Shown here: positions 1 to 20,757 of the stretch, piece after piece
Numbering within the stretch: the first letter of the stretch is position 1
How the letters are laid out: each line of letters starts with the position of its first letter
Assembly (NCBI GenBank): GCA_008632985.1
Contig: QPGO01000146.1
Span: 186,001 to 206,757 of the forward strand
From: Psammoneis japonica
Taxonomy: Eukaryota
Direction of reading: 5' to 3'
Length of the DNA: 20,757 nucleotides
Program-made: the position numbers and the translations under genes
The notes under the pieces: generated by a model
Told to the model about the DNA's origin: nothing
Databases searched by the model: none
What the model saw: only the letters and a program-made list of their open reading frames with translations

Positions 1-69
1 GTCTCTCGATGACGTAAAGAGGAGGGGATGAAGCGATTGACCAAAGGGGGCTTGCTGTATATCTTCAGT

Positions 70-348
70 CTACGCCAACTCGCCCTTGCGTACTCCAAGT
101 TTCTCAGGCTTCACCTTGTCCTTTCGAATGGGCTTGCCACTTGCAGGAGTCGCTGATACATGAGTTCCCAACACACCCTATATTCATCACGGAGCCAGTA
201 AACATGCAAGACAGGATTAGAACATCAAAGAACATGTCGTGTTCATGAGAGATGATATTACCAAGAACATACTAACCTTCTTTGTGATCTTGTCTGTTTC
301 ACCTTTAGCGATGACTCCAGAGTTCTTGAGCACGTGGATAAGCGTCAT
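70..348 (-). CDS. Small spliced basic protein, 59 aa (exons 348-277 and 177-70): MTLIHVLKNSGVIAKGETDKITKK/GVLGTHVSATPASGKPIRKDKVKPEKLGVRKGELA; function unknown
   Basis: ATG sits in ACCGCC-ATG context after an in-frame TAA and a CAA-rich leader. A 99-bp phase-0 intron at 276-178 has donor AAG|GTTAGT, branch CTAAT and acceptor ATAG|. Splicing gives an open frame to TAG at 72-70. Not in the ORF track. Confidence 0.6.
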
Positions 349-1147
349 GGCGGTGCGGATATATTACTCTCGGTGCTTTTGGTTGATGATGGTAACGATG
401 TCGTTCTTTGCTTTTTAGCGATGCATCAAACGGCGTTTCAGCGTGAAATGGGATGTGGTGAACCTCTGTGAGGCGTTTGGTTTGTGCGATCAAAAATTCT
501 GGATCGCGGATCAAAATCGAAACTTCATACATTCTTTGAGAAATGAATTCATCGTTTGTGCATGTTAGTAATAATACAGATTTTCGATACTGTATCTATT
601 CTCAACGGAAAACGATTAACAGCTCATCAAAAAACCGTTAAATTTCATGTGCATCATCTTTTAGAGATGTCCATTGCACTGATTTTTTTAGGAGAGGTCT
701 CGTAGGCGGGCATTTTGTAGACCAAATCACAGATCTTGATGACGTTTCAATGACGTCATCGATTGATTGCGTAGTTCGTGCGGGCGGACGCGCGCCCCAG
801 CGCGAAGGTCCAAGATCGCCGAGATGTACTGCATGATGGTTCTCCTCAAAAGAACCGGTAGTCACAATGATAAGGTTTCGATTTGTGCGTGTCGTTGAGC
901 GAGAGATGCAGTATTAAAGGAAAAGAGAGCTGAGCCAGGAAGCTGAATCGTCTCTTCTTCTTGGGTGGAAATGGCGCTTGCAGTGCAGTGCAGGGAGGGA
1001 TGCATGAAGTGCGTCTCCCATGAACTTCGCAGATTAAACAAGAAAAATGAAGCACTGAAAGTGTGCTCTCAAGGCAAAGGTTCAACATAACGGAATGAAA
1101 AGCTGTGCTTGCATTTTGGATAAACACTTTCGCTCCTTTGGTGGCTG

Positions 1148-1418
1148 TCATTCTGCATCTTTTCTCTTGGCGACCGGTTCTCTTCGTTGTTGGGTTGGTC
1201 CTCGTTAGACCGCATGTAAGTTCGAGTATGTACGGACCTACCGTAAGCCCTTCGTTTCAAGCGTTGACAACCAGCTTTGATCCATCACTTCGTCCGATAT
1301 CCAGAACCTCGTCATTAGGTTATTCCTTGGTCGCTTTTTGAATAGACCAAAGCCCGAAGCCAGTTTTTGCAGAGTAACGTGTCGGGCAACAGCCAAGCGG
1401 CATGCCGACAGATCGATC
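1148..1418 (-). other. Possible 3' exons of a small or degraded spliced gene (..IDLSACRL..WLSTLETKGLR/EPVAKRKDAE*)
   Basis: Candidate 60-bp intron at 1241-1182 (GTAGGT donor, CTAAC branch, AAG acceptor) and a candidate TGTAG acceptor near 1419. I found no convincing start exon. Confidence 0.2.
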
Positions 1419-1804
1419 CTACAAAGGTTCACCACATTGTTGTGCAATACTCTTCCTTTGATGTATCAACGGTTCTATGACTGGCCACCTGAGCCAGGAG
1501 TATGCAAAAGCGGAAGCTGATTCAACAGAAACTCTGGATAACCTTGGTACTTGTGTTGGACAAGTCTTTTACAGCAATAATTTTCCGTTCACCACCAAGT
1601 CCTCCTTGGCTACCGCCGCATCCCTATCGGGTTCTTTTAATCATTGTTGTGATGTTGTTGAGCAGTGACGAAGCAAAACTACCCTAAGCGAGTGTGCATA
1701 ATGGTCATTTCCTTTTTAAAAATTGTTTCTTATACATTGATTAGTTTGATACTTCATTTTCTGTAAGATGATGTGAAAAGCCTATACCTAAAGGATAGGA
1801 CAAT

Positions 1805-2146
1805 CTAGACACAATTCGGATCATAGAAACACTCACAGCAACCGTCACATTTATCCTTTTCATCTGTGCAAAAGGCCTTTCCCTTGAAATGCCACCAGCG
1901 ACAAGACCAATAGTCCTTGGTGCATTGGTATTTGCATCTGCCAAGATCCCAAGTCGGGTCGCCGGGCGGAATATAGCACCACTTGACAAGGTAGAGTTCC
2001 CTATCATCTAGTTCTTGAAAATTGTCGGTGATACCCTGAGGCAGCATCTCATTGGATGACGAAGGAGAAGAGGCTCGAAGATGGTAGTCCTTTGTTCCGT
2101 TGGCACTAGCGATGAGAAAAAGAATGATGCTGGAAGAAAGCTTCAT
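1805..2146 (-). CDS. Secreted cysteine-rich peptide precursor (113 aa): signal peptide, HLRA..REL propeptide, 10-Cys mature domain
   Basis: MKLSSSIILFLIASANG is a signal peptide. A Ser/acidic prosegment ends in DREL (RXL-type site), followed by a W/Y/K-rich C-terminal domain with 10 Cys including CC. Normal Tyr usage, so it lies outside the mutated block. Confidence 0.8.
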   Translation of the reverse strand: MKLSSSIILFLIASANGTKDYHLRASSPSSSNEMLPQGITDNFQELDDRELYLVKWCYIPPGDPTWDLGRCKYQCTKDYWSCRWWHFKGKAFCTDEKDKCDGCCECFYDPNCV

Positions 2147-3118
2147 GAGGTTTGCAGGGTGTTGATGCGGCGTCTTGGGAGTGTTCTTTATTGTCAGTTT
2201 TGGATTTTGTGAGAGCGGTGCTGGTCCTCATCTGATCCGCATTTGAGGAGTCGTGGCGGGATGCGAACTGGGAACGAGAGTCCGAGTCTTGGATGAGGGG
2301 TCAAAAAGCGAACAGTGAGTCACGAGTCTGATTCACGGATAAAGCCCAAAGGTTTTTATCTCAGCTTCCGGAATGAGTGTCCGTTGAGTCTTTCCTGGCT
2401 AGAGTGGACAGTGATCAGAGTGACTCTGTGGGCCATCAGGTCAGAATGACACATGCAACCAAGGAGAGATCTTGTCACAATTCATGGCCTGGTCAAAGGT
2501 CACAGTGGTCTCACACAGAACTTTTGCCAAAAAGGCGGCAGCTGTGCTGTCTGCTTCACCAGAGTTTCGCGAGCAGGGATGAGGTCATGGCACACAGTGC
2601 TGCTGGAGACTTCAGCTCAGATGCCCAGACAATTGAGTGACTGGCATGGAAGAGGCAGCATCCAGAGCTTTGTGCTTCAATGGTGCGGCGCGGGCACTTC
2701 AGCAGCAGTTTGAATGCCCAGAAGATTTCCCAAGAGCGCACTCATCTTGGAAGCAAGCTTGAAAACTGCTGCCCAAGCTTGTTGCAAAACAAACATGCCA
2801 ACCTTGACTTCAATCATCTTGACCTGCTTTTCTGCATCTGGTTTCCTCAAAGTGCTGCACAGGAAAGGTGCGCCAGGGAGGTTCTTGGGGGCTTCTCCTC
2901 AGCCTGCTGCCTGCAGCAGCGCAAGCTCTTGCGTTTTCAGCACTTTGTGTGCTCCAGCACCAAAGTTGGTCTCAGTGATGCTAGACAAGCAGGCTGCACC
3001 TGGCATCCAACTGGGATCTTGCTTTGTTCTGCTGGGTTGATGCACACTTTGCCCCCATGTGCTTGGCAGACAAGAGCCAGCTCTTCTTGTTGGACCTTCT
3101 TGTGTGTGCTTGTGCAGC

Positions 3119-3138
3119 GGGGGGGGGGGGGGGGGGGG
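3119..3138 (+). repeat. G20 homopolymer (poly-Pro on the minus strand: SPESSPPPPPPR)
   Basis: Twenty consecutive G read directly from the sequence. The length may be unreliable in the assembly. Confidence 0.9.
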
Positions 3139-4064
3139 CTTGACTCTGGAGAAAGTGCTGTTGGCTCTGGAGATGCTTCAAGTGGCAGCAAGTTTCTTTC
3201 TTCTTGCAGGGCTGTTTGCTGGCTGCAGACAGAACAAACAGGTGTCAGACACCTCTGTTTCCTTGTGGCGTTTTTCTGGCAAAACATTCATGTGGGAATT
3301 TTGTGCAACATCAAAAAAGAGATGAAGAGGTTGAATTAAAAAATGCAACAGAGACACACAAAAGTGCAGTGCAACATCAGGAGTGACAATGGCACCCAGG
3401 TGGGGATGAAAACAACATCCACGCTGTGATTTCAGGCACAGCGTGTGCACAACAACACAAACATGACAAATTTGGCTGATGCGCCATTTGGCTCACTCAT
3501 GTGGTCTGTCCAAGTGCTCCAGTTGACCACTCAAGATGATGCCATTGTCATCAACATTCCATGTGGTTGCTGCAAGCAACTCACACAGGAAATGTCAAAA
3601 ATGGCTGGTGGCAATGATGCCCTGAATTCAACTGCAGCCTGCATCCACTGTGAATGTGTGGGCACATGCTGTCTGCACTTGTCACTCACCATGTGACATG
3701 TCTGGTGCAGTTGTCACACACACACATTGATCAATGGTGTCACCAGTGGCGTGCCATTGTCAGCATTGAATGCTGCACAAAAAGCACGGGGACAACTCTT
3801 CTGTTGCATTTGTCTGTCTGTTGCCCACTTGTCTCATGGAACATGCGTGAAAGTTCCCATGCTTTGTGGTCTGTCCATGCTTCATCTGACAACTGTTTGT
3901 TCCTCTGACAACTGCTTGTTTTGCACACAGCCAGGTTGCTGCACACTCAGTCAGCTTTTGAGCACCTTGAGCTGCAGGAGGGGCTTGAGGCACAGCTCCT
4001 GGTGAGAGTTCCAAGCACAACTCAACATTTGCTGCACTGCTGCAAAAAGTGAGTTGGCTCACTC

Positions 4065-5819
4065 TCAAGACTGATGGCTGTGTCTCAAAATTCTGTCAAA
4101 CACACATTTCCTGCGCTGTCTTTTTTGGTTCCTTGTAAAGATGCTCAGGAGGAGTGAGAATCTCATCTTGCAGGTGCTGCACACCAGGGAGCTTTCCCTT
4201 CTCCAGCAGAGTGCAAGAAGTGGGCTGTCTAAGGCACAGTTGCCCCCAACAGCCAGGTGGCTCTGTCTCCTTCTCAGCAGAAAAAAAGTGTTGAAAACAT
4301 CATCAAAGACCACACGGTGTTGGGGAGCAATGTTTCTGATCTCACCCAAGCTGACAAAAAGATCAAGCAAGGCAAGAGCAAGGTTGCAGCTGAGGTGGCT
4401 TCTTTCCAGATGTGAGCGCTGGACTGAAGATGTCGTGTGCCAGGCATCCCCAGCAGGTGTGGACATCTCTCAAGCAATGGCAAGAAGGTGCTGGGGAGCA
4501 AGCAGAAAAGTTTGTTGGCGGCACCCAAGGGTGCTGGGAGCAAAGCAGACATGTTGTGCAGCAACACAATGTGATGCTGCCATGAGCAACAGCCCCCCCT
4601 TGCAGTGAGTTGACGTGTGCAAAGGAGTGCTGCTCTTGCCACAATGGAAGCTGTGGTCAGATGACAATTTGCACACCAAATGCACCACCCAGTGCAAACA
4701 CTTGGGCATTCTGAGCAGTGCCACAGCTGTTGTGCTGCAGCTGACCATGCCCAAGCTGAAAAAGAATCTGGGGGGAAATGCATTGCAGCAAATTGCATCC
4801 TCTGAGTCCCTTTGTGACAGGTGTTGCATGGCCAGCATGCTTGAGCCACCTTCAGGAATGGTGCATTTTGCCCCAACAATGTCAAAAAGGGCCAGCTGCT
4901 TGTTGCACAGAGGCAGGGGTTTCAAAGTCTTTCCGCTTCCACCATTGAGACAAATCTGGGTGTTGACCCACATTTCTTGTTTGTTGGGGTTGGTGGGCTT
5001 TGATGAAGACAGACAACAAGAAGAGCACCAAAGCACAAGAAGTCACACATTGCGTGGCTCCTCAAGCAACACAAAAGTTTGCCCCTGCCCCCCTGCTTCC
5101 TCATGGCAAGCTGGATCTCAAGAGCACAGCAAAGCATTTTGCACTTTTGGCCAGTTGTTTTGAGGACAGGCAACTCAAGACAAGCTGGAGCATGGCTTGA
5201 AACAACAGCAAAAAGCAAAGGTCAGACCTCACAAACTGAGCGCCAAGTTGCTTTGGGCAAGTGAGGAGGAGCTGTTCAGAGCTCATGGCTGGAAGCCCGC
5301 TGCAGAGATTGCACGCCCAGCCAACAACATTTGCAGCTTGGGGAGCACATGGTGTGGGGTCTTGTGCACAAGTTCTTGGAGTGCAGCCAAGAAAGCTGCT
5401 TGCAGCCAGCTTCAAAATGGTGCTGCCCTTGCTGCTGCCATCTTCTTGAGCTCCAACTCAGCCACTCAGCTTGCTGCATCTTTGGCCATTTGCAGCTTCA
5501 GCAGGGCTGTGCAGAGTTTCTTAATTTGAGACTTGAGAGTGGCTGGCTGCAGCACCAGATGGGCAAGTGCCCACAGCTTTGTAGATGACAGAAACCACTC
5601 TGCCTGCTTTGGTGGGTGATGACAGTGCAAGAACAGATGCAAGAGATGCACCCCTGGCTGAGGAAGCTTGTTTGCTGGGCCTTGTTCAGCAACACCACCA
5701 GAGGGACTTGGCTTGGTGATTGCACACTTTTTGGCCCCTCTTTTGCTCTGGAACTGCTGTCCCTTGTGCTGTTGTTTGCCTGGCCTGTGTGCCAGGGCTG
5801 CAGCCCCATTGCTTGACAA
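4065..5819 (-). pseudogene. Fossil long reading frame inside the mutated block
   Basis: ORFs 5466-5819, 4470-5036 and 4065-4466 share one minus frame and are separated by TGA stops, as expected from CGA->TGA. Some segments read as protein-like and helical: TLKSQIKKLCTALLKLQMAKDAAS*VAELELKKMAAARAAPF* and LALALLDLFVSLGEIRNIAPQHRVVFDDVFNTFF. Confidence 0.4.
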
Positions 5820-7789
5820 TGACCTGTGCTTGTCTTTCTCCTTGTCTGATGTGCTGCCACAGCTTCAGCCCAGTTTGGCAGCAGCAAAGGCAGCACTGGC
5901 AGTGCCAAAATGCAGTGCATCTTGAAAGAATGAGAGGGGGCTCATTTTTTGCCCTGTCACCAGGGGTGACAAAAGGGTCAAAAGGTGTGCAGCTGGCTGG
6001 CTTCAGGAGATGAGAGGCTTGTTGTTGGTGGTGGTGGGCTCCAGAAAAATCTCCAACTTTGAGCAGCAGAGATCTCTCAAGAAGAAGCTTGTTTGAGCAA
6101 TGCCCCTTGGCAAGCGCCAAGCCAAGCAATCCCTTGCTGACACCACACTGCTCCAGAAGCATTGCAGCCTTTGGGGAAAGTGCTCATGCACTGACTTTCT
6201 GTGAGCTTGGGACCCACCATTCTGCCCCCCAAGATCTTTTGTGCATGTGGGCAACAGAAAACTCCAGCCAAGGAAAAAGAGCTGCAAAAAGCATTGTGAT
6301 GCCAACAGCAGCTGCGATGCACCCCTCTTCAAATGCTTGCCACCTGGGCTTCCTGCTTGCATGCTTGCCCCAATGTTTGGGCTTGGGGCTGCCTTGTTTG
6401 CCCAATGCTGCACAATGACTTTCAGCCACAGTCAGAGAGAAAAGTGCATTTTGTTGCAATTTTTTTGCTCCTGGCACAGCTCCAGCCCAAAAGGTTTTTT
6501 GCCCACAGGGGCTCTGGGCTCCAGATGACCCTTTTTTGCACACAGCACCAAACAACTTCAGCCTTGCAGCTCAGTGTCAGCCAGCGCCACCTTGCAAAGA
6601 AACTTGGCCACAGTGCTTGTCCATGCAGAGTGCCATCATGAACCCTGAGGCAGCTGGCCACACTTTCTCAGCTTTGTGCACAAGAGATGCATTTGGCAGG
6701 GTCAAGCTGCCAAAAATTGCAAAAAATCATGCCCTTTGTGGGCTGCTGTGGCTGCACAGAAGAGCAACTTTTCACACCCCTGCATCACACCCTCTTTTTT
6801 TTCCCTTGCAAATCATCTGCTTTGGCATGCCAGCACCCAAGGGCTCAAAAAAGAGCTGTGTCACACAAAGAGGACACATCTGCCTGATGATGAAAACAAA
6901 GGCAAAGTGAGTGCCAGGTGCTGTGTGCCGCCAGCAGCACTTCCTTTTTTGTGAGTGCTTTGTCACATTGGCTGCTTCTTCTGGCTGAGGTGAGGCATTT
7001 GTGCATGGAAGAGCAGGCTTTGGACCAGTGCTGGTGTGCTGAGAAGTGGTTGTCAGGGGCACATGCACAGCCAGCAGCAGCCAACAAAAACATGCTTGTC
7101 ATTGCTGGCTGCAGGGTTTGCAATGGCTGCCATGCTGGCTCTTCTGGCATGCATCATCCTCAGCAAGATCATTGCATGACTTCTGCAATGTGGCGCACCT
7201 CAGCTGGAGTGCACCTGCTTTGAGAAAAAGCCAATGCAAAAAGTGCATTTGGACAACATGATTGCAGGCAGGACAAGTGCTGGGCACTCATGTTGCCAGC
7301 TGGGGGTGTCTGATGTTGCTGCTGCTGGGAGTCATTTTTGTTTGCAAGTGCTTCATCATGCTGGCCACTGCAGCATTTGCACAGCAAGACAGGGCTTGCA
7401 CCTGGCATTGTCATCTTCAAGCAGTGCTGGCAAAGCTGTGCAACAAGCTCTTGGTCAAGGGTCAAGCTTTGTGTGGAGAGCTGAGCAGGCTTTGGGGCCA
7501 TCAGAGGTGGCAACACAGTGGTTTCCACTTTCCTTTGTAAAATTTTTAATGTGCATTGTCAACATTGTTGACAAGCAGAATTGAAAAATTGCCAGCAAAA
7601 GTGCTCTGCAAAATGAAGCTGTTTCTTGAATTTCATCTGATGTCTCATTGACTTTTCTTGCACAAGCTTCAATCAAATGCATGCAATGTCAAATTTAATT
7701 GGGATCAAAATCCATTTTTTTTGTGATGCATGGTTTGGTTTTCTTTTGATCACAATCAATTTGAACTTGGTTTTAACTTTGTCCTCCTC

Positions 7790-8290
7790 ACTCACGTGCG
7801 TGTGTGTCTTTGCACGTGTGCAGTCTGCAGCACTTTGCGCACGCACGTGACCCACCTTCATTTTTCTTCATGTTTCCCAGATTTGCACAGCCCGTTGGTC
7901 CACGGCATTTTTAGTGTGTGTTTTGCATGCGCAATTTTCTGCACACTTCACAACAGTGCACCCTCTCCCCAAAGTTTGAAAAACAAGAGCGTGCGCTGTT
8001 GTGACTCACGCGGATCCTGCGTGTGGTCGCAAATCTGCAAATCGACAACCGGCCATGGCAGTGAAAGACTTTGCCCCATTGGCCGATGACAGCGGCTCAA
8101 CGTGTGGTGAAACCTGCCATCCTTCTGGTTGGTCAAGATGGGGTTTTATTTGGGTGCAGCTTGAATTTTGTGATTGCGAGTGTGCTGTCACGAAGCTGCC
8201 GTGTCCAGAATGCTGAGCTCTGGCATGTTGTTGTGTGTTGTGTGCATGCACGTCACAAACCAGCTTTTCTGCAGCGTTGGCATGATCGCG
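7790..8290. promoter_or_regulatory. CpG-retaining island inside the mutated block; possible former promoter upstream of a fossil minus-strand gene starting near 7682
   Basis: Many CG sites remain (cacgtgcg, gcgcacgcacgtga, cacgcggatcc, atcgacaaccgg, gatcgcg), but only 2 TA were seen. The promoter role is inference from position. Confidence 0.35.
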
Positions 8291-8324
8291 CATGCCAGAG
8301 TTTTGCATCCAGAATCATCACAAG

Positions 8325-8618
8325 TTGCCACAAATTACACTGTTCAAACAAGGCATGTGCAAAAAGAGGTTCATTGGTTTTTGATGCATTCGCCAACAAC
8401 ACATCCGTCTTCTCCAATTTCTGTGTCCAGACCCAGAAAGACTGCAGGCGGTGCTTGTTCCTGCAGCTCTCAGAATCACACATGTGAAAAGTTCTTTGCC
8501 ATGCATGAAACTCTTCAAAAAAGGCATGCACAAAAAGAGCTTCATTCATTTTTGATGTGTTCACTTACGTTGCATCCGTCTTCTCCAATTTCTGCACCCA
8601 GATCCAGAAAGACCGCAG
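8325..8618 (+). repeat. Diverged direct repeat, ~123 bp units at 8325-8447 and 8496-8618 (period 171 bp)
   Basis: Ungapped alignment with shared cores aaggcatg..caaaaagag and catccgtcttctccaatttctg..ccagaaagac. Many mismatches are CA<->TG or CG<->CA/TG. Confidence 0.9.
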
Positions 8619-8765
8619 AGGCAGAGAGTGGGGAGGCAACCCATTGGAGGTTGCCTGAGTTGTTGGGCTCATTTTAAAAGGCTTCCCAAGTCTCTCTGCT
8701 GTTTGTGGTCAAGAGCAGGGGGGGTCGACTGCAACAATTGCAGCAGCTGCCAATTCCATGTCGAT

Positions 8766-9098
8766 GGGTCGGGAACCAGCAGCAGAAGCTCCCAAATTGG
8801 CAGTGGCAGATGCACCTGCAAGTCTGCATTGCAGCTTCAATTGGTTGCTGTTGTTGTCCTGTGCACTCTCTCACAAAGCATTTTACATTCATGTTTGCAA
8901 TGAACAAGGTGGATCAGAGCAATGTTGCTTCACACCTGACTGGCCCAGAATCAGCTTTGATGCGGGGTCGGGAGCCGGCAGCAGAAGCGACCAAATCTGC
9001 CACGGCGGATGCACCAGCAAGTCTGTGTTGCGGTTTCAATTGGTTGCTGTTGTTGTTCCATGCACTCTCACAAAGTGTTTTGCACTTCTTTGCAATGA
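8766..9098 (+). repeat. Diverged direct repeat, ~135 bp units at 8766-8903 and 8965-9098 (period ~199 bp)
   Basis: Shared gggtcggga.cc.gcagcagaagc, ttcaattggttgctgttgttgt and tttgcaatga. Mismatches are concentrated at CA/TG/CG/TA positions. Confidence 0.9.
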
Positions 9099-11013
9099 TT
9101 TGCCATTGTGAACAGAGTGTCGCTCATTTGAAGGCGTTGCGTTTGGATTGCTTGCCATGTCTCAGTGTCAAGATTGTGCTCTCAACTGCGTGGGAGTGCA
9201 AGCAGAGTTCAAAGAGGTCCAAGCTTGCGCTTGCGAAGGCAGTGGTGCATTTCACTTTTGCTGCAGTGAGCTCTGGCTCTGCCATTTTGTGCATCAGCTT
9301 TGCACCTTTCTCTTGGAATTCAGTTGTTGCCTCTTTGAATTCATTGACAAGCCTTTGTCTCCATCTGTGTCATTTAAATTAAGCGCAAACAACAAAATGG
9401 AATGTTCACAATGCAAACAATTTTAAATTGCAGGTTTTGCAGGAATGGAGGGTGGGCACTCTCACAGGGAAAATGGTTGGCTGTTTCACAGTGAATGGTG
9501 TTGCCTCACAGGACAGTCACGGGCTCCACAGCAACAAGTTTGTCTTTCACAGTTAACAAATTGTCACCACGCACACAACTGGCAAGGTTTGAAACCACAA
9601 AATTTTTAACTGTGACAGATTAAAAAATTCACCATGAGAAAGTTGGTCTGATCACTGTGTTGCGCGCTCTGATGGCTGCACAGACAAACATCGCGCCATT
9701 GCCAAAAAAACACAGCCAATGCAGAGCACAAGATTTGTCATGGCTTCCATGCTTGCTCTTTTGCAATGCTTTCAGGAGACACATGTTTTTGCCTTCTTTG
9801 CAAATTTGTTTTGCAGCTTGCTCCCACACACCACACTCAATGCCACTGTCGTCAACACAGAAAAGTCTCTCCCCAAGGGGCATTTGCACCATGTTTTGGC
9901 TGGCATGCTCCACCCCAAAAAGCCACTGCACAATGAACAGCAGCAGCTGGGCTGAGAATGACAAAGCAAGCTGGCCAACTTTTTTAAGCTGAAGCTCACA
10001 ACCTGCAGCCACACGACGAATTGTGAGTGCAGCACACACAGCAGCATGCTGGTGCTTTCATCGACAGGAGCAAGAAAAAACTGACAAGACAATGGCTTGA
10101 AGTCTTCAACAGCAAACACAATCAGAGCACATTGGCCAGAGCCAAAAGCTGCAACAGGGTGCCAGCTCAGCAGACATGATTGTGAAAGAACGCAACTTGG
10201 CTGCTCCCATTGCAACATGAGCGGATCCACTGCAGCAGTTTTCTTTGGCTGCTGGTGTGTGATGATGGCATAAAGCCAAGCAGCAATGCACAAAACAAGG
10301 CACTTTTTGTGACTGGATTGACTTGTTTCAGATCAACAGAAACTTTCAATTGAGCAAAATTTGGACATGGGACAACAGAAAGGAGCACAGTGAGAGAAGA
10401 AGCTCAACTTTGCTTTGCACCCACCAACAACTTTTTCAGATGACTTTGCGGCTGCCCCCACCCTGTCTCCCACAACATGTAACTGAAGACAAAGAGCAAG
10501 CTGTCATCAAGGATTGCATTGGTGATTGGTTGATTGTTGGTTGAGGGACTCTGGGCAGAGCATGAGGCTCGTGTTTCTCGCTTCCAAAATCATCCAAGAA
10601 CCTTGTCGAGGTTTGAAGCATCGCACGGACCAAACATGGGTGCAAATCCGTGCGAAGCCGATTCTGGCGTTATGAATCTCGTTTGCATGTTTTGCAATGT
10701 ATACTTGACACTACTTCCTGTCCGCATCATTTCGATGGTCGAACGTTTCTCATCAACTTCGCAGCTTTGCCGATGACTGCCCTAAAAACTTTCTACGTTT
10801 TTGGCCCGGATTGCTCCCCAGGATGCGGGTGTTACCATAGTGTAGTTAATTGTTATTCTACGAACGGTCGATTTGAAATGCAGCTTTTTCCGATGAACTT
10901 CCATGAGTCGGCTCTTTAGTCGCAGTTTAAAGCGATTTCTGAACTAGATCTGCATCCAAGAGAAATCAAAAGCTCTATATCACATTTCTATTTAATCGAG
11001 TTGTTCTCATTGT

Positions 11014-11753
11014 TTAGAACAATCCAAAGAACTTCTTCTTATCGTCTCCTCCTTTCTTGAAATCATTGACATTGGGAGCCTTGTAGTTTTTGGAAAACTT
11101 GGGTGCGGCTCCCATGGCGGATTCCGGTCCTCGCTTGGCACGGCTGCCGCTCCAGTCAAGGCCTTCCCCAAAGCCCAGAACGGAAACGGATTGTTCCTTG
11201 CGGTAGCCGCCGGCGGCGTACGCCTTGTCGCTCGCCAACCATGTTTTCTTGTTGCGGGCATTCTTGACATCGGAATTGTCCCAAGATCCTCCGCGTTGCA
11301 TGTACTGTACGTAAGTTTTGAAATAGCATTGTACAAAAAAATATTGGGTGTAAGAGACGACACTCGTGATGACAACGCCCATTCATTGTTACATCCAATC
11401 AATCATATTCTTCTACTTACAGGAATATCTTCCTTTCGGATCTTTCCGGATTTCAGTTTTTCTTTGGCATTAAACATGGGCATGAGATGCGTCGCTTCGC
11501 CTCGCTCCATGGCTTCTTGAAAGGATTGCATAGATCTTGACTTGAAACCTCTTGGTCCCAAACCACCCAAGTTTCCCGGTCGCAGACGCTTTCGTTCTTC
11601 TTCCTTGAATTTCTTGTAACTCTCGGGAGTAAAGCCATCGGGAACATATGCAAAGAGCGCCGTACTACTACGTGTTGGTGACGACGACGATGCAGTAAAC
11701 CCACTCGATACGCCAACAAGAGCAGCAAAAAGAGCAATGCAAACAGTCTTCAT
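11014..11753 (-). CDS. Plastid-targeted hypothetical protein, 207 aa (exons 11753-11421 and 11304-11014)
   Basis: Signal peptide MKTVCIALFAALVGVSSG followed by F and an S/T-rich transit peptide (ASAFAP-like bipartite signal). A 116-bp phase-0 intron at 11420-11305 (GTAAGT...TACAG) joins KEDIP to YMQRGGSWDNSD. The C-terminus is KKKFFGLF. It resembles a diatom/algal uncharacterised family (from memory, not searched). Confidence 0.88.
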
Positions 11754-12293
11754 TTTCTCAAAAGATTTTGTTACGGCGCGTTTCAGAAAAAAGTGTCAAG
11801 AGTGAGTGCGTTGCCCAAGAAGATGTGTCTTTTGCCAACTGCAACAAAGAACAACAGTTGTTGTGAGAATTTTGGGTCGGCATCCCTAAATCGTGGCGAC
11901 GTGTTGGTCGCTTGCGTCAGCAAAATGCCGATGGTTTGCCTGTCTTGCTGTGCAACACGTCAGTGTTCCCGTGACACTTTTCTTACCTAGCCATAATGGA
12001 TGAGTGTGACGTATGCGTACTGGAGATGTACGTGCACGAAAAATTTATATACTTGTCTACGTGCACAGAGGGAAAGTAATGATTGGGATCTTTTGGAAAA
12101 AACGCGGGAAAGATCATTCAATTCCTTCATGACTGCATTACATAATCCACCACCAAACAAATCTTTTCCGTTCCGCATGCAGTGGCACCACACAAATTCA
12201 CTTTTTTTTTTGCAACTGCATTGCAAAACAAGAAAAGTATAGGTAGAGGAGTCACACAATTCATTGACGTTGTAGTAGGAAAAAGCACTAAGT

Positions 12294-13890
12294 ATGGATA
12301 GTAGCAAGAGACTTAAAATCGGTGAAAGTGACGGCCCTCCACGAAAGGAAGAAGAACAAGAGCCTGATGGTTTCAATGTCCTGTTTGAAAACGAGGATTT
12401 GCTGTTGCAAGTCTTGTTGAGAACCGACGCGGAGGATCATGGGCCGCTTCGTTGTTCCTGCAAGACCTTTCAACGTGTTCTCAATTCCAGCGTCTTTCGA
12501 CAAGAACGCTTGAAGAAAGAGTGGGCACAAGTGCATGTCCCTGGGCAGAAAATGGTTCTGGACGGGAACTGTATGGATGATGGGTTTCCCGTGATGCATC
12601 ACGAGGCCAGTATTTTTGTCGACGGAAAAGAGGCTGGATCAGCCAAGCTGGTCTACGTTAATCGGCGTGTTAAGGATGTCCTTCATGTTCCATTTTTGAA
12701 TTATGTGGAAGACTGGTTCGAAGACGGAGACGATGATCTGCATTATGCGGCGAACCTGTTCTTACCGATAGGGCTCGTCCCAAGTTGAATTCTCTTCGAA
12801 AGGCGACAAAGGGGAAAGATCACACCAAGAAAAAACTCTTGTTTATTAAAAGTTTGGATCTATCGGAAGAGTATCGTCGTCATACCTGGGTGGGAGCATG
12901 TGCGCTTGGATGCATGCGTGAGTTTGAATTTGGACGAGGTGACTTGATTATTGATTGGGGGCATTGCCATGTACAGAGGTGATCGTCGCCGACAGCTTGT
13001 CTCCGAGGACGACTTTCGTGATCAGGAACGGTGGGAGGCTCTTATGGAAAATGAAGGAGCTTTGTCTGAGGAGGAAGAAAAGGAAATGGCGGATTTGGGA
13101 GCCAAGCTCGAGGCTCTTGACGTGGCAGACTTGAGGCCGTTTTTACGCGCTGGCTTTGAGCAGCCGGACGAAGTGATTGCTCGCAGGAACCATTACTTTG
13201 TCTTTTGTACGATCGACAAGTTAGTGTGTGAGCCTTCCAGAATGATGACTGGTCAAGAGGCAGAGGCGCTTCCAATCCAGCCTCTAGTGCCTGGTCCAGA
13301 GCCCGAAGAGGATTGTGCCGACTTTAGGGAGGACGACGAGGCAAGCCACGACGAGAGCGATTGGTCGGACGCTTGCTTTGATTATTAAAGAGAAACTGCT
13401 TCGGATGATTTCACTAAGGCTTTGCAGAGATGGGAGCATGTTCAGAATCCAGTGGATTTTGAAGACTTCTCCAAGGAAGACCTGAACGAAATGGAATTGA
13501 ATAGCACGGATGGCGAATCGCGTTTTCGGAAACGAGTAATGGTAATAGAATCACGTTCTTCATCACGGATGCCGCGGGCGAGACAGCCCTTGGACAGTAT
13601 CGCTACAACTCGAGGGACACTATTTTTACCCGGTGAATCATGAATCGTTTCCTATTACGCCAACCGGAGCTGATGGCCTCAACTTTGCATCCTTATGTCT
13701 TGATACCTCGGGCTTTGATAATTCGTCTTCTAGTGATGATCCGGACAAGGATGTTTTATTGGGAAGACTGCAGCGATTGCTGATGTAATCCCCTCTGCGG
13801 CATGAAGAGAGATTTTGAATTCTTTGAAGGTGTCATTGAAGATCTCTACCAATGCTACTTATCCGGACGAGGATGATTCGGGCGGGTAAG
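12294..13890 (+). pseudogene. F-box-like plus GNAT-like protein, disrupted (pseudogene or assembly indels)
   Basis: F-box-like segment LFENEDLLLQVLLRTDAEDHGPLRCSCKTFQRVLNS. GNAT-like motifs LLFIKSLDLSEEYRRHTWVGACAL and LRPFLRAGFEQ. A -1 frameshift near 12762 and a +1 in the G5 run at 12957-12961 restore ...TDRARPKLNSLRK... and ...IIDWGIAMY.... An in-frame TAA at 13386-13388 is followed by coding-like sequence, including DAAGETALGQYR in a shifted frame. The 3' end is uncertain. Confidence 0.6.
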
Positions 13891-14284
13891 CACTTCGACT
13901 TTCGTGATATCTCTACGGTAGGATGAAAACGAAGTGGGATGATTATGCGATCTCAAACTCGTGACTGACATTCGCTCCACGACTGAACCGATTGAACCAC
14001 GACTGAAAATATTCAATGTTCGGCGACAGCAGGTTGGCGATGAGAAGCGGCAACTTCACACGAACAATCGAAGGCTATTTCATGTGTGCACATACGATGG
14101 TGACACCTTTCCTCATACTTAAAAAGTGTCACTCCCATTACGTGGTCGGAGTCCCGGTACGATAGAAATGCGAACCCATCACTACGGAGTTGCGTAAAGA
14201 ACATGCCGCAAAGAACAAAAACGCGAGTCTCACAAAAACAACAATAGCAACAAACGACCTAGCAACAAGAACAACAACGACACC

Positions 14285-15207
14285 ATGCGCTTCAACATCT
14301 TACTGCTCATGCTTTTTGCCCCTCGTGACGGGTCGCCGACGATGAGGTGGTTCTAGGTGAAGGTACAATTTTCACGGGAGGCGAGTCTAACCACACGCAT
14401 AGCGGTGCATGCCGTTTGAAACTCCAGCGTGATGGCAACCTGATTGTCCGACGCCGTGGCCCCTTTTGGACCGTCCCAAACGACCCTGATCCCAGGGAGG
14501 ACTCTATCAGTTGGACCAGTGGTCATCACCAAGTTGGAAGTTATCATGCGAGGCTTCAGAACGATGGAAACCTTCAAGTCATTTTCCACGGATCGGATGC
14601 TGAAGAAGTTGTCTTTTCAACTCATGTGGTATCCTTTCCTGACAATGAGCCGGCTCCGAGTCATGATTTACTCTTTACCGACAACTGCATTCTGAAAATT
14701 CAGAGAAAGTTTCCTGACGGGAGTAAGGACATCATTTGGCGAAACATCCACGGCTGGCTTGATAACTTTTCAGCCGACGAGTATCCCGGACTGGACAATG
14801 TAATGCAAAAGGGCGAGTTTTTTTCGTATCCCAATCAAAACCACGGAACGGTATGTGGCACGGGAGCCAACTTTTGTATGGAGGTACCCTTTTCGCTTCG
14901 ACTCCAACAGGATTGCAACCTGGTGAGCTTTGTCGGACACGACTTTGGGGATGCGGCTGCCGTGGTGTGGTCGGCGGGTGTGGCGCGGCCCCAGTTTGAC
15001 AATTGCTATCTCTTGGTGGACTCGAACGATGTAGCGCTTTATGAAGGTGATTTTGATCCAACGCTTCCGCCCAATTCGAACCGCCCCGGAAAGTATTGGA
15101 GTGTGCCACAGAGTTTTTTTGATGACGCTGGCGGGTTCCAACCGGGTACTTCTACGTACCAGATTCTCATCAACAATGCAGGCCAGATGTATTTGGATTG
15201 GGATTAG
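14285..15207 (+). CDS. Secreted bulb-type (GNA-like, B-lectin) domain protein
   Basis: QxDxNxV-type motifs LQRDGNLIV, LQNDGNLQV and LQQDCNLVSF. ATG at 14285 follows a CAA-rich leader. The signal peptide MRFNILLLMLLPLVTVADDEV is restored by removing one T (~14315) and one G (~14331) from homopolymers, guided by the paralog at 17044. Confidence 0.8.
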
Positions 15208-17043
15208 GGAGGAATCAGAATGATGAGAGTAATTGTTCGGTTGACATTACGCGCTTGTATTATACGAAACAAAGTTGAATTGGGATATTGAGCCAAGAAG
15301 ACGGAGAGTGAGCGACGCGGAGGATGTCAGCAATGCGAATGCGCCAGGAGGATGAGATATTGTGATACTTTCACCTTCAGCATTCCTCTACGTCTATGAA
15401 TGATAGTAGCGTGATAAAAATAGGATGATGATTAGAAACAAAAGCATTCACGAGTAGCGATAAACCTTACGTACCTTCCTCGCCCTTCATCGTGTTGTGC
15501 GCCAAACGCCAAACAACCACACCGCGATGCGGCTCGCTGCTGCGTGGCGCGGACAGACAACATATCATATCTTTTTGCGATTGCGTTGCTTGCTTTCGCA
15601 TCAGTTGTCAACGCTCACGTCTCACGTCTCACGTCACGATGGCTTTGACAACCTCAGCTCTGACAGCCCGATGCATGCCACCATATTGTACTCTATGCAA
15701 TAGTCTTTCGATCAGTACGACTGTGGCAAGTTGGTGGCATTTGAACTTCAATCTGCACTATTGGGCTTGCGCAGAAGGGGCACGGGGCGCACTCTGAACT
15801 ACAAATAATGTAATTGTACGAATAGCTTTCGACGTTGAAAACGGGAGCCATTTCTCCGAAGGATGGGAGAAGCAAATGCAAGGTACTCAAAGGACGGATA
15901 GCATGCCCACAATCGAGTACGAGCCAAACCGGGTGCTTGAAAGGAGATGGCTTGCAAGTTTGAAGCTACAGAAATAAGCCTTTTTGCAAAGAACAAAGCT
16001 CATTTTGTTCATGTCGAGGAAGCGATATCTTGTGTGGATTGGGAGGGATGCAAATCTCACATGGCAACAAGGACAGCCCTGAAGTTTGTTTTCACTGCGT
16101 CTTTCTTTTCAGAGGACAAGGATGATTCGCGTTAGCAGATCTCACCTTTGTTTACCCCGGTGAATAGTTTTGCCTTTTTTCCGACAAATCCACTATTTGG
16201 CTCACCTACTTAGTACTCCTGCAACTCTCTCTCTAGAGAGATTGAAAATTCTGGAAGAACGAGTGGATAGCGGAGCTGAGAAGGCCACATTCAAATAATG
16301 CACTTACAGAGGCGAGCTGCTGTAACTGAAAATGATGCGTGGCATGGAGCGGCAATAGGAGTAGGTCCCGGCCAGTTGTCAAAACTTTACGGCAAGAGAA
16401 TCGACGCCCGAGTGTCACTTTATTTCGTTGTCAGTCAGGAACATTTTCTTTTGCTATTCTTCGCCTATCTTCGATGGTCCAACTTGAGCCTACAGCATCA
16501 TATTGACATCAACGTGGATCACCCCGTCTTGTTTCCTTGACATTCAGATGGAGAGATGAATTGTAGTCACAAGCAGCCGCCGCACGGACGAAACCATTGA
16601 CGAAGACACCAAATGTCAAGTTCTCAATCCCGACCGGGGCCCTCAACCGAGATGACCTCTCATCTAGCTCTCTAGAAGAGCTAAAGAGTAGACGAGGACG
16701 AATTGGAATAGCGAATGTGGATTACTGTATGACGGAACAGTGGTGAATGAGACACCCGCAATAAGACTGCGAAGGTCATCCTCACCCACAACTGCGGCTC
16801 CGTGCGACCCACGACCCGCAACAATAACCACGATTGATTTCACAAAATCGGAAGCATGATGACGAGTGGTCGTGCACAATCACATTTCTCTCACCTTCAT
16901 AGACTCAAAAATTGGTATTCGACAATCGCTCTATGAGTGGTTGTCAACATGGTGTCACAGTCCCGTCACGAGCTTATGCGAACCTTCCGTACTGTCTCAT
17001 TGAATCAACAACAACATAAACAACGAAACAAAGACAGGACAAT

Positions 17044-19898
17044 ATGCGATTCTATCTCTTACTGCTTGTACTTTTGCCTCTTTTGGCTCTCGCCGATGAG
17101 GTCATTTTGAGGAAGGGTACAGTGTTGACGGAGGCGAGTCTCTTCATACCAGTAATGATTCCTGCCGCTTGAAGCTCCAGCGCGACGGCAACTTGATTGT
17201 TTATCGACACGGTCCTTTTGCGCCCACCCCGGGCAACTCTGATGCCTTTGACGAGGTCATTAGTTGGACCAGTGGTCGCCACCAAGTAGGAAGCTACTGT
17301 GCGGAGCTTCAGGATGATGGGAACCTCCAAGTCATTCGTCCGGCGGAGTCAGGCGATGAAGTGGTGTATTCGACACACGTCTATCCGTCCCCTTCAAACA
17401 AGCCAGCTCCTACTCATGAGCTATTATTTACCGACAACTGTATTCTTGAAATAAAGAGGACCTTTTCTGACAAGAGCTACGATATTATATGGGAGAATAT
17501 CCATACTACGCTGGATAACTTTTCGGCAGAGAAGCGTCCCGGAAGGAACAACGTGTTGCAAAAGGGCGAGTTCTTTTCGTACCCAGCTAACAACCATGGG
17601 GCTGTTTGCGGCACCGGAGCCAACTTTTGCATGGATGTGCCCTTCTCAATTCGGCTTCAACACGACTGCAACCTTGTGACTTTTGTCGGACACGACTATG
17701 CAGATGCGGCAGCCATTGTGTGGTCGGCGCGTGTGCCTCGCCCCAGTTTTGACAAGTGTTATCTGCTGCTGGACGTGAACGACGTGGCACTTTACGAAGG
17801 AGATTTTGATCCTACTCTGGCGCCGAATTCGGACCGCTCTGGAAAGTACTGGAGCGTGCCGGAGAGTTTCTTTGACGAGTTGTCGACCGATGGATCCTCG
17901 AAGTACCAGATTCTCATAAACAATGAGGGCAAAATGCATCCTACAACTATGAGACCACCCACTATTGCTCCCACCACTCCGCCTCCTATCACCATTGGTC
18001 CGACAACAGATTCGCCCACGCCATCCCCAACATCTTACAGCGACTTTCTGAGCGGGCTGTTGGCAGAAAGAAGTCCTTGGTCTGTGGATGCTCTGAAAGA
18101 GCCCAGTTCGGCCCAAACCCAAGCTTTCGATTGGCTCTTGGCCGATGAAGTTACCAGTGATTTGGAAGAGCCTGATGAAAATCGCATTCTTCAACGATTT
18201 GCCCTTGCAACGATCTTTTACGCCATGGAGGACGAAGATTTTATGGACGAAACGTGGCTGGAAGCGACAGACGAGTGCACTTGGAGCGGTGTCGATGCAT
18301 GTGGCTCTGAGGGTGGGTTGAAGAATCTAACGATTGATCAAGATAACATTAAAGGCCTGCCGCCGGAACTCGGCCTATTGACGAACCTAGGTGCGATCAT
18401 ATCTCGTTAAGGATTGCTTCTTTCCGCTTGTGCATTCGATCTAACACGATGTTTTCTTCTCGTCGAAAGTACACTTTCATGTGTCTTCGAATGTATACGA
18501 CATCAACGTTGCACCACAAACCAATCTTTTGCCTTCAACCATAGGTCTGCTAACTGACATGAGTAAGTTATTATGTTTGGACCTAATCTCTTCCGGCTCA
18601 AATGAAAAACGAAAAACATTCACACGGTACTTGATTCCATGTCCTACTTTCTAGGGCGATTTGACGTGGGGTACTACGTGGATGGCGCGCCTCTAGAAGC
18701 GGGATACACTGGAGGACCAATCCCCCCTGAGGTGGGCCAGCTGACGCGTCTAAAGGAGCTGCGTTTCGGTGGAGCGTTCACGGGCACGTTACCTCAACCG
18801 ATTTGTTCCCTCGATGAATTAGAACAAGTCAAAGTCGACTGTGACGATTTCTTTTGTGGCGACTGCAGGTATTGCCCAAATTGTTTCGACTCTTATGAGA
18901 TTTCCGTTGAGGCAATGTCGGTGGTCGATCTGGGACCCGATGGAGAATTTGACTTTCTCCAGGAAGCTGGTGGTGAAAATAAGAATCAGTTTTATGTGAA
19001 TAATAGGTTTCTCACGATGAATGACCGAGAAGAATGCGTTGTGTTAGAAAGCCAAAGATTGCCGCCAATACCGCTAGGCCATTCCCTAGCAAATGCCGTG
19101 CTCGCTGGATCCATTATTGGGCAGGGATACAGCGGCGAGACACCGGTGATCCAGGTCTTTGCCTATGCTGGAAACGGCATTGTTGAAGTTGACGACGTCG
19201 ACGCGACAAATAATGAGCAGAACAGAATCGAGCTTCTAACACAGGACGGCGGCGTGTTCAATTTGGATATTAAAGAGTTCGTTCGGGACCTGTATGATCA
19301 AGGAGAGAAGTACTTGGGATTGGCCATGAGTCAGAAGAGCGTCGGAGCATACTCCAGGGTTGCAGACCTGGCTGTCACTCTAGGCATTGATGTGGACTGT
19401 GAGGCTGTCATTTGCTCTTGCTACGAGGCCGCCGTATGCAACTTGGAACTGCCTCCCAAACCAACGGACGCGCGTCATTATGTAATTTACTATGATGATG
19501 AAAGGTGCATAATGCTCAAAGACGGCAACACATCTGAGTGCAATCCTTTGGTCATTGGAAACTGCAGTGATAGCATTCCTGGTTATCCCGCAGAAGCACT
19601 GTGGTGGAGAGACGAACACGGCTTCTGGCACCCATATCTAGACAGTAGCATGTGCATGCAAGCTGGGTGTGGAGAAGAAAGTGTTGCGGAAGGATCTACA
19701 ATTCATATTGCCAAGTGTGATATCAACAACAAGAGCCAATGGTTCGGGAAGTCTGTATGGTCCAGCGACAATTTCTCGATTGAGGAGAGGCCAGACCTCT
19801 GTGCCACTGGAAATAACGTAGGCGATGAAGTCGTTTTGAAAACTTGCAGCTCTGACCATGACTCTTGGAATTTCAATACCGGTGCATCTCAAGACTGA
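17044..19898 (+). CDS. Secreted multidomain protein, ~894 aa: B-lectin, Pro/Thr stalk, LRR with Cys caps, beta-sandwich-like module, ricin-B lectin (exons 17044-18390, 18470-18562, 18655-19898)
   Basis: Signal MRFYLLLLVLLPLLALA. One G is missing near 17090 relative to the paralog. LQRDGNLIVY lectin motif. LRR cap AQTQAFDWL..RILQRFALATIFY..ECTWSGV..C. Plant-type LRRs LPPELGLLTNL, LPSTIGLLTDM, IPPEVGQLTRL, FTGTLPQPICSL. Phase-1 introns at 18391-18469 (GT..CTAAC..AAG) and 18563-18654 (GTAAGT..TAG) keep the frame. C-terminal CIM..IGNC..ALW / CMQA..IAKCD..SQWF repeats. Confidence 0.85.
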
Positions 19899-20757
19899 TG
19901 GGATAGGACGATCGGCATATCTGGAGAGCAGCAGCTTTACACCATTGCATACTACCTTGACGCATCGCAAACCGCCCAAAACGCCTTACGAATCGATTCA
20001 ATGACGGTGAATGGTCACGAGGGGGGAGACTTCCCAGTAAACACGACGAGCGCGAAGATCAATGACGGGGCGCGAGCCGACTGGGACCAAGTGAATGCAA
20101 ATCACCATTTCAACGAAGCGTCCATAAGAATTCTCATCAGTTTTAAAGCGTCTACATAGTTGATGCCCCCCTCCACTAAAAATAGTGTGTAGGTCTAGCT
20201 ACAGAGTAGAAAACAGCAGGATCGTCTTTGTTGCTCGTCTTTTTTGCTTTGACTGTCCTTAAGTGCATCGGCTATATTACCCTCCATTGCTTTACCCATG
20301 ATTGCTCTGGCAAAGTCGTATCCACCACAACTGGAAGTTCTTCTAGCAATTGCAGCGTCAACGCATTTTCACCGGAGATGTCACTTCCACTCATCCCTAA
20401 TGTGTCACCATGGTAGGGCCTTTAACGATTTTATTTCGAAGTACGTTCGAGGGGAGCTCCGCTGAGGCTTCAAGTTTTCTTTGATACAAATTCAACAAAC
20501 TTTCTACAATTATGTTATGCTCGCACTAAACTAATGGCATGATTCTCGTCCAACACCGTAATCTTTTTCTCCTGTGTAACATATTATATGCAACATTTAA
20601 CTTTTCCGCGTTCATCAAACAATTCTTGTTTTCTCCTAGTTCTCTTTGTCGTCCCGTTCACCGGCTCTCGAGTCTTGGGAATGCACAACTCAGAATCTCC
20701 CTCCGGGAACGGTAGTACTATCCGTCGTCCTAATGGATGCATGCGACACCATAGCGG

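Follow-up and report, generated by a model that had tools for sequence, protein, structure and literature searches.

Between two genes of a probable diatom lies a gene-free stretch of 8 kb in which nearly all TA and most CG dinucleotides have apparently given way to CA and TG. The stretch lies within the 20,757 nt of DNA that were analysed (the window), and the block at 2380-10670 (8,291 nt) contains 26 TA sites (observed/expected ratio, o/e, 0.05 by dinucleotide count) and 107 CG sites (o/e 0.21), together with 947 CA (o/e 1.91) and 941 TG (o/e 1.74). A diatom source is suggested by one protein encoded in the flanks, whose only homologues assigned to a named organism come from diatoms; comparison with a protein atlas gave weak leads to diatoms (scores 0.75-0.78). 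The reading that we favour, with a probability of about 0.6, is that non-genic, at least partly transposon-derived DNA was driven near saturation, in place and on both strands, by two context-specific transition processes. One would be a locus-targeted hypermutation of TpA to TpG or CpA (A>G, or T>C on the other strand), of the kind recorded as new mutations in viral sequences integrated in Bigelowiella natans (Mettrop et al., bioRxiv 10.64898/2026.01.13.699255, 2026 preprint). Chemically, the most likely basis would be an enzyme that deaminates the adenine of 5'-T-A; the process appears to be more efficient when a pyrimidine follows the TA. The other would be ordinary decay of methylated CpG to TpG or CpA, which would be slower and act over a slightly narrower domain.

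The compositional signature is real and far beyond chance. At the rates of the flanks (TA o/e 0.54 and CG o/e 0.92 on the left, 0.57 and 1.01 on the right) the block is expected to contain about 328 TA and 456 CG sites (Poisson log10 p of about -103 and -85, respectively). TA is absent for up to 1,956 nt at a stretch (5583-7537, between TA sites at 5582 and 7538); TA gaps in the flanks have a mean of 25 nt and a maximum of 258. An initial annotation of this DNA had described about 25 TA sites in 8.3 kb, rare CG, a dominance of CA and TG, a complete lack of TA between 5584 and 7536, and flanks normal in both TA and CG, and the counts agree with it throughout, exactly so for the TA-free interval. 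It had further set the low TA against other intergenic DNA, and gene-poor stretches of the flanks, which are non-coding DNA within the same window, have TA o/e values of 0.57-0.75, so that the block is about ten-fold lower. Trinucleotide o/e values in the block are 0.8-1.3, apart from rare words that contain TA or CG; trinucleotide counts are thus predicted by the dinucleotide counts, and the signature is a dinucleotide-level one and not a motif or low-complexity effect. The only tandem repeat found in the block is one 19-mer at 2.1 copies. The borders are sharp, with CG depleted over 2383-10569 and TA sparse over approximately 2190-10670 (Table 1).

Table 1. Segments and repeats of the TA-poor island, with positions in the window.
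Feature	Position	Strand	Basis
Core island, depleted in TA and CG, enriched in CA/TG, without recognisable coding capacity	2383..10569	.	Composition, borders, Pfam/Rfam/tRNA scans
Left margin; TA 2 sites vs 7.6 expected, CG density normal (11 sites)	2190..2382	.	Poisson p = 0.018, weak alone
Right margin; TA 0 vs 4.0 expected, CG density normal (9 sites)	10570..10670	.	Poisson p = 0.018
Most eroded segment; TA o/e 0.02, CG 0.10, GC 1.49, AT 0.67, single-copy depth	2383..7489	.	Composition, TA gap, X1 depth
Nested element of ~2.2 kb, high-copy family, imperfect inverted repeats at ends; TA o/e 0.10, CG 0.46	7490..9683	.	Inverted-repeat alignment, X1 depth, composition
Terminal inverted repeat, left arm (pair I2)	7490..7595	+	Inverted-repeat alignment
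Terminal inverted repeat, right arm (pair I2)	9579..9683	-	Inverted-repeat alignment
Internal duplication D3 (8325-8447 and 8496-8618)	8325..8618	+	Identity 79% four-letter, 92.7% purine/pyrimidine recoded
Internal duplication D4 (8766-8873 and 8965-9072)	8766..9072	+	Identity 82% four-letter, 94.4% purine/pyrimidine recoded
Eroded single-copy segment right of nested element; TA o/e 0.05, CG 0.18	9684..10569	.	Composition, X1 depth

Contigs of the DNA sequencing run X1 cover the most eroded segment at a depth of about 45-62, but a single bin (3336-4002) reaches 433. Over bins 7338-10005, in the region of the nested element, the summed X1 depth is 824-6,714 as compared with about 55 elsewhere, or roughly 15-120 times single-copy depth, and the contig ends at 7499 are loose and variable. 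The whole signature, including GC o/e 1.4-1.5 and AT o/e 0.67-0.79, is common to two unrelated parts of the island, its single-copy DNA and the nested element. The excess of CA and TG is absent from both margins, and the evidence from the margins is weak (p = 0.018 each).

No Pfam family reaches its cut-off in the block, either among 50 stop-to-stop open reading frames (ORFs) or in the six read-through frames. Two sub-threshold matches are located in one ORF, zf_PCFS4 at 21.7 bits (cut-off 27) and PUMA at 16.8 (cut-off 26.4), and the same zf_PCFS4 match is the only one seen in the read-through frames. These ORFs and frames contain no reverse-transcriptase remnant, and in the 5 kb single-copy part their comparison with Pfam recognises nothing viral or transposon-like; Rfam families and tRNAs were not found in the block. 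A protein search with ORF 8174-8674 for other copies of the nested family gave no match, and ORF 8678-9379 has none in a representative library. Two loci recovered in a metagenome scan through a single 22-nt word (L001 and L002) were discarded as family members, since their composition is normal and the matches are due to chance. The possibility that the block is a mutated copy of its own flanks was also rejected, with one shared purine/pyrimidine 28-mer against 0.77 expected, and a BLAST search in purine/pyrimidine space revealed no further duplicates scoring above shuffled sequence (34-45). We note that run X2 is cDNA-like in that it skips intervals bounded by GT..AG or CT..AC at 176-276, 11304-11421 and 18388-18468; none of its contigs lies between 2669 and 10672, which is not counted as evidence here.

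The block as a whole is covered by X1 contigs at about 45-65x, the same as the flanks and a single-copy depth. Long X1 pieces carry few differences from the window (8 in 3883-5955 and 3 in 5958-7507), and the right border is bridged by one contig (9603-11309). The initial annotation had looked to reads from an independent platform to reproduce the sequence; the block is reproduced, but X1 derives from one sample that may be the source of the assembly itself, and the reproduction is therefore not fully independent. Between 2355 and 9122, six of the ten differences listed between the window and X1 contigs (there are 198 further ones) are exchanges of TA or CG for CA or TG, including TA/CA at 4136 and TG/TA at 3428. 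Nine of these ten are inside the block and the other, at 2355, is in the left margin.

The internal duplications D3 and D4 provide a record of change within the island. Their combined comparison has 260 aligned columns with 35 transitions and 17 transversions, and 55 aligned pyrimidine-purine steps. Eight of the 55 steps have CA in one copy and TG in the other, an adjacent double difference for which 1.0 is expected under independent change (Poisson p = 1e-5). Two paralogous genes that served as control (14227-15194 and 16994-17941) have 3 such differences in 161, against 3.7 expected, and the duplicates differ from the control in this respect (Fisher p = 0.001). The excess indicates that, once the duplicates had formed, each copy resolved its palindromic pyrimidine-purine steps separately, and hence that the pattern reflects mutation and not inherited composition, as the initial annotation had supposed. 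Transitions follow the same steps, which account for 28 of the 34 that can be classified by context (28 per 132 opportunities, as against 6 per 124 elsewhere; p = 9e-5). CG pairs between the copies comprise two CG/CG and seven CG/mutated, and there is also one TA/TG pair. The decay of CG alone, as estimated from these CG pairs, predicts about 3.1 CA-versus-TG pairs against the 8 observed (p = 0.013, with small counts), and the excess would be best assigned to ancestral TA. It is likely that TA, besides CG, was ancestral at many of these palindromic steps and that the direction of change was from TA to CA or TG.

Two accounts would deny that mutation had occurred in place. An artefact of sequencing, polishing or assembly is very improbable: the sequence is present in one sample only and includes a 20-nt G homopolymer at 3119-3138, but X1 covers the whole block at flank-like depth with few differences and bridges the right border. 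We know of no platform error that converts TA and CG to CA and TG on both strands with sharp borders. A composition that was inherited or selected, such that foreign or repeat DNA was already poor in TA and CG or that selection acts against both, is a more serious proposal, albeit an unlikely one. No ancestor sequence was recovered, a simple conversion of TA and CG leaves the shifts in AT/GC and GA/AG unexplained, and the nested family may be TA-poor everywhere, in which case its signal could belong to the family rather than to the locus. However, the CA-versus-TG double differences post-date the internal duplications, the window and X1 contigs still differ by exchanges of TA or CG for CA or TG, and the signature is common to single-copy DNA and an unrelated nested element. 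To our knowledge, TA o/e values of 0.02-0.05 in DNA without a detectable gene are also far beyond any known selective avoidance of TA.

The losses of TA and of CG are more likely to represent two processes than one. Their borders differ by about 100-190 bp per side, and in the nested element the loss of TA (o/e 0.10) is far more complete than that of CG (0.46); it is these differences in border and degree that point to two processes. The initial annotation's proposal of a second process besides CG decay is favoured by the same observations, the margins being scarce in TA but normal in CG. The numbers of CA and TG are nearly equal (947 and 941) and the two are finely intermixed (runs test z = -1.0), reflecting a strand-symmetric process as is expected of a palindromic DNA target; the runs test detects no strand-coordinated conversion tracts in the block.

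A single process of dual specificity, for example one deaminase acting on A in TpA and on C in CpG within one chromatin domain and with no involvement of methylation, would account for the sharing of almost the same 8 kb by both losses and for their common end in CA and TG, and deamination of A as well as C in DNA has been reported for ADAT2-type enzymes (cited by Mettrop et al.). We nonetheless consider it improbable given the TA-scarce but CG-normal margins and the unequal depletion of the nested element. Moreover, the B. natans hypermutations are A>G/T>C at TpA in 230 of 231 cases, with CpG unmentioned in the main text of the preprint, and CG methylation of diatom transposons is a sufficient known cause of CG loss (PMC9998398). 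Insertion of a hyper-edited retrocopy, following A-to-I editing of RNA by an ADAR- or ADAT-like enzyme and reverse transcription, can be largely set aside. ADAR usually prefers a U upstream of the edited A, as discussed by Mettrop et al., but editing of a single strand predicts TG without CA or the reverse, and the two are balanced here. There is also no reverse-transcriptase remnant in the ORFs or read-through frames, the nested element with its terminal inverted repeats is DNA-transposon-like, and the signature runs across the element boundaries.

Conversion of TA and CG, whether in one shot or to equilibrium, was rejected as a full account of the composition, as it misses the low AT (o/e 0.71) and high GC (1.49) of the block and its deficit of GA (0.83) relative to AG (1.12). 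A simulation that includes a 3'-pyrimidine preference and weak A>G at ApY lowers the SSE from 0.64 to 0.07 over ten dinucleotide classes, with a fit that is not unique. Most of the TA sites that remain stand in the context T-TA-A (TAA/TTA o/e 2.2 and TAT/ATA 0.23, relative to the dinucleotide expectation). The only direct support for the 3'-context term is in the transitions, at 5 of 60 versus 1 of 64 (p = 0.11).

A TpA-specific, locus-targeted A>G/T>C hypermutation has been reported from mutation accumulation in B. natans (Mettrop et al.). According to the preprint, two viral regions acquired 231 de novo mutations, of which 230 are A>G/T>C, all of these at TpA; the de novo rate is approximately 1000-fold above that of the rest of the genome, and the genome contains 124 clusters that are TpA-poor and CpA+TpG-rich. 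By the same definition the window is TpA-poor and CpA+TpG-rich in seven consecutive 1-kb windows (3001-9001), with Rho_TpA of 0.00-0.10 and Rho_CpA+TpG of 1.72-2.00, where the cut-offs correspond to 5% tails in B. natans and not in the genome studied here. Loss of TpA to TpG and CpA on both strands is measured in B. natans and probable here, and the preprint likewise describes regional targeting with sharp domains and affected DNA that is mostly unannotatable. There are also differences. B. natans is a chlorarachniophyte, on a different supergroup branch from the probable diatom described here, and depletion is near-total here (o/e 0.02-0.10) but partial in the active NCLDV region of B. natans (Rho_TpA 0.45). 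CpG is also depleted here, whereas the preprint's main text makes no mention of it, and the recognisable component is an inverted-repeat transposon rather than the NCLDV and virophage DNA targeted in B. natans. An effect of the 3' neighbour is suggested here, and the signature is known from composition, that of B. natans from de novo mutations. The initial annotation had suggested an undescribed TpA mutator; a process of this kind does exist, but having been measured in B. natans it is no longer undescribed. In the literature outside paywalled journals we found no report of TpA hypermutation in a diatom, nor of near-total TA loss or of joint loss of TA and CG, and the terms 'TpA', 'hotspot' and 'transposable' are absent from the main text of a diatom mutation-accumulation paper (PMC6604790).

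As in fungal RIP, the change in the island would be a hypermutation by transitions that is confined to a region and to particular sequence contexts, falls on non-genic or repeated DNA and erases coding information, and the TA-poor margins, for which the evidence is weak, might be comparable to leakage beyond the target. RIP (C>T at CpA) makes TpA from CpA, though, and would raise TpA/ApT and lower (CpA+TpG)/(ApC+GpT); the block has values of 26/375 = 0.07 and 1888/887 = 2.13, the reverse in both, and RIP was rejected on this basis. The initial annotation had listed Pol-eta-like synthesis among candidate chemistries. The Pol-eta motif is WA, with A>G at AA and TA, and mutagenesis at WA is a poor fit, given that AA is enriched in the block (o/e 1.29, as against 1.11-1.15 in the flanks) and not depleted. 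The tRNA target of TadA reads U-A-C, and TadA-derived editors favour Y-A-C. The natural target adenine of the TadA/ADAT2 enzymes follows U, which fits 5'-T-A, and these tRNA adenosine deaminases are the candidate enzyme family of Mettrop et al.; an enzyme of this type may be responsible here. Editing of animal mobile elements by APOBEC and ADAR is similarly a context-specific deamination directed against invading sequences (discussed in the same preprint), but APOBEC acts by C>T at TC/CC, and ADAR targets RNA, so that its mark in retrocopies is strand-asymmetric, unlike the strand-symmetric change seen here. Decay of methylated CpG is a counterpart for the loss of CG. The block has a CpG deficit (o/e 0.10-0.46 among its segments) with a matching gain of TG and CA, and the CG/TG and CG/CA differences between its duplicates represent decay in progress; such decay is unable to remove TA. 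In diatoms, DNMT5a is established as a methylase of transposons at CG (PMC9998398), and the CG loss of the island would probably originate from such methylation.

The first measurement of TpA-directed hypermutation dates from 2026 and concerns a single species. Its occurrence close to saturation in a probable diatom would show that it is not limited to one chlorarachniophyte, that it can coexist with and yet remain separable from CpG methylation decay, and that it can erase its target completely, which would explain the missing annotation of such islands. Diatoms are genetically tractable by CRISPR knock-out, as with DNMT5a lines (PMC9998398), and the enzyme question is thus directly testable. 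For annotators the signature would offer a simple compositional marker of ancient silenced insertions, and a warning that methods which detect gene transfer or viral DNA by dinucleotide content will be misled by such regions. We give roughly even odds to the broader proposal that diatoms share B. natans-type TpA hypermutation, that it acts beside CG methylation on silenced islands, hits DNA transposons as well as viruses, prefers T-A-pyrimidine and proceeds to saturation, leaving first-order Markov noise. If this is true, genome editing directed at adenine would be widespread as a defence in the SAR supergroup, and would have shaped the intergenic DNA of algae in a way not recognised before.

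Between 2380 and 10670 the window contains 26 TA sites (observed/expected, o/e, 0.05) and 107 CG sites (o/e 0.21), and the same dinucleotide count gives o/e values of 1.91 for CA, 1.74 for TG, 1.49 for GC and 0.71 for AT. The flanks of this block have TA at 0.54-0.57 and CG at 0.92-1.01, rates at which about 328 TA and 456 CG would be expected in the block (log10 p about -103 and -85), confirming the loss of TA and CG and the excess of CA and TG described in the initial annotation. The longest stretch lacking TA is 1,956 nt (5582-7538), against a mean TA gap of 25 nt in the flanks. Other non-coding DNA in the window does not share the depletion, as the gene-poor portions of the flanks have TA o/e values of 0.57-0.75. 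Trinucleotide counts are predictable from dinucleotide counts, which makes this purely an effect of neighbouring bases, and a tandem-repeat search of the block found no such structure apart from a 19-mer present 2.1 times at 3881-3920. A 20-G homopolymer at 3119-3138 could be real, or could be a weak spot of assembly or polishing.

The TA-scarce and CG-depleted domains have different borders, leaving a margin of 100-190 bp on each side in which CG is normal and TA few (left margin, 2 TA where 7.6 are expected; right margin, none where 4.0 are expected; p = 0.018 for each). Summed depth of matching contigs from sequencing run X1 is 824-6,714 over bins 7338-10005, versus about 55 elsewhere, and an imperfect inverted repeat encloses the high-depth stretch. 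We interpret this stretch as a 2.2 kb inverted-repeat transposon that belongs to a high-copy family and lies within older DNA. Erosion of this element (TA o/e 0.10, CG 0.46) is milder than that of its surroundings, with TA at 0.02 and CG at 0.10 to its left and 0.05 and 0.18 to its right. Because the borders differ, and because the younger element has lost nearly all TA while keeping about half of its CG, a fast TA process plus a slower CG process is favoured over a single one. The bin 3336-4002 has an X1 summed depth of 433 versus about 55 around it, indicating a second, lower-copy repeat within the 'single-copy' part, where the 19-mer also sits. Nothing in the island reached the Pfam cut-off (50 separate ORFs; six frames read through stops), and Rfam family and tRNA scans of it gave no match.

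Coordinates of features of the island and its right flank
Feature	Position	Orientation	Basis or remark
CG-depleted domain	2383-10569		
TA-scarce domain	~2190-10670		
Imperfect inverted repeat, ~105 nt	7490-7595 vs 9579-9683	arms opposed	bounds high-depth stretch
Nested element, read as transposon	7490-9683		
Duplication D3	8325-8447 / 8496-8618		inside nested element
Duplication D4	8766-8873 / 8965-9072		inside nested element
Region of X2 cDNA-like contig	10879-11778	minus	omits 11305-11420
ORF	11403-11795		hydrophobic, signal-peptide-like start
ORF	12279-12788		weak F-box match, E 6.7e-4, just below Pfam cut-off
First tandem paralogue	14227-15194		
Second tandem paralogue	16994-17941		weak B_lectin match, E 3.9e-4, below Pfam cut-off
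ORF with 35 homologues	17100-18410		

Expressed-looking genes lie on both sides of the island, and there the contigs of a second run, X2, skip GT..AG-type intervals. Although its record says 'DNA?', X2 resembles cDNA: three intron-like intervals are skipped and the genic flanks alone are covered. The interval omitted on the minus strand (CT..AC, or GT..AG on that strand) points to a small spliced gene with its 3' end about 200 bp from the island. The top eleven of the 35 homologues are 51-62% identical to their ORF, and all five whose source organism is named belong to diatoms (four Seminavis robusta, one Corethron). A protein atlas likewise gave a weak lead to Bacillariophyta, so the host is probably a diatom; as none of the named proteins was nearly identical, the DNA does not come from the annotated Bigelowiella natans genome. 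The tandem paralogues share about 71% DNA identity, the second runs on into a leucine-rich-repeat region, and their named homologues are diatom LRR proteins.

Mutation and inherited composition can be compared in the duplications D3 and D4. Their copies are 79-82% identical in four letters and 92.7-94.4% in purine/pyrimidine coding, so the differences are mostly transitions (35 versus 17 transversions over 260 columns), and 28 of 34 classifiable transitions fall at pyrimidine-purine steps (p = 9e-5). CA in one copy faces TG in the other at 8 of 55 aligned pyrimidine-purine steps, where 1.0 is expected with independent sites (p = 1e-5), whereas the control, the lectin-like paralogues of the right flank, which are more diverged than the D3 and D4 copies, has 3 of 161 with 3.7 expected (duplicates versus control, Fisher p = 0.001). 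Such a pair, two adjacent transitions, is produced when an ancestral palindromic TA or CG turns independently into CA in one copy and TG in the other. Two CG/CG and seven CG/mutated pairs occur between duplicates, from which CG decay alone predicts about 3.1 of the 8 pairs observed (p = 0.013, on small counts); the excess suggests that the other pairs were once TA. Six of the ten differences listed between the window and X1 contigs (2355-9122, nine in the block) are TA/CG to CA/TG exchanges, and 198 further differences exist.

CA (947) and TG (941) are practically equal in number and randomly interleaved (runs z = -1.0), consistent with changes on either strand of a palindromic DNA target. Simulations in which TA and CG become CA/TG, whether in a single round or in balance with background mutation, reproduced the levels of TA, CG and CA/TG; both missed AT (0.71), GC (1.49) and the deficit of GA (0.83) relative to AG (1.12), which is equalled by TC (0.83) and CT (1.12). 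Surviving TA lies mainly in the context T-TA-A (TAA/TTA 2.2 and TAT/ATA 0.23 relative to expectation). An extended model, in which TA followed by a purine is ten times less mutable and weak A>G occurs at ApY, cuts the misfit (SSE) from 0.64 to 0.07 with G+C at 45-48% against the observed 49.6%, although the fit is non-unique. The modelled A>G process may thus prefer a 3' pyrimidine (3'-context test in the duplicates, 5/60 versus 1/64, p = 0.11). Since the GC/AT shift is seen in the nested element as well as in the older DNA, it is probably part of the mutational signature. Pol-eta-like synthesis (A>G at WA), a candidate of the initial annotation, fits poorly because AA is enriched in the block.

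The best-supported explanation, to which we give a probability of about 0.6, is the central proposal of the initial annotation, that a second, locus-targeted process would make A>G/T>C changes at TpA alongside CpG decay; the direction of change at TA, the enzyme, DNA methylation and a role in defence are inferred. CG to TG/CA is explained by 5mC deamination, and it is established that DNMT5a methylates diatom transposons at CG (PMC9998398). One dual-specificity process behind both losses is improbable given the differing borders and the CG kept by the nested element, and a composition inherited or selected is just as improbable given the CA-versus-TG pairs of the duplicates and their scarcity in the control. 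A retrocopy of edited RNA is very unlikely with CA and TG so evenly matched and interleaved.

Artefact as the source of the block sequence is equally unlikely. Of the words sampled from the block, 73% occur in X1, a DNA run; its contigs have depths of about 45-65x over the block, similar to the flanks, its long pieces differ little from the block, and one contig (9603-11309) bridges the right border. X1 stems from one sample and could be the very data from which the assembly was made, and it may therefore not be an independent source.

The TpA process had been proposed as possibly undescribed, and that part does not stand, since a process of this kind is described in Bigelowiella natans (Mettrop et al., bioRxiv 10.64898/2026.01.13.699255), the one directly relevant paper in the full-text literature covered. 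There, 231 of 302 nuclear point mutations in mutation-accumulation lines fell in two viral regions, one an integrated NCLDV of 186 kb and the other a virophage of 25 kb, where the rate was about 6e-7 per site per generation. A>G/T>C accounted for 230 of these 231 mutations, each of them on TpA; an ADAT2-like deaminase is the proposed enzyme, and the genome has 124 clusters of windows poor in TpA and rich in CpA+TpG, most of them without annotation. Seven consecutive 1-kb windows here qualify under its cluster criteria. CpG and diatoms are absent from its main text. The other openly accessible full-text literature covered contained no account of this kind of mutation in a diatom, nor did a term search of the main text of a diatom mutation-accumulation paper (PMC6604790). 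New in the present case are the probable diatom host, a nearly total loss of TA, a CpG decay that accompanies it yet can be told apart from it, the presence of a transposon among the targets and, possibly, a preference for a 3' pyrimidine.

Follow-up and report, generated by a model that had tools for sequence, protein, structure and literature searches.

The window analysed here, a stretch of 20,757 nt, contains a block of about 8.2 kb in which TA is nearly absent and CG is depleted to very unequal degrees, and inside this block lies an island of about 500 nt that keeps CG and has hardly any TA. With moderate confidence, we take this to reflect two separable processes sharing one target domain, in which the removal of TA would be complete, and that of CG only beginning in a younger repeat nested within the block.

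Loss of TA and CG in the block and its island

The block, the island and their parts are located as follows.
2400 to 10560 (about 8.2 kb), no strand: block with few TA and CG and an excess of CA and TG, from dinucleotide counts.
7790 to 8290 (about 7769-8300 by CpG-island criteria), no strand: CpG-rich, TpA-free island, from dinucleotide counts.
7793 to 7849, no strand: three CACGTG palindromes (7793, 7813 and 7844) at the left edge of the island, from a word count.
8923 to 9169, no strand: second, smaller CpG-retaining patch, with 10 CG (o/e 0.63) and 0 TA.

On the whole, the block has 26 TA in 8161 nt, that is 0.3% of its dinucleotides against 3.9% in the flanks, and the o/e ratio of TA stays between 0.00 and 0.15 in all nine of its sub-segments. 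For CG the ratio is 0.10 in 2400-7789 and 0.29 in 8291-10560, and over the nine sub-segments it ranges from 0.00 to 0.81, with 0.27 in 2400-2950, 0.08 in 2951-7496, 0.00 in 7497-7789, 0.81 in the island, and 0.26, 0.63, 0.32 and 0.18 after it. Meanwhile, CA reaches an o/e of 1.93 and TG of 1.65-1.79. The gene-bearing flanks have CG o/e of 0.9-1.0 and TA o/e of 0.56-0.57. The borders of TA depletion and of CG depletion coincide to about 100-200 nt at both ends of the block. In each 1-kb window of the block, moreover, TG and CA occur in balanced numbers (absolute z at most 0.9), which shows that both strands have been hit.

The Pfam analysis of 73 stop-to-stop ORFs in the block returned nothing credible, only noise at E > 1e-4, with no transposase and no viral domain, and the Rfam and tRNA scans gave 0 matches. 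There are many open frames in the block because TAA and TAG are nearly absent. A search for mutated copies of the flanks, with 21 chunks of 500 nt, gave alignment scores within 7 points of one shuffle each for 19 chunks; as for the other two, chunk 10400 overlaps the flank trivially, and chunk 10000 scored 50 against 34 in one shuffle. Scores so near to those of the shuffles show that the window holds no ancestor of the block.

The island has 501 nt, with base frequencies of A.19, C.25, G.26 and T.29 and a GC content of 51.7%. It contains 27 CG (o/e 0.81) and only two TA (o/e 0.07), one at 7912 (cattttTAg) and one at 8147 (gggtttTAt), each preceded by a run of T. Base-composition shuffles of the island have on average 27.9 TA (sd 4.0), with two or fewer in 0/20000, and on average 33.4 CG, with 27 or fewer in 1638/20000. 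Taking instead the flank TA o/e of 0.56, 15.7 TA are expected (Poisson P = 2e-5 for the two observed). Both tests show that the scarcity of TA is not explained by base composition, and the explanation by base composition alone is rejected. The CG of the island is in excess over both neighbouring parts of the block, with 27 of 61 CG in the comparison with 2400-7789 (expected share 0.089, P = 3e-13) and 27 of 63 in that with 8291-10560 (expected share 0.21, P = 8e-5). Its onset is sharp, with 0 CG in 7195-7794 followed by 27 within 495 bp.

A CpG island is usually taken to have a length of at least 200 nt, a GC content of at least 50% and a CpG o/e of at least 0.6. Scanned in sliding 200-bp windows with GC >= 0.5 and CpG o/e >= 0.6, only about 7769-8300 and 8923-9169 pass within the block, and the former has the composition of a CpG island by these thresholds. 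As for words, the three CACGTG at the left edge are the only ones in the block, and one more (at 331) is found in the 12.5 kb of flanks. The palindromes might be transcription-factor sites, judging from the word itself; they are also compatible, as far as word counts go, with being TA-converted forms of TACGTA, which is present at 11308, 15153 and 15468. No relative of the island was found in the flanks by a transition-blind purine/pyrimidine alignment (score 34, shuffle mean 35.6). A protein query and a 27-mer from the island gave 0 matches each in viral_contigs, a 22-mer from the island gave 0 matches in metagenome_contigs, and a two-protein alignment in metagenome_contigs gave 341 pattern matches, none of which was confirmed.

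The first-pass annotation had described this stretch of about 500 bp as CG-rich with only two TA, both after T-runs, and the 27 CG and the TA at 7912 and 8147 agree with it. The words that it quoted are present, with ACGCACGTGA at 7841, TGCACGTGTGCA at 7811, and TACGTA at 11308 and 15468. It had further suggested that CG and TA be plotted separately at 100-200 bp, and in 200-bp windows from 7700 to 8299 the CG o/e is 0.64-0.89 and the TA o/e 0.08-0.09. Its claim of two separate mechanisms is supported, in that the two losses are separable, by a TA o/e of 0.00-0.15 everywhere in the block beside a CG o/e of 0.00 to 0.81, and by the different neighbour rules given below. Base composition alone, which it had named as the case that would speak against its view, is ruled out by the shuffles (0/20000).

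Neighbour rules of the two losses

Survival is expressed relative to the density in the flanks, which are assumed to stand in for the starting composition of the block, and on this scale a TA with no adjoining T or A survives at 1.6% (3 observed, 287 in the flanks), one with a single extra T/A on one side at 4.8%, and one with a run of three or more on one side at 18%, while TA flanked on both sides, as in TTAA, survives at about 86% (13 observed, 23 in the flanks). The difference between TTAA and VTAB is highly significant (Fisher P = 2e-11). All ten context classes are fitted by a per-strand model, in which the strands are hit independently and the base 5' of the pyrimidine sets the rate. 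In this model, the per-strand survival of TA over the whole block is.04 after A,.14 after C,.13 after G and.93 after T, and that of CG in 2400-7789 is.25 after A,.20 after C, 1.0 after G and.06 after T. Thus TCG, with the lowest per-strand survival, is the most exposed CG context; GCGC stands at flank density in 2400-7789 (11 observed, 11.7 fitted) and differs clearly from HCGD (Fisher P = 4e-10). As TTA spares TA and GCG spares CG, the two losses have different vetoes.

The same rule can be followed into the island, where the fitted CG loss is k(T) = 0.91 and k(C) = 0.43, with k(A) and k(G) below 0, so that the order is as elsewhere in the block but the losses are small. Counted on either strand, only 6 of the 27 CG in the island are TCG-bearing, against 52% in the flanks (P = 0.0015), and the deficit is also seen against the base composition of the island itself (P = 0.022). 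This deficit fits better with a CG decay of the same kind that is still at an early stage than with full protection.

The inverted-repeat element and its copies

The island lies within a longer element, whose parts are the following.
7497 to 9676 (2.2 kb), no strand: inverted-repeat-bounded, transposon-like non-autonomous repeat nested in the block, from its inverted arms and depth.
7497 to 7553, forward strand: left terminal inverted repeat, from arm alignment.
9616 to 9676, reverse strand: right terminal inverted repeat, from arm alignment.
8325 to 8618, forward strand: 171-bp internal sub-repeat in two copies (8325-8447 and 8496-8618), 79% identical.
8766 to 9098, forward strand: 199-bp internal sub-repeat in two copies (8766-8903 and 8965-9098), with 114/140 identical columns.

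The left and right arms (57-61 nt) give a score of 42 when aligned in inverted orientation, while dinucleotide shuffles give a mean of 20.0 and a maximum of 35, with 42 or more in 0/500; the element at 7497-9676 thus has terminal inverted repeats, as DNA transposons of that kind do. There is no evident target-site duplication in the bases flanking the arms, and the TA process could have removed a short duplication of TA.

The second line of evidence comes from the contigs of one DNA run, X1. The summed depth of these contigs, which is not a copy number and from which copies below 95% identity were filtered out, is 1475-4912 in the bins of 7458-9112 and 632 in 9444-9774, against about 55-65 next to them and about 44-66 elsewhere, apart from minor peaks (89 and 278) in 3486-4147, so that the left 1.6 kb of the element has 25-85 times the summed depth of its neighbours. 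The high depth is evidence of what are probably many near-identical copies of the element. Contigs with a loose end at 7499 stop at the outer edge of the left arm, and their loose ends agree poorly with one another (0.57), as with differing flanks. In 7458-9112, the variants at no less than 10% of depth are only four substitution rows and two indels, and none creates a TA. It follows that the TA-free, CG-bearing state is common to the X1 copies of at least 95% identity, and that the state of the island is not peculiar to the locus 7790-8290; copies below 95%, which were left out of this comparison, might still carry TA. The family would thus have lost TA before, or without, losing CG, and it appears to have been amplified after turning TA-free.

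Overall, the element has a CG o/e of 0.46 and a TA o/e of 0.10, and beside it the CG o/e is 0.08 in the block core to the left and 0.18 to the right, a contrast that fits a later, nested insertion. Within the element, the retention of CG is uneven, since its first 293 nt (7497-7789) are CG-free and the island begins about 300 nt inside the left arm, and this counts against the reading favoured here. Both internal sub-repeats, of 171 and 199 nt, are tandem duplications. The copies of the former differ by 17 transitions and 9 transversions, with several tandem CA/TG swaps, and those of the latter by 14 transitions and 4 transversions. In the 199-bp pair, 5 of the differing sites read CG in the second copy and TG or CA in the first, and 0 sites show the opposite. 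As the two copies are of the same age, this difference points to local differences in CG loss, and hence to some protection, rather than to age alone.

That the island sits inside an 8.2-kb block poor in TA and CG, and inside a multi-copy repeat, had been missed in the first-pass annotation. Its proposal of a former promoter that escaped CG decay is not supported in that form, as the island is instead an internal part of a multi-copy inverted-repeat element and its TCG is already thinned. The case that it had set against its own view, in which naturally TA-poor DNA was inserted later, is partly realised, in that the island does belong to a multi-copy repeat.

The X1 contigs also run across both borders of the block, one covering 1595-2513 (record 1) and another 9603-11309 (record 7). 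Inside the block, the window and X1 differ in 28 substitution rows, of which only 2 are transversions, and these rows amount to 22 events, with CG in one allele in 10 of them and TA in one allele in 3; tandem TG/CA swaps account for 3 more, and changes of other kinds for 6. Of the 10 in the CG class, 7 carry the CG in X1, the window reading TG or CA there. All three events of the TA class are TA against CA or TG, a small number in which the change is unpolarised. The tandem swaps are as expected if one ancestral CG/TA was resolved differently in two lineages. Counted by site, 2 of the 26 window TA and 4 of the 97 window CG differ from X1, compared with about 0.1% of other sites, so that the per-site variability of CG is about 40-fold that of other sites. 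These differences suggest that change is ongoing in the block, though X1 may be the sample from which the window was assembled and would then not be independent of it.

Readings of the retained CG and known systems

In the reading that we favour, process 1 would turn TpA into TpG or CpA on both strands equally, would be blocked by a T before the T (equivalently an A after the A), and would have run to completion over the 8.2-kb block. Process 2 would turn CpG into TpG or CpA, with TCG affected worst, then CCG and ACG, and GCG spared, and would have advanced to very unequal degrees between the sub-segments. The targets of both may be silent-looking, repeat-bearing DNA. The island would be the CpG-richest part of the multi-copy, 2.2-kb inverted-repeat-bounded element nested in the block, and would have kept its CG mainly because process 2 has been slower or later in this younger, recently amplified repeat, so that a complete shielding of the island would be unnecessary for the explanation. 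The direction of change and the relative ages are what we infer from composition alone, rather than from an ancestral or sister copy of the element.

The next reading, which we consider somewhat unlikely, takes the island as a protected regulatory stretch, for example the promoter of the element with its CACGTG boxes, that is unmethylated and escapes CG decay, while the TA process ignores methylation and chromatin. Transposon promoters usually lie just inside the terminal inverted repeat. The island lies there too, about 300 nt inside the left repeat, with an abrupt onset of CG, and it passes the usual CpG-island thresholds (GC 51.7%, o/e 0.81, about 500 nt); its edge has three CACGTG in 57 nt against one in the 12.5 kb of flanks. 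The 5 to 0 difference in CG between sub-repeat copies of the same age, and the CG-free first 293 nt, also agree with protection, as age alone is insufficient for them. However, the under-representation of TCG in the island (6/27 vs 52%) suggests that decay has already begun, and no ORF or RNA family was found at the island.

It would also be conceivable that the CG of the island is maintained or regenerated, by biased mismatch repair of TpG/CpA to CpG, by GC-biased gene conversion or by homogenisation among copies. Among copies of at least 95% identity the family shows very little variation, which would allow concerted evolution, and in the 7 of 10 CG-type differences with CG in X1, gains are indistinguishable from losses. 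For human TDG, a repair route has been described by which TpG/CpA become CpG (PMC4041421). Yet the context-ordered deficit, with TCG lowest, looks like loss and not gain, and the block core (CG o/e 0.08) has no sign of regeneration, which leaves this reading improbable.

Less credible still, and in our view very improbable, is purifying selection on a protein or structured RNA encoded in the island: stop-to-stop frames of 120-140 codons do cross it, but the near-absence of TAA and TAG predicts long open frames whichever of the six is read, the translations are Cys-rich and of low complexity without a Pfam family, and the Rfam and tRNA scans are empty. That there is nothing special here, and that the pattern comes from chance, from base composition or from errors of assembly or base calling at modified bases, is scarcely to be believed and is rejected, barring one flawed read set common to X1 and the window: the two do differ at homopolymers (at 3119, 20 G in the window and 10 G in X1) and at several CG/TG sites, as an error-bearing long-read assembly might, but the TA deficit is reached by 0/20000 shuffles, and the separately built X1 contigs show the same TA- and CG-poor sequence throughout the block, 95-100% identical, and run across its two borders.

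Coming back to the reading of two processes, the first has a possible counterpart in Bigelowiella natans. In mutation-accumulation lines of this species, integrated giant-virus and virophage DNA mutates at about 1000 times the genome baseline, and the changes in viral DNA are almost only TpA-to-TpG/CpA, at about 6e-7 per site per generation (bioRxiv 10.64898/2026.01.13.699255, Mettrop et al.). The same preprint reports 124 clusters with this composition signature in the B. natans genome, and its authors propose, without having identified the enzyme, an ADAT-like adenine deaminase acting on DNA (10.64898/2026.01.13.699255). As in B. natans, where only TpA is hit, a TpA in the block would be turned into TpG or CpA depending on the strand, and the long-term outcome is 1-kb clusters depleted in TpA and enriched in CpA+TpG. 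Seven consecutive 1-kb windows (3001-10000) fall within the B. natans cluster thresholds, with rho TpA of 0.00-0.10 and rho(CpA+TpG) of 1.72-2.00, and the mean TpA frequency is 0.0018 in the low-TpA coding set of B. natans and 0.0020 in 2400-7789. Transposon and virus domains, as well as unannotated sequence, are over-represented among the B. natans targets; in the block there is a multi-copy inverted-repeat element, and none of the 73 ORFs has a viral or transposon domain. By analogy, process 1 would be a TpA-specific hypermutation of foreign DNA of the B. natans type.

There are also differences. The main text of the preprint has 0 mentions of CpG, TTAA, "context", "flanking" or "trinucleotide", though its Table S2 may hold neighbour data; the co-located CpG loss, the sparing of TTAA and of T/A runs, the sparing of GCG and the CpG-keeping islands found here are all absent from that main text. 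In the literature searched, including the text available for PMC13196603 and PMC9998398, we found no account of CpG methylation in Bigelowiella, and TpA-specific hypermutation was found only in the B. natans preprint, with no report for a diatom. Finally, B. natans is a chlorarachniophyte with a measured de novo rate, while the host here is probably a different organism, the one named homologue of a flank gene family being from a diatom. The rate argument is borrowed from a different organism, which counts against the reading of two processes. Identity of the host with B. natans itself is not supported, as the best matches of the flank ORFs are 56% and 62% identical and no near-identical protein was found.

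Methylation is known to drive the CpG decay of transposons, from which CpG islands escape in vertebrates, and transposons of diatoms carry CG methylation. Process 2 resembles such decay in that CG is turned into TG/CA and that the island passes the thresholds of length, GC and o/e, and it may be a methylation-linked deamination. It differs from spontaneous deamination of 5-methylcytosine in its full sparing of GCG and in the roughly fourfold preference for TCG over ACG and CCG, a context effect much stronger than is known for such deamination.

In fungal RIP, CpA is changed to TpA, giving a TpA/ApT index of about 0.89 or more and a (CpA+TpG)/(ApC+GpT) index of about 1.03 or less. Here the two indices are 0.07 and 2.14 in the block, and 0.58 and 1.25 in the flanks; the block values go in the opposite direction, and classical RIP is rejected. 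What the block has in common with RIP in Neurospora and other ascomycetes is a set of transitions in repeat or foreign DNA with sharp borders and a fixed short context; unlike RIP, TpA is destroyed, the X1 repeat copies are uniform and not individually scrambled, and the host is not a fungus. A TpCpG variant of RIP-like hypermutation is described in repeats of Pucciniomycotina (Horns et al. 2012, PMC3318451). As there, TCG is the most exposed context here (.06), but ACG (.25) and CCG (.20) are also lost, and membership in this group is not claimed.

As to candidate enzymes, the tRNA adenosine deaminase BjADAT2 of amphioxus also deaminates DNA (PMC10354150), and so does TbADAT2 of Trypanosoma (as cited in 10.64898/2026.01.13.699255). 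The natural target of ADAT2/ADAT3, A34, follows U33, which is a TpA context, as in the TA loss here. Deamination of both A and C by one such enzyme would give TA-to-TG and CG-to-TG. The sparing of an A that has another A after it is, to our knowledge, no known property of an ADAT. As a speculation that we consider doubtful, the host, a probable diatom and hence of another lineage than the one chlorarachniophyte with reported TpA hypermutation, may have a two-armed editing defence on foreign or repeat DNA, changing VTA to VCA and HCG to HTG in the same sharply bounded domains, acting on the strands singly, with each arm vetoed by one 5' neighbour (T for TpA, G for CpG), and leaving TTAA and GCGC immune; it might be carried by a single ADAT-like A and C deaminase, with the island finished by the A arm only, and transposons already free of TA could then survive and amplify.

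The flanks give some indication of the host, which is probably a diatom. The Pfam analysis of 8 + 39 flank ORFs found only sub-threshold matches to F-box, bulb-lectin and ricin-B, and one flank ORF has a signal peptide. A flank ORF of 419 aa has one relative, 56% identical. Another, of 413 aa, belongs to a family of secreted-looking proteins of about 300 aa, with 16 relatives that are 42-62% identical and one more weak match (32%) to an LRR protein; the only named relative of this family, 42% identical, is a protein of the diatom Tryblionella compressa. Weak leads from the protein atlas also point to Bacillariophyta, while a second protein-atlas query gave no usable match. Run X2, whose kind is guessed, covers only the flank parts 1579-2193 and 10879-11304, and nothing is concluded from it for the block; at 1579 and 11304, two X2 contigs continue with sequence unlike the window, a pattern expected of spliced transcripts.

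So far, a hypermutation of invading DNA that is specific to TpA has been described once, for one alga in a preprint of 2026, and the window is a variant of this very recently described kind of genome defence. The window adds a context-specific loss of CpG (TCG > CCG, ACG >> GCG) within the borders of the TA loss, yet separable from it by means of the island, and a repeat family whose amplification appears to have followed its loss of TA. It also adds a neighbour rule, with TTAA and T/A runs exempt and each strand hit on its own, which must be reproduced by any candidate deaminase or base modifier. If the host is a diatom, the process would be wider among algae than one rhizarian. Fully edited DNA has no TAA or TAG stops, no Tyr codons and spurious long frames, and, again if the host is a diatom, the recognition of transposons, viral insertions and "orphan" genes in such genomes would be affected.

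Neighbour rules in the depleted block

In the block depleted in TA and CG (2400-10560), the words TTAA and GCGC are shown to retain the density of the gene-bearing flanks, and the remaining TA and CG contexts are 10- to 60-fold lower. All context classes are fitted by a model which acts on one strand at a time and has a single protective 5' neighbour, namely T for TA and G for CG.

Reading frames and contig breakpoints in the flanks

On the right, two paralogous ORFs (14329-15204 and 17100-18407) are spaced by 2753 nt and share about 71% nucleotide identity. Their matches to bulb lectins are sub-threshold, and they belong to a family of secreted-looking proteins of about 300 aa, whose other members come from marine data sets and from a single named diatom. 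On the left, the block borders the upstream side of a small minus-strand ORF (1808-2143), which starts like a signal peptide, is rich in Cys towards its end, and is covered end to end by a contig of the second sequencing run, X2. The flank match of the X2 contigs stops at 1579 and 11304, followed by 255 letters unlike the window; these breakpoints would fit splice junctions if X2, whose type is only guessed, were RNA.

Differences between the window and the X1 contigs

Some differences in length separate the window from the contigs of X1, the DNA run bridging both borders of the block. In the 20-G run at 3119-3138 the X1 contig is shorter by 10 G, owing either to polymorphism of the homopolymer or to an error in assembly. 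A single, well-anchored X1 contig passes over 33 nt at 6364-6398, and a single contig with an anchor of 29 nt passes over 366 nt at 2512-2879; both may be indel polymorphisms within the block. The summed depth of X1 contigs, which is not copy number, rises from a background of about 60 to 278 at 3817-4147 and to 632 at 9444-9774, the latter including the right inverted-repeat arm; both stretches probably represent further fragments of repeats within the block.

Among the 22 substitution events inside the block, five are neighbouring double or triple transitions, chiefly TG versus CA.

Adjacent transitions between the window and the X1 contigs
3751-3752, double
3827-3828, double
4618-4619, double
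8155-8156, double
9844-9846, triple

Adjacent transitions of this kind are also seen between the old sub-repeat copies (8325-8618; 8766-9098). Such changes are as expected if a single ancestral CG or TA had been resolved on different strands in two lineages.

Follow-up and report, generated by a model that had tools for sequence, protein, structure and literature searches.

What kind of mutation makes two copies of a repeat differ in such a way that CA in one copy stands opposite TG in the other, and from which dinucleotide did both copies start? This question is raised by two direct repeats in a window of 20,757 nt, the whole stretch of DNA that was analysed. A preliminary description of this pair proposed that CA/TG double differences are to be expected when a self-complementary dinucleotide, CG or TA, mutates independently on opposite strands in each copy, that the process followed the duplication and worked on both strands, and that TA may be a source in addition to CG, since TA in one copy faces TG in the other.

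The repeat pair and its differences

The reported pair, a second pair of direct repeats upstream of it and the TA step in question are located as follows:

8766-8903, plus strand: first unit of the reported pair (D4a), direct repeat
8965-9098, plus strand: second unit of the reported pair (D4b), direct repeat
8325-8447, plus strand: first unit of the second pair (D3a), direct repeat
8496-8618, plus strand: second unit of the second pair (D3b), direct repeat
8884-8885, plus strand: residual TA in the context TTAC, opposite TG at 9081-9082; one of the 25 TA of the surrounding island

The reported units start 199 nt apart and are 80.4% identical over 138 columns (blastn). Their global alignment of 140 columns contains 24 mismatches, 16 transitions and 8 transversions, and every difference that had been listed between the copies is found in it, including TA at 8884 versus TG at 9081. 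CA stands opposite CG at 8777/8976, 8807/9006 and 8832/9031 and TG opposite CG at 8804/9003, and at three sites CA and TG are swapped (8827/9026, 8860/9059 and 8879/9076). At all four sites that have CG in one unit and CA or TG in the other, CG is lost in D4a and kept in D4b. The second pair, 440 nt upstream of the first and 78.9% identical, contains five CA/TG swaps and four CG-versus-CA/TG sites.

Inverted complements connect the units of the two pairs: 8385-8401 corresponds to 8849-8865 and 9048-9064, and 8571-8591 to 8993-9013. Treating the D3 units and the reverse complements of the D4 units as four versions of a single unit was rejected, as the alignment was unconvincing with a column identity of 61%. 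A sensitive local alignment search of the window for a third D4-like unit found none, with best scores of 16-17 at a shuffle maximum of 12. The translated ORF 8678-9379 was used to search for further copies among proteins, both at near and at shorter lengths, with no match in either case, and a 21-mer scan of viral_contigs gave none either. Two loci in metagenome_contigs, L001 and L002, came up in a degenerate 22-mer scan and were rejected as chance matches because the match spans just 22-25 nt and their composition is ordinary.

Are three swaps more than chance would place in such a pair? As null model, transitions and transversions, as many of each as observed, were distributed randomly over copy 1 in 20,000 simulations. 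The reported pair has its 3 swaps versus 0.48 simulated (p 0.007), and both pairs together have 8 versus 1.0, a number that was not reached in any of the 20,000 simulations. The control, two paralogous segments of genes located beyond the island (507 nt with 147 mismatches), shows 2 swaps versus 1.95 simulated (p 0.60). Likewise, of the double mismatches at adjacent positions, CA/TG accounts for 8 of 18 in the island's two pairs versus 2 of 51 in the control. The swaps are best read as a self-complementary YR step that was resolved independently in each unit, on one strand or the other, and this reading of an excess that is specific to the island dates the process to a time after the duplication and assigns it to both strands. 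Both proposals of the preliminary description are thereby borne out, albeit some of the differences may predate the insertion of this copy.

Does the pair also tell whether the ancestral steps were CG or TA? Differences between CG and CA/TG occur at the random level (7 versus 6.8 expected), and differences involving TA are scarce in the island pairs (3 versus 8.8 expected; P for 3 or fewer 0.015). The strongest alternative to a TA source is CpG decay alone, in which every swap was a CG deaminated on opposite strands and the TA at 8884 was derived by a G-to-A change in D4a. With 2 CG shared, 8 sites of CG versus CA/TG and 8 swaps, the counts indeed agree with a CG-only model of a single rate (G 0.41, p 0.52); D4b still has CG at the four sites where D4a has CA or TG; and TTAC at 8884 is a half-protected context, as described below, in which a new TA could persist. 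When the rate is taken from the shared and the single-decayed CG sites alone, however, 4.0 swaps are predicted and 8 are observed (P for 8 or more 0.051). TA ancestry of part of the swaps is at most suggested by the pairs. As far as the pair itself is concerned, the proposal of TA as swap source is not supported, since the all-CG model fits, and the TA/TG difference at 8884/9081, although present, stays unpolarised, as had been noted before. At the level of the surrounding island the same proposal fares better.

Composition and extent of the island

Dinucleotide profiles place the repeats within a long island of unusual composition, whose parts, none of them assigned to a strand, are:

2401-10670, no strand: island depleted of TpA and CpG and enriched in CpA/TpG
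2401-2940, no strand: left margin, TA gone and CG partly lost (0 TA, CG o/e 0.27)
2941-7489, no strand: old, mostly single-copy core (TA o/e 0.02, CG o/e 0.08)
7490-9683, no strand: nested high-copy element (TA o/e 0.10, CG o/e 0.46)
9684-10569, no strand: right part of the old island (TA o/e 0.05, CG o/e 0.18)
10570-10670, no strand: right margin, CG normal and TA gone (0 TA, CG o/e 1.36)

Over its 8270 nt the island contains 25 TA, 106 CG, 947 CA and 939 TG. Measured between 2501 and 10500, the ratio of observed to expected (o/e) is 0.05 for TA versus 0.56-0.58 in the flanks and 0.20 for CG versus 0.93-1.0, with CG ranging from 0.08 to 0.46 across the parts of the island, the right margin apart. 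CA (1.92 versus 1.11-1.24) and TG (1.75 versus 1.15-1.18) are in excess. The summed share of TA, CG, CA and TG is nearly the same inside (24.4%) and in the flanks (23.7%), which is the outcome that transitions inside YR steps would leave. TA is absent from the 540 nt of the left margin (Poisson P 7e-10 at the flank rate), where 10 CG are found, and from the 101 nt of the right margin (P 0.019), where 9 CG are found.

The very low TA ratio together with the unchanged YR share indicates a process directed at TA and not CG decay only. Such a process is strongly supported as real at the level of the island, although the pair alone is no proof of it, and to this extent TA as a source of swaps is upheld. 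CpG decay alone is unlikely, as it leaves unexplained the loss of TA across the island, the TTAA survival described below and the deficit of TA differences between the units.

The island shows no convincing coding signal, and no ORF in it looks like a real protein. Each frame contains 51-79 stops, a long ORF is missing, and 3-periodicity is at most 2.75, compared to 5-9 in the flanking genes. None of the 106 island ORFs searched against Pfam (22 and 84) reached a curated cut-off; the best match, zf_PCFS4, was rejected with 21.7 bits at a cut-off of 27, and the roughly 6 kb outside the nested element gave no domain match either. Rfam and tRNA scans gave no match. The old part of the island also harbours a run of 20 G at 3119-3138.

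Sequence context of the surviving TA steps

Which TA steps have survived? Of the 25 TA in the island 13 are TTAA, whereas the flanks have 23 among 488 (Fisher p 3e-10), and 23 of the 25 residual TA are part of TTA on at least one strand. With the flanks as baseline, the surviving fraction is 0.85 for TTAA, 0.08 for TTAB, 0.09 for VTAA and 0.011 for VTAB. These classes multiply as expected for two strands that are struck independently, with one neighbouring base blocking. The survival pattern allows two motif readings, whose predicted products are opposite. For TTGB:TCAB the ratio is 262:134 and for VTGB:VCAB 514:530, an odds ratio of 2.02 compared to 1.27 in the flank (z 2.64), and the complementary product classes give 1.97 versus 1.28 (z 2.42). 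The products favour 5'-TAB-3' with A mutated or, equivalently, 5'-VTA-3' with T mutated. The tRNA A34 deaminases TadA and ADAT2-ADAT3 target an A preceded by U33, hence a UpA context. We know of no rule by which A at position +1 blocks the reaction for TadA/ADAT2-ADAT3, APOBEC or ADAR enzymes.

Editing of the APOBEC or ADAR type leaves strand-coordinated clusters. Tracts of TG or CA of this kind were not seen in the island, and the order of TG and CA is random (runs z -0.97; chi2 37.6 for 33 bins).

Could the composition be inborn or selected, the island being foreign or specialised DNA that disfavours TA and CG because of stop codons or because of UpA and CpG in RNA? TA and CG are scarce in many RNA viruses and mRNAs (PMC3829696), and the ancestral make-up of the island is not fixed by the flank baseline. 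This explanation is nevertheless highly unlikely. TA ratios of 0.00-0.10 across 8 kb are extreme, long ORFs and coding periodicity are missing, and TGA shows no avoidance when base composition is considered. Moreover, the swaps between duplicates show flux in place through CG or TA states, and the multiplicative survival of TTAA, TTAB and VTAB is the pattern predicted by independent hits on two strands.

Alternatively, the changes could have been made in RNA, by ADAR-like A-to-I hyperediting of the dsRNA of a retroelement followed by reverse transcription and insertion. The preference of ADAR for U on the 5' side of the edited A (Mettrop et al., bioRxiv 10.64898/2026.01.13.699255) would suit the TpA target. 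Against this reading, AA is not depleted in the island (o/e 1.30), although ADAR-type editing would also accept A on the 5' side, strand-coordinated runs of TG or CA are missing, the repeat shares its altered composition with the single-copy core and the margins, and a reverse transcriptase domain was not found among the 106 ORFs compared with Pfam. In Bigelowiella natans, furthermore, the corresponding mutations appear in place during clonal growth, within an integrated virus of single copy number (bioRxiv 10.64898/2026.01.13.699255). An origin through edited RNA is thus scarcely credible.

The nested element and its copies in the genome

How many copies of the reported units exist? Copy number was assessed by aligning Logan contigs of run X1, possibly the sample behind the assembly, to the window. 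Across the 20-kb stretch 1634 contigs aligned, 286 of them at identities of at least 99%, 333 at 95-99%, 602 at 90-95% and 413 below 90%. The summed word depth stays at about 50-77 in most parts of the window and rises to 1225-7484 in the bins between 7338 and 10005; 17 contigs diverge before 7499. Inverted arms of 31 nt (81%) are located at 7490-7520/9653-9683 and, colinear with these outer arms, of 17 nt (82%) at 7537-7553/9616-9632. The segment 7490-9683 is read as a high-copy, TIR-like, non-autonomous element of 2.2 kb that is nested in an older island. Within 2941-7489 the X1 word depth is about 52-77 except in bin 3336-4002, where a depth of 835, compared to about 55-77 around it, points to a second, moderately repeated piece within the old core.

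Three X1 contigs join 9088 to 8894, and further joints connect 8921 to 8766 and 8591 to 8424, indicating that the numbers of the 199-nt and 171-nt units differ in other genomic copies. The reported pair is part of a tandem array with variable copy number in a high-copy element; it is for this reason that some of its differences may be older than the present insertion. This copy differs from the others at 477 places by transition and at 219 places by transversion.

Individual differences offer a glimpse of the process. Among the differences listed (40 of 729), two lie in the single-copy core: at 4136 the window has TA and an X1 contig CA (GTAA to GCAA), and at 4114 the window has CG and an X1 contig TG. 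These are differences between strains or cultures of exactly the two expected kinds. Also among these 40 of 729, the window has CA at 7690 (TCAA) where 25 of 25 contigs have TA (TTAA), and CA at 9418-9419 where 14 of 14 contigs have TG. The TAB rule is followed in two of three such glimpses, namely at 4136 and, if TA is ancestral there, at 8884/9081 (TTAC/TTGC). It is broken at 7690 if the majority state is ancestral, with TTAA elsewhere and TCAA here. An artefact of assembly or base calling can be dismissed: modified bases may cause systematic miscalls on some platforms, but the X1 contigs reproduce the sequence of the island with 8 differences over 2073 nt and 3 over 1109 nt, albeit X1 is possibly the assembly's own sample, and random miscalls of CG should also yield TA, and TA is absent.

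TA loss versus CG loss

Are the losses of TA and CG the work of one process or of two? The loss of TA is faster and wider than that of CG: the loss of TA extends to the nested, younger element and to both margins, all of which have kept more CG than the old core. The survival of TCGA is 0.14, so CG lacks a protection like that of TA in TTAA, which argues for two separate processes. GCGC is undepleted inside the island, with 20 occurrences versus 17.9 expected.

The products are unevenly distributed over the classes. From flank to island the skeleton sums change from 905 to 1224 for [YR]C and from 1025 to 858 for [YR]T, showing that the flank is an imperfect baseline. The class TGC|GCA gains 401, above the prediction from the TA and CG counts of the flank, and TGA|TCA gains just 14 despite a loss of 237 from CGA|TCG, the largest class of CG loss. 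Either a different ancestral composition, e.g., AT-rich foreign DNA, or a 3' bias favouring C may account for these uneven classes; another option could be a CG process that prefers TCG.

A proposed model of two transition processes

How, then, did the two copies come to differ? The reported repeats are probably members of a tandem array in a nested TIR-like element, situated in a non-coding island of 8.3 kb, located between host genes, on which two context-specific transition processes have acted, both leading toward CA/TG. Both would act in place on DNA, on either strand and across the whole island. The first process would change T:A to C:G at TpA, giving TpG or CpA, and may consist in deamination of adenine or in modification of thymine; it would be the process that was measured directly in B. 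natans. The island suggests a longer motif for it, with C, G or T next to the mutated A on its 3' side (5'-TAB-3'); with such a motif TTAA would be protected on both strands and survive. The second process would change C:G to T:A at CpG, most simply through deamination of 5-methylcytosine in silent DNA that would have to be methylated at CpG, and would be slower and narrower in its footprint than the first. Since either strand could be hit first at each CG or TA, CA would often end up in one copy and TG in the other. The composition, the swap excess, the surroundings of the remaining TA and the copy number are observed, and the direction of change in the island is inferred.

In a more specific form, which we put forward only tentatively, the island may be the saturated end state of chromatin-directed editing of T:A to C:G at the DNA level, with a TAB motif and TTAA immune, hitting the two strands independently at each site, blind to copy number and acting faster and over a wider range than CpG decay. 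In its boldest form, one machinery, e.g., a dual A/C deaminase, would remove both palindromic YR steps, an idea that arises because the losses of TA and of CG both feed TGC|GCA and avoid TGA|TCA.

Comparison with known systems

Hypermutation of TpA to TpG or CpA in integrated viral and foreign DNA has been described in B. natans (Mettrop et al., bioRxiv 10.64898/2026.01.13.699255). Of the 302 nuclear mutations found in 15 mutation-accumulation lines, 231 fell into two integrated viral regions, and 230 of these 231 were A to G or T to C, all at TpA, at rates about 1000-fold over background. The genome contains 124 clusters of 1-kb windows in which TpA is depleted and CpA+TpG is enriched, and an ADAT2-like adenine deaminase was proposed as candidate (bioRxiv 10.64898/2026.01.13.699255). 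Seven consecutive 1-kb windows of the present sequence (3001-10000) pass the cut-offs used for these clusters, with rho of 0.00-0.10 for TA and 1.72-2.00 for CA+TG. As in the B. natans clusters, both strands are affected, the DNA is silent or unannotated and includes transposon-like sequence, and single-copy targets are possible. The island is nearer to the end state than the NCLDV region in B. natans (TA o/e 0.05 versus rho 0.45) and, unlike the signature described there, it is also depleted of CpG. The flanks have shares of 3.9% TA and 14.3% CA+TG, close to the means of 4.1% and 13.7% given for B. natans CDS (bioRxiv 10.64898/2026.01.13.699255), a likeness that is compatible with the same source and is no test of identity.

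The island adds a near-saturated example to the kind of hypermutation recently described; its link to the B. natans experiment would be one by signature, which matches. If the source is B. natans, the island may be among the 124 clusters listed for that genome. The terms CpG, TTAA, trinucleotide and flanking do not occur in the main text of the preprint, whose supplementary Tables S2 (mutation contexts) and S10 (list of clusters) may bear on these points. The TAB/TTAA rule, the co-depletion of CpG and the order of rates go beyond what that main text contains. A literature search found no other natural precedent for directed hypermutation of A:T to G:C. CG methylation has been reported in B. 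natans, and a search of the literature on cytosine methylation in Bigelowiella found nothing usable.

Other systems share part of the picture. Fungal RIP resembles the process in the island in that it introduces context-specific transitions in the manner of a genome defence, degrades repeats on both strands and leaves a dinucleotide footprint. RIP changes C to T mainly at CpA, thereby creating TpA and depleting CpA and TpG (PMC2621366). The direction in the island is opposite (TA o/e 0.05, CA 1.92, TG 1.75), and its most depleted part, 2941-7489, is at single-copy X1 depth except for one bin, although RIP is confined to duplicated sequence; RIP was rejected on both grounds. Decay of CpG in methylated repeats, as in vertebrate transposons, produces the same CA/TG double differences, low CG and normal flanks, and in the island CG is indeed depleted, with TG and CA in excess, in a manner confined to the silent region. 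Such decay leaves TA untouched, whereas the island has lost TA more completely and more widely than CG. Restriction by deaminases, APOBEC on DNA and ADAR on dsRNA, likewise hypermutates invading sequence.

What would follow for other genomes? To date, a single preprint of 2026 describes directed hypermutation of A:T to G:C in silent eukaryotic DNA, and the island would show the residue of the TpA process after long action. It would add details that can be tested: a third motif base with TTAA spared, the independence of the strands, a footprint that ends within a few hundred bases of the neighbouring genes, and the order of rates relative to CpG decay as read from the nested younger element. 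The TAB rule would narrow the search for the enzyme. If the editing reading is true and the source is not B. natans, the system would be present in a second organism. For annotation, the process would explain why open frames occur on all six strands without recognisable genes.

Flanking genes

What surrounds the island? Contigs of a second run, X2, skip 177-275 (99 nt) and 11305-11420 (116 nt), intervals with the ends CT..AC. They are GT-AG introns on the minus strand, belonging to the genes that flank the island, and their presence indicates that the window is eukaryotic. The X2 contigs are transcript-like and lie on both flanks; most bins of the island have an X2 depth of 0, the uncovered part being no evidence either way.

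Several flanking genes show weak similarities. The gene at the left edge of the island (1805-2146, minus strand) has a weak chromodomain match with 14.4 bits versus a cut-off of 25.1 (E 0.036), and the ORF 12294-12788 on the plus strand matches F-box with 20.0 bits, compared to a curated cut-off of 20.5 (E 6.5e-4). A paralogous tandem gene pair at 14279-15192 and 17038-17939 is 72.8% identical over 925 columns at a spacing of about 2753 nt, and its members give weak B_lectin matches of 17-18 bits, below the cut-off of 32.4. The ORF 18639-19898 has a weak ricin-B match and a single relative in the protein collection, at 56%.
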